Assembly (NCBI GenBank): GCA_965215565.1
Contig: CBDCDZ010000004.1
Coordinates: 1,568,001-1,632,000, forward strand
Direction: 5' to 3'
DNA length: 64,000 nucleotides
Source: Trueperaceae bacterium
Lineage (GTDB): Bacteria > Deinococcota > Deinococci > Deinococcales > Trueperaceae
How positions within the stretch are numbered: position 1 is the stretch's first letter; every line of letters starts with the position of its first letter. A model generated the notes under the pieces. That model was not told the origin of the DNA, searched no databases, and worked only from the letters and a program-made list of their open reading frames with translations. Below, piece by piece: positions 1 through 64,000 of the stretch. Position numbers and translations under genes: made by a program.

Positions 1-109
1 CACAAAGAGCTATAGAGCAAGATATCAATTCCCCGCAATTTCCTGTTTGCTCCGTTTGGTAGGACGCGGCAAACTCCAGAGAGTAGAACCCAGTTAGAGG
101 ACGTGAATT

Positions 110-535
110 GTGAAGACGTATTTCCCTAAAACCCCCGGCAGTGACTGGATAGTCGTAGACGCCGAAGGGCAGACCGTGGGGCGCATCGCCACCCAAATCG
201 CCAGCCTGCTGCGCGGCAAGCACAAGCCCGACTTTACCCCCAACCAGCTCTGCGGCGACTTCGTCGTGGTCATCAACGCCGACAAGGTGATCTTTACAGG
301 CAAGAAGATGGACCAGAAGGTCTACACCCGCTACAGCGGCTATCAGGGCGGCTTGAAAGTCACCAACGCCCGCACCGTCTTGAACCGCCACCCCGAGCGC
401 ATCATCGAGCACGCGGTCTGGGGAATGCTCCCCAAGACCCGCTTAGGTCGCAAGATGATCCGCCGCCTCAAGGTCTACCCCGGCACGGCGCACCCCCACA
501 GCGCCCAGCAGCCCAAAGAGATGGAGCTTCGCTAA
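110..535 (+). CDS. rplM: 50S ribosomal protein L13
   Basis: [32 protein letters not shown] and RLKVYPG motifs; coupled to S9. Confidence 0.98.
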
Positions 536-927
536 TGGCACTCGAACAGTATTACGGCACAGGTCGCCGCAAAACGTCCGTCGCCCGCGTCTTTTTGCGC
601 CCCGGACAGGGCCGCATCATCGTGAACGGCAAGGACTTTCAAACCTACTTTCGCGGTATCTTTGTGGGCGTACAAGCTTTAGAACCCCTCAAAGTCACCG
701 GCACCGCCGGACGCTACGACGCGCTCATCACCGTCAAGGGTGGCGGCCCGAGTGGTCAGGCGGACGCAATTAAGCTGGGCGTCGCCCGCGCTTTAGTCAA
801 AGTCAACCCGGACTTTCGCGCCAAGCTCAAGCCCGGCGGCTACTTGACCCGCGACGCACGCGAGGTCGAGCGCAAGAAGTACGGTCTACGCAAGGCACGC
901 CGCGCCCCGCAGTACAGCAAGCGCTAA
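535..927 (+). CDS. rpsI: 30S ribosomal protein S9
   Basis: [14 protein letters not shown]-terminus and [20 protein letters not shown]-terminus. Confidence 0.98.
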
Positions 928-941
928 AAGACAAGTTCTAA

Positions 942-997
942 AGAGAAAAGGACTGAGGGAAAAGAGGTTAGAGCCTTCCTTCAGTCTTTTTCTTTTT
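942..997 (+). terminator. Probable intrinsic terminator after rpsI
   Basis: Imperfect inverted repeat AGAAAAGGACTGAGGGA ... TCCTTCAGTCTTTTTCT followed by a T run. Confidence 0.7.
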
Positions 998-1135
998 GAG
1001 GTTGGGGCGTACGTACAGGCTTCTTAGACGAAAAGGCTGTATTATTTCGTTTGTATGGGGCTCGAGCCCCAATCTTGACTTCCCATGACATACGTCAGGT
1101 ATATCTCACATAGCTTATCTATCTAAGGACCCTCT

Positions 1136-2011
1136 ATGACCACCTTTCAAGCCATTATCTTAGGCATCGTCCAGGGGCTCACCGAGTTCTTGCCGATCTC
1201 GAGCAGCGCCCACCTCCGCATCGTCCCTGCGCTCTTAGGTTGGGAGGACCCCGGCGCAGCTTTTACCGCCGTGACGCAAATCGGTACCGAAGCCGCTGTG
1301 ATCATCTTTTTCTGGCGTGACATCTGGCGTATCGGCAAGACGTGGATTCAGGCGCTTTATACGCCCGAGCTGCGCGGCACCATCGACGCTCGGATGGGCT
1401 GGTACGTAATTTTAGGGACCTTTCCGATTGCGATTTTGGGGCTCTTATTCGAAGACCAGATCGACACGGTGGCGCGGGACTTACGGCTCATCTCCACCAC
1501 GCTCATTGTGCTGGGGATCGTACTCTGGATTGCGGACAGGCAGGCGCGTACCGAGAAGGCGCTGGATAATCTTAATCTCTTCGACGGTCTTGTGTACGGC
1601 TTCGCGCAGGCGTTGGCGCTTGTGCCCGGCGTATCGCGCTCGGGCGCGACGATCAGCGCGGGGCTCTTTCTAGGCTATGAGAGGGCGGCGGCGGCGCGCT
1701 ATGCGTTTCTTCTAGCGATTCCGGCGGTGGTGGCGTCGGGGCTCTACAAATTGCCGGACGCGCTCGCAGGCGACGGTCCGGGTTGGGCACTCACGCTTAC
1801 CTCGACGGCGTTCGCCTTTATCTTCGGCTACGCCTCGATTGCCTGGCTCCTGCGCTATGTGAGTAAGAACTCGTATCTGCCTTTCGTGATTTACCGGATT
1901 GGTTTAGGAACGCTCGTCGCGTTGCTGCTGGCGTTCGGGGTGCTCGAGCCCAGAGATGCCCCTGCCACAGAAGAGATAACGAGCGTAACAACACAAGAGG
2001 TCAGCCGCTGA
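1136..2011 (+). CDS. uppP: Undecaprenyl-diphosphate phosphatase
   Basis: [14 protein letters not shown] and [10 protein letters not shown] signature motifs; multi-TM. Confidence 0.96.
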
Positions 2012-2019
2012 GATTATGA

Positions 2020-2043
2020 AACAAGGGGTTGCAACCCCTTGTT
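2020..2043. repeat. REP-like palindrome (family copy 1)
   Basis: Perfect 24-bp palindrome AACAAGGGGTTGCAACCCCTTGTT; near-identical copies at 43857 and 58989. Confidence 0.75.
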
Positions 2044-2332
2044 CAAGACCTCGAGTTCTCCAACTACGCCAAAACAACAAAGGTAATTTTTTAGCTGAGC
2101 TAGACTAGAGTTTATAGCAGGTCTCAGCCGCTAGGCTAGCGGAACCTCATCTGGTTCGGGCCAATCTGATGAGGAAAAACACATTTTAGCACGTACGTCA
2201 ATCGATGAGACCCGCGTAGTATAAACTCAGTGACTTTGGAAAACCCTTTACTTAGCTCGTATCTAAAGTTACATCAACGTTATAAACGAAGCAGGCAAAG
2301 CAGCGAATGAACCATTATCAGGAGGTCTCTCC

Positions 2333-3868
2333 ATGTCCATAAAAACCCGCATCGCGCCCTCACCCACCGGCGACCCGCACGTCGGCACGGCTTACGTGGG
2401 GCTTTTCAACTATGTTTTTACCAAGCAGCAGGGCGGCAGCTTTATTTTGCGCATCGAAGATACCGACCAAGCTCGCTACAACGAGACGAGCGAGCGCCGT
2501 ATTTTGGAGATGATGGGGTGGCTCGGGCTAAACCCTGACGAGGGTCCCCACGCAGGCGGACCGAGCGAGCCGTACCGCCAGAGCGAGCGCAAAGCTATCT
2601 ACAAGAAGTACGCGGATGAACTGCTCGAGCAGGGCGCGCTCTACCGCGCCTTTGAGACATCCGAGGAATTGGCGAGCATCCGCGAAGTAAAAGGCGGCTA
2701 CGACGGGCGAGCGAGAGATATTCCTAAAGAGGAATCCGACAAACGCGCAGAGGACGGCGAACCGTTCGTCCTCCGCTTGAGAACGCCCGATGAGGGCGAA
2801 ACGAGCTTTCATGACGAATTGCGCGGCGTCGTGCGCGTGCCGAACAGCGAGCTGCGCGACGCGGTGATGGTGAAAAGCGACGGCTTTCCGACCTATCACT
2901 TCGCCGTGGTGGTGGATGACCACCTCATGGGCGTTACGCACGTCGTTCGCGGTGAGGACTGGATCGTCAGCACGCCCTTACACGTGACGCTTTATGAGGC
3001 GTTCGGCTGGGACGCGCCCAAGTTCGCGCACTTGCCGCTTCTGCGCAACGCCGACAAAACGCGGCTCAGCAAGCGTAAGAACGACACGAGCGTGGACTCT
3101 TACCGCGAACAAGGTATCCTGCCCGAAGCTTTGCTGAATTACCTCGGCACGATGGGCTGGAGTATGCCCGACGGACACGAGTTCTTTGATTTAGAGGACA
3201 TGATCGACAATTTCTCCTTCAACCGCGTTTCACTAGGCGGACCTGTTTTCGACCTCAAGAAGTTGCGCTTTTTCAACGCGAAATACCTCCGCGATATCTT
3301 GAGCTTAGAAGAGGTAGCGGAGCGCGTGGAGCCGCTTTTGAAAGAAAAGAGGCTCACGTGGGAGGACGAAGACTACCTCTTGGATGTCATCGACGTGTTG
3401 AGGCCGAGGGCTGAAACGCTCATGGACTTCACCGCGCACGACTACTTCTTTCGCGACGACTTCACCTACAGCCCCGACGCGAAGAAAAAAATCGCAGGTG
3501 GACAAACCTACTTGCAGGATATGGAGGGCGAATTCGCCCGCTTGGACTCGTACGATGTGGATTCGGTGGACGACACGATTCGCGACTACGTGCAGTCGCA
3601 GAGCGTCGGTATGGGCAAGGTGATGCAGCCTTTACGGGCGGCGCTCACAGGCAAAACGAACGCGCCCAGCGTGACAGACTTAGTCTCTGTGTTGGGACGC
3701 CAGCGCGTGATGGCGCGCATCGGGCGGGCGCTCACAACGGTCACAGACGATCTGCCAGACGACAAACCAGAGAAACCTCAAAAGGACGAAAAGAAGGATG
3801 ATGAGAAGAAAGAGAAAAGGGAAAAGAGAAAAGATGACGGTGGCGCAGAAGGGAACGAGGCAGCTTAA
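2333..3868 (+). CDS. gltX: Glutamate--tRNA ligase
   Basis: RIAPSPTGDPHVGT (HIGH-like), LRIEDTD, RLSKR (KMSKS-like); GGAGG RBS; highly charged C-terminal tail. Confidence 0.96.
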   Translation: MSIKTRIAPSPTGDPHVGTAYVGLFNYVFTKQQGGSFILRIEDTDQARYNETSERRILEMMGWLGLNPDEGPHAGGPSEPYRQSERKAIYKKYADELLEQGALYRAFETSEELASIREVKGGYDGRARDIPKEESDKRAEDGEPFVLRLRTPDEGETSFHDELRGVVRVPNSELRDAVMVKSDGFPTYHFAVVVDDHLMGVTHVVRGEDWIVSTPLHVTLYEAFGWDAPKFAHLPLLRNADKTRLSKRKNDTSVDSYREQGILPEALLNYLGTMGWSMPDGHEFFDLEDMIDNFSFNRVSLGGPVFDLKKLRFFNAKYLRDILSLEEVAERVEPLLKEKRLTWEDEDYLLDVIDVLRPRAETLMDFTAHDYFFRDDFTYSPDAKKKIAGGQTYLQDMEGEFARLDSYDVDSVDDTIRDYVQSQSVGMGKVMQPLRAALTGKTNAPSVTDLVSVLGRQRVMARIGRALTTVTDDLPDDKPEKPQKDEKKDDEKKEKREKRKDDGGAEGNEAA

Positions 3869-4812
3869 TGGCGTGGTTTGACAGACTCAAGCAGGGACTC
3901 AGCAAGACGCGGGACGTGCTCACGACAGACGTGCGCGACCTCAGCCGCAGTTGGGAGATGGAGTGGGATGACTTGGAGTTCGCCCTCATCGGCGCGGACA
4001 CGGGCGCGAGAATCGCCGCGGAAGTCGTCGAAGAGGCGAAGCGCGAGCGCGAGCGCGGCTCGACCTTCAAGGAGGCGCTGGAAAAAGCGCTCATGGACCA
4101 GCTCGAGCCCGACCAGATGCGCCAGAAGCTGCGCCGCGTCGGGTTCAACTTAGATGTGTCGCGCAACGTCGTCGAGGTCAAGAGTAAAGTTGTGATGGTG
4201 GTGGGCGTCAACGGCGTCGGTAAAACCACCACCATCGCTAAACTCGGACAGTACTACCAAAATAGCGGCAGAAAGGTCATGTTCGCCGCGGGCGACACCT
4301 TCCGCGCCGCCGCCACCGCGCAACTTTCGGTGTGGGGGGACCGTCTAAATATCCCTACCGTCACCGGACCCGACGGAAGTGACCCCGGCGCAGTCGCCTT
4401 CGACGGGGCGCAGCAGCGCCGCGCGAAGGGGTACGACCTCTTATTCGTGGACACCGCCGGACGTCTCCACACGAAGCACAACCTCATGGAAGAGCTTAAA
4501 AAGGTCAAGCGGGTCATCGGCAAAGCGGACCCCAATGAACCCAAAGAGGTGTGGCTCGTCCTCGACGCGGTGACGGGGCAAAACGGACTCGCGCAGGCGA
4601 AGAAGTTTCACGAGGCAGTGGGCGTGACGGGTGTCGTCGTCACGAAGCTAGACGGCACCGCGAAAGGCGGGATTCTCTTGCCTATTGCTAAAGAGTTGAA
4701 CTTGCCGATCAAGTTCATCGGCGTGGGCGAGAGCGCCCAAGACTTGCAACCTTACGACGCGGCGGCGTACGTGCAGGCGCTTTTAGATATTCCGCAGGCG
4801 GCGAAGGTGTAG
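3868..4812 (+). CDS. ftsY: SRP receptor FtsY (NG domain only)
   Basis: GVNGVGKTTT, DTFRAAA, DTAGR and TKLDGTAKGG GTPase motifs. Confidence 0.97.
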   Translation: MAWFDRLKQGLSKTRDVLTTDVRDLSRSWEMEWDDLEFALIGADTGARIAAEVVEEAKRERERGSTFKEALEKALMDQLEPDQMRQKLRRVGFNLDVSRNVVEVKSKVVMVVGVNGVGKTTTIAKLGQYYQNSGRKVMFAAGDTFRAAATAQLSVWGDRLNIPTVTGPDGSDPGAVAFDGAQQRRAKGYDLLFVDTAGRLHTKHNLMEELKKVKRVIGKADPNEPKEVWLVLDAVTGQNGLAQAKKFHEAVGVTGVVVTKLDGTAKGGILLPIAKELNLPIKFIGVGESAQDLQPYDAAAYVQALLDIPQAAKV

Positions 4813-4881
4813 CTTTTTGGGTCGAACGCTGAAACGTTCGATCCTTTTCTCATGTGCAAATCTCTTACGTATAAATCTCTC

Positions 4882-5535
4882 ATGTACGAATTCGCCTTCG
4901 AATTCTGGCGACTCCTCGGGACAGAAGAGGTGAAAGTCGGTAGTTCAGTCGTTCTCGCTAACGAAAGCGTTCCCTTGCTTCTCAGCAACGCCGCGTGGTT
5001 TTCTGATGCGAGTGACCTGCCGAGCATTGCTACCTGGTATACAGAACGAGGTATCGTTCCTGCGCTTACCATTCCAGCCGTGCGAAGTGAAGCATTTGAA
5101 GAGGTGCTAAGGGGAAGCGCGTTCACCCTCGAGCGCTCCTTCACCTTCCGCGCATTAGAGGAACCTCTCGAGAAGAGTAACGACCTCTTGACCGAGCAAG
5201 TGAGTTGGGCGCAGGGGCGCATCCTGGGTGAGCATTTAGCGGCGCATTACGGTTTTCCTGCTTACGGCGCGGCACTCGGCGCAGCGATTACCGCCGCGAT
5301 GCAGCGCTCGCCTGACATCGTCAGCTTCGCCGCTTATAGCGCAGACGAGGTTGCGGGCGCACTCGTCGCTTTTGCACAGAAAGGCTCACTCAGCGCGATG
5401 ATGATCTCTGGCGCTTTAGAAGCGAGGCTTTATCAAGAGGCGGAGAGTCGCGACCTCGGGGCGTTCGTTTTTGAACTTCCTGAAGGGATAGCGGTCAAGG
5501 ATGAGGCTAGCCTCGAGCGCTGGAGCATTCGCTGA
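4882..5535 (+). CDS. Hypothetical protein (possibly a degenerate GNAT-like fold)
   Basis: Open frame between ftsY and mqnB; ATG 4882 follows a TATAAA(T) -10-like box; function not recognised. Confidence 0.55.
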   Translation: MYEFAFEFWRLLGTEEVKVGSSVVLANESVPLLLSNAAWFSDASDLPSIATWYTERGIVPALTIPAVRSEAFEEVLRGSAFTLERSFTFRALEEPLEKSNDLLTEQVSWAQGRILGEHLAAHYGFPAYGAALGAAITAAMQRSPDIVSFAAYSADEVAGALVAFAQKGSLSAMMISGALEARLYQEAESRDLGAFVFELPEGIAVKDEASLERWSIR

Positions 5536-5567
5536 CGGCGAGGCCTCGTAAACGTTACTCTAATCCG

Positions 5568-6251
5568 GTGATCTTACTCATGACTGCAACCAGCGCCGAA
5601 GGCAAACTTTTAAGGGAATCTCTGGACAACCTAGAAGAGCTTTCTTTCCCGCTCGGTCAGCTCTATTCGGGAACCTTAGCAGGGCGACCTCTTCATCTCG
5701 CGCATTTAGGTGTAGCCAAAGTCAATACGGCAGCCGGCTTAGCGCTCGCCGTCCACACCTTAGAGCCGGAGCACGTGATTCAGTTTGGTATCGGCGGCGC
5801 GTACGTCGGCTCGTTCTTGAGTGTCGGGATGGTGGCGGTAGCGGAAAGGGAGGTGCACCTCGACACGGGCGTCGTCACTGACGAGGGTTGGTTAGGGATG
5901 ATTGATGTCGGCTTTCCGCTGCTGGAAGGGCGTTACAACGTCTTCCCCACTGATGAGGGGTTGACTCGAGACCTGGAGAGACTCACAGGCGCGGTGCCGG
6001 GCGTTTTCGGCACCTCCGAAACGGTCACAGGCACCTTTGACGAGGCGGAAACGTTGCAGCGGCGTTTTGACCTCTCCGTGGAGTCGATGGAAGGCGCGGC
6101 GGCGGCGCAGGTTTGTCTCGCCTTGGAGACGCCCTTCGCCGAAATTCGCGGCGTCAGCAACATCGTCGGCGAGCGGGATAAACGCGCTTGGAACATCCCT
6201 TTGGCGGTGCGCTCGGTCAACAAAGCGCTGCTCGGCTTTCTGAAATCCTGA
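5568..6251 (+). CDS. mqnB: Futalosine hydrolase (PNP/UDP phosphorylase family)
   Basis: GVAKVNTA, FGIGGAY, ESMEGAAAAQ and EIRGVSNIVGERD..W motifs. Confidence 0.88.
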   Translation: MILLMTATSAEGKLLRESLDNLEELSFPLGQLYSGTLAGRPLHLAHLGVAKVNTAAGLALAVHTLEPEHVIQFGIGGAYVGSFLSVGMVAVAEREVHLDTGVVTDEGWLGMIDVGFPLLEGRYNVFPTDEGLTRDLERLTGAVPGVFGTSETVTGTFDEAETLQRRFDLSVESMEGAAAAQVCLALETPFAEIRGVSNIVGERDKRAWNIPLAVRSVNKALLGFLKS

Positions 6252-6282
6252 GATATCTCGCTTGACTACAGGGTTTTCAAGG

Positions 6283-7113
6283 CTAGCGCCACTCCTCCAA
6301 CGCGATGACCTCTAAAAACGCGCTGACGACCTCTTCGGGATAGTGCTTGCCCGCGAGCCGGTTGATGCGCTGGATTGCAGCCTCCCTGGGCAGCGCATTC
6401 CTATAGGGTCTATCCGTTGTCATCGCGTCGAAAGCGTCGGTGATAGCGACGATATGCGCCTCGAGTAAAATCTCGTCTCCCCGGAGCCCCTGTGGGTAGC
6501 CCGAGCCGTCGGGACGTTCGTGGTGCTGCTCGACGATGGGTCCAGCCTCCGCGATGAGGGTATCTTCTAACATCTCGCGCCCGAAGGTAGGGTGGCACTT
6601 GATGATTCGCCACTCGGAAGGCGTGAGCGGGCTGGGCTTTTGCAACACCTCGACGGGCACCCTAACCTTACCCACGTCGTGCAAAAACGCCGCCACGTCT
6701 AAGAGATAGAGTCGCTCTTGCGACAAGCCGAGCTGTTTGCCGACCGCGAGCGCCAAGCGCTGCAAACGGTGACAGTGCTCGGCGGTGTAGCCGTCTTTCT
6801 TTTCGATAGAAACCGCTAAATTCATCAGTTCGCGGAGCGTCTGTGAGACGCTCCAGAAGGTGGGGACGCTCGAGACATATAGGAGCCGCGCCGACGCTTC
6901 AGCCCGCAGGGTGAGGGGCGCGTCAGGCGTGCGGCTCAGCAAGCAGTCGCCGACAGCTAAGCGCACGTTCGCGCCGACGAGCACCCCTTTGAGCATGTAG
7001 TAGCTCTCCTGCACCCCTTCGCGGGGTGCGACGGTGAGCGTCTCGCCGCGCCGCAGCGACAGCTCGTGCAACTCGACGCCACCCGGCTGCGTCACCAAAA
7101 GACGCCGCTGCAA
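6283..7113 (-). CDS. HD-GYP cyclic-dinucleotide phosphodiesterase with a cupin-like N-terminus (true start may be ATA at 7212)
   Basis: YTAEHC, LHDVGK, HHERPDGSGYPQGL and DAFDAMTTDRPYR motifs. Confidence 0.9.
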   Translation of the reverse strand: MQRRLLVTQPGGVELHELSLRRGETLTVAPREGVQESYYMLKGVLVGANVRLAVGDCLLSRTPDAPLTLRAEASARLLYVSSVPTFWSVSQTLRELMNLAVSIEKKDGYTAEHCHRLQRLALAVGKQLGLSQERLYLLDVAAFLHDVGKVRVPVEVLQKPSPLTPSEWRIIKCHPTFGREMLEDTLIAEAGPIVEQHHERPDGSGYPQGLRGDEILLEAHIVAITDAFDAMTTDRPYRNALPREAAIQRINRLAGKHYPEEVVSAFLEVIALEEWR

Positions 7114-7264
7114 CGCGCCTTCGCTGATCGTCTCGATGCCGCCGCTCTGCTGAATGAGTTCGAAGCCTCTGGGTAGCTGCGCGCTCGACGTTTCATGTGA
7201 CTTAGACCCTATGGCTCGGTGCTCCTTTCGGCGGTTATGACCTCAGTCAGGGCTCGCGACGAAT

Positions 7265-7292
7265 TGCGGTGTGTTTGCGGTACATCTGCGGT
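7265..7292. promoter_or_regulatory. Three TGCGGT direct repeats in 11-bp phase (candidate regulator binding site)
   Basis: TGCGGT at 7265, 7276 and 7287, upstream of the HD-GYP gene. Confidence 0.55.
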
Positions 7293-7601
7293 GCGTTCGC
7301 CCTATAGGTTGTATCATTTCTAGCGATATTAGGCAAAATACACACATCACTGCATGTACACATAAGCTCACTTACCTATCCACTCAGGTATAACTTATGC
7401 ACAAAGCGTCTGCGGGCAACTATACTTGAGTCGAGGAACCCCGTCATGAGTCGCTAAGCACTTCAGCTTCAATAATCTAAACTATCTCGAGGAAGTTTTT
7501 GCGCTCAGAACGGACTTCGTTGACATTTTCTAATTTAGACTATTTCAACGCACCTACTTAGTCCACGCAATGCTCGCCTCTTTTTGTGTATAGTATTGCA
7601 C

Positions 7602-10019
7602 ATGTGGCTCTCAAAAAGGTTGGCGCAACTTAAAGGTGCACGCATCGTTACCTTACCGCATCGCCCCGACTTGGGCGTGCAACGTCTCCTTAATGCGTTC
7701 AAGACAGAAGCGAAACCGCTCATGGTCATGGAGCTTGACGAAGCCGACGCTTGTGACGCGCAGGCGCAAGCGCTTAAATTCTCCGACGCGGTGACGAGCG
7801 CACTAGGTGTAACGCTCGTCGCGCCGGGGCTACCCGTCGTCGCCGGTCTCAGAATTTTGGCGGCGTTCGAGGAGATTCACGGCAGACCCACCTATCTACT
7901 TTTCGGCGCTGAGCACGCGCCAGAGCTTGTCGACTTGCTCAGGGGTTCAGACGCCGAGCGCCTCATTCTCGTTTCCAAAACGCCGCTCGAGGTTCCCAAA
8001 GCGGCTCATTTGGACGAAGCTGCGCTCAAGCTCACCGAAGAGGAAGCGTGCGCGCTCGCAGGTGGAATGCTCAGCCGCGAAGAGGTCAGCGTTTTACTTC
8101 AAGAGGCGAACTACGCTTACGAAACCTTTAACCTGGCGCTGCACGATAAAGTAGGGCTGCCTTCACCCCTCATGCCCACCCTATGGGGACCGCAACTCCC
8201 CCCCGGCACGGAGATCGCAGTGTCGCCGGACGAGTTATTAGAAGTGCTCGTCGAGCGTGAGGAGTGGGGACGTGCCCTCGCGCTCGTGGTGCGGCATTTG
8301 CCCGAACGAGCCTCCACCATCCTCTCAGAAGCCGGTCCTCACTTCATCAATCAAGGCTTACACGGACGGCTCTGGCACTATTTGGACCTTCTACCCGCTG
8401 AGTATGAAGACGACACCGTGCTCTTTTGGAAACTCTCTGCGGGCATTCGGCTCAACCGCTACGAGGAGCTTGGGGAGCGCATCCAGGCTCATCTTCAGCG
8501 CCACGAAGCGCCCGAGTTGAGGGCGCTCTACGCGGGCATCTTCCTCACGCATGAAGAAGCGTACGCCGAAGTGCAGCGGGCTGCGCTTTTAGAAACGCCC
8601 TTTACGTTACACATGCAGGGATTTTTTGAAGATGATATCGCAAAGGGCATAAGCTTCCTCAAACGGGCGGTGCGACTTGCCGAGCGTAAAGGGCGAACTG
8701 ATGACGCTGTGCGCAGCGCAGGAACACTCTCTTTACGACTGATGGACGCCGGTTGTTACCGTGAAGCGCTGCACTGGAGCGGTTGGAGTTTAGACCTCTT
8801 CGAGAAGAGCGGCATGAAAGACCTTTCGCGCAAACTCCTGCTCATCAACGACTATGCGTTCGCACGTGTTCTTACAGGTGAAGTGAGCGGGCTAGGTAGT
8901 CTATTAAGCGAGAGCGAGCGCGCTATTGCGGGCATCTTTGATATTTGTGCGGAATTTCTCAGGGAGACTTTAGGTGATTATTATGTCGCCACTGGAGAGG
9001 TCGCAAAAGCTTTGCCCCTCTACCGTCTCATCTACGAAAATGCGTCTCGCGAGGAACTAGGTAGGGGCGGACTCTCTCTCGTCAAAGCGCTGCTGGACCT
9101 AGCGAAGTACGACGAAGCGGCCAGAATAGCAGAACGTATGTATCATCTAACTGAAGACTTAGCACCTATTTATCATCAGCCAGCCGTGCTCGCGCAAGGG
9201 ATGGTTTTATGTTTTACGCATCCGCACAAGAGTAGCAAGATTTTAGGGGAGCTTTTAGAAAATGTTCAACTTCCCGCCTATCTAGAAGCTCGCGCGAGGC
9301 TCTACAGAGCCTACGCGCTTATGGAACTTAACGACGAAGCGTCGGCGCGTACTCAGCTTATGCACGCTTCGCTGAGCGACTTAGCCGAAAGTGGTCTCAG
9401 GTTTTTGTCCGGCCCTGAAGAGCATTTTCGTAACCTCTGGGACACCGTCTTAGGTGAGGTTACTCTGGAGCTTCGCTTTTTGGGGCACCGCGACGTTTGG
9501 CTAGAGGGGAAGCGGCTCGACTTACCTCTCCAGTCGCTCGAGCTTCTAGCTATCTTGGCGCAGTATCCGATGGGCATCAGCTCGGAAAAGCTCGCGCTCG
9601 AGCTTTACGGCGAACGGGGAAACACGAACGCACTATACGTCGCGATCAAAAAGCTGCGTGGGTGGATTCCTGTATCGAACCCACCCTACAGACTCGAGTA
9701 TGAAGTCCGCGCCGACTTTCTCGAGTTTGAAAGGTTCTCGCTTAGTGGAAAGCTCAAGGAGGCAATGACGCTTTATAGAGGCCCACTTTTAGAGGAGGCG
9801 CAAGCTCCCGCAATTGAACATTTACGCGAACATCTCGACGCACAGATATACGAAGCTATGCTCGTTTCGAATGATGTGGATGCGCTGAGCGCTTACAGCG
9901 AGTACGTTGATGACGATCTTGCTGTCTGGGAACGTCTCTTAGAAGTTCTTCCCGCTGGAGACCCACGTACACTTCCAGCGCGCACTAAAGTCAAAGCACT
10001 AGCTCTCGAGTACAGCTAG
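7602..10019 (+). CDS. Large transcriptional regulator: degenerate N-terminal domain, TPR-like helical core, C-terminal OmpR/SARP-type winged helix and BTAD-like segment
   Basis: C-terminal LELRFLG...LELLAILA...SSEKLALELYG...NALYVAIKKLR...AMTLYRGPLLE; Ala/Leu-rich helical repeats; ATG 7 nt after TATAGT (leaderless-type start). Confidence 0.75.
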   Translation: MWLSKRLAQLKGARIVTLPHRPDLGVQRLLNAFKTEAKPLMVMELDEADACDAQAQALKFSDAVTSALGVTLVAPGLPVVAGLRILAAFEEIHGRPTYLLFGAEHAPELVDLLRGSDAERLILVSKTPLEVPKAAHLDEAALKLTEEEACALAGGMLSREEVSVLLQEANYAYETFNLALHDKVGLPSPLMPTLWGPQLPPGTEIAVSPDELLEVLVEREEWGRALALVVRHLPERASTILSEAGPHFINQGLHGRLWHYLDLLPAEYEDDTVLFWKLSAGIRLNRYEELGERIQAHLQRHEAPELRALYAGIFLTHEEAYAEVQRAALLETPFTLHMQGFFEDDIAKGISFLKRAVRLAERKGRTDDAVRSAGTLSLRLMDAGCYREALHWSGWSLDLFEKSGMKDLSRKLLLINDYAFARVLTGEVSGLGSLLSESERAIAGIFDICAEFLRETLGDYYVATGEVAKALPLYRLIYENASREELGRGGLSLVKALLDLAKYDEAARIAERMYHLTEDLAPIYHQPAVLAQGMVLCFTHPHKSSKILGELLENVQLPAYLEARARLYRAYALMELNDEASARTQLMHASLSDLAESGLRFLSGPEEHFRNLWDTVLGEVTLELRFLGHRDVWLEGKRLDLPLQSLELLAILAQYPMGISSEKLALELYGERGNTNALYVAIKKLRGWIPVSNPPYRLEYEVRADFLEFERFSLSGKLKEAMTLYRGPLLEEAQAPAIEHLREHLDAQIYEAMLVSNDVDALSAYSEYVDDDLAVWERLLEVLPAGDPRTLPARTKVKALALEYS

Positions 10020-10035
10020 ATATACAGCACACATT

Positions 10036-10069
10036 AAAAAAGGACTCGGTTTTACATGACCGAGCCCTT
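10036..10069 (-). terminator. Terminator hairpin between the regulator and the convergent peptide gene
   Basis: AAGGACTCGGT...ACCGAGCCCTT stem; the A run on the left is a U tail for the minus-strand transcript. Confidence 0.65.
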
Positions 10070-10081
10070 CGCAAAAACAGT

Positions 10082-10198
10082 TTATCGGCTTGTCGTTTGG
10101 TTTGTACCCGTACTAAAAGCTACTCTACCTGGTCCTGCCAGCGCAACACTGCTAAAAAATAACCCTATCGTCACTGTAGCCACTAAAACTTTACGCAT
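10082..10198 (-). CDS. Small secreted peptide precursor, 38 aa (MRKVLVATVTIGLFFSSVALA-GPGRVAFSTGTNQTTSR); absent from the ORF track
   Basis: GGAGG RBS 5 nt before ATG; basic n-region, hydrophobic h-region and ALA signal peptidase I site; own terminator downstream. Confidence 0.75.
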   Translation of the reverse strand: MRKVLVATVTIGLFFSSVALAGPGRVAFSTGTNQTTSR

Positions 10199-10284
10199 GA
10201 CATCCTCCCAGATGTGAACTCTGTTTCCGACCTCTTCGGAAAGCTTTCTTAAAATCTAGTTTAATGAAGAGGTCTTAATTCAAC

Positions 10285-10372
10285 CTTAGCGAAGCTGCTA
10301 AGGCGTTACTAAGACAGAAACGTACCTGGAGGTCCTCGAGCTTAGCCGCACGACTAAGCTACTGCTAAGACA
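10285..10372. promoter_or_regulatory. Duplicated operator-like motif CTTAGC-N6-RCTAAG-N6-CTAAGACA
   Basis: Copies at 10285-10316 and 10341-10372 (56 bp apart) between the divergent small ORFs; the second lies upstream of a TATACT -10 at 10391. Confidence 0.6.
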
Positions 10373-10414
10373 CCGCAAAGTGGGTACTCCTATACTTGAT
10401 AACAGGAGGACGTT

Positions 10415-10582
10415 ATGAACCAAAACAAGGTTTATCTGGATGAATTTCCCGTCAACGAAGAGGGTCTTTTACTCGTCAACGATTTAGCTCTTATCGAAGC
10501 GCTGCGCCGCCGCGCTGAGCGCCAGAAAGCGGTTAGGAAGACGCAAACCGACGAAAACACGCTGAGCACCAAACCGTCCTAA
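10415..10582 (+). CDS. Small hypothetical protein, 55 aa (MNQNKVYLDEFPVNEEGLLLVNDLALIEALRRRAERQK...); absent from the ORF track
   Basis: AGGAGG RBS and TATACT -10 directly upstream; open frame to TAA 10582. Confidence 0.65.
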   Translation: MNQNKVYLDEFPVNEEGLLLVNDLALIEALRRRAERQKAVRKTQTDENTLSTKPS

Positions 10583-10804
10583 GCTCACCCAACCCTAAGC
10601 TCACCTAAGTAGCCCGGCGAAGCGCGATTTTCTTTTGCGCTATCTTGCTGACAACATATTGAAGTAGCCGTTTCACAACGTACCGAGACAGAGCGTCGCT
10701 TTTTGAAAGCCGACGAAGACGAACGTTTTGCCTTCCCTTCGGGAAACTTCGCAAACGAAGGAACCTGCTATGGCCACGCTGACGGTACGAGGGTAAGGCG
10801 CGAT

Positions 10805-11146
10805 TTACGGCGGAGGGTCTAAATCATGATCGCTTGACCTATCATCCGTGGCGTCCTCGTCGGGCGCGAGCACGTAGTAAGCGATGTTGACCGAGAGCAA
10901 GATGAAGGAGAAGAGCCAGAGCGTCGTCGCGACGACGGCGACAACGGTGAGCATCGGCGAGAGCGCCATCTCGCTAGAGAGCCCCGCGACGAACACCGTG
11001 ACGATGCCAGCTAATGCGCCCACGTGAATGACGCTAAGCCCGACAACGACAGCGCGTTTTTCTTTTTTGTCCTCGCCAAGCTCGAGCATCCCCACAGCGC
11101 AACCCTCCACGTCCAGTTTAACCTCTCTTTTTTCGTCTGAATGCAT
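10805..11146 (-). CDS. Hypothetical two-TM membrane protein
   Basis: Two hydrophobic segments; GGAG upstream. Confidence 0.55.
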   Translation of the reverse strand: MHSDEKREVKLDVEGCAVGMLELGEDKKEKRAVVVGLSVIHVGALAGIVTVFVAGLSSEMALSPMLTVVAVVATTLWLFSFILLSVNIAYYVLAPDEDATDDRSSDHDLDPPP

Positions 11147-11244
11147 ATGCGCTCCGGTGTCGAAACGTCATGCCAGAGCGCGTCTCGAGCTGCGAAACGC
11201 GCGGTCAATTTCCAGCACGTTCGCGCGCGTGCTACCATCTAGCT

Positions 11245-12300
11245 ATGAAACGCACGACGCTCTACGACGAACACGTGAAACACGGCGCGCGCATGGTGGA
11301 TTTCGCGGGCTGGGAAATGCCTATCCAGTACCTTACGGGCATCAACCAGGAGCACCTCGCCGTGCGCGAAAGCGTCGGGCTCTTCGACGTGAGCCACATG
11401 GGGGAGGTCCGCATCACGGGTGAGGAAGCCACCGATTTTTTGAGCTACGCGACGCTCAATAATCCCGCCAAGCTCCGCCCAGGTAGGGCGCAGTACTCGA
11501 TGCTCCCCAACGACCAGGGCGGCTTAATCGACGACCTCTACATCTACTGCGAAGGCGAAAGCGAATACCTCGTCGTCTGCAACGCCTCGAACGTGGACGA
11601 GGTCGTACCTCATTTAGAGCAACTTGCTGGAGACTACAACGTAAAGGTCCATAACGAGTCCGAGCGCTGGGGGCTCATGGCGCTGCAAGGTCCGGGCGCG
11701 GCGCTCCTGATGAGCCGCTTGACCGATGAAGACATCACGAGCTTCAAAAAGAACCGCACGCTCAAGACGACGTTGGTGGGTAGAGAGGTCATGCTCGCCC
11801 GCACGGGCTACACGGGCGAGGACGGCTTCGAGATTTTCTGCGAAGCGCAGGATGCGCCGCAGGTGTGGCGGACGCTTACGGACGCAGGCGCGACGCCTTG
11901 CGGGTTGGGCGCGCGCGACACGCTGAGGCTCGAGGCGGGCTTCCCTCTGTTCGGTCACGAGTTTACCGGGTCCACCAACCCGCTCTGCTCCTCTTACGCC
12001 TGGGTGGTCAAAGACAAGCCTTTCTATGGGCGCGAGGCGATGTGGGACCCTGACTGCAAGCGCCAGCTCGTCGGGCTGCGGCTCTTGCAGCGCGGCGTGG
12101 CGCGCCAGGGTTATCACGTGCTTCATGAGGGAGAGATTGTCGGCGAGGTCACGTCGGGCACGATCTCGCCGCTGACCCGCGAGGGCATCGCGGTGGCGTG
12201 GGTGGACGCTGAGCACTGCGAACTCGGCACCACGCTAGCGGTTGAAGTGCGCGGTCAAGGCGTGGACGCTACTGTGGTGAAACCTGCGTTCTACCCCTAG
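11245..12300 (+). CDS. gcvT: Glycine cleavage system aminomethyltransferase
   Basis: MKRTTLY, FAGWEMPIQY, GLFDVSHMG, RTGYTGEDGFE, GLGARDTLRLEAG; start reassigned to ATG 11245. Confidence 0.97.
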   Translation: MKRTTLYDEHVKHGARMVDFAGWEMPIQYLTGINQEHLAVRESVGLFDVSHMGEVRITGEEATDFLSYATLNNPAKLRPGRAQYSMLPNDQGGLIDDLYIYCEGESEYLVVCNASNVDEVVPHLEQLAGDYNVKVHNESERWGLMALQGPGAALLMSRLTDEDITSFKKNRTLKTTLVGREVMLARTGYTGEDGFEIFCEAQDAPQVWRTLTDAGATPCGLGARDTLRLEAGFPLFGHEFTGSTNPLCSSYAWVVKDKPFYGREAMWDPDCKRQLVGLRLLQRGVARQGYHVLHEGEIVGEVTSGTISPLTREGIAVAWVDAEHCELGTTLAVEVRGQGVDATVVKPAFYP

Positions 12301-12491
12301 CCTCTGGACCTCGCACGCGACGGTTCAGTGAAGCGCGAAAATCCACAAACACGCCTTTTGTTACTGCGTATTCACCGATTAAGCATTAGAATTAGGTGTA
12401 TTGATTTTTCTTGTGGAAGCCGCCTCAGGCTTTATGTTCAATATTCACAGTCTCAAAGTACGTATCGGCGCGAGCAAGCGAAGGAGTCAGC

Positions 12492-12872
12492 ATGGAAACC
12501 CCGAAAACTTTGAAGTATAGCGCGACGCACGAGTGGTCCAAGGTGGAGGGTGACACCGTCACGGTGGGCATCACCGACTTCGCGCAAGACCAGCTAGGTG
12601 ATGTGGTGTTCGTGGAGTTGCCCGAGACGGGTAAAACCTTTAGCGCGGGCGACGCGGCAGCCGTCGTCGAGTCGGTCAAGACCGCCTCGGACATTTACGC
12701 GCCCGTCTCCGGCGAGGTGATCGAGGTCAACGAGGGGCTCGAGGATGCCCCCGAAAAGCTCAACGAATCGCCCTACGAAGGCGGCTGGCTCTTCAAACTG
12801 CGCATGTCGGACGAGAGCGAGACCGAGAGTCTGTTAAGCGCCGAAGACTACGAAGCGAAAGCGGAGGAGTAG
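12492..12872 (+). CDS. gcvH: Glycine cleavage system H protein
   Basis: [28 protein letters not shown] lipoyl-Lys motif; AAGGAG RBS before ATG 12492. Confidence 0.97.
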
Positions 12873-12873
12873 C

Positions 12874-14217
12874 GTGAATTATATCCCCCATACGCAAGAG
12901 GACGTCGAACGCGCTCTGCAAGTCATCGGCGTGGCAAGCGTAGACGACCTCTTCGCCGACATCCCCGCAGAACTCCAAAACCCCGATATCAACTTGCCTA
13001 CAGGTTTGGACGAGGTTTCACTGCTGCGCCACCTGAGCAACCTTGCCGCTAAAAATAAGACGGACGGACCCACCTTCTTAGGCGGCGGTCCCCAGGCGCA
13101 CTTCATCCCCTCGGTTACGCCGCACCTCGCCATGCAGAGCGAGTTTGTCACCTCATACACGCCCTACCAGGCGGAGGTGGCGCAGGGGCTCTTGCAAGCC
13201 ACCTTCGAATATCAGACGATGATGAGCGAACTCACGGGCTTGCCGATTTCCAACGCCTCGATGTACGACGGGTCATCGACCGTGGCAGAGGCAGCGCTTT
13301 TAGCAGTGCGGCAAACCAAGCGCGAAAAGGTTGTGGTGAGTCAAGGCGTACACCCTGAGTCCAGAGAAGTGCTCGCGACTTACCTGAAGCCTTTAGGCAT
13401 TGAAATCGAGGAGGTCGCGCTAGACGACCTCGTCACACCGGGCGTCCAAGTCGCGGAGGACGCCGCTTGTCTTATCGCACAAAACCCGAACTTCTTGGGC
13501 TATTTAGAAGCGATGCCCGCCCTCGCTGAAAAGGCCCACGCCGCAGGCGCACTCTTCATCGCCGTGTGTGACCCGCTCTCTCTGGCAGTGCTCAAAGCGC
13601 CGGGCGAGTACGGCGCGGACATGGCGGTGGGCGACGGGCAGACCCTCGGCAACCCGGTCAATTTTGGCGGACCGAACTTCGGCTATATGGTGGTGACGGA
13701 AAAACTGCTGCGCCAGATGCCAGGGCGCTTGGTTGGGCAAACCACGGATGTCGACGGCAAACGCGCCTTCGTACTGACCTTGCAAGCACGCGAGCAACAC
13801 ATCCGCCGCTCGAAAGCGAAGTCGAATATCTGCTCGAACCATCAACTCGCGGCGCTCATGGCGGCGGTGAATATGGCAGCGCTCGGTCCGCAAGGGCTTA
13901 CCGAAGTGGCAACGAAGAGCGTTCAGAACGCGCACGCCTTAGCGGACAAGCTCGCGGAAGTTGGGGTAGAGGTTCTTCCCGGCACCTTCTTCAACGAATT
14001 TGCGGTGCGCTCTCCCCTACCCGCTGCCGAACTCCGCCACCAACTCGCCCAAAGAGGTATCCACGCAGGCGTGCCCGTACCAGAGCATTACGGTTTGGGA
14101 AATGCGGTGCTCTTCTCGGCGACGGAGTTGACCCAGACCGAAGATATAGACGCCCTCATGAACGCTTTACAAACTGTTCTCAAAGATACCCGCCCGCTGG
14201 AGGCCGCCCATGATTAA
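12874..14217 (+). CDS. gcvPA: Glycine dehydrogenase subunit 1
   Basis: YTPYQAEVAQG, NASMYDG, TLQAREQHIRRSKAKSNICSN. Confidence 0.96.
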   Translation: MNYIPHTQEDVERALQVIGVASVDDLFADIPAELQNPDINLPTGLDEVSLLRHLSNLAAKNKTDGPTFLGGGPQAHFIPSVTPHLAMQSEFVTSYTPYQAEVAQGLLQATFEYQTMMSELTGLPISNASMYDGSSTVAEAALLAVRQTKREKVVVSQGVHPESREVLATYLKPLGIEIEEVALDDLVTPGVQVAEDAACLIAQNPNFLGYLEAMPALAEKAHAAGALFIAVCDPLSLAVLKAPGEYGADMAVGDGQTLGNPVNFGGPNFGYMVVTEKLLRQMPGRLVGQTTDVDGKRAFVLTLQAREQHIRRSKAKSNICSNHQLAALMAAVNMAALGPQGLTEVATKSVQNAHALADKLAEVGVEVLPGTFFNEFAVRSPLPAAELRHQLAQRGIHAGVPVPEHYGLGNAVLFSATELTQTEDIDALMNALQTVLKDTRPLEAAHD

Positions 14218-15685
14218 AGAACGCCCCGCCCCACCTGCCCTTCAGACAGGCGGCGACTTCCCCCTCATCTTCGAACGCTCCAAAGAGGGACGCCGCGCCG
14301 CGCGTCCGCCTGAGCCCGAGGGAGCAACCCTGACGGACCTCATCGGCAGCGAGCACCTACGAGACGCACCGCCTAAGCTCCCCGAAGTCTCCGAGTTGGA
14401 CCTCGTGCGGCACTACACCCAACTCGCGCACCGCCAATTCTCGATTGACGGCAACGTCTACCCGCTCGGCTCCTGTACGATGAAGTACAACCCCAAAGTC
14501 AATGAGGAGACCGCGAAGCTCTTTTCTGAACTGCACCCTTACGCGGACCCCGACTCGGTGCAGGGCGCATTGGAACTGCTCTACAACTTGCAGAATGACC
14601 TCTCGAGCATCACCGGCATGGACGCCATCTCGCTGCAACCCGCCGCCGGAGCGCACGGCGAACTCACGGGTATCCTCATCATCCGCGCCTACCACGAGGC
14701 GAACGGCGAAGGCGAACAGCGCCGCACCGTTATCGTCCCGGACGGCGCACACGGCACGAACCCCGCTACTGCCAAGATGGTGGGCTACGACGTCGTAGAG
14801 GTGCCCACAGGCGAAGACGGCGAGGTGGACTTAGCTGCGTTCAAAGAGGCGCTCGGTCCCGACACCGCCGCCGTGATGCTCACCAACCCCAATACCTTGG
14901 GGCTCTTCGAGACGAACATCTTAGAAATCAGCCGCGCCGCGCACGAAGCGGGCGCACAGCTCTACTACGACGGCGCGAACACGAACGCGATTGTGGGACG
15001 CGCGCGCCCCGGCGACATGGGCTTCGACGTGGTACACCTCAATCTGCACAAGACCTTTACGACGCCGCACGGCGGCGGTGGTCCCGGCACGGGTCCGGTG
15101 GGCGTGAAGGCGCACCTGCGCGACTTCTTGCCTGCGCCGCTCATTAAAAAAGAAGGTGAACGGTTTGACTTCGAGTACGACCTGCCCCAGTCCATTGGGC
15201 GGATGCGTTCGTTCTATGGCAACTTCGGCAACTTGGTGCGGGCGTACACCTACATCCGGGCACTCGGCAAAGAGGGCTTGGAGCAGGTCTCGGGCATGGC
15301 AGTCTTAAACGCCAACTACCTCCGCGTCAAGATGCAAAAGGCGGGCTTTAAGACCGCCTTCGAGCGCATCAATATGCACGAGTTCGTGTCGCAGCCGCCC
15401 GGCGAGTTGAAGACGATGGATATTGCCAAAGCGCTCTTAGATTACGGCGTGCACCCGATGACGGTGTACTTCCCGCTGGTGGTCAAAGAGGCGATGATGG
15501 TGGAGCCCACCGAGACGGAGTCGTTGGAGACGCTCGACGCTTACGCGGACATCCTAGCCGAAGTTTTAGGGCGCGCCGAGGAAGACCCCGAGTTTTTAGA
15601 GCACGCGCCCTACCACACGCCCGTACGTAGGCTCGATGAGGTCACGGCGGCGCGCAAACCCGTGTTGCGGCACACGTTTGAGTAG
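14210..15685 (+). CDS. gcvPB: Glycine dehydrogenase subunit 2
   Basis: PLGSCTMKYNP, QPAAGAHGE, HLNLHKTFTTPHGGGGPG (PLP lysine). Confidence 0.96.
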   Translation: MIKERPAPPALQTGGDFPLIFERSKEGRRAARPPEPEGATLTDLIGSEHLRDAPPKLPEVSELDLVRHYTQLAHRQFSIDGNVYPLGSCTMKYNPKVNEETAKLFSELHPYADPDSVQGALELLYNLQNDLSSITGMDAISLQPAAGAHGELTGILIIRAYHEANGEGEQRRTVIVPDGAHGTNPATAKMVGYDVVEVPTGEDGEVDLAAFKEALGPDTAAVMLTNPNTLGLFETNILEISRAAHEAGAQLYYDGANTNAIVGRARPGDMGFDVVHLNLHKTFTTPHGGGGPGTGPVGVKAHLRDFLPAPLIKKEGERFDFEYDLPQSIGRMRSFYGNFGNLVRAYTYIRALGKEGLEQVSGMAVLNANYLRVKMQKAGFKTAFERINMHEFVSQPPGELKTMDIAKALLDYGVHPMTVYFPLVVKEAMMVEPTETESLETLDAYADILAEVLGRAEEDPEFLEHAPYHTPVRRLDEVTAARKPVLRHTFE

Positions 15686-16476
15686 TGCTACCTCTTATCG
15701 TAGCAGTCATGTTTAACGCATGGCTGCTTCCTTTTGAAAATAGATTCGTCTACGTTCCGACGCGCACGCTCACCAAAACGCCGGCAGATTATAACTTGCC
15801 CTTCGAACGCTTGGAGCTGACGACCGCTGACAACACCCGAATCATGGCGTGGGCGCTGCCTCAAGAGAATGAGAACGCCCCTTGGCTCGTGTATTTTCAC
15901 GGCAACGGCGAGAACGTCTCCTCGTATCTGTCCTTTACCTCGCAGATTTACGCGATGGGCGTCAACGTGCTCATGCCCGAGTACCGGGGCTACGGCGAGA
16001 GCGGGGGGCAGCCGAGCGAGGCGGGGCTCTACGAGGACGCGGACGCGAGCTACCACTATCTTATTGATAAAGGCGTGGCACCAGAAAATATCATTCTCTA
16101 CGGCTTCTCACTGGGCTCCGGCGTTGCAACGGACCTTGCGAGTCGCCAAGAGGTGGGCGGGCTCATCCTCGAGGCTGCCTTCACCTCCCTCTTAGACGCC
16201 GCCCGAGCGATTTACCGCTTCGTACCGAACGGCATCATGAGCAACCGCTTCGACTCGTTGGAGAAGATAAGCGATGTAGACGCGCCCACACTCTTTCTGC
16301 ACTCACGCGGCGACTTCACCATCCCCTTCTCGCAAGGGCGCACGCTCTTTGAGGCGGCGAACGAGCCCAAGTTTTTTACTGAGATTCAAGGTGGACATAT
16401 TGCAATGGTGGATGGGACGGTGGACCCGAAAGGGCTCGAGGCGATCGAGGAGTTTTTAGGGCAGTACACGAAGTAG
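15685..16476 (+). CDS. Alpha/beta hydrolase (ABHD13/17-like)
   Basis: FHGNGEN, YRGYGES, GFSLG nucleophile motif, later Asp and His. Confidence 0.88.
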   Translation: MLPLIVAVMFNAWLLPFENRFVYVPTRTLTKTPADYNLPFERLELTTADNTRIMAWALPQENENAPWLVYFHGNGENVSSYLSFTSQIYAMGVNVLMPEYRGYGESGGQPSEAGLYEDADASYHYLIDKGVAPENIILYGFSLGSGVATDLASRQEVGGLILEAAFTSLLDAARAIYRFVPNGIMSNRFDSLEKISDVDAPTLFLHSRGDFTIPFSQGRTLFEAANEPKFFTEIQGGHIAMVDGTVDPKGLEAIEEFLGQYTK

Positions 16477-16534
16477 AGAAGAGTGCAAAAGAGCTGTAGA
16501 GGTAGTTCACCTCTGCCTTACTCCAAACCCTGTC

Positions 16535-19500
16535 CTACGCCGCTTTCTGCTCAACACCTTCTACCATCTCGCCCCTTTCCATCTCCCTGACGATCTTCAC
16601 CGTCTCCACGCTCACCATGCAGACCCGTTTCAAGAGGTCAATGACCTCTTCCTTATAGTCCGCAAACCGATACGTATTGAACTTCTCGCGGATGGTGGGG
16701 TCACGCGGCTTTTTCTCTTTGTAGCGGTCTAGGACCCACTCGAGCGCCGAGCGGTTTCCCAACTTGTACTCCCACGCCTCAGACGGCACACCAGAGAGCA
16801 CCGTTTGAGAATCCAGCACAATCAGCCCCGCCTCCTTGTCCGCCTTGAGTTTCGCCTTGGGGTTCTTGACACTCTTTGCGTCGCTACGCTTCAAGGGATA
16901 AGGCAGAGCGGTTTCGTAGTTCAGGTGCAGACTCATCAACCTCTCGCCCCACGCGGCCCACTGCGCGAAGTCCTCGTAAAAGGGGATATGCGGGAACTCG
17001 CGCTTGAGGTTGAGTTCGTACTTTTTGCGGTATAGCGGGTTGTGCAAGACGCCGTAGGTGTAACAGAAGATAGCGGCGTTCTCCTTGACGTTGAGGAGTT
17101 GCGCTTTCAGAGTCGAGAGCTGATGCTCTAACCGGATTTTTTCACCGTTTCCGTCCTCGAGCCTCAACCTCTCGGCGACCTCTTCGATTTTTGCCTCGAG
17201 CGCTGCGTAATGTTCTTGCACGACTTTGAGTTTGGGTAGCTCGAGTTCTTCAGCAAAATCGTCGCCGTAGTGTTCCCGAAATCTCTTCAGTCCCCAGCCC
17301 GTGATGTTGTCTAGGCGGTTGCCTTTATTGTCGTAGCGGTAGAGAGGGAGGCATTGAGTTTTCTCGAGCAAATCAAGACTGCATACCTCATTCGTCACCA
17401 AAGCAGAAAAGGGTTTGGAAGAACTGATACCCGAAAATGCAATGACCAAATTTTCACCTTCAAAGATTGACGGCATTTGGTACTGTCTTTCATTAAACTC
17501 AGAAGCGAAATACAACTTTTGCTTGAGATAAGGTCTATACAAACACGTTTTAACATTCTGCCGTTCGAAGCTATATTTTTCACCTCTAAGCAGGTTCTTT
17601 TTAAGGTCCTCTGCCCATTTTATCGAGTAATCGACCTTATCACTTATTGTTTGCATACTGACTTTGCCGTGAAGACGCTCAACATCTTTGTTATAAACGT
17701 CGAAGAAAAAGCGCACTTTGGTTTCTAAATGCTCTAGCGAAAAATCGTATGCCCAATCGTCGCGATTAGTCGAAACCCCTAGAGAATAAAGTTTGAAGAT
17801 AGCTTGTTCTTCACTGCTGCTTTTGGCAGATTTGGTTTCTTTTGTCGCAACCGGAAGAAGACTATCCCAGTCGTTTTTCGTTTGGTTTATCCAAATAGAG
17901 TATTTATCTGGCGTGACGTGCTTGAATGGAATTTGCCTAAAGTTTGTAGCATTTACCCACTGCAACTTCTCTCTTGCTGTTTCCATTTCAGGGCGGCGCA
18001 TGTAGTACACGTTGGCTTCGCCCTCTTGCGCTTCTCGCTTGACGAAAAAGACGATGGCTACCCCTGTTTGAATGCCGAAAACATTGTGTGTAGTGCCGGA
18101 AAGTTTCGGATTAGCGCGAACGTCTCCGCCTAAATCTACGATGTAAATAACTCTGAACTCTTCCGCCACAACTTTTCTAAAACCATCAAAGATGCGTGAG
18201 TCTATAAATGAGCGGTTGACAATATAAGCAACAACGCCGTTTTCACCTACGCGGTCACTCGCCCAGCGTATAAAGCGCGAGTACATGTCATAAATCTTCG
18301 TCAAGTTTTGCGCCTTGCTGTGTTTGACATATGTATCTTTTATGCGCTCGTCAATAAACGGATAGGGGCGGTTCTTATTATTCTCGTTTTCGTTGAGCTG
18401 ACTCGAGTTATACGGCGGATTCCCAATAATCACCGAAATCTTGTTCTTGTTCTGCCGCTTGATGCGCTCCAAGTTCTCAGCGGTCAACTCGAACATGCTG
18501 AACTGACCTTCCGAGCCGACGTAGTTGAGGTTTTCCAGGGTGTCTACAAAGGCGATGTTTTCAAACTCGGCGTAGTGGCTCATCTTCTGCTGATAGGTGT
18601 ATTCGATGTTGAGGTTCGCGGTGTAGTAGGGCAGCAGCGCGACCTCATTGCAGAAGAGTTCGTGGGCGTACTTGTGTTTGAGCTGGTGCTTGGGCAGATA
18701 TTCGATAATCTCGGTGATGAACGTGCCGGTTCCGGTGGCGGGGTCTAAGATGTTCACGCCTTCGTCGCCTAAAAACTTGCCGAAGTGCTTGTGGGTGAGG
18801 TGGTCGGCGGCTTCGATCATGAAGCGGACGATTTCGTTGGGCGTGTAGACGATGCCCAAGCGGTCAGCAGCGGCGGGGTTGTAGGCTTTGTAGAAGTTTT
18901 CGTAAACGACCTTTAAGAACTTCTGCTTTTCGTGGTGGTTGGCGATGTTCGCCGCCGCCGCTTTAATCACGTTGTAGTAGGGCTCGACTTTGAGGAGCGC
19001 GTTGCGGCGCAGGGCTCCGGTAAAAAAGGTCTCGGTGACTTTGTAAAGCTCGCGGGCGATGTTGTTCTCACGGTGGAAGTGGCTGTCGTTAAAGGCCGAG
19101 GTGAAGATGCCTTCGGTCAGGATGTGCTGAATGACCATCTCGCGCACGTCTTCTAAACCCAAATGCGGGTTGATAGCTTTTTGCGTGAGGTCTAGCAAGC
19201 GGTTGCGCTGGGTGATAAAGTCGCTGTTCGCTGACGCTTGATCTTCAATCACCTTGCGAAGTTCGCCCAGCAGGTCAGGTATGTCGAGCTTGAACTTCTC
19301 AATCGCGTCGCGGAAGGTCTTAACGCTCGGCGGCTCGTAGCTGACGAACTGGCTCAGGAGCGCGTTTAAGGTCTCGGCGTCTTCAACGACGGCGAGCCCG
19401 ACCTCTTGTCCGTTTTGATAGAGAAGGACCTGCTGCGTATCATCGAAGAGGATATTGGTGTTGGGGTAGCCCTTCTGAAACTTCTTATCGACCTCTTCGT

Positions 19501-19759
19501 ACAGATCATCGTACTGGTCTTTGCTCTCCCAGTAGCCGCGGTCTTGGCGCAAGGCATCCTTGAGCGTGCCATCGGGGTAGACAGCGACGCCGCCCGCGCG
19601 GTACTCGAGTTCGGCAATCAACTCTAAGCTCTGCGTGCGGGCGTAGCCTTCTAAGAGTTGATAAAAAGCGTTGCGAAGGCTTTGTTCGTTGCGCGAGCCG
19701 CCGTACTGGATGTAGCGCTCGACTTTGCTGCGGTATTGGTTGATAAGTTGCAGGGACAC
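16535..19759 (-). CDS. Single-polypeptide restriction-modification enzyme (N6-adenine MTase, type ISP-like C-terminus, no helicase domain)
   Basis: N-terminal PDGTLKD...YWESK nuclease-like motif; GIVYTP, ILDPATGTGTF, IGNPPY; C-terminal YKLGNRSALEWV. Confidence 0.88.
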   Translation of the reverse strand: MSLQLINQYRSKVERYIQYGGSRNEQSLRNAFYQLLEGYARTQSLELIAELEYRAGGVAVYPDGTLKDALRQDRGYWESKDQYDDLYEEVDKKFQKGYPNTNILFDDTQQVLLYQNGQEVGLAVVEDAETLNALLSQFVSYEPPSVKTFRDAIEKFKLDIPDLLGELRKVIEDQASANSDFITQRNRLLDLTQKAINPHLGLEDVREMVIQHILTEGIFTSAFNDSHFHRENNIARELYKVTETFFTGALRRNALLKVEPYYNVIKAAAANIANHHEKQKFLKVVYENFYKAYNPAAADRLGIVYTPNEIVRFMIEAADHLTHKHFGKFLGDEGVNILDPATGTGTFITEIIEYLPKHQLKHKYAHELFCNEVALLPYYTANLNIEYTYQQKMSHYAEFENIAFVDTLENLNYVGSEGQFSMFELTAENLERIKRQNKNKISVIIGNPPYNSSQLNENENNKNRPYPFIDERIKDTYVKHSKAQNLTKIYDMYSRFIRWASDRVGENGVVAYIVNRSFIDSRIFDGFRKVVAEEFRVIYIVDLGGDVRANPKLSGTTHNVFGIQTGVAIVFFVKREAQEGEANVYYMRRPEMETAREKLQWVNATNFRQIPFKHVTPDKYSIWINQTKNDWDSLLPVATKETKSAKSSSEEQAIFKLYSLGVSTNRDDWAYDFSLEHLETKVRFFFDVYNKDVERLHGKVSMQTISDKVDYSIKWAEDLKKNLLRGEKYSFERQNVKTCLYRPYLKQKLYFASEFNERQYQMPSIFEGENLVIAFSGISSSKPFSALVTNEVCSLDLLEKTQCLPLYRYDNKGNRLDNITGWGLKRFREHYGDDFAEELELPKLKVVQEHYAALEAKIEEVAERLRLEDGNGEKIRLEHQLSTLKAQLLNVKENAAIFCYTYGVLHNPLYRKKYELNLKREFPHIPFYEDFAQWAAWGERLMSLHLNYETALPYPLKRSDAKSVKNPKAKLKADKEAGLIVLDSQTVLSGVPSEAWEYKLGNRSALEWVLDRYKEKKPRDPTIREKFNTYRFADYKEEVIDLLKRVCMVSVETVKIVREMERGEMVEGVEQKAA

Positions 19760-19939
19760 AAAGTTATGCTATTTATGAACCCTGTATTAAGCAGAGAGAT
19801 TTTTCGCGGGTAGTAAATTATCTTTCCTCTTTTTTCGCTCAAGTCGTATTATTTACACTCGCATTGTTCATATGCAGTCCTGATCATCGCCCTATCTTTT
19901 CGCTCTGCCGCGTTTGTAAACTTACTAGCTACGCGGTCT

Positions 19940-20722
19940 CTAAGTCACATCTTTTTCAGAACGCCTAGACGAAAACAGCAACATATATCCCAGGCGGGCG
20001 AGGATAACGATGAGCAAAATGGTCACTAAAATGGATGTCGAAACCATCCAAATCACGTAATACTTGATGAGCCGAAACGCTGTAGGGAAAGCGTCCGCAA
20101 CCGTGTCTACTACACCTGAGCCAACTTGTACCGGGACGTGCTGCGTTACTCTGTTCATAACAGCGCGGCGGACGCTGTCGAGCACCCCCGTCGCCACCTC
20201 TAGCTCTGGCACTGGTAGAGGTACGGGCTCGAGCCGCTCAGGTGCGCCTGAACTATCCGTCTCTTGCGCTGGCTCGGTGAGGTTGGTCGCGGGCACATTC
20301 TGGACGATATTAGACGCTCTATCTGTCCACTGCTGCAAACAACGCGCCGACGCGGGCGCGACCTCTTTTACGCCTTGCCAGCCTTTTGTGACACTCGAGG
20401 CCGCACCCGACGCCAGGGCGCTTGCACCTTCGCGCCACTCGAGCGCTCTGACGCGGTTCGCCTGTTCTCCAAGCGACTGCACCGCTTTACCGGGTTGAAT
20501 TTTAGAGAGGTCTCTCAGTTTGGGGGTCTCGAGTTCGCTTAGATTGCGGTTAAGCCTCTGCGCATCCTTTTGAAATGCTTGCGCCGTGCCGCCGACACTT
20601 TGACGAAGCTCTGCAGCGCTGAAGTCAGGGCACGCTTCAGCAGGCGTTTCCGCTTGCGCTGCGCCCACCCCCGTGTAGAGCAACAGGCTGAGCAGGAGCA
20701 GCGTGCGGGTTAGCTTGACCAT
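19940..20722 (-). CDS. Hypothetical exported protein with a C-terminal TM anchor
   Basis: N-terminal signal peptide (AAQA) and C-terminal hydrophobic helix. Confidence 0.6.
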   Translation of the reverse strand: MVKLTRTLLLLSLLLYTGVGAAQAETPAEACPDFSAAELRQSVGGTAQAFQKDAQRLNRNLSELETPKLRDLSKIQPGKAVQSLGEQANRVRALEWREGASALASGAASSVTKGWQGVKEVAPASARCLQQWTDRASNIVQNVPATNLTEPAQETDSSGAPERLEPVPLPVPELEVATGVLDSVRRAVMNRVTQHVPVQVGSGVVDTVADAFPTAFRLIKYYVIWMVSTSILVTILLIVILARLGYMLLFSSRRSEKDVT

Positions 20723-20872
20723 AGTGATTTAACTGTACACCTTGGGAGATGGGTTGAAGGTTGGGTGGCTCGAGCTTCAACCTCTTAGGCGCTCGGACAA
20801 GTCAAATCAGAACCGCCTAGAAGCCCCCGCACACCACATAGCATAGCGGCGGATACAGGTCATAATATAGAT

Positions 20873-22537
20873 ATGCAATCTACGAATGAGCAGGCTCAAA
20901 AAGCCGTTATCATTGGCTCGGGCATCGGCGGTTTGGCGCTCGGAATTCGCTTGCAAAGCTTGGGATTCGAGACGACGATTCTGGAGAAGCTCGACGGTCC
21001 CGGTGGACGCGCCTACGTGAAGCGCGCGGAGGGCTTCACCTTCGACATGGGACCGACGGTCTTGACGGTGCCACACTTTATCGAGGAGTTATTCGCCCTA
21101 GAGCGCGGCGCGGCGGCGCTCAGCGAGCCCGACTTTCCGCCGCACACCCTCGCCGGCGAGCGCATCAAAGAAGGCGTCAGCGGCGGACCCGCTACCTCAC
21201 AGTACGCCCAAATCGTCCCCATACTCCCCTTCTACCGCATCTACTTCGACGACGGCACCTTCTTCGACTACGACGGCGACCCGGAGGGGACGCGGCGGCA
21301 GATCAAGGAGCTTGCGCCAGAAGATTTAGAGGGCTATGAGAGGTTCCACGAGGCGGCGAAGGCGATCTTCGAGCGAGGCTTTTTGGAGCTTGGCTACACC
21401 TATTTCGGCAACATCCCCTCGATGCTGCGCGTCGTGCCCGACTTGCTGCGCTTAGACGCGGTGCGCCCGCTCTTTTCGCTCGTCAAGAAGTACTTCAAAT
21501 CGGACAAGATGCGTCAGGTCTTCTCCTTCGAACCCCTTCTCGTCGGCGGCAACCCGCTTAAAGTCCCGGCAATTTACGCGATGATTCACTTTGTCGAGAA
21601 GACCTGGGGTATTCACTTCGCAATGGGCGGCACGGGCGCGTTGGTGGAAGGGTTTGTCAAAAAGTTCGAGGAGTTGGGCGGCGAAATCCGTTTTGATAGT
21701 GAAGTGGCGCGCATCGACGTGGTCAAAGAGGGCAAGAAGAAGGTGGCGAAGGGCGTGACGCTCGCAAGTGGCGAGAAGTTGGACGCTGACCTCGTCGTCT
21801 CTAACGGCGACTACGCCAGCACCTATTTGAACCTCATTGATAAGGAGCACCGCTTCTGGAACCGCGACATGGTGGTCAAAGCGCGCAAGCAGTCGATGTC
21901 TTTGTTCGTCATTTACTTCGGCTTCGAGGCTCCACCAGAACTCGATTTGCAGCACCACAACATCATCTTAGGTCCGCGTTACGAGGAACTCTTGACCGAC
22001 ATCTTCGACCGCAAGATTTTGGCGGAGGACTTCTCGCAGTACCTCCACATCCCGACGCTCACCGACCCCAGCCTTGCGCCGCCGGGACATCACGCGGCAT
22101 ATACGCTTGTCCCTGTACCGCATAAGGGCAGTGGTTTGGATTGGGACGCGCTCGGCGAGCCCTTCGCGGATAAGATTTTAAGTTTTTTAGATGAGCGGGG
22201 CTATGTTCCTGGTCTAAAAGAGCGGCTCGTCTATCAGAGCTTCGTCACGCCCGACTACTTCGAGGGAACGCTCAACTCTTACATGGGCAACGGCTTCGGC
22301 GTCGAGCCGGTGCTCGTGCAGTCCGCCTTTTTCCGTCCTCACAACCGCAGCGAAGACGTGAGCAACCTCTACTTAGTAGGCGCGAACGCGCAGCCGGGCG
22401 GCGGGACGCCCTCGGTGATGATGTCGGCGAAGATGACAGCCAGGGTTATCGCAAAAGATTTCGACGTGCCAGAAGAGGTCATGAGCGGTGTAGGGAAGCT
22501 CGAGCCCTCGAACCGCAAAGAGATGGTGGAGGCGTAA
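20873..22537 (+). CDS. crtI: Phytoene desaturase
   Basis: IGSGIGG FAD motif, [27 protein letters not shown]. Confidence 0.92.
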
Positions 22538-22782
22538 TACGGTTTCCGGGTGATTCTTACGGGAATTACCCCGAGCAAAGAGTCTTCAACAGCAGGTAGC
22601 ATCTGGTCATAGACGCAGTGCGTTAATAACGGCATGACACGCCCTGTTGAAGACTCCTAAGCGAGTTGAAAAGACTATGGATTCCGATGACTGTGGAATC
22701 AACTCCAGCGATAGCGAAGCACGCAGTGTCGGAGTTTATGTAGTAATCAATTGGAATCCGTGGGTTTAGGGGCGGGCTCGAG

Positions 22783-23712
22783 TCAAACCCCTTCCCTCCG
22801 AAGTTCCGCCACTACATCCCCCACACCCGAGCGAAACGACGGATAGCGCGGCTCCCAACCTAAAACCGTCTTAGCTTTCTCGTTCGAGACGCGAAACGAC
22901 GTGGTGAGCGACGCGACGACGGGACCGCCGATCATCAAGGCGATGAGCCAGGGCGGGATGCTGCCGACGTGCTTGTGCCCCGTCGCCTCGGTCAGCGCGT
23001 CTACCAATTCGCGCAAGCGGATGGGTTCGTCGTCCACAACGTTGAAGTTCTCGCCGTAAGCGCTCGAGGAGAGGGCTCCCAAAAAGCTCTGCGCCAAGTC
23101 GTCCACGTGAACCGTACTCCAGAAGTTCTCCCCCGCGCCGAACACGCGGAGCTGATTTTTCGTCAAGGTGTCGTAAAACGCTGACTTGAACAACCCGCCG
23201 GGACCGTAGACGAATCCCGCCGTGAGGATGATGACTTTGAGGTTCTTCCGGGTATGAAGGTCAGCCAGGTAGCGTACCATCGCGGCATGTCCTAAACCCA
23301 TCGGTGAAGGATCGAGCGGCGTCTCCTCGGTAATCCACTCGTCGCTGTGGTCGCCGTAACCGAAGCAGCCGTTGGTGTAGATAAGGTGTTTGTCATGCTC
23401 CAAGCAAGCCTCCGCCAGCGCAGAGGTCATCACCTCATCGGCGTGGTTGATCTGCGCGACTTTCCTCTGCGTCATGCGACCCGAGACGCCCAGTTGCGCG
23501 GCTTGGACCACGGCGTCGACCTCTCCGACTAAAGAGGTGTAGGTGCTGGGCTCCAACATCTCCCCCACCGCTACGCGCATCCCGGCGTCTTGCAGCGGTT
23601 CCGCTTTAGCCGGATTTCTGACCAATCCGGTCACGGTATGTCCTGCATTCAACAGAGCCTCGGCGGTAGCACTGCCCACGAACCCTGTTGCGCCTGTTAC
23701 GAGTACGTGCAT
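22783..23712 (-). CDS. NAD-dependent epimerase/dehydratase (atypical SDR)
   Basis: VTGATGFVG, VYGPG, VHVDDLA. Confidence 0.88.
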   Translation of the reverse strand: MHVLVTGATGFVGSATAEALLNAGHTVTGLVRNPAKAEPLQDAGMRVAVGEMLEPSTYTSLVGEVDAVVQAAQLGVSGRMTQRKVAQINHADEVMTSALAEACLEHDKHLIYTNGCFGYGDHSDEWITEETPLDPSPMGLGHAAMVRYLADLHTRKNLKVIILTAGFVYGPGGLFKSAFYDTLTKNQLRVFGAGENFWSTVHVDDLAQSFLGALSSSAYGENFNVVDDEPIRLRELVDALTEATGHKHVGSIPPWLIALMIGGPVVASLTTSFRVSNEKAKTVLGWEPRYPSFRSGVGDVVAELRREGV

Positions 23713-23737
23713 AGGAGACCTCCCGCTGCTTGTATAC

Positions 23738-24952
23738 CTAATCCAACGTCACCTGGTCAAGCTCCTGCTGCCGCGCCGCTTCGCGCTCGAGCTGCTCGTC
23801 GCTCTTGAGCCACTGCGCCAGCCACGTCGTCACCTCGTCGTAGTAGCGAAACACCAAGCTACCGATGATGACCATCACGATGACGTAAAGCGAGGTCATC
23901 CCGGTGAGCGCCGCTCTCGTGCTTTCGGGTAGCATCGTCACGCCACCCGCGAGCCCGACGATCACGAGCGAAAACTCGCCTCTCGGCAAGAGCATGAGCC
24001 CGTGCCCGATGCTGCCGCGCTGACTCAAGCCGCTGAGCCGCCCTGAGACGTAAGCCGTGAACATATTGACAACTATAGTGACGGCGACTAAAAGGAGCGC
24101 CGCGGGCAGTTGACTCAACGCGCTCACGACATTCACGTGCAGGCCGAAGTCGAGGAAAAAAGCGGCGGCGGCGACGTCGTACCAAGGGTGAAGGGTCTCT
24201 TCCAAGCGGTCTTTGAAGGGCGAGTCCGCGATAAGCATCCCTAAAAGAAAGGCGGCGACGGCTTCGGGAAAGCCTAAGCTCTTCGCGCCGATGGAGAAGA
24301 GCACAACGAGCGCGAGCGCTAAGAGTACCAGCGATTCCCCTTCACGGCTAAAAAGTCGCTCTAAAACCGGACGCCCGAAGCGCAGCAGCAAGAGGTAGAG
24401 CACGAGGAAGATACCGACGCCTGCAAAGTCCGCGAGCCCGCCGCCCGCCGTGATAATTCCTAAGCCGCCCAAGATGATAACCATCGCCAAATCTTCATAG
24501 ACGAGCACGCCCAAAGTCCGCTCCGCTTCGGGGTAGGCGATGAGGTTGCGCTCGGCTAAAAGTTTGGCGATAACGCCTGAGGACGAGATATAGACGATGC
24601 CGCCCAAAAAGAGCGCCGCCAGCCAGCCGAAGCCGAAAAGAAGCCCGAGAGAAAAGCCCGCCGCGAAGTTGAGCAGGTCTATGCTGCCCGCGAGCGTCAT
24701 CGACTTGCCGCCCTCTAAAAAGCGGGGCAAGGAGAACTCGAGCCCCATGTAAAAGAGCAGCAAGATGATCCCGAGTTCGGCGAGCATCGCCGTGATTTCC
24801 GTAGTTTCGTAGACGGTCACGACGCCATAAGGACCCAAGAGCAGCCCGAGCACGATGTAACCGACGATGCTGGACAAACCGATCTTTTGACTGATCCAAT
24901 GGGCAACGTAAAGCCCTACCGCGATAAAACCTAACTCTAAAATAGGGGTCAA
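23738..24952 (-). CDS. CPA2-family cation:proton antiporter (KhtU-like)
   Basis: LGIILLLFYMGLEFS, ISSSGVIAK, VYEDLA, PRGEFS; multi-TM. Confidence 0.88.
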   Translation of the reverse strand: MTPILELGFIAVGLYVAHWISQKIGLSSIVGYIVLGLLLGPYGVVTVYETTEITAMLAELGIILLLFYMGLEFSLPRFLEGGKSMTLAGSIDLLNFAAGFSLGLLFGFGWLAALFLGGIVYISSSGVIAKLLAERNLIAYPEAERTLGVLVYEDLAMVIILGGLGIITAGGGLADFAGVGIFLVLYLLLLRFGRPVLERLFSREGESLVLLALALVVLFSIGAKSLGFPEAVAAFLLGMLIADSPFKDRLEETLHPWYDVAAAAFFLDFGLHVNVVSALSQLPAALLLVAVTIVVNMFTAYVSGRLSGLSQRGSIGHGLMLLPRGEFSLVIVGLAGGVTMLPESTRAALTGMTSLYVIVMVIIGSLVFRYYDEVTTWLAQWLKSDEQLEREAARQQELDQVTLD

Positions 24953-25267
24953 TGGAACCTCTTTTCGGTTGTGACAAAAGGGTAACGAAGGACGCTACAC
25001 CTCTTCTTACCTTTACTTAGAAGAGGTCAGCGTATCCCTGTTCGCCGTTCTCAAGGCTCAACAACTTATACGGAATTGCACAACTCACTTATCCTTGCTG
25101 AGAGCGTTGCTTCGCCCAGCGGGAGCAGAGCGACTTTACTTCGTGCATAGAGCTTTTCAGCGACTCAGCTTTAGCTAGCGGACCGGGCAGAGTTTACGTC
25201 CCATCCGTGAAGGGCGTGACTTAGTTTTGCAAACCAAGTCACGCAACCTCGTATTACCAGCCTGGAA

Positions 25268-25777
25268 CTACTCGCTTTCGATAAGCTCGCGAGCCGCGCC
25301 GGTTTGAGCGTGTGAGCCGATGAGCAGTACCGTGTCGTGCACCTCGAATTCCGTGTCCACATCGGGGTTGGGGATGGCTTGCTCGCTACGCATAATCGCG
25401 ACGATGGACGCGCCCGTTTCGGTGCGCAGCGGGAAGTTGTTGAGCGTGCGCCCGACGAGGGGTGAACCGGACTTGAGTTCGACCCACTCGATCTCCATCT
25501 CGCCCAGGGCGAGTTCTAACTTCTCTAAGTCGGGCGCGGTGACCATCGGTCTACCTAAGAGGTTGGAAATCTGCTGCGCCTCCTCGTCGTCCACTTTGAT
25601 GACGTCGCAGGGGCGGTCTTCGTCCTCTAGAAAGTGGTACATCTGCCGCTCGCCGTCCGGCTTGATGATGACCGCCAAGTTGCCGCCCGTACGCAGGGGC
25701 ATGACGTACTTCTTGCCGACGCCCGGCAGGGTGGCTTCGCGGATGTGGATGTCTTCTTGGGTGGTAACTTTTGCCAT
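25268..25777 (-). CDS. K+/H+ antiporter regulatory subunit (KhtT-like, TrkA-C domain)
   Basis: IREATLPGVGKKY N-terminus; RTETGASIVAIMR...PNPD RCK_C domain. Confidence 0.88.
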   Translation of the reverse strand: MAKVTTQEDIHIREATLPGVGKKYVMPLRTGGNLAVIIKPDGERQMYHFLEDEDRPCDVIKVDDEEAQQISNLLGRPMVTAPDLEKLELALGEMEIEWVELKSGSPLVGRTLNNFPLRTETGASIVAIMRSEQAIPNPDVDTEFEVHDTVLLIGSHAQTGAARELIESE

Positions 25778-25810
25778 ACCTCTATTGTAGAGGTTCTGAA
25801 GCGCTGTGAC

Positions 25811-25827
25811 CTTACATCCGACTTACA
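25811..25827. promoter_or_regulatory. CTTACA-N5-CTTACA direct repeat upstream of the khtT-like gene
   Basis: 11-bp phased hexamers about 22 bp upstream of the minus-strand TACAAT -10. Confidence 0.45.
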
Positions 25828-25893
25828 CAGAAGCAGCAATCCAGTCAAGCTGGTGTACGTCAGTCCTCGCGTAGTGAACGAACGGTGAGTTGC

Positions 25894-25947
25894 GAGCAAC
25901 GAGCAATGAGTGAAAAGCCTTTGAATTTCACTCATTGCTCGTTGCTC
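25894..25947. repeat. 22-bp perfect inverted repeat built from heptamer units
   Basis: GAGCAACGAGCAATGAGTGAAA / TTTCACTCATTGCTCGTTGCTC with a 10-nt loop. Confidence 0.85.
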
Positions 25948-26071
25948 ATTGCTTTCAACTATCCTAGCCTCCCCCGTGTGCGCAGCGTCACGCCCTGGGT
26001 AAAAAACTTTACTCACACCAGGTGAAGTTTTCCAGTTAAAAGGGTGAAGACTACGTGCTACATTGCCCATT

Positions 26072-26554
26072 ATGCTGTTAAGACCCAACTTTATCGTCGA
26101 CAAGGTCTCGGAGGTGACGCCTGGATTCTTGCGCGAGCGGGGCATCCGGGCGGTCATGGTGGACCTGGACGACACGCTCGTCGCAGGGGGCGCTACCACT
26201 TTGGACCCTACTTTCACCTCTTGGTTGCACGCCCTCAAAGCGGCGCGTCTACCTGTCCTTATCTTGAGCAACGGCTCCAGGGCGCGCGTTGCGCAGTGGT
26301 CCCAGAACTTGGGTGTCTTAGGTCTATCCCTCGTCGGCAAGCCCTTCACCTTCGCCTTTCGGCGCGGACTGCGGCGCTTGGGCAGCCAGGCAAGCGAGAC
26401 GGCGATGATCGGTGACCAGCTCTTCACCGACGTTTTAGGCGCGAACTTGATAGGGATGACCTCGATTTTAGTGACGCCACTCTCGCCGGGAAAACTCTTG
26501 CACACCAGACTGCTTAGACACTTAGAAACGCGCATCTTGAGAGGAGACGCCTGA
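26072..26554 (+). CDS. YqeG-family HAD IIIA phosphatase
   Basis: DLDDTL, ILSNG, GKP, MIGDQLFTDVLGAN. Confidence 0.9.
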   Translation: MLLRPNFIVDKVSEVTPGFLRERGIRAVMVDLDDTLVAGGATTLDPTFTSWLHALKAARLPVLILSNGSRARVAQWSQNLGVLGLSLVGKPFTFAFRRGLRRLGSQASETAMIGDQLFTDVLGANLIGMTSILVTPLSPGKLLHTRLLRHLETRILRGDA

Positions 26555-29211
26555 TGGCTGTTTTGTCCATTGGTGATAAGCGCTTGGGCGCGGTTCTCTT
26601 AGACCGGGGCTACGTCAGCGACGACAACTTGCAAGACGCCATCGGCAAACACGCCGAAGTCGGCGGGCGGCTCTCCGACATTTTAGTCAACATCGGCGTG
26701 ATTTCGGAGCAGCGTATCGCGCGGGCGATCGAGGAAGCCATCGGCATCCCGCTCGTGGCGCTCCCTCGCATCGATATCTCGGCGGACGCTTTGGCAAAAG
26801 TCCCCGCCGACTTAGCGCTGGAGATGGGCGCGCTCCCCTTCGGTTTGGAGGGCAACCGCTTGCGCGTCGCCTTCGCTGACCCCTTAGACGCCTTGTCCAT
26901 CGAAGAGATCGAGGACGAGTCGGACTGCATCGTCGAGCCTTACAAGGCGCTCAGCAAGGAACTCGAGTGGGCCTTGGCGACGCACTATCCCGAACTCGGA
27001 CTCACGCCCCCCGCCGACATGGGCAGCGACCCTGGGCAGCGCATGGGCAATTTGGCGCTCGAGCAGGGGCTCATCACCGAAGACCAGCTCAAAGAAGCGA
27101 ACGAGAAGCAGACTCGTACAGGCGGCCTTTTGGGGCGCATTTTAGTCGAGATGGGCGCACTGAGCGAGCCTCTGTTGGCGCAGCTTTTAGCCCAGCAAGC
27201 GGGCATTCCTTACGCAGAAAATTTGGACGACGCCGAAGTCAGCGAGAAGCTCTCGTCTTACCTCTTGCGCTTAGACGCGCTCCAATTCAACGCTGTTCCG
27301 TACAAAGATGAGGGTGATCACCTCGTCGTCGCGCTCGCTGACCCGCGCAAGATTTCTGAGATCGAAGCGATTATTCAAAAGCCGCTCCAGTTCATCTGCG
27401 CCCCGCAAACCGAGGTGCAAAATCTCATCGACTTGCTCTACGCAGGCGACAAGGGGCGTTTGGGCGAGACTCTCCTGCAAAACAACAAGATCAAGCGCGA
27501 GCAACTTCGCAAGGCACTAGAGGAGCAGAACAAGCTCGGGCGCGTCAAGCCGCTCGGTGAAATCCTGACCGACTTGGGCTACGTCAATCAGGACGACGTG
27601 GACACGGCGCTGAGCCGTCAACGTGCGGGCGGCGGACGCTTAGAAGACACGCTCGTCCAGTCCGGCAAGATCAGCCCGGAGATGCTCGCGCGCAGCTTGG
27701 CGATGCAGCTCGGCTACGAGTTCGTCGAGGAGAATAACGTCCAGGTGGACCCCTACGCGGTTACGCTCGTTCCTGAGGGTACCATCCGGCGCTACACCGT
27801 GATGCCGATTTCGGTCAGTGGCAACACGCTAACTGTCGCCATGAAAGACCCGCGCCACGTCTTCGCGCTAGACGACATCAAGCTGATTACGGGCAAGGAG
27901 ATTCAGCCCGCCGTCGCCACCGAAGAGACGCTAACCGCGCTCATCAACCGCTTCTACCGGGGCGGCGACGACATGGACGAACTCGCCAAGGCGGTCATGG
28001 AAGAGGTTGGCTCGCAGCAAGACGTTGAAGAGTCGGACAGCGGCATCGACGACAACGCGCTCGTCAAGGTGGTGAACAACATCATCCGCGAGTCGGTCCT
28101 AAACGATATTTCGGACATCCACATCGAGCCGCGCCCGACGGAGGTCATCATCCGTGTGCGCAAAGACGGCTCGCTGCGCGAGTACATGACTATGCCCAAA
28201 GCCACCGCGGGCGCGATGGCGGCGCGCATCAAGATTATGGGCGGGCTCAATATCGCCGAGCGGCGCGTACCCCAAGACGGGCGCGTCCGCTTCAAGGATA
28301 AGACGATGGAGGTTGACCTCCGTCTGTCCACACTGCCCACCGTTTACGGCGAGAAATCCGTCATGCGTATCCTCAAAAAAGCCTCCTCAATTCCTGAGAT
28401 CGAGCAGTTGGGCTTCGCGGAGTACAACTTCACGCGCTTTAGCGACGTGATTCAGAAACCCTATGGGATTTTCCTCATCACCGGACCCACCGGTTCAGGT
28501 AAGTCGTTCTCGACCTTCTCCATTTTGAAGCGTGTCGCGGTTCCCGAAGTGAACGTCACGACAGTCGAAGACCCGGTGGAATATGAAATCCCTGGGATCA
28601 ACCAGACGCAGGTGAATAACAAAGCGGGGCTCACCTTCGCCTCAGCGCTCCGCTCCTTCTTGCGTCAAGACCCGGACATCATCATGATCGGTGAGATTCG
28701 CGACACGGAAACGGCGAAGATCGCAGTTGAGGCGGCCTTAACAGGTCACTTGGTCATCGCCACCTTGCACACGAACGACGCGGCTGGCGCGGTGACAAGA
28801 CTTGAAGAGATGGGCGTCGAACCCTTCAACATCTCCGCGTCCCTTCTCGGCGTGTTGGCGCAGCGCCTGGTGCGCAAAGTCTGTAAAGACTGCCGCGTCG
28901 AGTACACGCCCGACCCCGAGATTCTGCGGCGCATGGGGCTCTCTGAAAATGAGATTAAAGGGCAGACGCTCTACCGGGGCGTCGGCTGCGAGAAGTGCAG
29001 CGGTAGCGGCTATAACGGACGCGCCGCCATCCACGAACTCCTGACGGTGGAAGACGAAATCGAAGCGGCCATCGTGCAGGGCAAGTCGTCCTCAGAAATC
29101 AAAGATGTCGCCGTGGACATCGGGATGAAGACCTTGCGCGACGACGGCGTATTCAAGGCGTTTCAGGGAATTACGACACTCGAGGAAGTCCTAGCCCGCA
29201 CCACAGACTAG
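26554..29211 (+). CDS. pilB: Type IV pilus assembly ATPase (PilB family, Thermus PilF-type) with repeated GSPII/MshEN domains
   Basis: Repeated RLGxxL..G motifs; SDIHIEP, ERRVPQDG, GPTGSGKS, LRQDPD, GEIRD; CxxC...CxxC zinc motif. Confidence 0.93.
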   Translation: MAVLSIGDKRLGAVLLDRGYVSDDNLQDAIGKHAEVGGRLSDILVNIGVISEQRIARAIEEAIGIPLVALPRIDISADALAKVPADLALEMGALPFGLEGNRLRVAFADPLDALSIEEIEDESDCIVEPYKALSKELEWALATHYPELGLTPPADMGSDPGQRMGNLALEQGLITEDQLKEANEKQTRTGGLLGRILVEMGALSEPLLAQLLAQQAGIPYAENLDDAEVSEKLSSYLLRLDALQFNAVPYKDEGDHLVVALADPRKISEIEAIIQKPLQFICAPQTEVQNLIDLLYAGDKGRLGETLLQNNKIKREQLRKALEEQNKLGRVKPLGEILTDLGYVNQDDVDTALSRQRAGGGRLEDTLVQSGKISPEMLARSLAMQLGYEFVEENNVQVDPYAVTLVPEGTIRRYTVMPISVSGNTLTVAMKDPRHVFALDDIKLITGKEIQPAVATEETLTALINRFYRGGDDMDELAKAVMEEVGSQQDVEESDSGIDDNALVKVVNNIIRESVLNDISDIHIEPRPTEVIIRVRKDGSLREYMTMPKATAGAMAARIKIMGGLNIAERRVPQDGRVRFKDKTMEVDLRLSTLPTVYGEKSVMRILKKASSIPEIEQLGFAEYNFTRFSDVIQKPYGIFLITGPTGSGKSFSTFSILKRVAVPEVNVTTVEDPVEYEIPGINQTQVNNKAGLTFASALRSFLRQDPDIIMIGEIRDTETAKIAVEAALTGHLVIATLHTNDAAGAVTRLEEMGVEPFNISASLLGVLAQRLVRKVCKDCRVEYTPDPEILRRMGLSENEIKGQTLYRGVGCEKCSGSGYNGRAAIHELLTVEDEIEAAIVQGKSSSEIKDVAVDIGMKTLRDDGVFKAFQGITTLEEVLARTTD

Positions 29212-29443
29212 GCGGTGGTCCACGTTTTGCGCACGGCGTTGCATGAAGCCTGTGAAAACAGCAAGCGAACACCTACGGCGGCGCAAAATGGGACACCTTA
29301 CAAATTCACCGACGAAATCACGTTGATTAGCGTCACATGGGGAAAAAGAGCCGCAGGTATCATCCCCGAGCGTGCATCGCGAACAGCGCTAAATTACAGT
29401 GAGGGTTTCTCAAACCAGATGATACCTGCTAAAGGACGGAACT

Positions 29444-30640
29444 ATGGCAGACCAACTTAAAAGTACCCAAATCCAAGCCGACATCGTCGACCTCTTGCGC
29501 TTGTCGATGGACCGGGGCGCGTCGGACTTGATTCTTACGAACGGGCTCCCGCCGATGCTCCGGCTCGACGGCGAGTGGCAGCCTACCGAATACGACCCTT
29601 TGGACCCCAACATGACGCGCCGCCTGATGTACTCGATGATGGACGAGAAAAAGCAGCGCAACTTCGAAGAGAACCGCGAGTTGGACTTCTCCTTTGCGCT
29701 TTCGGGTGCCGGGCGTTTCCGCGTCAACGTCTTTTTTCAGCGCGGCGCGGTTGGCGGCGTCTTGCGGATGATCTCCGAGGAGATTCTCAGCTTTGAATTT
29801 ATGGGCTTGCCGCAAGTGGTCGCGGACGTCGCCAAGCAGCCGCGCGGCTTGGTTCTGGTGACGGGTCCGACGGGCTCGGGTAAGTCCACCACCTTGGCGG
29901 CGATGATCGACAAGATCAACACCGATTTCGCCAAGCACATCGTCACCATCGAAGACCCCGTCGAGTTTTTCCACACCCATAAACGCTCGGTGGTCAATCA
30001 GCGCGAAATTGGCGAGGACACCAAAGGCTTCGACAAGGCGCTCAAGTCGGTTTTGCGCCAAGCGCCCGACGTGATTTTGGTGGGTGAGATGCGCGACCAC
30101 GAGACGATCGGCGCGGCTGTAACCGCCGCCGAAACGGGTCACTTGGTGATGGGCACCTTGCACACCAACTCCGCGCCCGAAGCCGTCGACCGCATCATCG
30201 ACGTCTTCCCCGAAGCGCAGCAAGAGCAGGTGCGCGTGCAGCTTGCGAACAACTTGCAAGCCATCCTGACGCAGCAACTCGTCCCCAAACAGGGCGGCGG
30301 GCGCGCCCTCGCGTATGAGTTTATGATCGGCACGCCCGCCATTCGCAACCTCATCCGCGAGGGGAAAACGCACCAGATTCTCTCCGCGATCCAGATGGGT
30401 GGACGCGAGGGTATGATCACGATGGACGCCTGCCTAGCTGAGATGCACCTCAGCCGCAAGATTTCTTATGACGTGGGTCTTTCGCGCTCGGTTGACTCCA
30501 AAGAGTTCGCCCGTTTAGTCGAGTCGGGCGGCGCGGGTGGCGGCGCAAGTAGCGGCTCGAGCGCCCAAGCACAGCCGACACGTCCAGAAGCAGAACCCTC
30601 AGGCTCTATGTCGTTTGGACGAGGTGGGCGCAACGGTTAG
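29444..30640 (+). CDS. pilT: Type IV pilus retraction ATPase
   Basis: GPTGSGKSTT, TIEDPVE, GEMRD, AETGHLV, AIRNLIRE motif. Confidence 0.95.
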   Translation: MADQLKSTQIQADIVDLLRLSMDRGASDLILTNGLPPMLRLDGEWQPTEYDPLDPNMTRRLMYSMMDEKKQRNFEENRELDFSFALSGAGRFRVNVFFQRGAVGGVLRMISEEILSFEFMGLPQVVADVAKQPRGLVLVTGPTGSGKSTTLAAMIDKINTDFAKHIVTIEDPVEFFHTHKRSVVNQREIGEDTKGFDKALKSVLRQAPDVILVGEMRDHETIGAAVTAAETGHLVMGTLHTNSAPEAVDRIIDVFPEAQQEQVRVQLANNLQAILTQQLVPKQGGGRALAYEFMIGTPAIRNLIREGKTHQILSAIQMGGREGMITMDACLAEMHLSRKISYDVGLSRSVDSKEFARLVESGGAGGGASSGSSAQAQPTRPEAEPSGSMSFGRGGRNG

Positions 30641-30663
30641 GGTTTTTCTGTTTTGAGTTTTTT

Positions 30664-30696
30664 GAAGAGGTCTCGAGCTTAACTCGAGACCTCTTC
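30664..30696. terminator. Hairpin between convergent genes (probable terminator)
   Basis: 14-bp perfect inverted repeat GAAGAGGTCTCGAG / CTCGAGACCTCTTC. Confidence 0.7.
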
Positions 30697-30707
30697 CATT
30701 TTGCCTA

Positions 30708-30896
30708 CTACCGATATTTCTTCAAAAGGTACGCTTTGTAGTCCTTCTCGTCTACATCAGCGTTCTTGAGAAGGCCGTAGAGGGCTCGAGTCATTGGTGG
30801 AAGCTCGCGGACCTCTTCTAAAGGTTGCTCTTTAGCTGGCTTTGGATGTGGCTCGAGATGCTTATCAGTCGCAGGTTTTGACGGTTTTTCGCTCAT
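30708..30896 (-). CDS. Small protein resembling the C-terminal half of DUF6364-type antitoxins
   Basis: GGAG RBS; ELPPMTRALYGLLK...DEKDYKAYLLKKYR ending. Confidence 0.45.
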   Translation of the reverse strand: MSEKPSKPATDKHLEPHPKPAKEQPLEEVRELPPMTRALYGLLKNADVDEKDYKAYLLKKYR

Positions 30897-30996
30897 GAAT
30901 CTCCAAAAGTAACTTTGGCGGAGGCTCAGGTATTCAGAGTTGGTAACAAAGGAAGCTCGAGCCCGAACGTTTAGAGGTTAGGCTCGAGCCAAAATT

Positions 30997-31938
30997 CTAA
31001 GCCTCTACCCCCGCCTTCTCCATCGCCTCCACCATCGCCGAGCCCATATCCGTAGGCGTCGGCGCAACGACTACGCCCGCATCTTCTAAAGCAGCAATCT
31101 TATCCTCAGCCGTCCCTTTCCCCCCGGAAATAATCGCCCCCGCGTGCCCCATGCGCTTCCCTGGCGGCGCAGTCGTTCCGGCGATAAAACCCGCGACGGG
31201 TTTGGTCATGTTGTCCTTGACCCACGCCGCCGCTTCCTCTTCCGCCGTCCCGCCGATTTCGCCGATCATGATGACCCCTTCGGTCTCGGGGTCCTCGTTG
31301 AAGAGCTTCAAAACGTCCAAGAAGTTCGTGCCGTTCACGGGGTCCCCGCCGATGCCGACGGCGGTGGTCTGCCCAAGCCCATTGTTCGTAAGCTGATGCA
31401 CCGCTTCGTACGTCAACGTCCCGGAACGGCTCACCACACCGATTTTGCCACCCTTATGGATGTAGCCGGGCATGATGCCAATTTTGCACTCATGGGGCGT
31501 GATGACGCCGGGGCAGTTCGGACCGACGAGGCGCGAAGGTCTGCCTTCCATATAGCGCCGCGCTTTAACCATGTCCTCAATCGGGATGCCTTCGGTGATG
31601 GTGATAATGAGCGTAATGTCGGCGCTCGCCGCTTCCATAATGGCGTCGGCGGCAAAAGCAGGCGGTACATAAATCACCGAAGCGTTTGCGCCCGTTTTTG
31701 CAACGGCTTCTCTCACGGTGTTGAAGCTAGGAACGTCCACGCTGTAGGTATCGTTACGTCCAGGTACGCCGCTATGGTCCGTCTCACCCTCGAAGTGAAC
31801 GGTCTGCCCGCCTTTGCCGGGGCGAACTGCGCCGACGATTTGTGTACCGTAAGCGATCGCTTTATCCGTATGAAACTTGCCCGCGTCACCGAGTCCTTGT
31901 ACGATGACCTTCGTATTTTTATCGACTAAAATGCTCAC
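30997..31938 (-). CDS. sucD: Succinyl-CoA ligase alpha subunit
   Basis: [30 protein letters not shown] (phospho-His). Confidence 0.96.
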
Positions 31939-33161
31939 TGCGCCAACTCCACAATTTTGCGTGCGCCGTCCTTCATGTCGTCGGCGCTGACCACACCTTC
32001 AATGCCCGCATTCTGAATGATCTCTTTGCCCAGCTCGACGTTCGTGCCTTCTAAACGCACGACTAAGGGCACCTCTAAGCCGACCTCTTTGACCGCCTCA
32101 ACGACACCATTAGCAATCGTGTCGCAACGCATGATGCCGCCGAAGATATTGACGAAAATCCCTTTGACGCTGGGGTCACGAGTGATAATTTTGAACGCCG
32201 CCGTGACGTTTTCCGTCGTCGCGCCGCCGCCTACGTCCAAGAAGTTCGCGGGCTCGCCGCCCTCGTGCTTGATGATGTCCATCGTGGACATGGCGAGTCC
32301 TGCGCCGTTGACCAAACAGCCGATGTTGCCGTCCAACTTGATGAAGGAGAGTCCATACTTGTCCGCTTCGACTTCAGCGGGGTCCTCTTCGGACTTGTCG
32401 CGCATCTCCAGCACGTCTTTGTGGCGGAAGAGCGCGTTGCTGTCGAAGCTCATCTTGCCGTCGAGCGCCATCACTTGACCTTGCTTGGTAACGACGAGCG
32501 GGTTGATCTCCAACATATCGGCGTCTAACTCCCTAGCCGCGTTTGCCACCGCTTTGAAGAACTTGACGCCGTTCTTAAAGGCGTCGCCGGAAAGCTCCAA
32601 GGCGAAGGCGAGTTCCCGAGCCTGAAAATCCGTCAAGCCTACCGCCGGGTCTATGACCACGCGCTGAATCTTCTCGGGCGTCTTCTCGGCGACCTCTTCG
32701 ATTTCGGTGCCACCCTCGGTAGACACCATCACGATGTTGCGGGCGTGGGCGCGGTCTAAGACGATGGAGAGGTAGAGTTCGCGCTCGATGTCAATGCCCT
32801 GCTCGATGTAGAGCCTGCCCACCTCTTTGCCCTCGTCGCCCGTCTGAACGGTGACGAGCGTCGAGCCGAGCATCTTCTTGGCTAACTCGCGCACCTTTTC
32901 TTCCGCCGCTTTGACGCCGCCGTCTAACCCGTCCGTCACCACGTTGACGCCCGCCACGTCCTCGTGCTCCTTGAAGCGTCCTTTGCCGCGCCCGCCCGCG
33001 TGAATCTGCGACTTGACCACAACGACTTTGTTACCGCTATTTTCGATCAAGGGGCGCACAGCGGCTACGGCCTCGTTGGGCGAGGTGGCGACGTGACCCT
33101 CGGGCACGGCAATGCCGCGCGCTTTCATCAGCTCTTTAGCTTGGTATTCGTGAATATTCAA
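31935..33161 (-). CDS. sucC: Succinyl-CoA ligase beta subunit
   Basis: [37 protein letters not shown]; start reassigned to TTG 33161 after AAAGGAG. Confidence 0.96.
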
Positions 33162-33417
33162 CGTTCGGTCTCCTTTTAGTGAGTTAGCAGGTATCATCTG
33201 GTTTGAGACACTCTCACTCTAAAAAGCAGCGTTTAGGACGCACATTGTGAGATGATACCTGCGGCGTTCTGTCTCAGTATATTTTGGAACTGCTAAGTAG
33301 AATGGCTCCTGCAAACGCTCTAGCCTACCGCGCGACTGGGCGTGTAGTAAAACGTTGTGTGCTAGGCGCGTACAAAAAAGGCGCGGGGCGTGCACATCTT
33401 TCGGTTGCCCGCGCGCG

Positions 33418-34605
33418 CTAACGCGCCACGACGACCTCACGCTTCGCTGCCCACTGCCCCAAATCCTGACGGTTGATTGCCGTCGCCATCAACTCCGGGA
33501 ACAGCTCCGGCGTGCAGGCGAACGACACAACGCCTAAGTGAGCGAACGCCTCGGCGACGCGGTGATCATAGCTCGGCGCACCGTCGTCGCTGAGCGCTAA
33601 AAGCGCAATCATCTGCACGCCAGACCCTACCAAGGCGGCGGCGCGTTTCAGCATCTCCTCCGCGTTGCCGCCCTCAAAGAGGTCGCTGATGAGGATCAAA
33701 ATAGTGTCGTGCGGGCGTGCGACGCGCGTCTGGCAGTAGCCGAGGGCGCGGCTAATGTCCGTGCCGCCGCCGAGTTGCACGCCGAAGAGGAGGTCCACGG
33801 GGTCGTGCAGGTCTTCGCTCAAATCGACGACGCTCGTATCGAAAGCGACGAAGCGCGTTTTTAGTGCAGGGAGCGAGGCGAGCACCGCGCCGAAAATCCC
33901 TGAATACACCACCGAGGTCGCCATTGAGCCGCTCTGGTCGAGGCAGAGGATGACGTCGCGCAGAGCGGAGCGCTTGCGCCCGTAGCCGATGCGCCGTTCT
34001 GGGATGACGGTCTTGTACTCGGGCTGGTAGTGCTTGAGGTTGGCGCGGATGGTGCGTGGCCAGTCGATTTCGTTGTGGCGCGGGCGAGTGTTGCGCGCGG
34101 CGCGGTTCAGCGCACCCTTTACAGCTTGTTCGGTAGGACCGGCGAGCTTACGGAGCAACTCGTTCACGACGCTCCGCACAACTTGACGGGCAGTGTCTTT
34201 CGTTGTTTCGGGGATGACGCTGCCCAGCGAGATGAGGTTGGCAACCATGTGCACGTCGGCTTCGACCACCTCCAACATCTCGGGCTCTAAGAGCATATGC
34301 CGCAGGTTGAGGCGCTCCAAGGCGTCTTGCTGCATAACTCTAACCACGCTACTCGGGAAGTAGCCGCGAATATCGCCGAGCCAGCGGGCAACTTTGGGTG
34401 CAGACGCGCCGAGCCCGCCGAGCCGGCCGTCCGCGTCGTAGAGTGCACCGAGGGCGGCGTCCATGCCCGCGTCGCTCGCGGAGAGTATCCCGCCGATGCT
34501 ACCCGCTTCGCCGCCCAAGACGAGCCGCCAGCGCCGCTCACGTTCGCTCTGGTTGACGTGGCCGGCTTCGGCTGAGGGCTCGAGGTCGCCTTTGGCACCT
34601 TTCAT
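33418..34605 (-). CDS. vWA-domain protein (YehP/CoxE-like)
   Basis: RRWRLVLG, IDWPRTIRANL, DQSGSM MIDAS, GGGTDI, ISDLFEG. Confidence 0.88.
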   Translation of the reverse strand: MKGAKGDLEPSAEAGHVNQSERERRWRLVLGGEAGSIGGILSASDAGMDAALGALYDADGRLGGLGASAPKVARWLGDIRGYFPSSVVRVMQQDALERLNLRHMLLEPEMLEVVEADVHMVANLISLGSVIPETTKDTARQVVRSVVNELLRKLAGPTEQAVKGALNRAARNTRPRHNEIDWPRTIRANLKHYQPEYKTVIPERRIGYGRKRSALRDVILCLDQSGSMATSVVYSGIFGAVLASLPALKTRFVAFDTSVVDLSEDLHDPVDLLFGVQLGGGTDISRALGYCQTRVARPHDTILILISDLFEGGNAEEMLKRAAALVGSGVQMIALLALSDDGAPSYDHRVAEAFAHLGVVSFACTPELFPELMATAINRQDLGQWAAKREVVVAR

Positions 34606-36917
34606 TATGTCTCCACCTCCTCGATACCTAAAAGTCGCCGCACGGTAGGCATAACCGCCCGCGCCCGCGCTTCGTCTAAGGGTTCGCCTGGAGTACTGCT
34701 AGCCCTGCCCTTGACCCGCACCCCCATCTGCCTGCGCTCGGGCGCACTAAACGTCGCGAAGGTGCGCCGCAAGAGGGGAACGAGTTGCACGAAGGTCTCC
34801 TCGCCGAGGCTCTGCAACCAGCCGTCCAGCACGCGCCATAAACTTTCGTCATGGAGTAGAACCGCGCCGCTGTCCCTTAGAAAACCCTCTATCCAGGCGG
34901 CAGCGTCCGGTGGCTCGCTCGCCCGCGAGAGCGCCAAACTCACCCTTCGCGCCGCCGCCTCACTGCTCATATCGCCCGTGTCGAAGAGGAGCCGCGCGGC
35001 GCGCCCCGTCACGAGCGCGTGGATGTTGGGGCGCTCGAGCAGGGCGCGCCGCGCCTCTCTCCACATCGCGTTATAACGCTCGTCAGCGAGAACTTGAAGG
35101 GCGCTGTGCGTCTGCATGATGCGCCCGAACATCGCGTCCGCCGCGTCGTCGTCCAGCGAACTGCACGCCCCCGGCAAACCGATGCATAGGCGCGGCGCGA
35201 GCCCGCCCACGACCTGCGCCACCTGGCTCGCGTCCGTTTTGCGGACATTGCCGTAGCGCAGCACCTGTACGAGCGGTGGGAGCGCCGCCATAAGGTGCGC
35301 CACGTCGCTCGTGAGGGCGGCTTTGTTCTCCAAGGCTCTCGTCAGCGCCGCAACCGCGCTCGGGAGGTCAGCAAGCAGCGCGTCCCCCAGCAGCGCGGTG
35401 AGCGCGGGTAGATGAGGCGCGTGTTCCGCCTCGTGCTGAACGTAGGCGCTCGCGGCAAGTTCCACCGTGTTACCCCACACCGCCACCTCGACTAAACGGA
35501 CTGCGAACTCAGGTTTCCAGCGCAGCAGCCAGTGCTCGTGAAAGCTCCCCTTCTTGCCGTAGACGGAACGCGGCTCGCCCCACGGGACGCCGAGCAGCTT
35601 CAGGCGGTGGAGCAGGTGGCTGCGCCCTAAGTGGAGGTCTTTGCGGAGGTCTAGCTCGAGGCTGCTCTCGCTCGCTTTAGGCTGCGTCCGCAGCGACTTC
35701 TGCAAGCGCATGAGGTCCTGTTGCAGCGGCAGCAGCGGCGCGCCTTCGGGAACCGTGCCCAGCCGCTCGCCGACGATGAGCTTCTCTTCGACAAGGCGCA
35801 GCGGTTCGCTGCGTCCGCCGCAAAAGACCGTCTGCACCGCCTCGTTCAGTTCATCCAAGCCTGCCGCCGACTTGCCGCGCAGCGCCGCTAAGCTGTCCGC
35901 CAAGCGCACCCCCTCGATGATATGGGCGGACGAAGCACTCAAATCTTGTTCGCGAAAGAGCGCCGCGACGTGGGTGAGCCAGCGGACGCTGACTGGGTCG
36001 CCCTCTCTTTCGCCTCGTTCGTCATTGCGGCTGCGGACGCGCCAGAGGTGGTCATACCAACCCGGCGAGAGAACACCGGCACCGTAGCCGCTGCGCCGCG
36101 CCAACCGCCCGTACGTCCAGGGTGTCCAGGTGGCGGTCACTTTGGTTTTAGGCAACCCTTTAAGCAGCGCTCTGTCCGCCGCCTCGTTCGACCTCTCCAA
36201 CAGAGCAGGCACGTGCCACGCGCCGCACACCACGGCGATGCGGGTGAAGCCCTCCCGCTCGGCGCGGCGAATCGTCTCGCGCATGGCGGCTTCGCGCAGG
36301 CTTTCGGTTCGCGCCTCGAGCCTATCCGCCAGGGCATTTTTTGGGAGGGTATTCTCTGGCAGCGCATCCTCGCGCAGCGCCACCATCGCCTCCTGAATCG
36401 CCTCGAATAGACCCTTGCTCTCCCACCGCGACTCCACCACCTGGTCCCACCAGCGTTCGCCGTCCGCGTAGCCAGCGGCGGCGGCGAGTCGCCCCAAGGG
36501 ATCGTGACGGGGATGGGATGCGTTGGTGGGCTCGAGTTTGGCGGTAGGCTCGAGTTCGGCGTCACCGGGCACTTCATCAACCTCTTCTCCACCAGGTTCA
36601 GTCAGCGCCAACCGCTGCGCTTGCGGCAAGTCCATGAAGCGCACAGGAATACCTCTCGAGAACGCAAACGTCAGCGCTTGCCACTCCGGTGAAAACACCG
36701 CGAAGGGGTAGAACGCGGCGTGTTCCGGTCTGTCAGGTGCATAGACCATCAGCGCGACGGGGGGCTGCGTCGCCTCTTGCGCAGCGAAGCCGATGACCGA
36801 ATCCGCGTCGGGCGGACCTTCGGTGAGGACGAGGTCGGGACCCAACGTCTCCAACGCGCGGCGCAGCGCCCGAGCCGAGCCGGGACCGTGGTGCCGGATA
36901 CCGTAAAGGTGAACCAC
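34605..36917 (-). CDS. DUF5682 / YehM-like protein
   Basis: GIRHHGPGSA, EGPPDA, YPFAVFSPEWQA, REAAM, VVCGAWH, GYGAG. Confidence 0.85.
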   Translation of the reverse strand: MVHLYGIRHHGPGSARALRRALETLGPDLVLTEGPPDADSVIGFAAQEATQPPVALMVYAPDRPEHAAFYPFAVFSPEWQALTFAFSRGIPVRFMDLPQAQRLALTEPGGEEVDEVPGDAELEPTAKLEPTNASHPRHDPLGRLAAAAGYADGERWWDQVVESRWESKGLFEAIQEAMVALREDALPENTLPKNALADRLEARTESLREAAMRETIRRAEREGFTRIAVVCGAWHVPALLERSNEAADRALLKGLPKTKVTATWTPWTYGRLARRSGYGAGVLSPGWYDHLWRVRSRNDERGEREGDPVSVRWLTHVAALFREQDLSASSAHIIEGVRLADSLAALRGKSAAGLDELNEAVQTVFCGGRSEPLRLVEEKLIVGERLGTVPEGAPLLPLQQDLMRLQKSLRTQPKASESSLELDLRKDLHLGRSHLLHRLKLLGVPWGEPRSVYGKKGSFHEHWLLRWKPEFAVRLVEVAVWGNTVELAASAYVQHEAEHAPHLPALTALLGDALLADLPSAVAALTRALENKAALTSDVAHLMAALPPLVQVLRYGNVRKTDASQVAQVVGGLAPRLCIGLPGACSSLDDDAADAMFGRIMQTHSALQVLADERYNAMWREARRALLERPNIHALVTGRAARLLFDTGDMSSEAAARRVSLALSRASEPPDAAAWIEGFLRDSGAVLLHDESLWRVLDGWLQSLGEETFVQLVPLLRRTFATFSAPERRQMGVRVKGRASSTPGEPLDEARARAVMPTVRRLLGIEEVET

Positions 36918-36920
36918 GCG

Positions 36921-38021
36921 CTAGCTGATGTCGCGGCACGCGCGGTAGAGGTCGCCCCAGCCCTCGCGCTCCTTGACGACGGTTTCTAAATACTCGCGCC
37001 AGATCGGGCTGTCTTGCACGCGGTCTTTGACAACTGCGCCGAGCAGCCCGCCCGCTAAGTCGTTCGCTTGCAAACGCCCGTCGCCGAAGTGACCTGCTAA
37101 GGAAATTCCCTGATTGACCACGGCGATGGCTTCGGCGGTGGAGAGCACGCTGCTGGGCGACTTGAGCTTGGTCTTGCCGTCCTCGGTCACGCCGCCGCGC
37201 AACTCGCGGAAGACCGTGACGACGCGGCGGATTTCCTCCAGTGCGGGCGGCTCGGCGGGCAGCTCGAGCGCCCTACCCAAGCTCGCTACGCGCTGCTGCA
37301 CGATGCGCACCTCTTCGTCGGCGCTGGCGGGCAGGGGCAAGATGACGGTGTTGAAGCGGCGTTTGAGGGCGCTCGAGAGGTCATTCACCCCCTTGTCGCG
37401 GTCGTTCGCGGTGGCGATGACGCTAAAGCCTTTCTCCGCTTGCACCTCGCTGTTCAATTCGGGGATGGGCAGCGTCTTCTCGGACAGAACCGTGATGAGC
37501 GTGTCCTGCACCTCGCTCGGGATGCGCGTCAACTCCTCGACGCGGGCGACTTTGCCCCTTTTCATCGCGCGCATAAGGGGGCTCTCGACGACGGCGTCTA
37601 AACTCGGTCCCTTCGCGAGGAGCTGCGCGTAGTTCCAACCGTAGCGCACCGCCTCCTCGCTGAGCCCAGCCGTGCCCTGGATGAGAAGCGTCGAATCGCC
37701 CGAAACGGCGGCGGCTAGGTGCTCGGAGACCCACGTTTTAGCGGTGCCGGGGACGCCGATAAGCAGCAGAGCGCGGTCAGTGGCGAGCGTCGCCACGGCG
37801 ATTTCGATGACCCTAACCTGTCTAATGTACTTAGCGGAGACCTCGAAACCGTTCTCCAACGTGCCGCCTAACAGATACGTTCGCACCGCCCAGGGCGAGA
37901 GCTGCCAGTTGGGTGGGCGCGGACGCTCATCCGCTTGGGCGAGTTCGGCGAGTTCGTGGGCGTACGCTTGTTCGGCGTGTTGGCGGAGGATAGTGCGCGT
38001 ATTTGTATGAGCATCTGTCAT
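36921..38021 (-). CDS. MoxR-family AAA+ ATPase (YehL subfamily)
   Basis: PPNWQLSP, GVPGTAKT, VEELTR, ATANDRDKGVNDLSSALKRRF; start at ATG 38021 after AGGAG. Confidence 0.9.
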   Translation of the reverse strand: MTDAHTNTRTILRQHAEQAYAHELAELAQADERPRPPNWQLSPWAVRTYLLGGTLENGFEVSAKYIRQVRVIEIAVATLATDRALLLIGVPGTAKTWVSEHLAAAVSGDSTLLIQGTAGLSEEAVRYGWNYAQLLAKGPSLDAVVESPLMRAMKRGKVARVEELTRIPSEVQDTLITVLSEKTLPIPELNSEVQAEKGFSVIATANDRDKGVNDLSSALKRRFNTVILPLPASADEEVRIVQQRVASLGRALELPAEPPALEEIRRVVTVFRELRGGVTEDGKTKLKSPSSVLSTAEAIAVVNQGISLAGHFGDGRLQANDLAGGLLGAVVKDRVQDSPIWREYLETVVKEREGWGDLYRACRDIS

Positions 38022-38061
38022 GTCGGCTCCTAGAGATTTTTTATCTGACAATTCGTGGGTT

Positions 38062-39387
38062 TCATAAGAGGTCGAGTCGGCGTTGCGCCCATCTAGCGAC
38101 GAATTCATCTTCGTCGTCTTTCGATACCTCGAGAACCTCTCTGTTGAGGCTCTTGTTATCGACGAGCGCCTGCCTCACACTCACCGCTTGGTCATGAGCG
38201 AGCGCGTGCATGAGGTCAGGGGGCAGCGAATCGTTGTCAGCCAACATCCTCCGCATATCCTCCGCCGGATGATGCAGCACCGTCCGCATGAGCGCCAGGT
38301 CTCTCATATCGTGAGCGGTGGACCTCCTCACGACCGCGTCCGAATCCTCCAGCAAGTTCTTTAGAACTGGTACTGGTGTCTTAGGATGTTTAGTGACGGC
38401 GTAGCGCACTTTCTCAGAGCCGTCCTTGGCGAGGACCTCGAGGAAGTCTGGAGGTGTATTTTTGTTCTCCGCTACCCGAACACGCACCCAGATTTTGGGG
38501 TCGCTTCGGAGGTTCTCGAGCGCTTCGAGGGGAGAGTGTTCATTGCTTGCTACCGTTCGACGCACTCCCTCTTCGGCATCTCGAGAAAGCGTGAGAAGCG
38601 CGTCAGGCGGGGTATTTGGATGACGCGCTACTGTTTCCCGGACCAATTTGCTCGGGTCGTGGACCAGTTGCGCCAATGTTTCGCCGAAGATTCGGGTTTT
38701 TGAATAGACACTACAGAGCATCCAAAATTTCTGGCTCTCACTAAACGCTTCGTCGAGTGCTAGACGGTCAAGTGTTTCGTCGGAGATGCGGGGGATTGCC
38801 TGGTCCAAAATGCAGCCTGACCGGGCAATTGGAGACGCATCTCGTGACAATGTTTCAACTATGGATAAAGGCGTGCTCCCGTTCGCGGCGACTGTACTTC
38901 GCACTCCTGCGCTCGGGTCCTGCGCCAACTTCTCGAGGGTCGGTAGAGGGGTCTGAGGATGCCGCGCGACCGCTGCTCGGACGCGAGCGGCGGCATCGTC
39001 CGCCAGCCGGACGAGTAGAGCTTGCAGAGTCGCGCTGTTTTGCGCCACTGCCTCTCGCACGGTCCATCTACCGTGCAGCGCGAGGCTGGCGAGGATATTA
39101 CCTGAAACGTTATCGCTCAGGGCAACGGCTTTGAGCACCGTCCACTGATTATCTCCTGCCAAATGCTCGAGGTCTTCTAACCTCGTATTGGAGTTCGCCG
39201 CCACTCTTCGGCGCGTCGGCATGTCGCCGCTGCGGGCGAGATCGGCGAGCACCTCGGGCGGCGTACGTTTGCTCTTAGCGACGGCGCGCGAGAGCGCCTC
39301 GTCCATCGCCGCGAGTTGGCGCAAGCGTTCGGGGCTGGTCTTTTTGTTGCGGGCTTCTTTTTTAAGTGCGGCTAGGTCCATGATCAA
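38062..39387 (-). CDS. HEAT / leucine-rich-variant (LRV) repeat protein
   Basis: Many ~24-aa repeats of the form VR.AVA.(H/N)P.TP...L..LA.D. Confidence 0.88.
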   Translation of the reverse strand: MIMDLAALKKEARNKKTSPERLRQLAAMDEALSRAVAKSKRTPPEVLADLARSGDMPTRRRVAANSNTRLEDLEHLAGDNQWTVLKAVALSDNVSGNILASLALHGRWTVREAVAQNSATLQALLVRLADDAAARVRAAVARHPQTPLPTLEKLAQDPSAGVRSTVAANGSTPLSIVETLSRDASPIARSGCILDQAIPRISDETLDRLALDEAFSESQKFWMLCSVYSKTRIFGETLAQLVHDPSKLVRETVARHPNTPPDALLTLSRDAEEGVRRTVASNEHSPLEALENLRSDPKIWVRVRVAENKNTPPDFLEVLAKDGSEKVRYAVTKHPKTPVPVLKNLLEDSDAVVRRSTAHDMRDLALMRTVLHHPAEDMRRMLADNDSLPPDLMHALAHDQAVSVRQALVDNKSLNREVLEVSKDDEDEFVARWAQRRLDLL

Positions 39388-40829
39388 AATTCCTCGAGGA
39401 TGGCGCTACGCAAATCGGCAACGTCGCGCATGTGCGCGAGCACTGTATCTATCCAGTTAGGGGTCTCAGGCGGCAGGGTGAGCGCTCGGAGCGCAGCTTG
39501 AAGGGTTTCTGGATGCATATGGTACGCGCACGCTGCGTAAAAACTTTGGAGTTTGGGGCTGTAGAGCTTGGCGCGGCGCAGGTCGGTTTGGAGACCTTTG
39601 AGGACCGTTGCCGTCAGCGCAGGGGACCACGCACCTGGATGTAATTGGGGAAGGTCAGCCAACGTGTTGCTATTCGGGGGCGAGTCGTTGCGCTCAATCT
39701 CACCGAGCAGAAAAGCGTCACGCGCCTCTGCGGGCACGTTCAGGTGAAAGAGGCTGGGCAGCGCCGGTTCGACGACGTCCACGATCTCGAGTCGCTTCTC
39801 GAAAAACGCCCGCGCCCACGTCACGTTCGCCTCGAATAGCGTACGCCTCAACCACGCCTCCAAGATGAGGGTGCCCCACCCCTTGTTTCTCTTAGCGGCG
39901 TCGATGAGCCCGCCCGGTCGCTCGCTGAAACGCTCTGTGAGGTGCTCGAGCGGCACCCCCGCCAACACCTGCCGCGTCAGAGCGCGCTTGCTCTCGCCGC
40001 GCGCCCCTTCCGGCTCGACGCCGTCGCGCAGCAGGGTCTCGTCGGTTTGGGGGAGAAGGTTTAGGGTCATGACCTTTTGAGAGCCTGCTTGCTCCATATT
40101 TAAGAGCGCGTCCGCGCGCCCAGTCATGCGGCGGCTCAGTGCGGACGCGCTCAGATGCGAGAGGAGCCGCGCCGCGCCGCCGCGCACGTTCTTGCTGCGG
40201 TCATCCAAGGCGCGCTCCAAAAAGGGCTCGTCCTCTAAGCTGAGGTTGACACCTAGATACGCGACTAGTTCGGCGCGCGTTTCCGCGCTCATGTGTTGCC
40301 ACACGCCCTCGACGAGCGCCCTGGCGTGCGCCGGGTCGCGCCCTCGCACCTCGGGGACGATCTCGCCGTCGATCACCGCCCAAAGAGGTCTGAGCGCCCA
40401 AAACCAGGCTTGGTTCAAGCGGGCGAGCCAGCGTCCCCGTTCACCCAACACCGAGAGGATAGCGGGGCGCAGCTCGGCACTGTGTCTGCCGTAGTCGAGC
40501 AAGTCGGGCAGGCTTCGCTCGGGGACGCGCAGCTCGGCGCGTCGGGCGTAGTCCAGCCACTGCGCCAGCAGCGTGCCGTGGGTACGGTTTTCCAGCAAGG
40601 TGCGCAAGTGCGGGCTGTAGGCGGCGGCGCTCTGCGCGTCTTCCGGGCAGGGCGGAGGCGGGTTGGGCGCGCGCGCGGCGGGCAAACGCCCCGCTTTGCG
40701 CTGCAGCGCAAGCGCCGCTGCGTCGCTCAGGAGGTGCGCTTCTGGGTCTGCAAGAAGAGGTAAAGTTCCCCTGTAGGTCCGTCGCTCAGTCCCTAAAAGC
40801 GCACTCGTTTGGAGCGCGTCCCAGTTCAT
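39384..40829 (-). CDS. DUF5691-like protein
   Basis: MNWDAL..ALLGTER, GERGRWLARLN..W, DEPFLE.ALDDRSK.VR. Confidence 0.8.
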   Translation of the reverse strand: MNWDALQTSALLGTERRTYRGTLPLLADPEAHLLSDAAALALQRKAGRLPAARAPNPPPPCPEDAQSAAAYSPHLRTLLENRTHGTLLAQWLDYARRAELRVPERSLPDLLDYGRHSAELRPAILSVLGERGRWLARLNQAWFWALRPLWAVIDGEIVPEVRGRDPAHARALVEGVWQHMSAETRAELVAYLGVNLSLEDEPFLERALDDRSKNVRGGAARLLSHLSASALSRRMTGRADALLNMEQAGSQKVMTLNLLPQTDETLLRDGVEPEGARGESKRALTRQVLAGVPLEHLTERFSERPGGLIDAAKRNKGWGTLILEAWLRRTLFEANVTWARAFFEKRLEIVDVVEPALPSLFHLNVPAEARDAFLLGEIERNDSPPNSNTLADLPQLHPGAWSPALTATVLKGLQTDLRRAKLYSPKLQSFYAACAYHMHPETLQAALRALTLPPETPNWIDTVLAHMRDVADLRSAILEEF

Positions 40830-40877
40830 AGAACCACCTCCGTAAGGGGAACGTTGCGTCGCTTTACCGCACCCGTA

Positions 40878-42200
40878 CTAACCATGTAACCTTATCGTCC
40901 CGCTTGCCAAGCTCGCTGAGAGGGGCAAAAAGGCGTGCCCGTCCCACTCGCCGAAGAGCGTCAGCGGTCGCCCTCCGCTCACTGCGAGCAGCGTCCAGCC
41001 CTGAGTGAAGTTGGGGTGAAGGTCCAGTTGATGCGAAGCGTCTGCGACCCGCCAAGTACCACTGGGAGCAGCCGGCGCGAGCTGAACCTCTTTCAAGGAG
41101 AGCGGGTAGCGCGTCAGCCACGGCTGGGCGGCGAGTGCCCGCGCGTAGTGCGCCGTTCCGCCTAAAATATCCGTCTCAGCGTCGAAACGGTTCAGCGGCT
41201 CGCTCTCCTCTTGCACTTTGACGAGCGCGCGCTGCGGCGCGTGACCCTCGAACAGAACCATCTCACCCTCGAACGCAGTGTTGGCGCGCAACGACTCGTC
41301 AAACGCTCCGCCGTAAGCGAACTCGAGCACGAACACCGTGCGCCCGCTCCTTTCGCCGCGCAGCCACGAGCGCCGCGCGCTCAAGTTGTTCTCGTTCTCG
41401 CTCGCCTGACCTAAGACCTGCCAGCGGTCTTTTACGCCCGGTTGTTGCCGTAGTGCGTTCTGGTCCTGCGGCAAACCGAGTTTCGTCTTGGTGTCCGCTT
41501 GCAGTGCAGGGCTGAGCGTGTCCAAGCGGCCGTAGCCCTCGAGCAGCAGATGCAGAAGGGCGAGGTGCTCGAGCAATCTGTCCGCGCGCCCCTCGCCCCA
41601 TACCGCTACGCTACCGAGCGCACGCAAGCGGTTGGCTAGCCCTGGTGCCTGCGCGTCCACCATGCGGCTCGCCACCTCGTCCCAAAAGGCGTAGGGCTTG
41701 CCCTGAACGCTGGCGAGCCCTTGGCGCACCAGGTCGCGCAGCCACAACTCTAAGTCGCGGACGCCCGCTCGGACAGTCGCCTCGCGTTTCTTCGCGCGTT
41801 TCGTAGCGGCGTCGGGGTCAGCTTTCACCTTCTTTTCGGCACGTTTGACGCGGGTCTCAGCCCGCGCGCTACGCTCCGTGAGCCACTCGCTCACCCAGTC
41901 GGGCGGCGCGCCGCTGCCGAACGCGCCCGCTTGCTCGGCGCGCAGCAAGAAGAGGGCGAGACCATGTTTGCAAGGGAACTTGCGGCTCGGGCAGGAGCAT
42001 TTGAAGGAGGGTCCGCCCGCTAGGTCGATGCGGGTCAAGTAGGGCTTGCTGCCGCTGCCCTTGCATTCGCCCCAAAGCGCGCGCTCGTCGTCTCCCAAAT
42101 TGGACCACTTGCTCAGGGTTAGGAGCTTTCTAGCCGCCTTGACTGAACCGCTGTCGGGCGCAAGCGCCAAAATCTGTTCGGAGGTCCACTGCACCGCCAC
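40878..42200 (-). CDS. SWIM zinc-finger protein (YehQ-like); start may be GTG 42194
   Basis: WGECKGSGSKPY, CSCPSRKFPCKH SWIM motif, RMVDAQAPGLA. Confidence 0.88.
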   Translation of the reverse strand: MAVQWTSEQILALAPDSGSVKAARKLLTLSKWSNLGDDERALWGECKGSGSKPYLTRIDLAGGPSFKCSCPSRKFPCKHGLALFLLRAEQAGAFGSGAPPDWVSEWLTERSARAETRVKRAEKKVKADPDAATKRAKKREATVRAGVRDLELWLRDLVRQGLASVQGKPYAFWDEVASRMVDAQAPGLANRLRALGSVAVWGEGRADRLLEHLALLHLLLEGYGRLDTLSPALQADTKTKLGLPQDQNALRQQPGVKDRWQVLGQASENENNLSARRSWLRGERSGRTVFVLEFAYGGAFDESLRANTAFEGEMVLFEGHAPQRALVKVQEESEPLNRFDAETDILGGTAHYARALAAQPWLTRYPLSLKEVQLAPAAPSGTWRVADASHQLDLHPNFTQGWTLLAVSGGRPLTLFGEWDGHAFLPLSASLASGTIRLHG

Positions 42201-42467
42201 AGTTTACCGCGAAGGCGCATGAAACAGCTAGTAGCGGCGGCTTATAGTCGCGTTTCCATTTGAGCTTGCTGCGGCAAACTCAAGCGTGGGTGTAACCGGA
42301 AACGGTGTGACTTCATGACCGACGACAAGAAAGTTTCTCAGCCGTCAACGTATGAGCGTATGGCTCGGCCGAGGCTCGAGCCTTGACGCTTCTGACGCAC
42401 GCCGGCGGACTTATCCAACAGAAATGGAGCAGGCTCGCCTGCTCCACGGGAGACTCTACTACGCGCC

Positions 42468-42833
42468 TCAGCCTGGGCGCTTCTCTACCGAAACCTGCTT
42501 GGGCTTGGACTTGCCGTAGCTAAGGAAGTAGTCGAGTTCGCGCCGCCCCCCTACCGCACCACTCTTGCCCTTATAGCTGTTTGGCGAGAGGACTACTTGC
42601 AGGCTCCAGCAGTCTAGGTGAACCGTCTCGCCGGAGTAGAGCGACGCGATGATCTCCATACGCTGCTCTCGAGAGTCGTAGTCCGCAGGGTAAAACGCAG
42701 CGAGCGCACAGTAAAACGTGTTGACGCAACTGTACGTCACCGACTCCGCACGCTTAAAGATGCTGCGCCTGCCCTCCACGAGCCAAAACGCTGCTACAAC
42801 AACATTAAAAGGTGTTTCTGGTGTAAAATCCAT
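42468..42833 (-). CDS. Hypothetical protein
   Basis: AAAGGA RBS before ATG; no recognised family. Confidence 0.4.
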   Translation of the reverse strand: MDFTPETPFNVVVAAFWLVEGRRSIFKRAESVTYSCVNTFYCALAAFYPADYDSREQRMEIIASLYSGETVHLDCWSLQVVLSPNSYKGKSGAVGGRRELDYFLSYGKSKPKQVSVEKRPG

Positions 42834-43065
42834 TCAAGGTTTCCTTTCCAGGGATGCCATAGAACTCGCCAACGCGAGCGTCTCTTACCCTTCGAACTTG
42901 CCAGAGTTTGAAGGGTTTGCTTTTGCAAATCGGGCTCGGGTCACGCTTGCCAGAGCGTAACCGCGCACCAATATAGGTTTTACATGATGACCTCCTTTTG
43001 AGGTTAGCCTTTCAAGAAAGAGCAACCGTAAATTACATTACCCTATGCAATATGGGGCTGTCGGA

Positions 43066-43719
43066 TTAGTCTCCGGGCTGGACGATGACGACGAGGCTTT
43101 TGCGCACCGTCGTGTCGCCGTCGGTAGCTTCTAAGATGACCCGGTACCCGCCCTCGTCCTCGAAGGTATGAAAGGCGTCCGTCACGTCCTGGCAGTCCTC
43201 GATGACTTCGTCGTCCGTCCCGTCACCAAAGCTTAGCGTGCACGTCGCGGGGCCTTCGGCTTGCAAGGTCCAACTGAGCGCCGTAAGGAGCGGGGCCGCA
43301 CCCTGGCTGGGCTGGGCGATAAAGGAGGTGATCGCGAAGTCCTCGTCTTCGGGCGAGCCGTTGCTGTCTTCGTCGACAACGACAGCAGCAGTCTGTTTGA
43401 CCTCGCCGCCGCCGTCGTTCGCGCTCAGCGTGATGATGTAGCTACCCGGCTCTTTATAAACGTGAAACTCCGCTGTCCTTTGATCACAGTCCTCGATGCG
43501 CGTCATGTCGCTGTCGCCGTAGTCCAGGGTGCACCTCACGCTGTCGCCGTCCGAGTCGGAAATGCTCCACTCGTAGAGAACCTCTAGGGGCGCGTAGCCC
43601 TCTTCAGGGTCAACCGTGAAATTCTCGATGATGGGGCTATTTTGCTCCGTGAGTTCAGCGATGATCGAGCAGCCCGTCAGGGTACTGATGAGCAGTAAGG
43701 TTGCTAGCGTGCGTTTCAT
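43066..43719 (-). CDS. Lipoprotein with two PKD-like domains
   Basis: MKRTLATLLLISTLTGC lipobox; two copies of G.APL...W...C.L.(Y/F)GD...H.(Y/F)...G.Y; start reassigned to ATG 43719. Confidence 0.82.
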   Translation of the reverse strand: MKRTLATLLLISTLTGCSIIAELTEQNSPIIENFTVDPEEGYAPLEVLYEWSISDSDGDSVRCTLDYGDSDMTRIEDCDQRTAEFHVYKEPGSYIITLSANDGGGEVKQTAAVVVDEDSNGSPEDEDFAITSFIAQPSQGAAPLLTALSWTLQAEGPATCTLSFGDGTDDEVIEDCQDVTDAFHTFEDEGGYRVILEATDGDTTVRKSLVVIVQPGD

Positions 43720-43856
43720 GTCCGTCCTTTCAGGGTGTTTCTCGCTCCAGTCTATATGACTCAAACCCTCTCGGAGAGGTTTTCTCCTGTAGGCTGCGCT
43801 GGTAGCGGTCCTAAGTCGAACGCTGCCGCGTGCTTCTTCTACCGTCTCCATACGAT

Positions 43857-43882
43857 AAACAAGAGGTTGAAACCCCTTGTTT
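43857..43882. repeat. REP-like palindrome (family copy 2)
   Basis: AAACAAGAGGTTGAAACCCCTTGTTT. Confidence 0.7.
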
Positions 43883-43918
43883 TGACACCACTGTCATTCC
43901 AGATAGAGCCACTACCGT

Positions 43919-44908
43919 TCACGCACCCTCAGGGCCGCCGCTCAACCAGACGCCACCGGGGTCTTTGTCTGCTAGGAGCGCATCTACCGACGCCGCTAAG
44001 TCTCGGTGCAAGTAGAGCTGCTCCTTGCCGCGAATCTCCAAAGCGGAGCCGAAAACGGGCCGCGCCAAGCGGCGCTTGGCGGCTACGTCGATGCCGCCGA
44101 GCAGGGGCATCAAGTCGGGGTTATCCATCACGTCTTGGAGCGAGCCGCCGTGCGCCGTGGCGATAAAGCGCACACCGCGCCGCGCCATCGTAACGACGAC
44201 GTCCACATCGTTGTGGTAGCCGATTTCGTCAGCGATGACGACTTCGGGACCGTGGTTCGCAATCGCTTGCATCATGATTTTAGCTTGCACGGAAGGGTTA
44301 GGGACCTGTAAGCGCCGCGCCAAACCGATGCCGGGGTGAGGTATCTTGCCGTCGCCGCCGATTTCGTTAGACGAGTCTACGATGGCGACGTTCGGTCCTA
44401 GTTCGGCGGCTAGGATGCGGGCGACGTCGCGCAGGATCGTCGTCTTGCCAACACCGGGTCTGCCTATCAACATGAGCCCGTCGCGTTCGGTTTTTAGAAG
44501 CGGCTCTAAGGAAGCCGCCGCGCCGTAGATAAAGCGCCCGAAGCGCACCGTCACGCCAACGATTTCGCCGTAGCGGTCACGAATCGCGGAGATGCGGTGG
44601 AAGGTCTTTTCGATGCCAGTGCGGTTGTCCTCGCGGAAGCCGTGAATGCGGTGGATGATGTAGTGGATGTCGTCTTTTGTAACGACGCGTTCAAACGAGG
44701 CGTAGCCGGAGCCGTGCTTAATGACGAGTTGGCGGCCTACGTCTACGGCAATTGCTTCAAAGGCGTCCACGGTCAAGACCGCGTCTTGAATCCACATAGG
44801 CAAGATGAGGAGGAGTTCGGCTAAACCCTCTTCGCCTGCCGGAATAGGCGTACTGAGTGGGGGTGCAGGTGCAGCGCCGCTAGGAAGCTCAAATGATGTT
44901 GTAGACAT
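43919..44908 (-). CDS. SpoIIIAA/Ycf45-like ATPase
   Basis: DNRTGIEKTFHRISAIRDR, GRPGVGKTT, IVDSSNEIGGDG, NHGPEVVIADEIG, ATAHG. Confidence 0.85.
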   Translation of the reverse strand: MSTTSFELPSGAAPAPPLSTPIPAGEEGLAELLLILPMWIQDAVLTVDAFEAIAVDVGRQLVIKHGSGYASFERVVTKDDIHYIIHRIHGFREDNRTGIEKTFHRISAIRDRYGEIVGVTVRFGRFIYGAAASLEPLLKTERDGLMLIGRPGVGKTTILRDVARILAAELGPNVAIVDSSNEIGGDGKIPHPGIGLARRLQVPNPSVQAKIMMQAIANHGPEVVIADEIGYHNDVDVVVTMARRGVRFIATAHGGSLQDVMDNPDLMPLLGGIDVAAKRRLARPVFGSALEIRGKEQLYLHRDLAASVDALLADKDPGGVWLSGGPEGA

Positions 44909-44976
44909 AAAGGCTCCTCCAAAAACGTGCTCGACGAACGAAATTCAGCGCTTTGTGACACCTGCGTTGACGCTCG

Positions 44977-45306
44977 TTAAGCACGCCGCCTTACGCCGCC
45001 TGTATAGGCCGTCACGGGACGTTCGGGAGGCGCAGGTGCTTCCGATGTAGAGAGAGATTCTTGAGTAGGCGGCTTGTTGAGTAGCAAATAGGTGAGCAGC
45101 TCGCGCAGCTTGGTGAGCTGTTGCAAGATAGCAAGCCCGAAGTAGATAAAGGCTGCTCCACCCATGAGTAGGCTACCCGCCATGAGCCCCCCTACATTTT
45201 GCGTACTCCATAGAACGAGACCACCCACAATGTAGATGATCATAAGTAGACGTAGGAGTAGTTTAGCGATACCTTGACGCTTGAGGGTGTCGAGAAGGCT
45301 TTTCAC
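44977..45306 (-). CDS. Small two-TM membrane protein in the T4SS-like operon
   Basis: Two hydrophobic helices; start overlaps the upstream stop. Confidence 0.6.
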   Translation of the reverse strand: MKSLLDTLKRQGIAKLLLRLLMIIYIVGGLVLWSTQNVGGLMAGSLLMGGAAFIYFGLAILQQLTKLRELLTYLLLNKPPTQESLSTSEAPAPPERPVTAYTGGVRRRA

Positions 45307-45917
45307 GGTTGTTCCTCCACTTCTAAATTCGGCGTTTCCAACTCTAAGTCTAAAGTTTCTAAAAACGCCTCGGCGCTGTAAGGTTCGGCGGCGCTGAAGC
45401 TTTCGTAGAAGCTCGTCACGAAACTCGAGACCTCAGCCGCATCTTGCGATAGGCGCGTCGGCGTAACCTGAGCACCCGGTAGCTGCTTGACGCCGGCGAT
45501 GAGCGGCCCCTCGATGAGCACGCTGCGGTCGACGATGACGAAGCTACCCTGAAAGGAAACGAGGCGCACCGCCGCGTCTGCGAACGCTAGGCTGACAAAG
45601 TAAGAAGCTGGGTCGGTGATATTTTCGGGAGGCACAACCATGAACACGGTGACACTCCGGTCCACGGCGGCGCGTCTCAGCGCGTTCGCAACCTCTTTGG
45701 AGCGCAGCAGATCGCTCGCAACCATCAACTCTTGTGTCGCCGTATCGATCACTTGAACGACTTCAGCGGCATTTTGGAGCGTGCCTAACGTTGCACCTTG
45801 TGCTGTTTGCGGCACCGGCGTCGCGCCGCCGGTCTGCGCCTGAACAAGCGTGCTTGTCAGAAGGACCAGCGCCGCGACGCGCCATAACCTGCGTAGATGT
45901 GCGGTAAGCGTTATCAC
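45303..45917 (-). CDS. Exported PLD/Nuc-like fold protein lacking the HKD motif
   Basis: Signal peptide; IDTATQELMVAS...VANALRRAA...VTV and SFVIVD pattern without HxK. Confidence 0.5.
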   Translation of the reverse strand: MITLTAHLRRLWRVAALVLLTSTLVQAQTGGATPVPQTAQGATLGTLQNAAEVVQVIDTATQELMVASDLLRSKEVANALRRAAVDRSVTVFMVVPPENITDPASYFVSLAFADAAVRLVSFQGSFVIVDRSVLIEGPLIAGVKQLPGAQVTPTRLSQDAAEVSSFVTSFYESFSAAEPYSAEAFLETLDLELETPNLEVEEQP

Positions 45918-48760
45918 GCAGCCTCGACTCTGCGCCGCTCCGGTCGCGAGGACTTCCTTGCTCTCGGTTTTTCAGCCTCTTTAGGGCTGCCTTGCTGCAC
46001 CTTAGCAGCTGCCTCAGAACCTGAGTCCGCCTTTTCCACAATCCAATCCCGAGCGTCCCCGCCTCCTTGGCTAGAGCTTGCTTGCGCCATCTTCTGCAGT
46101 TCAGCTAAAGCAGCGAACCGCTCGACGCGCCGCTGACCGAGCTGCTCCAGCCCTTCGCTGACGAGCCCCAACTTCCCCTTCTGTTTTTTAACTAAACGCG
46201 CTTTAACCCAACTACTTAACGCACCCGGTTCGGCAAGCTCTGCAGAAAGCGCGTCGGTGAGAACAGTAACTTTTGTAACCTCGTCCGTCTCAGTGTTTGT
46301 GTAGACGAGCACTTCGGGTTGAGGCTGAGCTTCTAGTAGCGCGTCGGCCCAGGTGAGAAAGGGGACCTGTCCCCCCTCCTGCGCAGGCTGAGGTAGAGGC
46401 TGAGAAGATGGGCCCGAGTTCTTCGGCGTTTGCACGCGAGCCTTCTTCTCGGTCTCTCGAGCATCACTTTTCGCAGTCGAAACGGACGTTGGCTTTTTCG
46501 TAGGCACTTGAGCGGGTTTGGAACGTTCTCCAGACTTGTCCGACTGAGCACGACCTTGAGCACCTTTAGAAGCCTGCGTTTTATGCAAGGCGACAAACCG
46601 CTCTATGCGCTCAGCACCTAAAAGCGCCATGCCGTCGCTGACGATCCCTAGCTGCTCCTTTTGCTTCTTGACCCAGCGCTGCTTAACCCAAACTTTGAGC
46701 GCGTCGGGTTCGGCAAGTTCACCTGAGAGCGTACCTGCGTCTACGGCAATCTTAGTAACCCTACCTGTTTCGTTTTCGGTGTAGAGCGTAACCTTCGCTT
46801 TAGCGTCCAGCACCGCGTCTACCCAACTCGTGAAGGCGTCCTTGTCCCCTTCGCCAATCACCTTCCCTTTAGTCATCGCCGCAACCTGGCTCCCACTGCT
46901 ACGTTTACGCGCGATCAACTCGCTCAGGTTGCCTTTAGCTGCGCTGTGCGCCATCATCGCCGTTCTGCGTCCCTGCAACAGCGCGCTCGTCTCAGCAGCG
47001 ACGTTGACGTTATCGGGCAGCTTAGCGTGGTAGTGCTGCAACTTGTTTTGCTTGCCGTGAACTTTTGCCTGATCCAAACGCGGCATGACCGTCTTAATGG
47101 GCGGCATCCCGTTGGCGATCACCACACCCACCGCGTCCGGCCAGTCGAACATCTCCTCCATCGACAGGAGCGGGCGCGACGCCTCACGCTTGCTCGCGCC
47201 GCGCCGAAACGACTCTAAAATCTCCATCGAGTTCATCCGGTTGCGCGTCGTCTCGATGACGGTCATCTCACCTAGCGCCTCGGCAAAAAACTTCGCGTCG
47301 TCGAACTTGAGGTAGCGCGGGAAAACGAGGATGTGCTGGAAGAGGTTCGTCAGGAGTGAGTTGGCAGCGGCGCGTCCGTAGACGGACTCCAACTGCGCCC
47401 TGTTTTGCAGCGCCACGTGATAGCCCACGCGGTACGAGCGCATGGTTGCAAAGTTCTCCTCCATATTGGGCAATTCGCCTAAGCTCGGAAATTCGTCTAG
47501 GTAGAACGACGTGTCCACCGGAAGCGTACCGCCGTGCTCGCGGGCGTTGCGCAAGAGCGCCCTGTCCAACACGCGCTTCGTAAGTTGCAGCAAAAGCTGC
47601 CCGTCGCCGCTCAAGAGGTTCTCTTGCGGCACGCCGATATAGAGGATGGACTTTTTGGTTCCCAAAGAGGTCAGGTCCACGTTCTCCCACGGGTACGCGG
47701 ACTGCTTGGTGGAACGCTCCAGGCGATCATCGCGGAAAATCTGCAGCTTGCCCTCTAAGCCATTGACGATGCCCGCCAACTTCGCGTCATCAATTTCCAA
47801 AAAAGAGGTGAACATCTCCTTGATGTCCTTATCAGGGTGCGACTCGATAAAGCCGCGCACCGCACTCTTGCCCATCATGAGCATCCTGTAAAGCTGACCC
47901 AAAGAGGTTTCGCCCAGAAGCGTCAAGCCCCACACCAAACCCGTGAGCAACTTGCGCTCCTGGTTTTTATAGAACTCGGCGTCACCCGCGTCCGTGTCGA
48001 TGGGCACGATCATCCGCGCGAACTCGCTCGCGCCGTCGAAGGTGTCCGCGCCCGCCAAAAGAGGTAAATTGAGCGTTTTTTCGCTAAAGGGCAAGAAGAG
48101 CTGCACGTCATAGCCCTTCTCCTCAAAGAAGGGCACCATGTTGAAAAAGCCGCCCCGCGCGTCCGGGTATTTGAGGTCCAAAACCACGCACGACACACCG
48201 TCTAGAGCGTCCATCAAGAGGTTTTGCTTGAAGTAGCGCGTCGTCTTACCGGAGCCGGGACCGCCGACGATGAGGGTATGGGCGTTGCGCTTACTTTCAG
48301 GGACACGCAAGAGCTTGCCCGACTTCGTGTGACCGATGTAACCGCGTAAGGGCGATGAGAACTTACCCTTATCCTCTTTGCGCAGAGGTAGCAACTCTTT
48401 ATCTGAGGCCCAGCGTGCACCGCCTGGCGCTTTCTCCGCCCCTGAAGGTAGACCGTCAGCCGTGAACATAAACACGGTGCTGATGACGAGCGAGAGGGTT
48501 GTAGCTACCGGTATCCACCAGGGGTAACGCTGCGCCCACACCTCATAGAAGGGCCCGCGACATTCGGCGGCGCTAAAGCACGCGAAGGTGAACACGCCCG
48601 GAGCCTCCGAGTCCAGGTTGAGGTAGCGCCCCCAGCCCTGTGCGAGCATCGCTGTGACGCTCTGACCGGTGACGCTCAGGGCGATGTAGAGACCGTAAGC
48701 GAAGAGGGTGAGGCCGGTGAGGAGGAAGAGGAAGCGGGGGAGTTGGCTGCGCTCGAGCAC
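45914..48760 (-). CDS. VirD4/TraG-like type IV coupling protein with a duplicated C-terminal domain
   Basis: Two N-terminal TMs, GARWA, GGPGSGKT, LDLK, LDEFPSLG, ALQNRAQLESVYG. Confidence 0.88.
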   Translation of the reverse strand: MLERSQLPRFLFLLTGLTLFAYGLYIALSVTGQSVTAMLAQGWGRYLNLDSEAPGVFTFACFSAAECRGPFYEVWAQRYPWWIPVATTLSLVISTVFMFTADGLPSGAEKAPGGARWASDKELLPLRKEDKGKFSSPLRGYIGHTKSGKLLRVPESKRNAHTLIVGGPGSGKTTRYFKQNLLMDALDGVSCVVLDLKYPDARGGFFNMVPFFEEKGYDVQLFLPFSEKTLNLPLLAGADTFDGASEFARMIVPIDTDAGDAEFYKNQERKLLTGLVWGLTLLGETSLGQLYRMLMMGKSAVRGFIESHPDKDIKEMFTSFLEIDDAKLAGIVNGLEGKLQIFRDDRLERSTKQSAYPWENVDLTSLGTKKSILYIGVPQENLLSGDGQLLLQLTKRVLDRALLRNAREHGGTLPVDTSFYLDEFPSLGELPNMEENFATMRSYRVGYHVALQNRAQLESVYGRAAANSLLTNLFQHILVFPRYLKFDDAKFFAEALGEMTVIETTRNRMNSMEILESFRRGASKREASRPLLSMEEMFDWPDAVGVVIANGMPPIKTVMPRLDQAKVHGKQNKLQHYHAKLPDNVNVAAETSALLQGRRTAMMAHSAAKGNLSELIARKRSSGSQVAAMTKGKVIGEGDKDAFTSWVDAVLDAKAKVTLYTENETGRVTKIAVDAGTLSGELAEPDALKVWVKQRWVKKQKEQLGIVSDGMALLGAERIERFVALHKTQASKGAQGRAQSDKSGERSKPAQVPTKKPTSVSTAKSDARETEKKARVQTPKNSGPSSQPLPQPAQEGGQVPFLTWADALLEAQPQPEVLVYTNTETDEVTKVTVLTDALSAELAEPGALSSWVKARLVKKQKGKLGLVSEGLEQLGQRRVERFAALAELQKMAQASSSQGGGDARDWIVEKADSGSEAAAKVQQGSPKEAEKPRARKSSRPERRRVEAA

Positions 48761-48824
48761 AGCTAAACCTTTCTAAAAGCATGTCTGAAAAGAGTTGATT
48801 TCATAACTATCTCCGCCTTGAGTG

Positions 48825-50807
48825 CTAGTTCGGATTCTTTCTCTTGATTTCCTCTTCGAGCGCCTTCATCTCGGGTTTAGTTTCCTCTATCTTTGCTTTT
48901 CTTCTCTTAGTTTTATTTGGGTCGTTCATAGACTGGTTGTATCTACCTGAGAACGCTCTTGCACCACCAGCAAGCGCTTTTCCTCCGCCAATAGCAGCGT
49001 TGCCGCCCGCTGTTCCTGCGCCTGCTGCCACACCTGCGCCCGCAGCCGCAATACCGCCTAGCGCGGACCCCGACACCGCGTTTGCCACACTACCCGAGAC
49101 GCCGCCGAGAAATCCCTGTAGCAGACCGGGAAGTTGCTTCATAATGTAGATAGATGCGAGCACGGCGATGGCTAGAAAGATGAGGCTGAATAGCCACTGA
49201 ATCATTAGTTTCTGTATATTGAATAGAGCCGGCGGAATCGTAGTTCCTAAATTAGCCATGTAGAAGAGCGACGCATCCGTGGCAACGTTTTTAACACCTT
49301 CAAACTGCGCTAACATGTCTTGCACAATTTCATTAGTTGTGGACATCGGTTTTTCCACGCCTACCGTGACGACGACGCTGTAAACGAAGGGAAACGCAAC
49401 TATGTTGGCGAACGCTAGAAGGACCATACTGAGCCATCTATTGATCCAACTGCTCGAGCCCGGCAACATAAGGAAAGCGGCGACGACAGGTAGTATAACG
49501 CCCGCCAGTATAACAGTAATAGCAGACGAGTAAATGACGAGTAAGTAGATGCCGTAAAGAGAACCCATCAAAATCATTACGCCGTAGATACCTTTAGTAA
49601 AGCCACCCGAAAGCGCGGACGCCTCGTCAATAAGGTCGTTGCCGGGTACAACGTCAGGGACCAGGCCACCCGCAATTTTGATCGCTACCGTAGCAGTTGC
49701 GGCGGCGGCTAGCGCTGGACCTAGCGTGTCGAGTTGCGCCTCCAGATCGTCCGTCGCAGGTTTAACAACATTTTGCGACATCGAATCATATACACCTTCC
49801 CATAGCCGAAGAGTTTCACCACTGATAGCAGGCGCGGCGAAGATGAGACCCGAAGCCACGATCAGCCTGCCAAAAAGTGCGAGATATTGGTCCGATTGAT
49901 AGTAGTAGGTGATGTTGATGAGGCTCCACACGAAAAATGCAAAGAGAAGCGTCATACCTACCGTGTTGATATTTTTCGCGAGGTTAAGGTCATCCATCGC
50001 GTTCATCGTGGCGTCGATCCACTCCTTGGGGGTAGGGAGAAACGCCTGTTGCCCAGATGAATTGTCTATATCTATATTACTCAAGTCAAAGCGGTCTTCC
50101 ACCTCGGGTAGGTCATATGCCGTCACTTCAGGTAAGATGTTTGTTTTTTGACCCAACTTAACTGCGCCGTCAAGAAGTCTCTTACCAGCCCCTCGAAAGC
50201 TGAAACCCCCTTCCTCTTCGGCCCCTCCACCTCCTTGCCCTTGAACGCCTTCGGTTTCGGGAAGCCCTGCAGCGCTGATATTTATGGGACTGCCAGCACT
50301 CACCACTTGTCCCTCTTGAAGACCTGCCGCCTCATCCCAATGCTCGCCGTCAGGTGCGTAAACACTTCCCAAAAAGCCGTTGGTGATCTCGAAGTGGAGG
50401 TGGCGGCCTGTCGAGCGACCATCTTCAGGTCGGTCACCACCCATATCGCCGATGGTTTGACCGGTCTGTACATACGAACCATCCGGTACAGTCCTCTCTC
50501 TCAGATGACCGTAAAGCGTCGTTAGCCCGTTAGGGTGCTCAATATAGAGGTACGAACCGTAGCCGCCGGGGTTTTCCTTGTAAACCACCCTGCCCTCGTA
50601 CGCCGCAACAACGGGAACAGCTTGGCTCGAGGGCGTACCATCGGGCGGAACGATGTCGATGCCTTTATGTGGTCTTCCCCAACGCTCTTTGATGTGCGAG
50701 CTAACCGGGCCAGTGGTTGGTTGAACAAACTGCGCTTGAGCAGTTTCGCTAAGGAGCAAAAGTAGCACGCAAATGAACAAGCTATATTTTATGGTGACCT
50801 TTGCCAT
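48825..50807 (-). CDS. M23 metallopeptidase fused to a VirB6/TrbL-like polytopic membrane domain
   Basis: HKGID, GYG, YGHL and HLHFE M23 motifs; then several TMs and a Gly/Ala-rich tail. Confidence 0.75.
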   Translation of the reverse strand: MAKVTIKYSLFICVLLLLLSETAQAQFVQPTTGPVSSHIKERWGRPHKGIDIVPPDGTPSSQAVPVVAAYEGRVVYKENPGGYGSYLYIEHPNGLTTLYGHLRERTVPDGSYVQTGQTIGDMGGDRPEDGRSTGRHLHFEITNGFLGSVYAPDGEHWDEAAGLQEGQVVSAGSPINISAAGLPETEGVQGQGGGGAEEEGGFSFRGAGKRLLDGAVKLGQKTNILPEVTAYDLPEVEDRFDLSNIDIDNSSGQQAFLPTPKEWIDATMNAMDDLNLAKNINTVGMTLLFAFFVWSLINITYYYQSDQYLALFGRLIVASGLIFAAPAISGETLRLWEGVYDSMSQNVVKPATDDLEAQLDTLGPALAAAATATVAIKIAGGLVPDVVPGNDLIDEASALSGGFTKGIYGVMILMGSLYGIYLLVIYSSAITVILAGVILPVVAAFLMLPGSSSWINRWLSMVLLAFANIVAFPFVYSVVVTVGVEKPMSTTNEIVQDMLAQFEGVKNVATDASLFYMANLGTTIPPALFNIQKLMIQWLFSLIFLAIAVLASIYIMKQLPGLLQGFLGGVSGSVANAVSGSALGGIAAAGAGVAAGAGTAGGNAAIGGGKALAGGARAFSGRYNQSMNDPNKTKRRKAKIEETKPEMKALEEEIKRKNPN

Positions 50808-51982
50808 TAGTACTTGAACAACCCGTTGTCGCTGAGTGAAATCAATTTCGAATTGGGCTCTTCTACCATTGTGTTACCCATAGCTTCTAGTGTACCGATC
50901 GCTGTTGCAGCGTCGTCCGCGTAGCTATTGATCTGTTGCATGATACTTCTCTGCTTTTCAGTAATTTCGTCTAACCGGTTTGCGCGCATCGTCTGGTGCA
51001 TCGCCGTCAATTCATTCGTATTATAGGTTCCTGAGAGCACCTGCGCTTTCATCAGGTCACTCAAGTTGGTAAAACCCATAGAAATAAGCTCACCCTGAGT
51101 GAGTAGGTCTTGAGTGAACTGCGTTACAGCCGCTCTCGTTGTGGGTACAGCGTTAATAATATCTGTTGCTGCAGGTACAAAATCCTTTCGATACTTCTGG
51201 TCAATTTCGTTTATTGTCGTGGACTCTAGAACCTTCTCAGCTACGTTGCCTGCCTCTACCGCATTGGCAAGAGACCTACCTTGAGCGACGATGTTGTCGG
51301 CTTTCTCGACGCCTAGCAGGTCGTTTGCTCTTCTAAGAAGGGGGTTGTACGCAAGTGCATCGTGGAACTTACGCTCGGGTGTGCCTTCAGGCGCATTGGC
51401 TGCGTTTTGCGCCTCCAACTCTATTTTTTCCAAAGCGATATCGCCCACAACATCAAGGATTTCGTCACCGCTATCTTCAGGTTTGAGGATGGCAGCCTCG
51501 AGTCTTTGGGAAAACTCATTCAGCTCATCTCTTGTAATTTGCGAACCCAGACCGAGGTCGTACTGCAGAAAGTCGGTCGCTAGATTTTTACCCCACCCGC
51601 TCAGCACGGTCTCGTAATTCTCGAACATGTAGGTGACATCTTGGTACGTATCAGAGATGCCACAAGCAACGTCCTCGACAGTCTGCCCCGCATCTTCTTG
51701 AGTTACGCCGTCGCACACTCCCGTAAGCAGTTCCTCAAAGGAGAAATCCTGGATGAGGTTGTAACCCTGAGTAAAGTACTCTCCATATTCGTTCCAGAGA
51801 TTACCTAAATCTTCATCGACTACACCCAGGAGACCACCAACACCCTCGCCCTCTGGCATATCCGCACAGGTTTCTCCCCCTGCAAAACCTGGCGTGCAAA
51901 ATTGACCATCTTGAGCCGACGCTACGCTCAGTAGCCCTACCAGGCAGACCGCTGTAGCAGAAAGAAAAAATTTGCTCATCAC
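50807..51982 (-). CDS. Exported helical protein, VirB5/TrbJ-like by position
   Basis: Signal peptide (ASA-Q); sits between VirB4 and the VirB6-like gene; acidic, Cys pairs near the N-terminus. Confidence 0.5.
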   Translation of the reverse strand: MMSKFFLSATAVCLVGLLSVASAQDGQFCTPGFAGGETCADMPEGEGVGGLLGVVDEDLGNLWNEYGEYFTQGYNLIQDFSFEELLTGVCDGVTQEDAGQTVEDVACGISDTYQDVTYMFENYETVLSGWGKNLATDFLQYDLGLGSQITRDELNEFSQRLEAAILKPEDSGDEILDVVGDIALEKIELEAQNAANAPEGTPERKFHDALAYNPLLRRANDLLGVEKADNIVAQGRSLANAVEAGNVAEKVLESTTINEIDQKYRKDFVPAATDIINAVPTTRAAVTQFTQDLLTQGELISMGFTNLSDLMKAQVLSGTYNTNELTAMHQTMRANRLDEITEKQRSIMQQINSYADDAATAIGTLEAMGNTMVEEPNSKLISLSDNGLFKY

Positions 51983-54507
51983 TCCCTCACTCCCTGCGGA
52001 TACCTCGCCGCGAGTTCGTCCAAAGCCGCAACCAAGTTGCCGCCGTGCTCATCTAATACCTCTTTGCGTTTCGCCATGTCGTAAGCGTTGGTGGTGTAAG
52101 CCCAGTACTCGACGGGCGTAGGGCGAACGATCATCACGTCTCCTTCCAGCCGGTCTTCGCGGCGAATCCAGGTCAAGACTTCACTAAAACTACCGCTACG
52201 GCTCGTGAGCGAGCGAAAGACTTCGATGCCTCTGTCGCTCATCTCTAAAAGTTCTTGGACAAGGGCGTCTTCGCCAGGAAGTCTCAGCAAGTAGTGGTAC
52301 GTCGTGTTTTGCAAAAGCCCTTTGGCGTTCTCACCGACGAAATCTTGCAGGCTTTGTGTGACGGCGTAAGCGGCGGCGTTGTAGCGCCGAAAACGGCGGT
52401 AGAGTTCGATCATGAAGCTCGCCGCCTCGTTCACCTTCATGATGCTCCAGGCTTCGTCGAATACAGCGATTTTGCGCTTGGCAGGGTCCTTCTTGACGCG
52501 CTTCCAGATGAGGTCGGAGACGAGGAGCGTACCAACCGCTTGCAGCTCCGGGTAGCGGTCTAACCCGGTGGTCTCGTAGTAGACGACGTTCGCGTCTGAG
52601 CGTATATTCGTCTCGCGGTCGACAAAGCGCCCGAAGGGGGTGTCGCCCGTCCAGTTCTGTAAGCGCAGGGAGAGGCTGCGGGCGATGTCGCGTTCGGCTT
52701 CACTCGCGGGGCGGTCGCCGATCTCTTCCATTGTGACCAGGACGCGCGCTAAGTCGGAGAGCTTCGCGCCTGCAAAAAAGCGCTCGACTGTGCCGTCCTC
52801 TTTACGTCGCTCGCTCGTGAAGCGCGAATACGTTTGACTGATGGCGTGGTTCAAAATAGCGTTTTCGGTTGCGCCAACTGCGCCCCCCTCAGAGGGCACC
52901 ATCGCGCGAATCAGGGCAAGCAAAAAGGCGCGCTTCTCCTCGTCGGGACTCACTTCACCGGGGGGCAAATCGAAGGGGTTAATGCTGACCTTACCGGGTT
53001 CGATCGGAATGGTTTCGCCGTCGAAAAGTTCGACGAGGTGCGCGTAGCCGTAACCACGGTCGATGATCATGACGTCAACGTCGCCGCGCAGCAGTTCGCC
53101 TAAAAGCGTCTGCATCAAAAAGGTCTTGCCACTGCCCGACGAACCCACGACAATGGCGTTCCAGTTCGAGCTGCGCGGATCGAAGGGATCGAGCGCGGTC
53201 AAGGAGTCCCAGCGGTTCCACAAAAGGGTGACGGGTTTGCCCGAGCCGGGCCAGGGCATGTCCACCGGGAAGAAGTCGGCGGCGTTCTCTTCGAAGGTCA
53301 AAAAGGTGCGCTCATTGGTACCGCCGGAGAAGGGCGCGAGCGCCAGATACTGCGTCATGAGCCCGGCGGACTCGATGATGCCTTGCGCGCCAGGGAGGTG
53401 CGCGAGCTTGTTCGTCGCGTCCTGCATCCCCTCTTTAACGCCCTCCAAGGTTTTATCCATCAAAGCCATCGTGACACCCACGCGGTAGACGTGGGAGCCG
53501 CTCAGTGACGCCTCGGAGAGCGCCTCGTCCACCTCGTGAAAGCCCTGACGCATCGAGGGGTCGGAGTAGTCGGTGAAGCCGCCGCGCATCGTCGTCGCGG
53601 AGTAGAGCCTCCGCGCCTGATTCATAAGCGCGCGCACCGTCTTACCGTAGGGCTCGTGGCAGAAGTCGATACAGAGCCAGAAGAGTTTGGGCATACTGAG
53701 GAGGTGACCGATGAGACCGGTATAGGTGTAGCCGACGGGCAGCGAGCCCATGCTGAGCATCTGCACGTAGTAGTCCGAGACGCGCAGGTTGTTCCAGCGC
53801 CTGATGAGGTCGGAGTTGACCACTTGTGAGCGCAGGGTGGGCGGCGCGAGATGCGGCATCTCTTTAAGGACCTCTTTCGGCAGGTGAACCTCGGGCGCTT
53901 CGTAGTCTGGGATGTCGCCGAAGCGCGCGTCGGGGTTGAACCAGCGGTACATCGTCTCGAAGATGCCTTGGTTGAGAAGCGGGATAGGGGCGAAACCCGC
54001 GTCGCGAAAGGTCGTATAGAGTTTGTTGCGTAAAATATGCGCCCTTTCTAAAATCTTTGTCATCTCACCAGGGCTGTAAGACTGCGTCCGCTTGCGCTTG
54101 CGTTGCGGGCTGAGGGTACAGGTTACATAGAATCTATATTCGACTAAATTGCCCTCTTTGCGCGTCGCGTCGAGGTTGCGCACCTTGTTGACGGTTAGGA
54201 GATGCGCCGAGGGGTGGTCTGTATTCAACCCCTTCTGATAGCGCTGCAGAATGCTCCGACGCATTGGCGTCGCTTCAATGAGGAGGCGCATCCGCTCGTC
54301 TTGCGGGACCGCGTGGCGAAGCACGTTCGTCAACGTCGCGTTGAGCGAATCCAACTCGGCGCTGCTCAGTAACAGCGTGTTGATCGAGCGGATTTCGACG
54401 CCCACCTCGACTTGACCGTTGTTCAGAAACACCACACCGTCCAAAATGTCATGAAACGGTAGCTGCTCCGCGAACGACGCCTCATCCCTCGTAAGAGATT
54501 GTGCCAC
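51979..54507 (-). CDS. VirB4-family type IV secretion ATPase
   Basis: GSSGSGKT, IIDRG, SINPF, FDEAW, RRYN, VTQS. Confidence 0.9.
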   Translation of the reverse strand: MAQSLTRDEASFAEQLPFHDILDGVVFLNNGQVEVGVEIRSINTLLLSSAELDSLNATLTNVLRHAVPQDERMRLLIEATPMRRSILQRYQKGLNTDHPSAHLLTVNKVRNLDATRKEGNLVEYRFYVTCTLSPQRKRKRTQSYSPGEMTKILERAHILRNKLYTTFRDAGFAPIPLLNQGIFETMYRWFNPDARFGDIPDYEAPEVHLPKEVLKEMPHLAPPTLRSQVVNSDLIRRWNNLRVSDYYVQMLSMGSLPVGYTYTGLIGHLLSMPKLFWLCIDFCHEPYGKTVRALMNQARRLYSATTMRGGFTDYSDPSMRQGFHEVDEALSEASLSGSHVYRVGVTMALMDKTLEGVKEGMQDATNKLAHLPGAQGIIESAGLMTQYLALAPFSGGTNERTFLTFEENAADFFPVDMPWPGSGKPVTLLWNRWDSLTALDPFDPRSSNWNAIVVGSSGSGKTFLMQTLLGELLRGDVDVMIIDRGYGYAHLVELFDGETIPIEPGKVSINPFDLPPGEVSPDEEKRAFLLALIRAMVPSEGGAVGATENAILNHAISQTYSRFTSERRKEDGTVERFFAGAKLSDLARVLVTMEEIGDRPASEAERDIARSLSLRLQNWTGDTPFGRFVDRETNIRSDANVVYYETTGLDRYPELQAVGTLLVSDLIWKRVKKDPAKRKIAVFDEAWSIMKVNEAASFMIELYRRFRRYNAAAYAVTQSLQDFVGENAKGLLQNTTYHYLLRLPGEDALVQELLEMSDRGIEVFRSLTSRSGSFSEVLTWIRREDRLEGDVMIVRPTPVEYWAYTTNAYDMAKRKEVLDEHGGNLVAALDELAARYPQGVRE

Positions 54508-54907
54508 GGGGTCTCACCTCCTCACCTAAGGGTTCTACATGACCTCTACGCTTGCCGCTGTTACCCCGACGCCCAAAGCGTCCTGCGTTACGCGGGCGCA
54601 CCTGCGCGTGATCCACGATGAGCGGGACGTTGTCGGTGTCGGGGACGCACCTATAAACCTCTGGTTCACCCAACCAAACGATAAAGTGTTCGGCGAATTT
54701 GTCAGGAACCTTATCCTTGAGGAGGTACCAGCCCCAGTAGACGAACGCCACTATAAAGAGGCACAAGAAGAGCTTGAGGCGGGGCGGGGCGAAGACACCT
54801 AGCACCTGTATGCTGAAGACAAAGGTACCCAAGATGACGCCCCAGTCGACGACGGACATCCCCAAAATCGTGAACTTGCTCTCCAATTTATAGAGGCGGT
54901 GCTTCAT
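54482..54907 (-). CDS. VirB3-like membrane protein
   Basis: Two TMs; lies between the pilin and VirB4 genes and overlaps the VirB4 start. Confidence 0.6.
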   Translation of the reverse strand: MKHRLYKLESKFTILGMSVVDWGVILGTFVFSIQVLGVFAPPRLKLFLCLFIVAFVYWGWYLLKDKVPDKFAEHFIVWLGEPEVYRCVPDTDNVPLIVDHAQVRPRNAGRFGRRGNSGKRRGHVEPLGEEVRPRGTISYEG

Positions 54908-54926
54908 AACATTCCTCTTCTAAACC

Positions 54927-55349
54927 TTAGGCGCAGGGTGCCTGAAGGAGCGCGGCGAAGGCTGTGCTCGAGCCGAGGATGAGCGTCGTGCCGACGGCGG
55001 CGCGCGCGATCATGGGCATGGCGTCGCGGCTGGCAACCTGCAGCGCGATAAGTCCCGCAACGAGCACGAGAAACCCGATGCCGATACCGAGCGGCCCGGT
55101 GAGACCGTTTGCCACTGCACAAACGGTGTTGGTAACCTCACCGAAAGCGGTGTCACCGTCAGCCGTTGGCGTGGCGGTACCGTTGGAGAGCACCTGAGCC
55201 ACAGCGACGTTGCCGACGGTCAAACCGCCAATAGCGAGACCTACGACAGCTACAGGTGCAAAGGACATGAGGCACGCCATTAAGGTTGAGGCGAGCTTGC
55301 GGGTGAACGTACGAGGGTGCTTCGCAGAGGATTGGGTAGATTGCTTCAT
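54927..55349 (-). CDS. VirB2/TrbC-like pilin
   Basis: Long signal peptide ending AVA-Q, LTGPLG, two hydrophobic helices; AAGGAG RBS; first gene of the operon. Confidence 0.72.
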   Translation of the reverse strand: MKQSTQSSAKHPRTFTRKLASTLMACLMSFAPVAVVGLAIGGLTVGNVAVAQVLSNGTATPTADGDTAFGEVTNTVCAVANGLTGPLGIGIGFLVLVAGLIALQVASRDAMPMIARAAVGTTLILGSSTAFAALLQAPCA

Positions 55350-55602
55350 CTCTACTCTCCTTTAGGTTGAGCGGGTGAATTTGTGTGCAGCTCAACTGAG
55401 GGTCAGCGTACCGAAGCTAGAAAACCCACGAGAGGTTAAGCAGTTCTGATTCTGCGGCTTGACTTCCGTACTTCGGGTTTCCCGATAAAAGATCGTTTTT
55501 CCGCGCGACGACGGGAGGGCTGCGTTGTCTCTAACGAGGTCTACGAGCCGCAAAAGCTAAACACATCCTTTACATGGCTGAATTTCCTATACTAGGCTCA
55601 AC

Positions 55603-57246
55603 ATGAAGAACAGTGACCTCAGGCTCGATGACGATGTTCGCACGCTCCTAGAAAGGGAGCTTGACGCTGATGTACCCGATCCCAACAGCCCTGACTTTCA
55701 GGCTTTTTTAGAGGACATTCAAGTCGAGCGCCCTGATCTGTTCGATGAGGTCATGCGCGGTCTCCAGGTCAACGTCACGTTGCCTGTCGAGAAACAAGCG
55801 CAGCAGGCGGCGCGGCGCGACAGCATCAATGAGCAGTTTACCCGCGCCTTTTTCCAGCGCTCAAAGGTGGACGGCGAGGCGATCCCGGCTAAGCGGCGCA
55901 TCATCACCTACGTCTTTGGTTTGGCGGCGTTTCTACTCCCCGTGATGTACATTCTTGCTCAAACGTTTCAATTTGACGCAACTTCGGACATCGCGCAGGA
56001 GCAGAGCGTACCGCTCGAGCCCGAGCCCGGCTCCTTAAATAGCCAGAGCAGTGTGTCACTTCAGACGCCGCTGGAGCCCGAAGTGCCCATCCCCGAGCCG
56101 GAGCCTAGAGCAGTCGTCACCTTCCCTGACCCCGAGCCGGAACCGAGCGAGCCCACCCCGAGCGAGCCGCGCCAAGCCGCGCCATCCCCACCCCGACAGC
56201 AGGCTGCTGCGCCGCGTCCGCCTAGCCCCACCCCCACATCGGCTCCTACGCCACCGGCTCCCACGCCACCCGCCCCTTCACCTACCCCACCCGCGCCAAC
56301 ACCCTCACCCAGCCCGCAGCGTGCACCCGCGCCTACGGTTCCCGAACCCGCCGAGGTCTTACCCGGTACGCTCGAGCTTTACCGGGCGCAGTACACCGCG
56401 CCCAGAAGTGTCGAGCTTTACCAGGCTCCTCAGCCTCCGGGTAACCTCCGCGTGTACCAACAGGAAAGCGTACCGCCCGCCTCGCTTAACTTGCTAGGAG
56501 CATCCGGCGAGCAAGCGCCGCCACAAGAGACCGTTCTATTCGACCTGAACGCGCAGGCGCAAGAAGGGGGTGCGCCCACGTCGCCTATAACGGGCGGAGG
56601 GAATACTGAAGGTCAACCTTCCTTACCTGCCGCACAGTCACAGTCTATAGTCGCGTCGCCGAGCGAGCCCGCTCCTTTCACCCTCCCGCTCGGCTCCCGC
56701 ATCCAAGCGACGTTGGCCACGGGTATCTTCGTCGCCGAAGGCGCCGCCGTTCCCGTTGTTGCGCACTCGAGAGGTGACTGGTGCACGGAGCCGCCCTGCC
56801 CCGAGATCACCTGGATAGGTCAAGCGCGGCTGGACGCGACGAACCGGGTGCAGGTCAACTTCACTCAGGCACTGCTGGACGGCAGCTTGCAAAATGTGAC
56901 CGCCTTGGCGCTCAACCCGGACTCGAGCAACGGGCTCAGGGCAGATTTGCGCGACGAGGCGTCGCTGTCCGCCGAGAATTTGCTGCGCAACGGCGCGGCA
57001 GGCGTTTCGGACTACGTGGACGCGCTCGTCAACCAGCAGACCGTCACCTTTACAGATAGGGGCATCGTCACCGAGAACACCGTGCCCGAAGCCGACGCCT
57101 TTATCGCGGCGCGCATCGCGAGTCTCTTCGACTCACCCGTTGCGAGAGGACCCACATTAAGGATCGCCGAGATACCTGCGGATACACCCCTACTCGTGCT
57201 TTACGGGGTCAACCCGCAGTTGGGACAACCCTCAGAGCAACCCTAG
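55603..57246 (+). CDS. VirB10/TrbI-like protein (TM, Pro-rich linker, beta-rich C-terminus)
   Basis: Single TM, long Pro-rich stretch, LPLGSRIQATLATGI...PVVA...RVQVNF...IPADTPLLV; divergent from the VirB2 operon. Confidence 0.65.
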   Translation: MKNSDLRLDDDVRTLLERELDADVPDPNSPDFQAFLEDIQVERPDLFDEVMRGLQVNVTLPVEKQAQQAARRDSINEQFTRAFFQRSKVDGEAIPAKRRIITYVFGLAAFLLPVMYILAQTFQFDATSDIAQEQSVPLEPEPGSLNSQSSVSLQTPLEPEVPIPEPEPRAVVTFPDPEPEPSEPTPSEPRQAAPSPPRQQAAAPRPPSPTPTSAPTPPAPTPPAPSPTPPAPTPSPSPQRAPAPTVPEPAEVLPGTLELYRAQYTAPRSVELYQAPQPPGNLRVYQQESVPPASLNLLGASGEQAPPQETVLFDLNAQAQEGGAPTSPITGGGNTEGQPSLPAAQSQSIVASPSEPAPFTLPLGSRIQATLATGIFVAEGAAVPVVAHSRGDWCTEPPCPEITWIGQARLDATNRVQVNFTQALLDGSLQNVTALALNPDSSNGLRADLRDEASLSAENLLRNGAAGVSDYVDALVNQQTVTFTDRGIVTENTVPEADAFIAARIASLFDSPVARGPTLRIAEIPADTPLLVLYGVNPQLGQPSEQP

Positions 57247-57284
57247 TTCAAGCCTGCGCCCATTTCGCTTGCTATAAGAGATAG

Positions 57285-57899
57285 ATGAGCAAGTGGAAAA
57301 AATTGGGGTATACCTTCGTGTTTAGTATCTTCGTCCTTCACTTAGGCATGACCTCACTCTACGTGGTGCCTTCCCCGAGCACGCCGCCCGCTTTAGCCGC
57401 GCTGCGCAACGCGCTTTACGGGAGTACGCTGTTCCGGCAAAGCTGGCCTCTTTTCGCCTCGTACTATCCCTTAAAAGCTGATCTCGGCTTATCCGTAAAA
57501 TGTTTAAGCAACGCTGCGAAACACGCACCTCATACGTATAGCGACATCACTACCCCAGTATGGCAGCGCAGAGAGCGTGGTCTTCTCTCGCCCGAGCAGT
57601 GGATAGCGCAACGCTTGAGAAATACCCTTTCCGTCCCCTACTTCAACTATGCCCGCCTCAAGGGGGCGCAAGGAGAAAGGACGAGCTACGCCGACTTCTT
57701 TAACTGGTTGGAGCGCACACCGACCTTCGGACAACAAGTTGCTATCCTGAGCGCGCTCGCCGCGCGTCACTGCAGCACCAAAGGCGAATTCTCTCGAGCT
57801 GATCTGCAATTGTGGGCTTGTCCTTTAGAGCTGTGGCGCAGTGAGCGCGAACCATGTACCCGGCATCCACTCGGCACCTTCGCCCTGCCTAAGCTATGA
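57285..57899 (+). CDS. DUF5819 / SdpA-like protein
   Basis: N-terminal TM with H...LY..P, then FRQSWPLFA; coupled to an HTTM gene. Confidence 0.62.
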   Translation: MSKWKKLGYTFVFSIFVLHLGMTSLYVVPSPSTPPALAALRNALYGSTLFRQSWPLFASYYPLKADLGLSVKCLSNAAKHAPHTYSDITTPVWQRRERGLLSPEQWIAQRLRNTLSVPYFNYARLKGAQGERTSYADFFNWLERTPTFGQQVAILSALAARHCSTKGEFSRADLQLWACPLELWRSEREPCTRHPLGTFALPKL

Positions 57900-58711
57900 T
57901 CGCGTCTCTCACTCAGACACCTCTTCATACAGCCGGGAGCCGCGTCATGCTCGCTTTTATCGGCGCGGCCCTCCTCTGGCGCATGACGAGCACCCTCCCT
58001 GAAGTTCCTTTTCTCTACGGCGCGCTGGCCGACGTGCCCCTACCCCCGCGCAGCGTCTACACGCTCTACGCCATCTGGAGCCTGGCTGCACTAGGGCTCA
58101 TCGTGGCGAGGTACACGCGTGTGTGTGCGCTCATCGCGCTACTCGCTTATGGAATTGACACCCTAACGGGGTTACATAATGCGGGGGACCACCTGGCGCG
58201 CATCACGCTCATTTACGCTCTCCTCTTAGACGAAGACCTGATGCGCGGACAGAAGAAAGTAGGACCCGCTGTCTTTTTTCACAACTTAGGCGTGATTGCG
58301 ATCACGGTTCAGCTTTGCATCGTCTACATCAACGCATCACTCTGGAAGCTGTATGGACCCGACAACCTTTGGTTGGGAGGAACCATGCTCTACTACGTTA
58401 CCCATCTGCAGAGTCACGGCATGGCGTGGTCAAGGTGGTTTTTCGAATCGCCTGTCATCGTCTACACGGCGACGTACATGACCTTGCTCTACCAGCTCTC
58501 GTTTTTGCCCCTTCTTTTCACCCGCTGGCACTGGGTATCGGTGCTCATAGGCACCGGGCTGCATCTGGGCATCGGTCTCTTGCTCGGCTTGATGCCGTTC
58601 GGTCTCATCGTGACAGGTCTCGTGCTGTTCACGCTGCGCGACGCGACGTGGCGACGGATGGGTGAGTATACTCGCGCTAAAACATTCAGAAGAGGGGTCA
58701 GCTCGTCTTGA
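57896..58711 (+). CDS. HTTM-domain / SdpB-like membrane protein
   Basis: NAGDHL, QLCIVY.NAS..K...W..GT.LYY, LHLGI...GL..F. Confidence 0.72.
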   Translation: MIASLTQTPLHTAGSRVMLAFIGAALLWRMTSTLPEVPFLYGALADVPLPPRSVYTLYAIWSLAALGLIVARYTRVCALIALLAYGIDTLTGLHNAGDHLARITLIYALLLDEDLMRGQKKVGPAVFFHNLGVIAITVQLCIVYINASLWKLYGPDNLWLGGTMLYYVTHLQSHGMAWSRWFFESPVIVYTATYMTLLYQLSFLPLLFTRWHWVSVLIGTGLHLGIGLLLGLMPFGLIVTGLVLFTLRDATWRRMGEYTRAKTFRRGVSSS

Positions 58712-58912
58712 GGTGTAGCATTAAACTCGAACCTTGACCTTGCGTGCTCGAGCCAGAAGAAATCGCGAGGTGGAGCACTTTGAGCAGTATAAATGACCTC
58801 TCACGAGGGCGGGTGTCAGCCTAACGAGTATGAGCAAATGCAATGGGCGGAGAAAGCAAGAGGTTTAATTCGGATAGACCACGCTAAAAAATCACAGAAA
58901 GAGGCAAATGCA

Positions 58913-58941
58913 GTAGAGGTGGGTTTGAAACCCACCTCTAC
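58913..58941. repeat. GTAG-type REP-like palindrome
   Basis: GTAGAGGTGGGTTT-G-AAACCCACCTCTAC, perfect 14-bp arms. Confidence 0.7.
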
Positions 58942-58988
58942 GCCGCGTACTCTCAGTAGTGGCGCTGTTCGGAATGATGCAGAGGTTA

Positions 58989-59011
58989 AACAAGGGGTTT
59001 CAACCCCTTGT
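58989..59011. repeat. REP-like palindrome (family copy 3)
   Basis: AACAAGGGGTTTCAACCCCTTGT. Confidence 0.7.
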
Positions 59012-59072
59012 CCACTGTGAGGAGATAGCATATGACAGCGTCCGGCTTAGAACCATTGGTCAAGAGGTTCGC

Positions 59073-61343
59073 TCACGAGGTCAAGGTGCCGTAGTAGATT
59101 CGGTTTTCGCTCTGGTTGGCGATGTAAAGACGCTTGGCTGAGGCGTCATAAGCTAGACCTTCAACCCGCATCGTCCCGGTGCCTGGTGCGCTAAATTGGC
59201 AAAGCACGCGCAGCGAGCCCTTCTCGAAGACCGTGATCTGGTTGGCGAGCTTATCACCCGCGAAGAGCAGATTGCCTCCATCAGACGCTAGCGCTCGGCA
59301 CTGCCCGCCCCCTGGCACTGGGAAGGAACGGATGAGCGCGCCCGCGCTGCCGCTTAGCTGGTGAATGCGCGAGACCGTCGAATAGAAAAGCGATGACCCG
59401 TCCCACGCCATGCCCTCGCCGCGCCCGGGCGGTACGGCGACGGAGCCCGTCTGAGCGCCGGTGCTGGGGTCTACGCTGTTGATCCTACCCGCACCCGTGG
59501 TCACATTGGCGACGCGGATGTTCTTCCCGTCCCACGCCATGCTGCCGATGGTGATGTTCCGAGCAGGTTGCACCGAGCGCACCACCGCGCCCGTAGACGG
59601 ATTGAGGAAGTAGATGCGCTCCGCGCCCGCTTTTTGGGTCAGGAAGAGCAAGTTCCGGCGCACCGGGGGCCACCAGATTGGCGGGCGGGGTTGCAGCGCA
59701 ACCGGCTTTTCAGCCTGCAGCGCAACCTCTTGCGCGCCGCCTACCTCTTGCATAACGCCTACCCCTTGCCCGGCACCTACCGCAATGGGCGGACTCGCTA
59801 CGGGGCGCACAGGTGGGGGCGGAAATATCGGGAATTTGAAAGCCCACTTGCTGTAGAAGGCTAAAGCGCTGCTCGAGCCCGCGTTCTTCTGCGGAAAGGG
59901 GAAGTGACCTTCCGGTCTGAAGCGGCAGTGGACGGGCGTGTCACGTAGCGCCCGCGCCGCGTTCACGCGCCCCGCGCCCAAGTCGCCTGCAAAGCCAGGG
60001 TTTTGAGCGTCGATGGGGTCACACGAGTTCTGGACGAGCGTCCGCACCTCTTGGCTCGTCAGGGTGGAGTTTTTCGACCACACCAGCGCGGCGAGCCCGG
60101 CGACGAGCGGAGCCGCCATCGAGGTGCCGCTCTGCGTTTGATAGTTGCCCCCCGGCACCGTAGAGAGGATGTCCACGCCTGGCGCGGACACGTCGATCGT
60201 CGAGCCGTAGTTCGAGAACCAGGCGCGCCGGTCGCGGTGGTCGGTTGCCGCAACGGAGATAACTTGCGGATAAGCGCCCGGAAATTGGGGCCGAACGTCC
60301 ATGTCTCGGTTCTCGTTGCCAGCGGCGAAGACGACTAAGACTCCCTGGTTCGTCGCGTCGATAATAGCGTTGCGGATCGCGATGAAGTTGCCCGACGCCT
60401 TCCAGCTACAGTTGATGACCACCTGCGTGAAGCGTCCTCGGATGCTCGTGACGAAGTTGATGGCGTCCGCGCGGTTCGCGTTCATGCCCGCTTGCAGGTC
60501 TATGCGAATGGGCAGGACGCGGCAGCCCGGAGCCACGCCGAGAACGCCGCCCGCGTTGTCCGCGCCCGCCGCGATGCCCGCGCAGTGCGTCCCGTGACTG
60601 CCCCCGTCCTCCGGGATGAGGTCGTTATCCGCGAAGTCCCAGTCTTCGCCTGCCGGTTGAGGCACCAGGTTGGCGAGCAAGTCGGGGTGGTCTAAATCGA
60701 CGCCCGTGTCGATGACCGCGATCACGACGTTCGGGTCGCCCCGTTCGCTGTCCCACGCGGCGGGGGCGTCCACGTCGGCGTCGGAGGTGCCGCCCGTCTG
60801 ACCGGTGTTGTGAAGGCTCCACTGCTCACCGAAGCGCGTATCGTCAGGGAGGTAGAGGAAGTCGTTGAAGCCGACTTCGGCACCCTCGGCGAACAGGACC
60901 TCCTCTCGCGCGTTAAAGGCTTCGATGGCTCCGAATACGTCGCTATTTTCAATTCCGAGCCAGTAGTAGCCCGGCGTCCACTGTTTTTTCAGCACCGTGG
61001 CGTCAAGCTCTTCGATCAGCTCGAGCTGCCGCGCCTCACTCACCTCTTCGCGGAACTGAACGGTCAGCTCGCCTGGTAACAAGTAGCGCTCGTTACCGTC
61101 GCCGTCCACGAACGCGGTGAGCGCGTCCACAACCGCGCTATTCTCCTCTAGGTCGTTCGACTCACCTACGACTTGGTAGAGACCGAACGTCTGTCCCTCT
61201 TGCAGCGGCAGAGCGGGGCGCAGACCGCCCGTGCTCAGCGACTCGAGGTCTTGCGTGCGTTCCCGGTCCAACTTGAGAACGAGCAGGTCGTCTCGAGGGG
61301 TCAGGGTGACTTTTTCATTACTCAGCTTGTCAGTGTATTGCAT
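59073..61343 (-). CDS. S8 subtilisin-like serine protease with a C-terminal beta-propeller-like domain
   Basis: VIDTG, HGTHCAG, FAAGN and GTSMA catalytic motifs; repeated G(M/L)AWDG blades; start reassigned to ATG 61343 after AGGAG. Confidence 0.9.
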   Translation of the reverse strand: MQYTDKLSNEKVTLTPRDDLLVLKLDRERTQDLESLSTGGLRPALPLQEGQTFGLYQVVGESNDLEENSAVVDALTAFVDGDGNERYLLPGELTVQFREEVSEARQLELIEELDATVLKKQWTPGYYWLGIENSDVFGAIEAFNAREEVLFAEGAEVGFNDFLYLPDDTRFGEQWSLHNTGQTGGTSDADVDAPAAWDSERGDPNVVIAVIDTGVDLDHPDLLANLVPQPAGEDWDFADNDLIPEDGGSHGTHCAGIAAGADNAGGVLGVAPGCRVLPIRIDLQAGMNANRADAINFVTSIRGRFTQVVINCSWKASGNFIAIRNAIIDATNQGVLVVFAAGNENRDMDVRPQFPGAYPQVISVAATDHRDRRAWFSNYGSTIDVSAPGVDILSTVPGGNYQTQSGTSMAAPLVAGLAALVWSKNSTLTSQEVRTLVQNSCDPIDAQNPGFAGDLGAGRVNAARALRDTPVHCRFRPEGHFPFPQKNAGSSSALAFYSKWAFKFPIFPPPPVRPVASPPIAVGAGQGVGVMQEVGGAQEVALQAEKPVALQPRPPIWWPPVRRNLLFLTQKAGAERIYFLNPSTGAVVRSVQPARNITIGSMAWDGKNIRVANVTTGAGRINSVDPSTGAQTGSVAVPPGRGEGMAWDGSSLFYSTVSRIHQLSGSAGALIRSFPVPGGGQCRALASDGGNLLFAGDKLANQITVFEKGSLRVLCQFSAPGTGTMRVEGLAYDASAKRLYIANQSENRIYYGTLTS

Positions 61344-61590
61344 CAGATTTCTCCTCATATCAAGTTTTTCAAGGTTGCAGTATCGGTTAGCCAGTACTGG
61401 CTCTACGTCGTTTCTCGTTTCGAAAGTGCGTGTTTCCTTTCGTACGCCGTCCTTAAACACCGTGAGGGCTGGGAACGGCGCACGAGGGTCAGGTTTCTAG
61501 TGGCAACTGCGAGGGGCGTTCACGCGCAGCGCTTTTCTTCCTTTTGCAAGCATTTATCACTCCGATAGGTTCTCGGCTTCAGCGTCTTCC

Positions 61591-62580
61591 TCAAAAGGGC
61601 TCTGAAGAGGCGCTCAACTGACCGTGTCTAAACGCGCTTTCAACATGACCTGCTACGTCATCTGTCATCACGTCGTTGTAGGCATGTTGGCTTACAGGAA
61701 CGACGCCCGCTTCTGCTAGTGCGTACTGTCCTTCGTCGCTGTAGAGACGTTCAAGCAAATGTAATGCGGCTTCTTCACCTACGTGTTCAGGTACGCTGAC
61801 TTGTAGGGGTGAAACAAGAGGTTGAAGCCCCTCACCGTGAAGTTGCACCAGTTCGCCCGCTAAGTCCAGATGTCTCAAGTCGCCGTAGTCCACGATGATG
61901 AGACCGAAGTCGTTGACGTGCTTGTTCAAGTCGTGAATGTCCAGCGTCTCCACCTCGAGCCCGCTGCCAACACTGATATACTTGCAAATCTCAGGCACAG
62001 GACGCTGCTGGCAGAAAGAATCCCACGGACCGCCAGGGATATATTTCCCAACCTTGGCGACGCCCAGATTGGCCTCTGCAACGATTTGGCTCAACGTGTC
62101 GCCACCAATCTGGCTCAAGTAGTGTTCGCTGTAGCCAAAATCGGCAACCCGCTCGAGCAACTCGGGCGTGGCGTAAACCGCTGTGAAGTCGAACCCCACG
62201 CTTAGAGCGCCGGTGCGCGGGTCTGGTTCAGGGTTGCCATCCTCATCGCAGGGGATGAGTTGGCACTGGTTTCTAATGCGTTTAATCTCTTTGTCGAACT
62301 CCTCAGGATCGATCCAGATAGGAGGAGGCCAAACGAGGTCTGGCGTAATGTCGTAGGACACCACCCCTGCGCCGTACTCCGCCGCTGCACCCGCAAGCTC
62401 CACAGTCGGAGCGAAGCGAGCATCAAGCACTTGACTCAGCGGCTCACTGAGTCCCTCGATATCTGTCACGACAGAAACCTCGCCGTACCCTAGACTTTCT
62501 AGCGACGCTTCGGAGTCTTGGCTACACGCCGCCAGCACCCCGCTAAAAACTACAAGACCGAACAGAACGAACTTTTTCAT
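61591..62580 (-). CDS. Lipoprotein, possibly a divergent PstS-like solute-binding fold
   Basis: MKKFVLFGLVVFSGVLAAC lipobox; AAGGAGG RBS; C-terminal PLVSPL...LYSDEGQYALAEAGVVPV. Confidence 0.65.
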   Translation of the reverse strand: MKKFVLFGLVVFSGVLAACSQDSEASLESLGYGEVSVVTDIEGLSEPLSQVLDARFAPTVELAGAAAEYGAGVVSYDITPDLVWPPPIWIDPEEFDKEIKRIRNQCQLIPCDEDGNPEPDPRTGALSVGFDFTAVYATPELLERVADFGYSEHYLSQIGGDTLSQIVAEANLGVAKVGKYIPGGPWDSFCQQRPVPEICKYISVGSGLEVETLDIHDLNKHVNDFGLIIVDYGDLRHLDLAGELVQLHGEGLQPLVSPLQVSVPEHVGEEAALHLLERLYSDEGQYALAEAGVVPVSQHAYNDVMTDDVAGHVESAFRHGQLSASSEPF

Positions 62581-62825
62581 CTCTCCTCCTTTTCGCCATC
62601 TGTTATGACGGCTTGGTCGAACCGAAAGTAGACCTTCTAAACGAATAGTGGATAGGTAATGCTTCACCAAATCTCCTTATAGCGAACACGTGTCTTTCTC
62701 CTTGCGTTTCGGGTACGGGCTTGTGCGCCCTTCCGAAACGTGCCTCTCGGTGTGGAACCTGCAGCTCCGGCGCGTCCCCACCTAGTTCCTCCTCTCTGCT
62801 GCTCTTTCGGAGTGTGCAAGGGGGG

Positions 62826-62842
62826 CGTAAATCGGCCGTAAA
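62826..62842. promoter_or_regulatory. CGTAAA-N5-CGTAAA direct repeat (candidate SARP binding site)
   Basis: 11-bp phased hexamers in the divergent spacer, just upstream of a minus-strand CACACT -10-like box. Confidence 0.4.
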
Positions 62843-63036
62843 CTGCACGCCGCAGAGAGGGCGAAAAGCCCGCGCGGAGAAGGCACCCTTCAAAAAGTCG
62901 TCGTCTCACGTCTAACTCATGCTAGACTGAGCCCAGGGCACCTCAACCGCATACCGCTGACGCCGCACCTCGCGCTCATGAGAGGAACGTTTAAGCTGAC
63001 CTTTTAGCCGAACCTATTCCAGAGAGGACCCTCCGT

Positions 63037-64000
63037 ATGGACCAGCTCGCGCTCACGCTGTTGGGCACACCTCAAGTCCGCTACGAGGGGCAGACGTTAG
63101 CTCTTCAAAGTCGCCACCTTGCCCTCGTCAGCTACGCCGCGCTGCAAGGACCCTGCAGCCGAGACGAACTCACCGAAGTTTTGTGGGGCGCGAAGCGCAG
63201 CGCAAACCTGCGCGTCGCGCTCTCCAAACTGCGCAAGCAGCCCGGCGCGGCGCGCTGGCTCGAGGACGACGAGCGCCTCAGCGTCCGGGTGCAGAGCGAC
63301 GTAGGCATGTTGGAGGAGGCGCGGGAGCGAGACAGGCTCTCTGCGGAGGTGTTGGCGCACTTAGAGCGCGTCGCCCACCCGGAAGGGGGCGGGCTGCTCC
63401 TCGGTCTCAGCGCTCCGACGCCCGCCTTCGAGACATGGCTGGGCGAGCAGCGGCGGCGGGCGGACGCGCTCGTCGAAGACCTCTTGCTGAGGGCGGCGGA
63501 AGAGGTTCGGGAAGGTGGGCAAGTTGGGCGCGCCCGCTCGCTCGTAGAGACGCTGTTAGCGCGAGACCCCTTTAACGAAGCCGCCTATAGGTTGCTCATG
63601 CAGCTCGAGGTGGCGCAGGGACAGCCCGAAGCGGCGCAAGAGGTCTTCGAGCGCCTGCGGCGAACGCTCAAAGAGCAACTCGGTGAGGAGCCGAGCGAGG
63701 AAATGTGCGCCTTGCACAAGCAACTGCTTGGCGCGGGGACCGGTGCTCGCGGGCGGTACTTGCGGCTGGGCGACCCCGTACCTGGAAAGGCTGAATACCT
63801 TCTCGGACGTGCTGAACTGCTAGAACATGTCCACGCAGCCCTGGAGTCCGACCCCGTGCTGCTCTACGGACTCGGCGGCGTCGGCAAGACGGCGCTCGCC
63901 GCCGAAGTCGCCTCGGGTTATCTGCAGAAGGGAGATGTCCTCTGGTTGCAAGCGGGTTTAAGTCGTGCGGATGAGCTTCTCGAGGCGGCAGGACAGTTAC
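63037..64000 (+). CDS. SARP/AfsR-like regulator (winged helix, BTAD, NB-ARC); partial, runs off the window and is absent from the ORF track
   Basis: LTLLGTPQV, SRDELTEVLW, NLRVALSKLR, DPFNEAAYRLLM, LGEEPS, LYGLGGVGKTALA. Confidence 0.88.
   Translation, partial: MDQLALTLLGTPQVRYEGQTLALQSRHLALVSYAALQGPCSRDELTEVLWGAKRSANLRVALSKLRKQPGAARWLEDDERLSVRVQSDVGMLEEARERDRLSAEVLAHLERVAHPEGGGLLLGLSAPTPAFETWLGEQRRRADALVEDLLLRAAEEVREGGQVGRARSLVETLLARDPFNEAAYRLLMQLEVAQGQPEAAQEVFERLRRTLKEQLGEEPSEEMCALHKQLLGAGTGARGRYLRLGDPVPGKAEYLLGRAELLEHVHAALESDPVLLYGLGGVGKTALAAEVASGYLQKGDVLWLQAGLSRADELLEAAGQL

Follow-up and report, generated by a model that had tools for sequence, protein, structure and literature searches.

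The window is a 64,000-nucleotide stretch of a Trueperaceae genome, and between positions 6283 and 10582 it contains genes for a cupin-like HD-GYP phosphodiesterase, an 805-aa regulator, a 38-aa propeptide and a 55-aa product. The propeptide ORF (10082 to 10198, minus strand) starts with ATG and is backed by its codon pattern and by orthologues at two related loci (L133 and L031). A simple script on charge and hydrophobicity detected a basic N-terminus, a hydrophobic core and an A-L-A end; the predicted Sec signal spans 10198 to 10136 and the exported 17-aa part 10135 to 10085. The original prediction described this ORF together with a ribosome-binding site and a terminator, all of which were found: GGGAGG lies at 10204 to 10209, and a terminator-like hairpin of 12 pairs plus a T run at 10039 to 10070 (minus strand), although the latter is not significant by itself, as the scan returned 7 terminator-like sites versus 6.3 expected. 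Compared with L031, the propeptide codons differ by 9 synonymous and 2 non-synonymous changes in the signal and by 3 and 13, respectively, in the exported part (an ungapped count that an indel may inflate). Compared with L133, the corresponding counts were 2 and 2 in the signal and 4 and 5 in the exported part. A hairpin in the peptide 5' leader was no more stable than shuffled sequences (z -0.99), a search of this locus (L001) for Rfam families found none, and the leader is without a riboswitch. A PsbT match of the peptide fell below the cut-off and was rejected as a hydrophobic-helix match.

The regulator gene (7602 to 10019, plus strand) lies tail-to-tail with the propeptide gene, their stop codons being 62 nt apart, and its product is the predicted peptide receptor and activator. 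Its mRNA is likely leaderless, judging from the sequence, because a TATAGT -10 box (7589 to 7594, plus strand; kept in L133 and L031) stands seven bases before the ATG. The AlphaFold2 model of the full protein reached a pLDDT of 91.5 and that of the TPR part alone 96.4. These predictions bore out the description of an approximately 805-aa regulator with a TPR-like core (a superhelix at residues about 205-620, from the TPR model and structure comparison) and a C-terminal winged helix/BTAD-like region (about 621-805, the winged helix being about 621-705, from weak OmpR-type matches). A degenerate STAND-like domain at residues about 1-190, seen in the structure model and by Foldseek, was absent from that earlier description. 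An intact Walker A reads GxxGxGK[T/S]; the P-loop-like stretch of the regulator is without the lysine in both alignments, so that its Walker A looks degenerate.

The best Foldseek match of the full model was the STAND-TPR protein 6mfv, and the Atlas neighbours of the regulator were AAA/WHD_MalT/BTAD proteins. The TPR model superposed on MalT domain III (Z 24.3, rmsd 4.5, 326 residues aligned, TM 0.62/0.69) and on peptide-bound Rap (Rap-CSF; Z 24.0, rmsd 3.5, 320 aligned), as well as on NprR (Z 21.5) and AimR (Z 19.8). Pfam searches of 17 members of the family yielded TPR_12 in six, TPR_19 in five and weak matches to Trans_reg_C in seven and to BTAD in one; at E 0.01 none of the 17 matched NB-ARC or AAA in Pfam, or an RRNPP family in Pfam or NCBIfam. 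Among the matches listed in two Foldseek searches there was no RRNPP structure, which is no evidence of unrelatedness since structure comparison later matched Rap, NprR and AimR. The variability of the TPR core, the highest among 12 close regulators (0.555 bits), was set aside as evidence because the BTAD-like region is equally variable (0.537 bits).

Phased operator-like repeats had been proposed for both spacers flanking the regulator and peptide genes, and the proposal held for the right spacer. There, two CTTAG-N8-CTAAG-N6-CTAAG blocks (10285 to 10313 and 10341 to 10369) are predicted operators; they are the only two copies in the 4.49-Mb genome and are kept in the two related loci. The left-spacer repeats (TGCGGT three times at 11-nt spacing, 7265, 7276 and 7287; 7265 to 7292, plus strand) are a different motif and were not seen at either related locus. 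A predicted activated promoter of the peptide gene (10258 to 10289, minus strand) consists of CTAAG (10289 to 10285), TTAAG (10278 to 10274), 10 nt and the -10 box TAAACT (10263 to 10258), elements that are kept in L133 and L031. Likewise, the 55-aa ORF has a predicted activated promoter (10354 to 10396, plus strand), made up of CTAAG, CTAAG and CAAAG at 11-nt steps, 10 nt and the -10 box TATACT (10391 to 10396). The pattern of tandem CTAAG, 10 nt and a -10 box matched the genome four times, although it is short and other spacings give 1-2 matches; two of the four are these promoters and the other two are without a convincing gene, and no larger CTAAG regulon was found genome-wide.

The 55-aa ORF itself (10415 to 10582, plus strand) has an AGGAGG ribosome-binding site and is without a signal peptide. 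It has 10 homologues at 64-98% identity, occurs in 3 of the 128 genomes of the family, all of one genus, and matched neither a Pfam family nor the Atlas. It is likely a regulated output restricted to that genus, and the predicted outputs of the regulator are the peptide itself and this ORF.

By their record titles, homologues of the regulator belong to Trueperaceae/Deinococcota, which agrees with the phylum given in the original prediction. They form 507 clusters at 50% identity (E up to 1e-30, a count that includes partial-length matches) and are about 800-850 aa when full-length; the regulator is present in 102 of the 128 genomes of the window's family. The original prediction proposed to test whether such homologues adjoin a short signal-peptide ORF, and an ORF of 28-95 aa with ribosome-binding site and signal was identified at 68 of the 93 full-length loci that had both flanks, versus 11 among 250 long ORFs drawn at random from the window's genome (two of them regulator loci), with a filter tuned after the peptides were known and a control confined to one genome. 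At least two passes (L098 and L203) are probably other than the cognate ORF. Wider flanks and relaxed thresholds raised the count to 82 of 93, and no peptide was found at the remaining 11, including L038, one of two regulator paralogues in the window's genome. When the same filter was applied to held-out ORFs from three other families, 12 of 18 passed, 11 of them tail-to-tail as in the window. The two genes may be convergent, divergent or on the same strand, and both layout and peptide motif are specific to each regulator clade. The propeptides are 33-95 aa long or take tandem-repeat forms, as in L089, L093, L097, L102 and L125, where a C-terminal 12-mer is present in tandem copies. Tandem pheromone repeats are known from RRNPPA propeptides (PMC11343458). 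Upstream of the peptide genes, the divergent clade had 11-nt-phased 6-mers at 39 of its 40 loci, where 1.6 would be expected; the convergent class had them at 8 of 14 (expectation 0.6) and the same-strand class at 3 of 7 (expectation 0.3). They were detected at none of the 11 loci of the same-strand-upstream clade, and the window locus did not pass this test. A metagenome scan with the regulator gave 48 pattern matches, none of which was confirmed.

Co-folding of peptide and regulator, proposed at the outset, was performed on the homologue pair L078 and scored 0.65, versus 0.01 for the best of 3 controls; among solved complexes, 116 of 157 attain the mark applied, and among mismatched pairs 2 of 215 do so. 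The runs had at least 39% of contacts in common, and these fall on residues 41-48, the conserved peptide end. The partner's pLDDT of 38-39, i.e., under 50, leaves its modelled fold uncertain, and resemblance to Rap-Phr complexes of solved structure may account for the score. The contact residues R317, Q346, R349 and R379 are invariant in 51/51 and 8/8 regulators of two clades. R317 plus R349 and a D-x-G motif in the peptide are both present at 48 loci, both absent at 31 and disagree at 6, although this agreement comes mostly from two related clades and the counts are not independent. At the four pocket positions the window regulator has L309, M338, F341 and R371, so that one of four is kept, and its peptide is without D-x-G; the modelled interaction would thus reach the window pair only by homology, at 30% identity. 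Of the earlier interpretation, the pairing of a propeptide with a TPR regulator is well supported at the level of the family by synteny, tandem 12-mers, phased operators and the homologue co-fold, whereas the HD-GYP as output was not supported at this locus.

The best explanation of the locus, and one that we consider fairly probable, is that the peptide is a pheromone bound by the adjacent 805-aa regulator, which acts on the CTAAG repeats. The 38-aa precursor would be exported by Sec and cleaved after A-L-A, and the exported part would be trimmed and re-imported via an Opp-like ABC system (the genome has six SBP_bac_5 genes). The peptide would then bind the TPR groove, where the D-x-G C-terminal end of the homologous peptide is predicted to sit. 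The regulator would engage the 11-nt-phased CTAAG repeats via its C-terminal winged helix and, placed shortly ahead of the -10 box, would turn on both the peptide gene and the divergently transcribed 55-aa gene. We infer export, trimming, uptake and this mode of activation from RRNPP and MalT/AfsR biology. By analogy with MalT-type sensors, which are activated by their inducers, we slightly favour activation with positive feedback, but inhibition as by AimP would suit this gene layout too.

The foremost alternative retains the same ligand-receptor pair but has a periplasmic peptide sensed by its producer, as a timer or envelope gauge, and not by neighbours. Deinococcota are diderm, and both this envelope and the failure to identify a gene for processing or for passage through the outer membrane speak for self-sensing. 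However, the exported part diverges fast between close paralogues, with many variants per clade, which fits specificity groups better, and the tandem 12-mer duplication raises dose as in pheromones; we regard self-sensing as unlikely.

The HD-GYP gene (6283 to 7212, minus strand; Pfam HD_5, E 4.9e-31) has an intact HD dyad and HHE-x-x-DG-x-GYP motif, making it a candidate c-di-GMP/cGAMP phosphodiesterase by sequence. It likely starts at a non-canonical ATA, whose position behind a GGAG is shared by three loci. Its N-domain, to which cupin matches are weak, has four paralogues in the genome. The gene had been put forward as the output of the system. It was rejected as a direct target since the CTAAG operator is absent, it was seen at 19 of 112 regulator loci within the flanks examined and its paralogues have secreted ORFs of their own; it is likely a recurrent neighbour and not a direct output here. 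A somewhat less probable rival than self-sensing makes the window peptide the partner of this enzyme instead of the regulator. Each of the four other cupin-HD-GYP paralogues of this genome (G000) indeed adjoins its own 41-43-aa signal-peptide ORF and is without a regulator homologue. In relatives, 16 of 30 such loci pass the peptide filter (some loci being repeated and five passes being 93-aa proteins). One of the HD-GYP-linked peptides is preceded by a c-di-GMP-II-GAG riboswitch (43.5 bits against a cut-off of 40), and no peptide lies closer to the HD-GYP gene of the window. On the other hand, the window peptide is about 3 kb away in the tail-to-tail position general to regulator loci, the low frequency of HD-GYP genes at those loci argues against the partnership, and the peptide is without the F/Y-R-V-N-type tail of HD-GYP-linked peptides. 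Moreover, at L049 the cupin-HD-GYP gene follows a D-x-G peptide whose regulator carries the matching arginine pocket.

Equally improbable is that the peptide is a mere output, i.e., a small secreted effector of a regulator that senses a metabolite like MalT: the phased operators mark the peptide gene as a likely target and nothing more, MalT domain III and Rap are equally good matches for the TPR fold, and AfsR activates a small gene via 22-bp repeats with no known peptide signal in the available part of a preprint (bioRxiv 10.64898/2026.09.02.748808), but the L078 co-fold pass localised at the conserved peptide end and different peptide motifs come with different pocket residues.

The proposed pheromone-regulator pair resembles the RRNPP(A) systems (Rap-Phr, NprR-NprX, PlcR-PapR, AimR-AimP, Rgg-SHP) in having a small gene for a propeptide, here with a predicted Sec signal, adjoining that of a cytoplasmic TPR protein, a variable exported part, tandem pheromone repeats and TPR superposition (Z 19.8-24.0). 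RRNPP receptors have an N-terminal effector (HTH or 3-helix bundle) followed by TPRs, whereas here an OmpR-type winged helix and BTAD-like region are C-terminal and an extra alpha/beta STAND-like domain is N-terminal. Identity is 8-12%, the phylum is diderm and all three gene layouts are present. RRNPP(A) systems are delimited by a propeptide of 10-100 aa with a Sec signal and a receptor of 250-500 aa with TPRs, encoded by adjacent genes (PMC10075063). Propeptide length (38 aa), receptor TPRs and gene adjacency agree with this definition, but the receptor, at 805 aa, exceeds its size range. The system would work like RRNPP yet falls outside its membership.

MalT and other STAND-TPR activators share with the regulator an NTPase-like domain, a TPR sensor and a C-terminal DNA-binding domain in the same order. 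The output domain of MalT is a LuxR HTH, whereas it is winged helix/BTAD-like here; moreover, Walker A looks degenerate here and the ligand is predicted to be a peptide encoded at the same locus instead of a sugar. As far as the available part of the source goes, AfsR/SARP of Streptomyces has the same domain set (winged helix plus BTAD, STAND and TPR), and switches on the small adjacent-type gene afsS from direct repeats to which it binds, but its SARP module is N-terminal instead of C-terminal as here, its NB-ARC is active and that part describes no propeptide partner (bioRxiv 10.64898/2026.09.02.748808).

Our literature search found no description of a STAND-type regulator paired with a propeptide. 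Reports of intracellular peptide-pheromone receptors concern Bacillota and the mobile elements of these bacteria. To our knowledge, the inducers of STAND-type regulators are mostly unknown. The available part of a survey of thermophiles reports no complete system among the peptide-signalling types that it looked for (PMC6022435), and a family of such large regulators would escape the 250-500-aa RRNPP signature. We see an even chance that a STAND-derived (MalT/AfsR-like) family provides the receptors of its own secreted pheromones across Deinococcota. Peptide signalling between cells would then extend beyond Bacillota as a class that has several specificity groups, uses a sensor fold bridging MalT and Rap, and is repeatedly wired to c-di-GMP via HD-GYP genes and riboswitch-gated peptides. 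This raises the questions of a common origin of RRNPP and STAND sensors and of the route of a peptide signal across a diderm envelope, and the locus supplies a STAND-type regulator whose putative ligand, operator and target can be tested directly.

The 38-aa peptide ORF (10198-10082, minus strand) converges with the 805-aa regulator ORF (7602-10019, plus strand), and the RBS claimed for it in the original prediction is present, as is a terminator-like hairpin downstream. The regulator is flanked by a divergent HD-GYP gene (7212-6283, minus strand), and the peptide ORF by a divergent 55-aa ORF (10415-10582, plus strand), in a genome of 4.49 Mb and 58% G+C. A 15-nt direct repeat containing CTAAG, with 16-nt spacing, lies immediately 3' of the 55-aa ORF (10578-10608) and is absent by eye from the related loci L133 and L031. 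The regulator mRNA is likely leaderless, since a TATAGT box kept in two related loci stands seven bases 5' of the ATG; Deinococcus deserti has many such mRNAs (PMC4007540).

The pairing of regulator and peptide was assessed at 112 regulator loci, all full-length and freed of duplicates (150 bits or more, open frame no shorter than 700 aa; three near-identical pairs were kept, and the L058 regulator has an in-frame stop), 93 of which had both flanks. A peptide filter (28-95 aa, RBS, basic start, hydrophobic core, polar tail), set after peptides had been seen, was passed by 68 of the 93, versus 11 of 250 long ORFs drawn at random from a single control genome, that of the window (G000), two of these 11 being regulator loci. 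Wider flanks and relaxed thresholds yielded a peptide ORF at 82 of the 93 loci and none at the other 11. From 20 held-out regions of other families, two loci that had been seen before and a split gene were excluded; the unchanged filter then found a peptide for 12 of 18 regulator ORFs, in 11 cases with the tail-to-tail arrangement of the window. The adjacent signal-peptide ORFs that the original prediction proposed to look for at homologous regulators occur at most of these loci.

In a tree of the 112 regulators every group has its own peptide layout: convergent downstream (the window's class), same-strand downstream, divergent upstream with peptides ending in D-x-G, and same-strand upstream with 33-mer peptides. 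The last 12 residues are repeated two to four times in five divergent-clade propeptides, so this 12-mer is likely the mature unit; tandem pheromone repeats have likewise been described for RRNPPA propeptides (PMC11343458; PMC9765709). Between the window and L031, whose regulators share 82% identity, ungapped peptide codons differ by 9 synonymous and 2 non-synonymous changes in the signal region and by 3 and 13 in the exported part; the corresponding values for L133 are 2 and 2, and 4 and 5.

Several variant arrangements were also observed. Two further regulator paralogues of G000 are L036 (contig coordinates G000:C4 3666976-3669672), which has a secreted ORF of 90 aa convergent to it as well as a repeat phased at 11 nt, and L038 (G000:C4 1871137-1873677), for which a peptide was not found and which is possibly an orphan receptor. 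Two tandem regulators have one common downstream glycine-rich peptide at L209, and a single regulator is followed by twin peptide genes at L161. Within the same-strand-upstream clade, an HD-GYP gene stands between the 33-aa peptide and the regulator at L148-L154, L041, L080-L082, L103, L126, and L010; the 33-aa peptides have a very short tail, are without phased repeats, and resemble the short hydrophobic peptides of Rgg. At L220 (G000:C4 2804284-2808586), perhaps another type of peptide-linked regulator, a 32-aa signal-peptide ORF runs in the same direction as a BTAD-first regulator and a lipoprotein-like ORF.

The AlphaFold2 model of the regulator (17-row alignment; pLDDT 91.5, pTM 0.86) begins with an alpha/beta domain, continues as a long helical repeat, and ends in a winged helix with a helical C-terminus; together with weak profile matches of the C-terminus to OmpR-type and BTAD domains, it agrees with the TPR-like core and C-terminal winged helix/BTAD-like region first proposed. 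The best Foldseek match was the STAND-TPR protein 6mfv (E 3.4e-7, low TM), and the NTPase is likely dead, since the P-loop-like stretch is without the Walker A lysine. When the TPR region was modelled alone (62 rows, pLDDT 96.4) and aligned with 959 chains, peptide-bound Rap proteins (Z 24.0, rmsd 3.5, 320 aligned) were on par with MalT domain III (Z 24.3, rmsd 4.5, 326 aligned), with NprR (Z 21.5) and AimR (Z 19.8) next; an unrelated eukaryotic TPR protein scores Z 22.6, so the lead of MalT and Rap over it is small. In the Atlas, the regulator neighbours AAA/MalT/BTAD proteins and its own cluster carries PF27103. Homologues occur in Trueperaceae and other Deinococcota. Of the 128 genomes in the window's taxonomic family, 102 have the regulator family (including one unpublished genome on which no other result rests); a profile found it in 132 of the phylum's 251 genomes, although many matches beyond the taxonomic family are partial. 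Shorter homologues (565-605 aa; family f4, genus g43) have the TPR and winged helix without the STAND-like N-domain and are nearer RRNPP size.

Co-folding was run on a homologous divergent-clade pair, L078 (TPR 205-632 with propeptide 19-48), a choice made for the defined mature end of its peptide and the 30-residue chain length required. The score was 0.65, versus 0.01 for the best of three controls, with a partner pLDDT of 38-39; of 157 solved complexes 116 attain the pass mark, as do 2 of 215 mismatched pairs, a rough guide here since own alignments were used. At least 39% of contacts were common between runs and the confident ones lay on the D-x-G end. The predicted complex supports binding of the L078 peptide to the TPR domain, and resemblance to Rap-Phr structures may contribute to the score. 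Contact residues R317, Q346, R349, and R379 are invariant in 51/51 divergent-clade and 8/8 same-strand-downstream regulators. R317 plus R349 and D-x-G were both present at 48, both absent at 31, and discordant at 6 of 85 loci with a peptide, a count of related, non-independent loci that leaves out four duplicates or N-masked loci. The window regulator carries L309, M338, F341, and R371 at these positions and the peptide's exported part has no acidic residue, which would fit a pair of altered specificity but makes binding of the window peptide by its regulator an inference only.

CTAAG blocks, promoter spacing, phased repeats in much of the family, and likeness to OmpR/SARP activators, for which repeats replacing the -35 are typical, make the peptide gene a likely target of the neighbouring regulator. 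The sequence CTTAG-N8-CTAAG-N6-CTAAG has two copies genome-wide, both in the peptide/55-aa spacer, and L133 and L031 retain these blocks. Outward from this spacer on both sides, repeats 11 nt apart are followed by 10 nt and a -10-like hexamer; the repeat, 10 nt, and -10 pattern has four genome matches, two being the peptide and 55-aa promoters, and other spacings have 1-2. Operator-like repeats had been claimed for both spacers flanking the regulator: those of the right spacer stand, whereas the left spacer is without tandem CTAAG and poorly conserved. A 6-mer repeated at 11 nt, sought 20-200 nt upstream of the peptide with expectations from shuffles, was found at 39/40 divergent-clade (1.6 expected; control spacings 3 versus 5.0 and 7 versus 3.9), 8/14 convergent (0.6 expected), 3/7 same-strand-downstream (0.3 expected), and 0/11 same-strand-upstream loci; the window's own locus failed this test. 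In the case of AfsR, the site bound at afsS is a 22-bp repeat (bioRxiv 10.64898/2026.09.02.748808).

At the family level, sequence comparison and modelling give good support to a peptide-receptor reading. The peptide would be exported by Sec, cleaved after A-L-A, trimmed, and taken up (the genome has six SBP_bac_5 genes); once imported, it would bind the TPR groove of the regulator, which would then activate the peptide and 55-aa promoters. We regard this whole pathway as reasonably probable and a peptide confined to the periplasm for self-sensing as unlikely.

Compared with the five features used for RRNPP systems in PMC10075063, propeptide size, TPR, and gene adjacency agree and Sec export of the 38-aa peptide is likely, but the 805-aa regulator departs in receptor length. 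Its domain order also differs; the pair would operate in the manner of RRNPP yet falls outside that group, and the regulator is canonical for neither STAND nor SARP. No published description was found in the literature searched (mostly non-subscription papers), and 'Deinococc' is absent from the main text of PMC10075063 and PMC9765709; how new the pairing is may also depend on the RRNPP_detector tables.

The window HD-GYP gene has intact motifs and likely starts at an ATA codon, conserved behind GGAG with its RBS in three loci (7210-7228). Within the available flanks, HD-GYP genes occur at 19 of 112 regulator loci in several positions, so the association is recurrent but not core; with the state of the left spacer, this leaves the enzyme unsupported as the regulator's output. 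The main rival, that the HD-GYP enzyme is the partner of the window's peptide, draws on four cupin-like paralogues in G000, L229 (G000:C4 982772-983743), L219 (1237107-1238027), L221 (3311294-3312289), and L230 (3830061-3831074), each beside a 41-43-aa signal-peptide ORF and at loci with no regulator homologue, and on 16 of 30 loci of this family passing the peptide filter. Position and sequence class of the window's peptide favour the regulator as its partner, and we hold the rival to be improbable. That the peptide is a mere output of the regulator seems equally so.

Peptide and cupin-HD-GYP form a second peptide-linked module. The paralogue-linked peptides end in an F/Y-R-V-N type tail or a repeated 6-mer; one lies 3' of a c-di-GMP-II-GAG riboswitch (43.5 bits, cut-off 40) and another 3' of a sub-threshold match (30.9 bits). 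Four c-di-GMP-II riboswitches above cut-off, three within 1.4 kb, were located at G000:C4 2483145-2484498 and 3833873-3833956. At L241, L243, L244, L245, and L246 the gene after the cupin-HD-GYP encodes, in place of such a peptide, a conserved secreted protein of 93 aa with P-V/I-D-P at its end; a 105-aa protein that ends similarly follows one G000 paralogue. L218 (G000:C4 1212103-1216240), adjoining a TPR-like and HD-GYP-like ORF, holds a 42-aa signal-peptide ORF ending in an 8-residue W-A-G motif, four copies of which lie close to the start of the adjacent ORF, by eye likely a protease.
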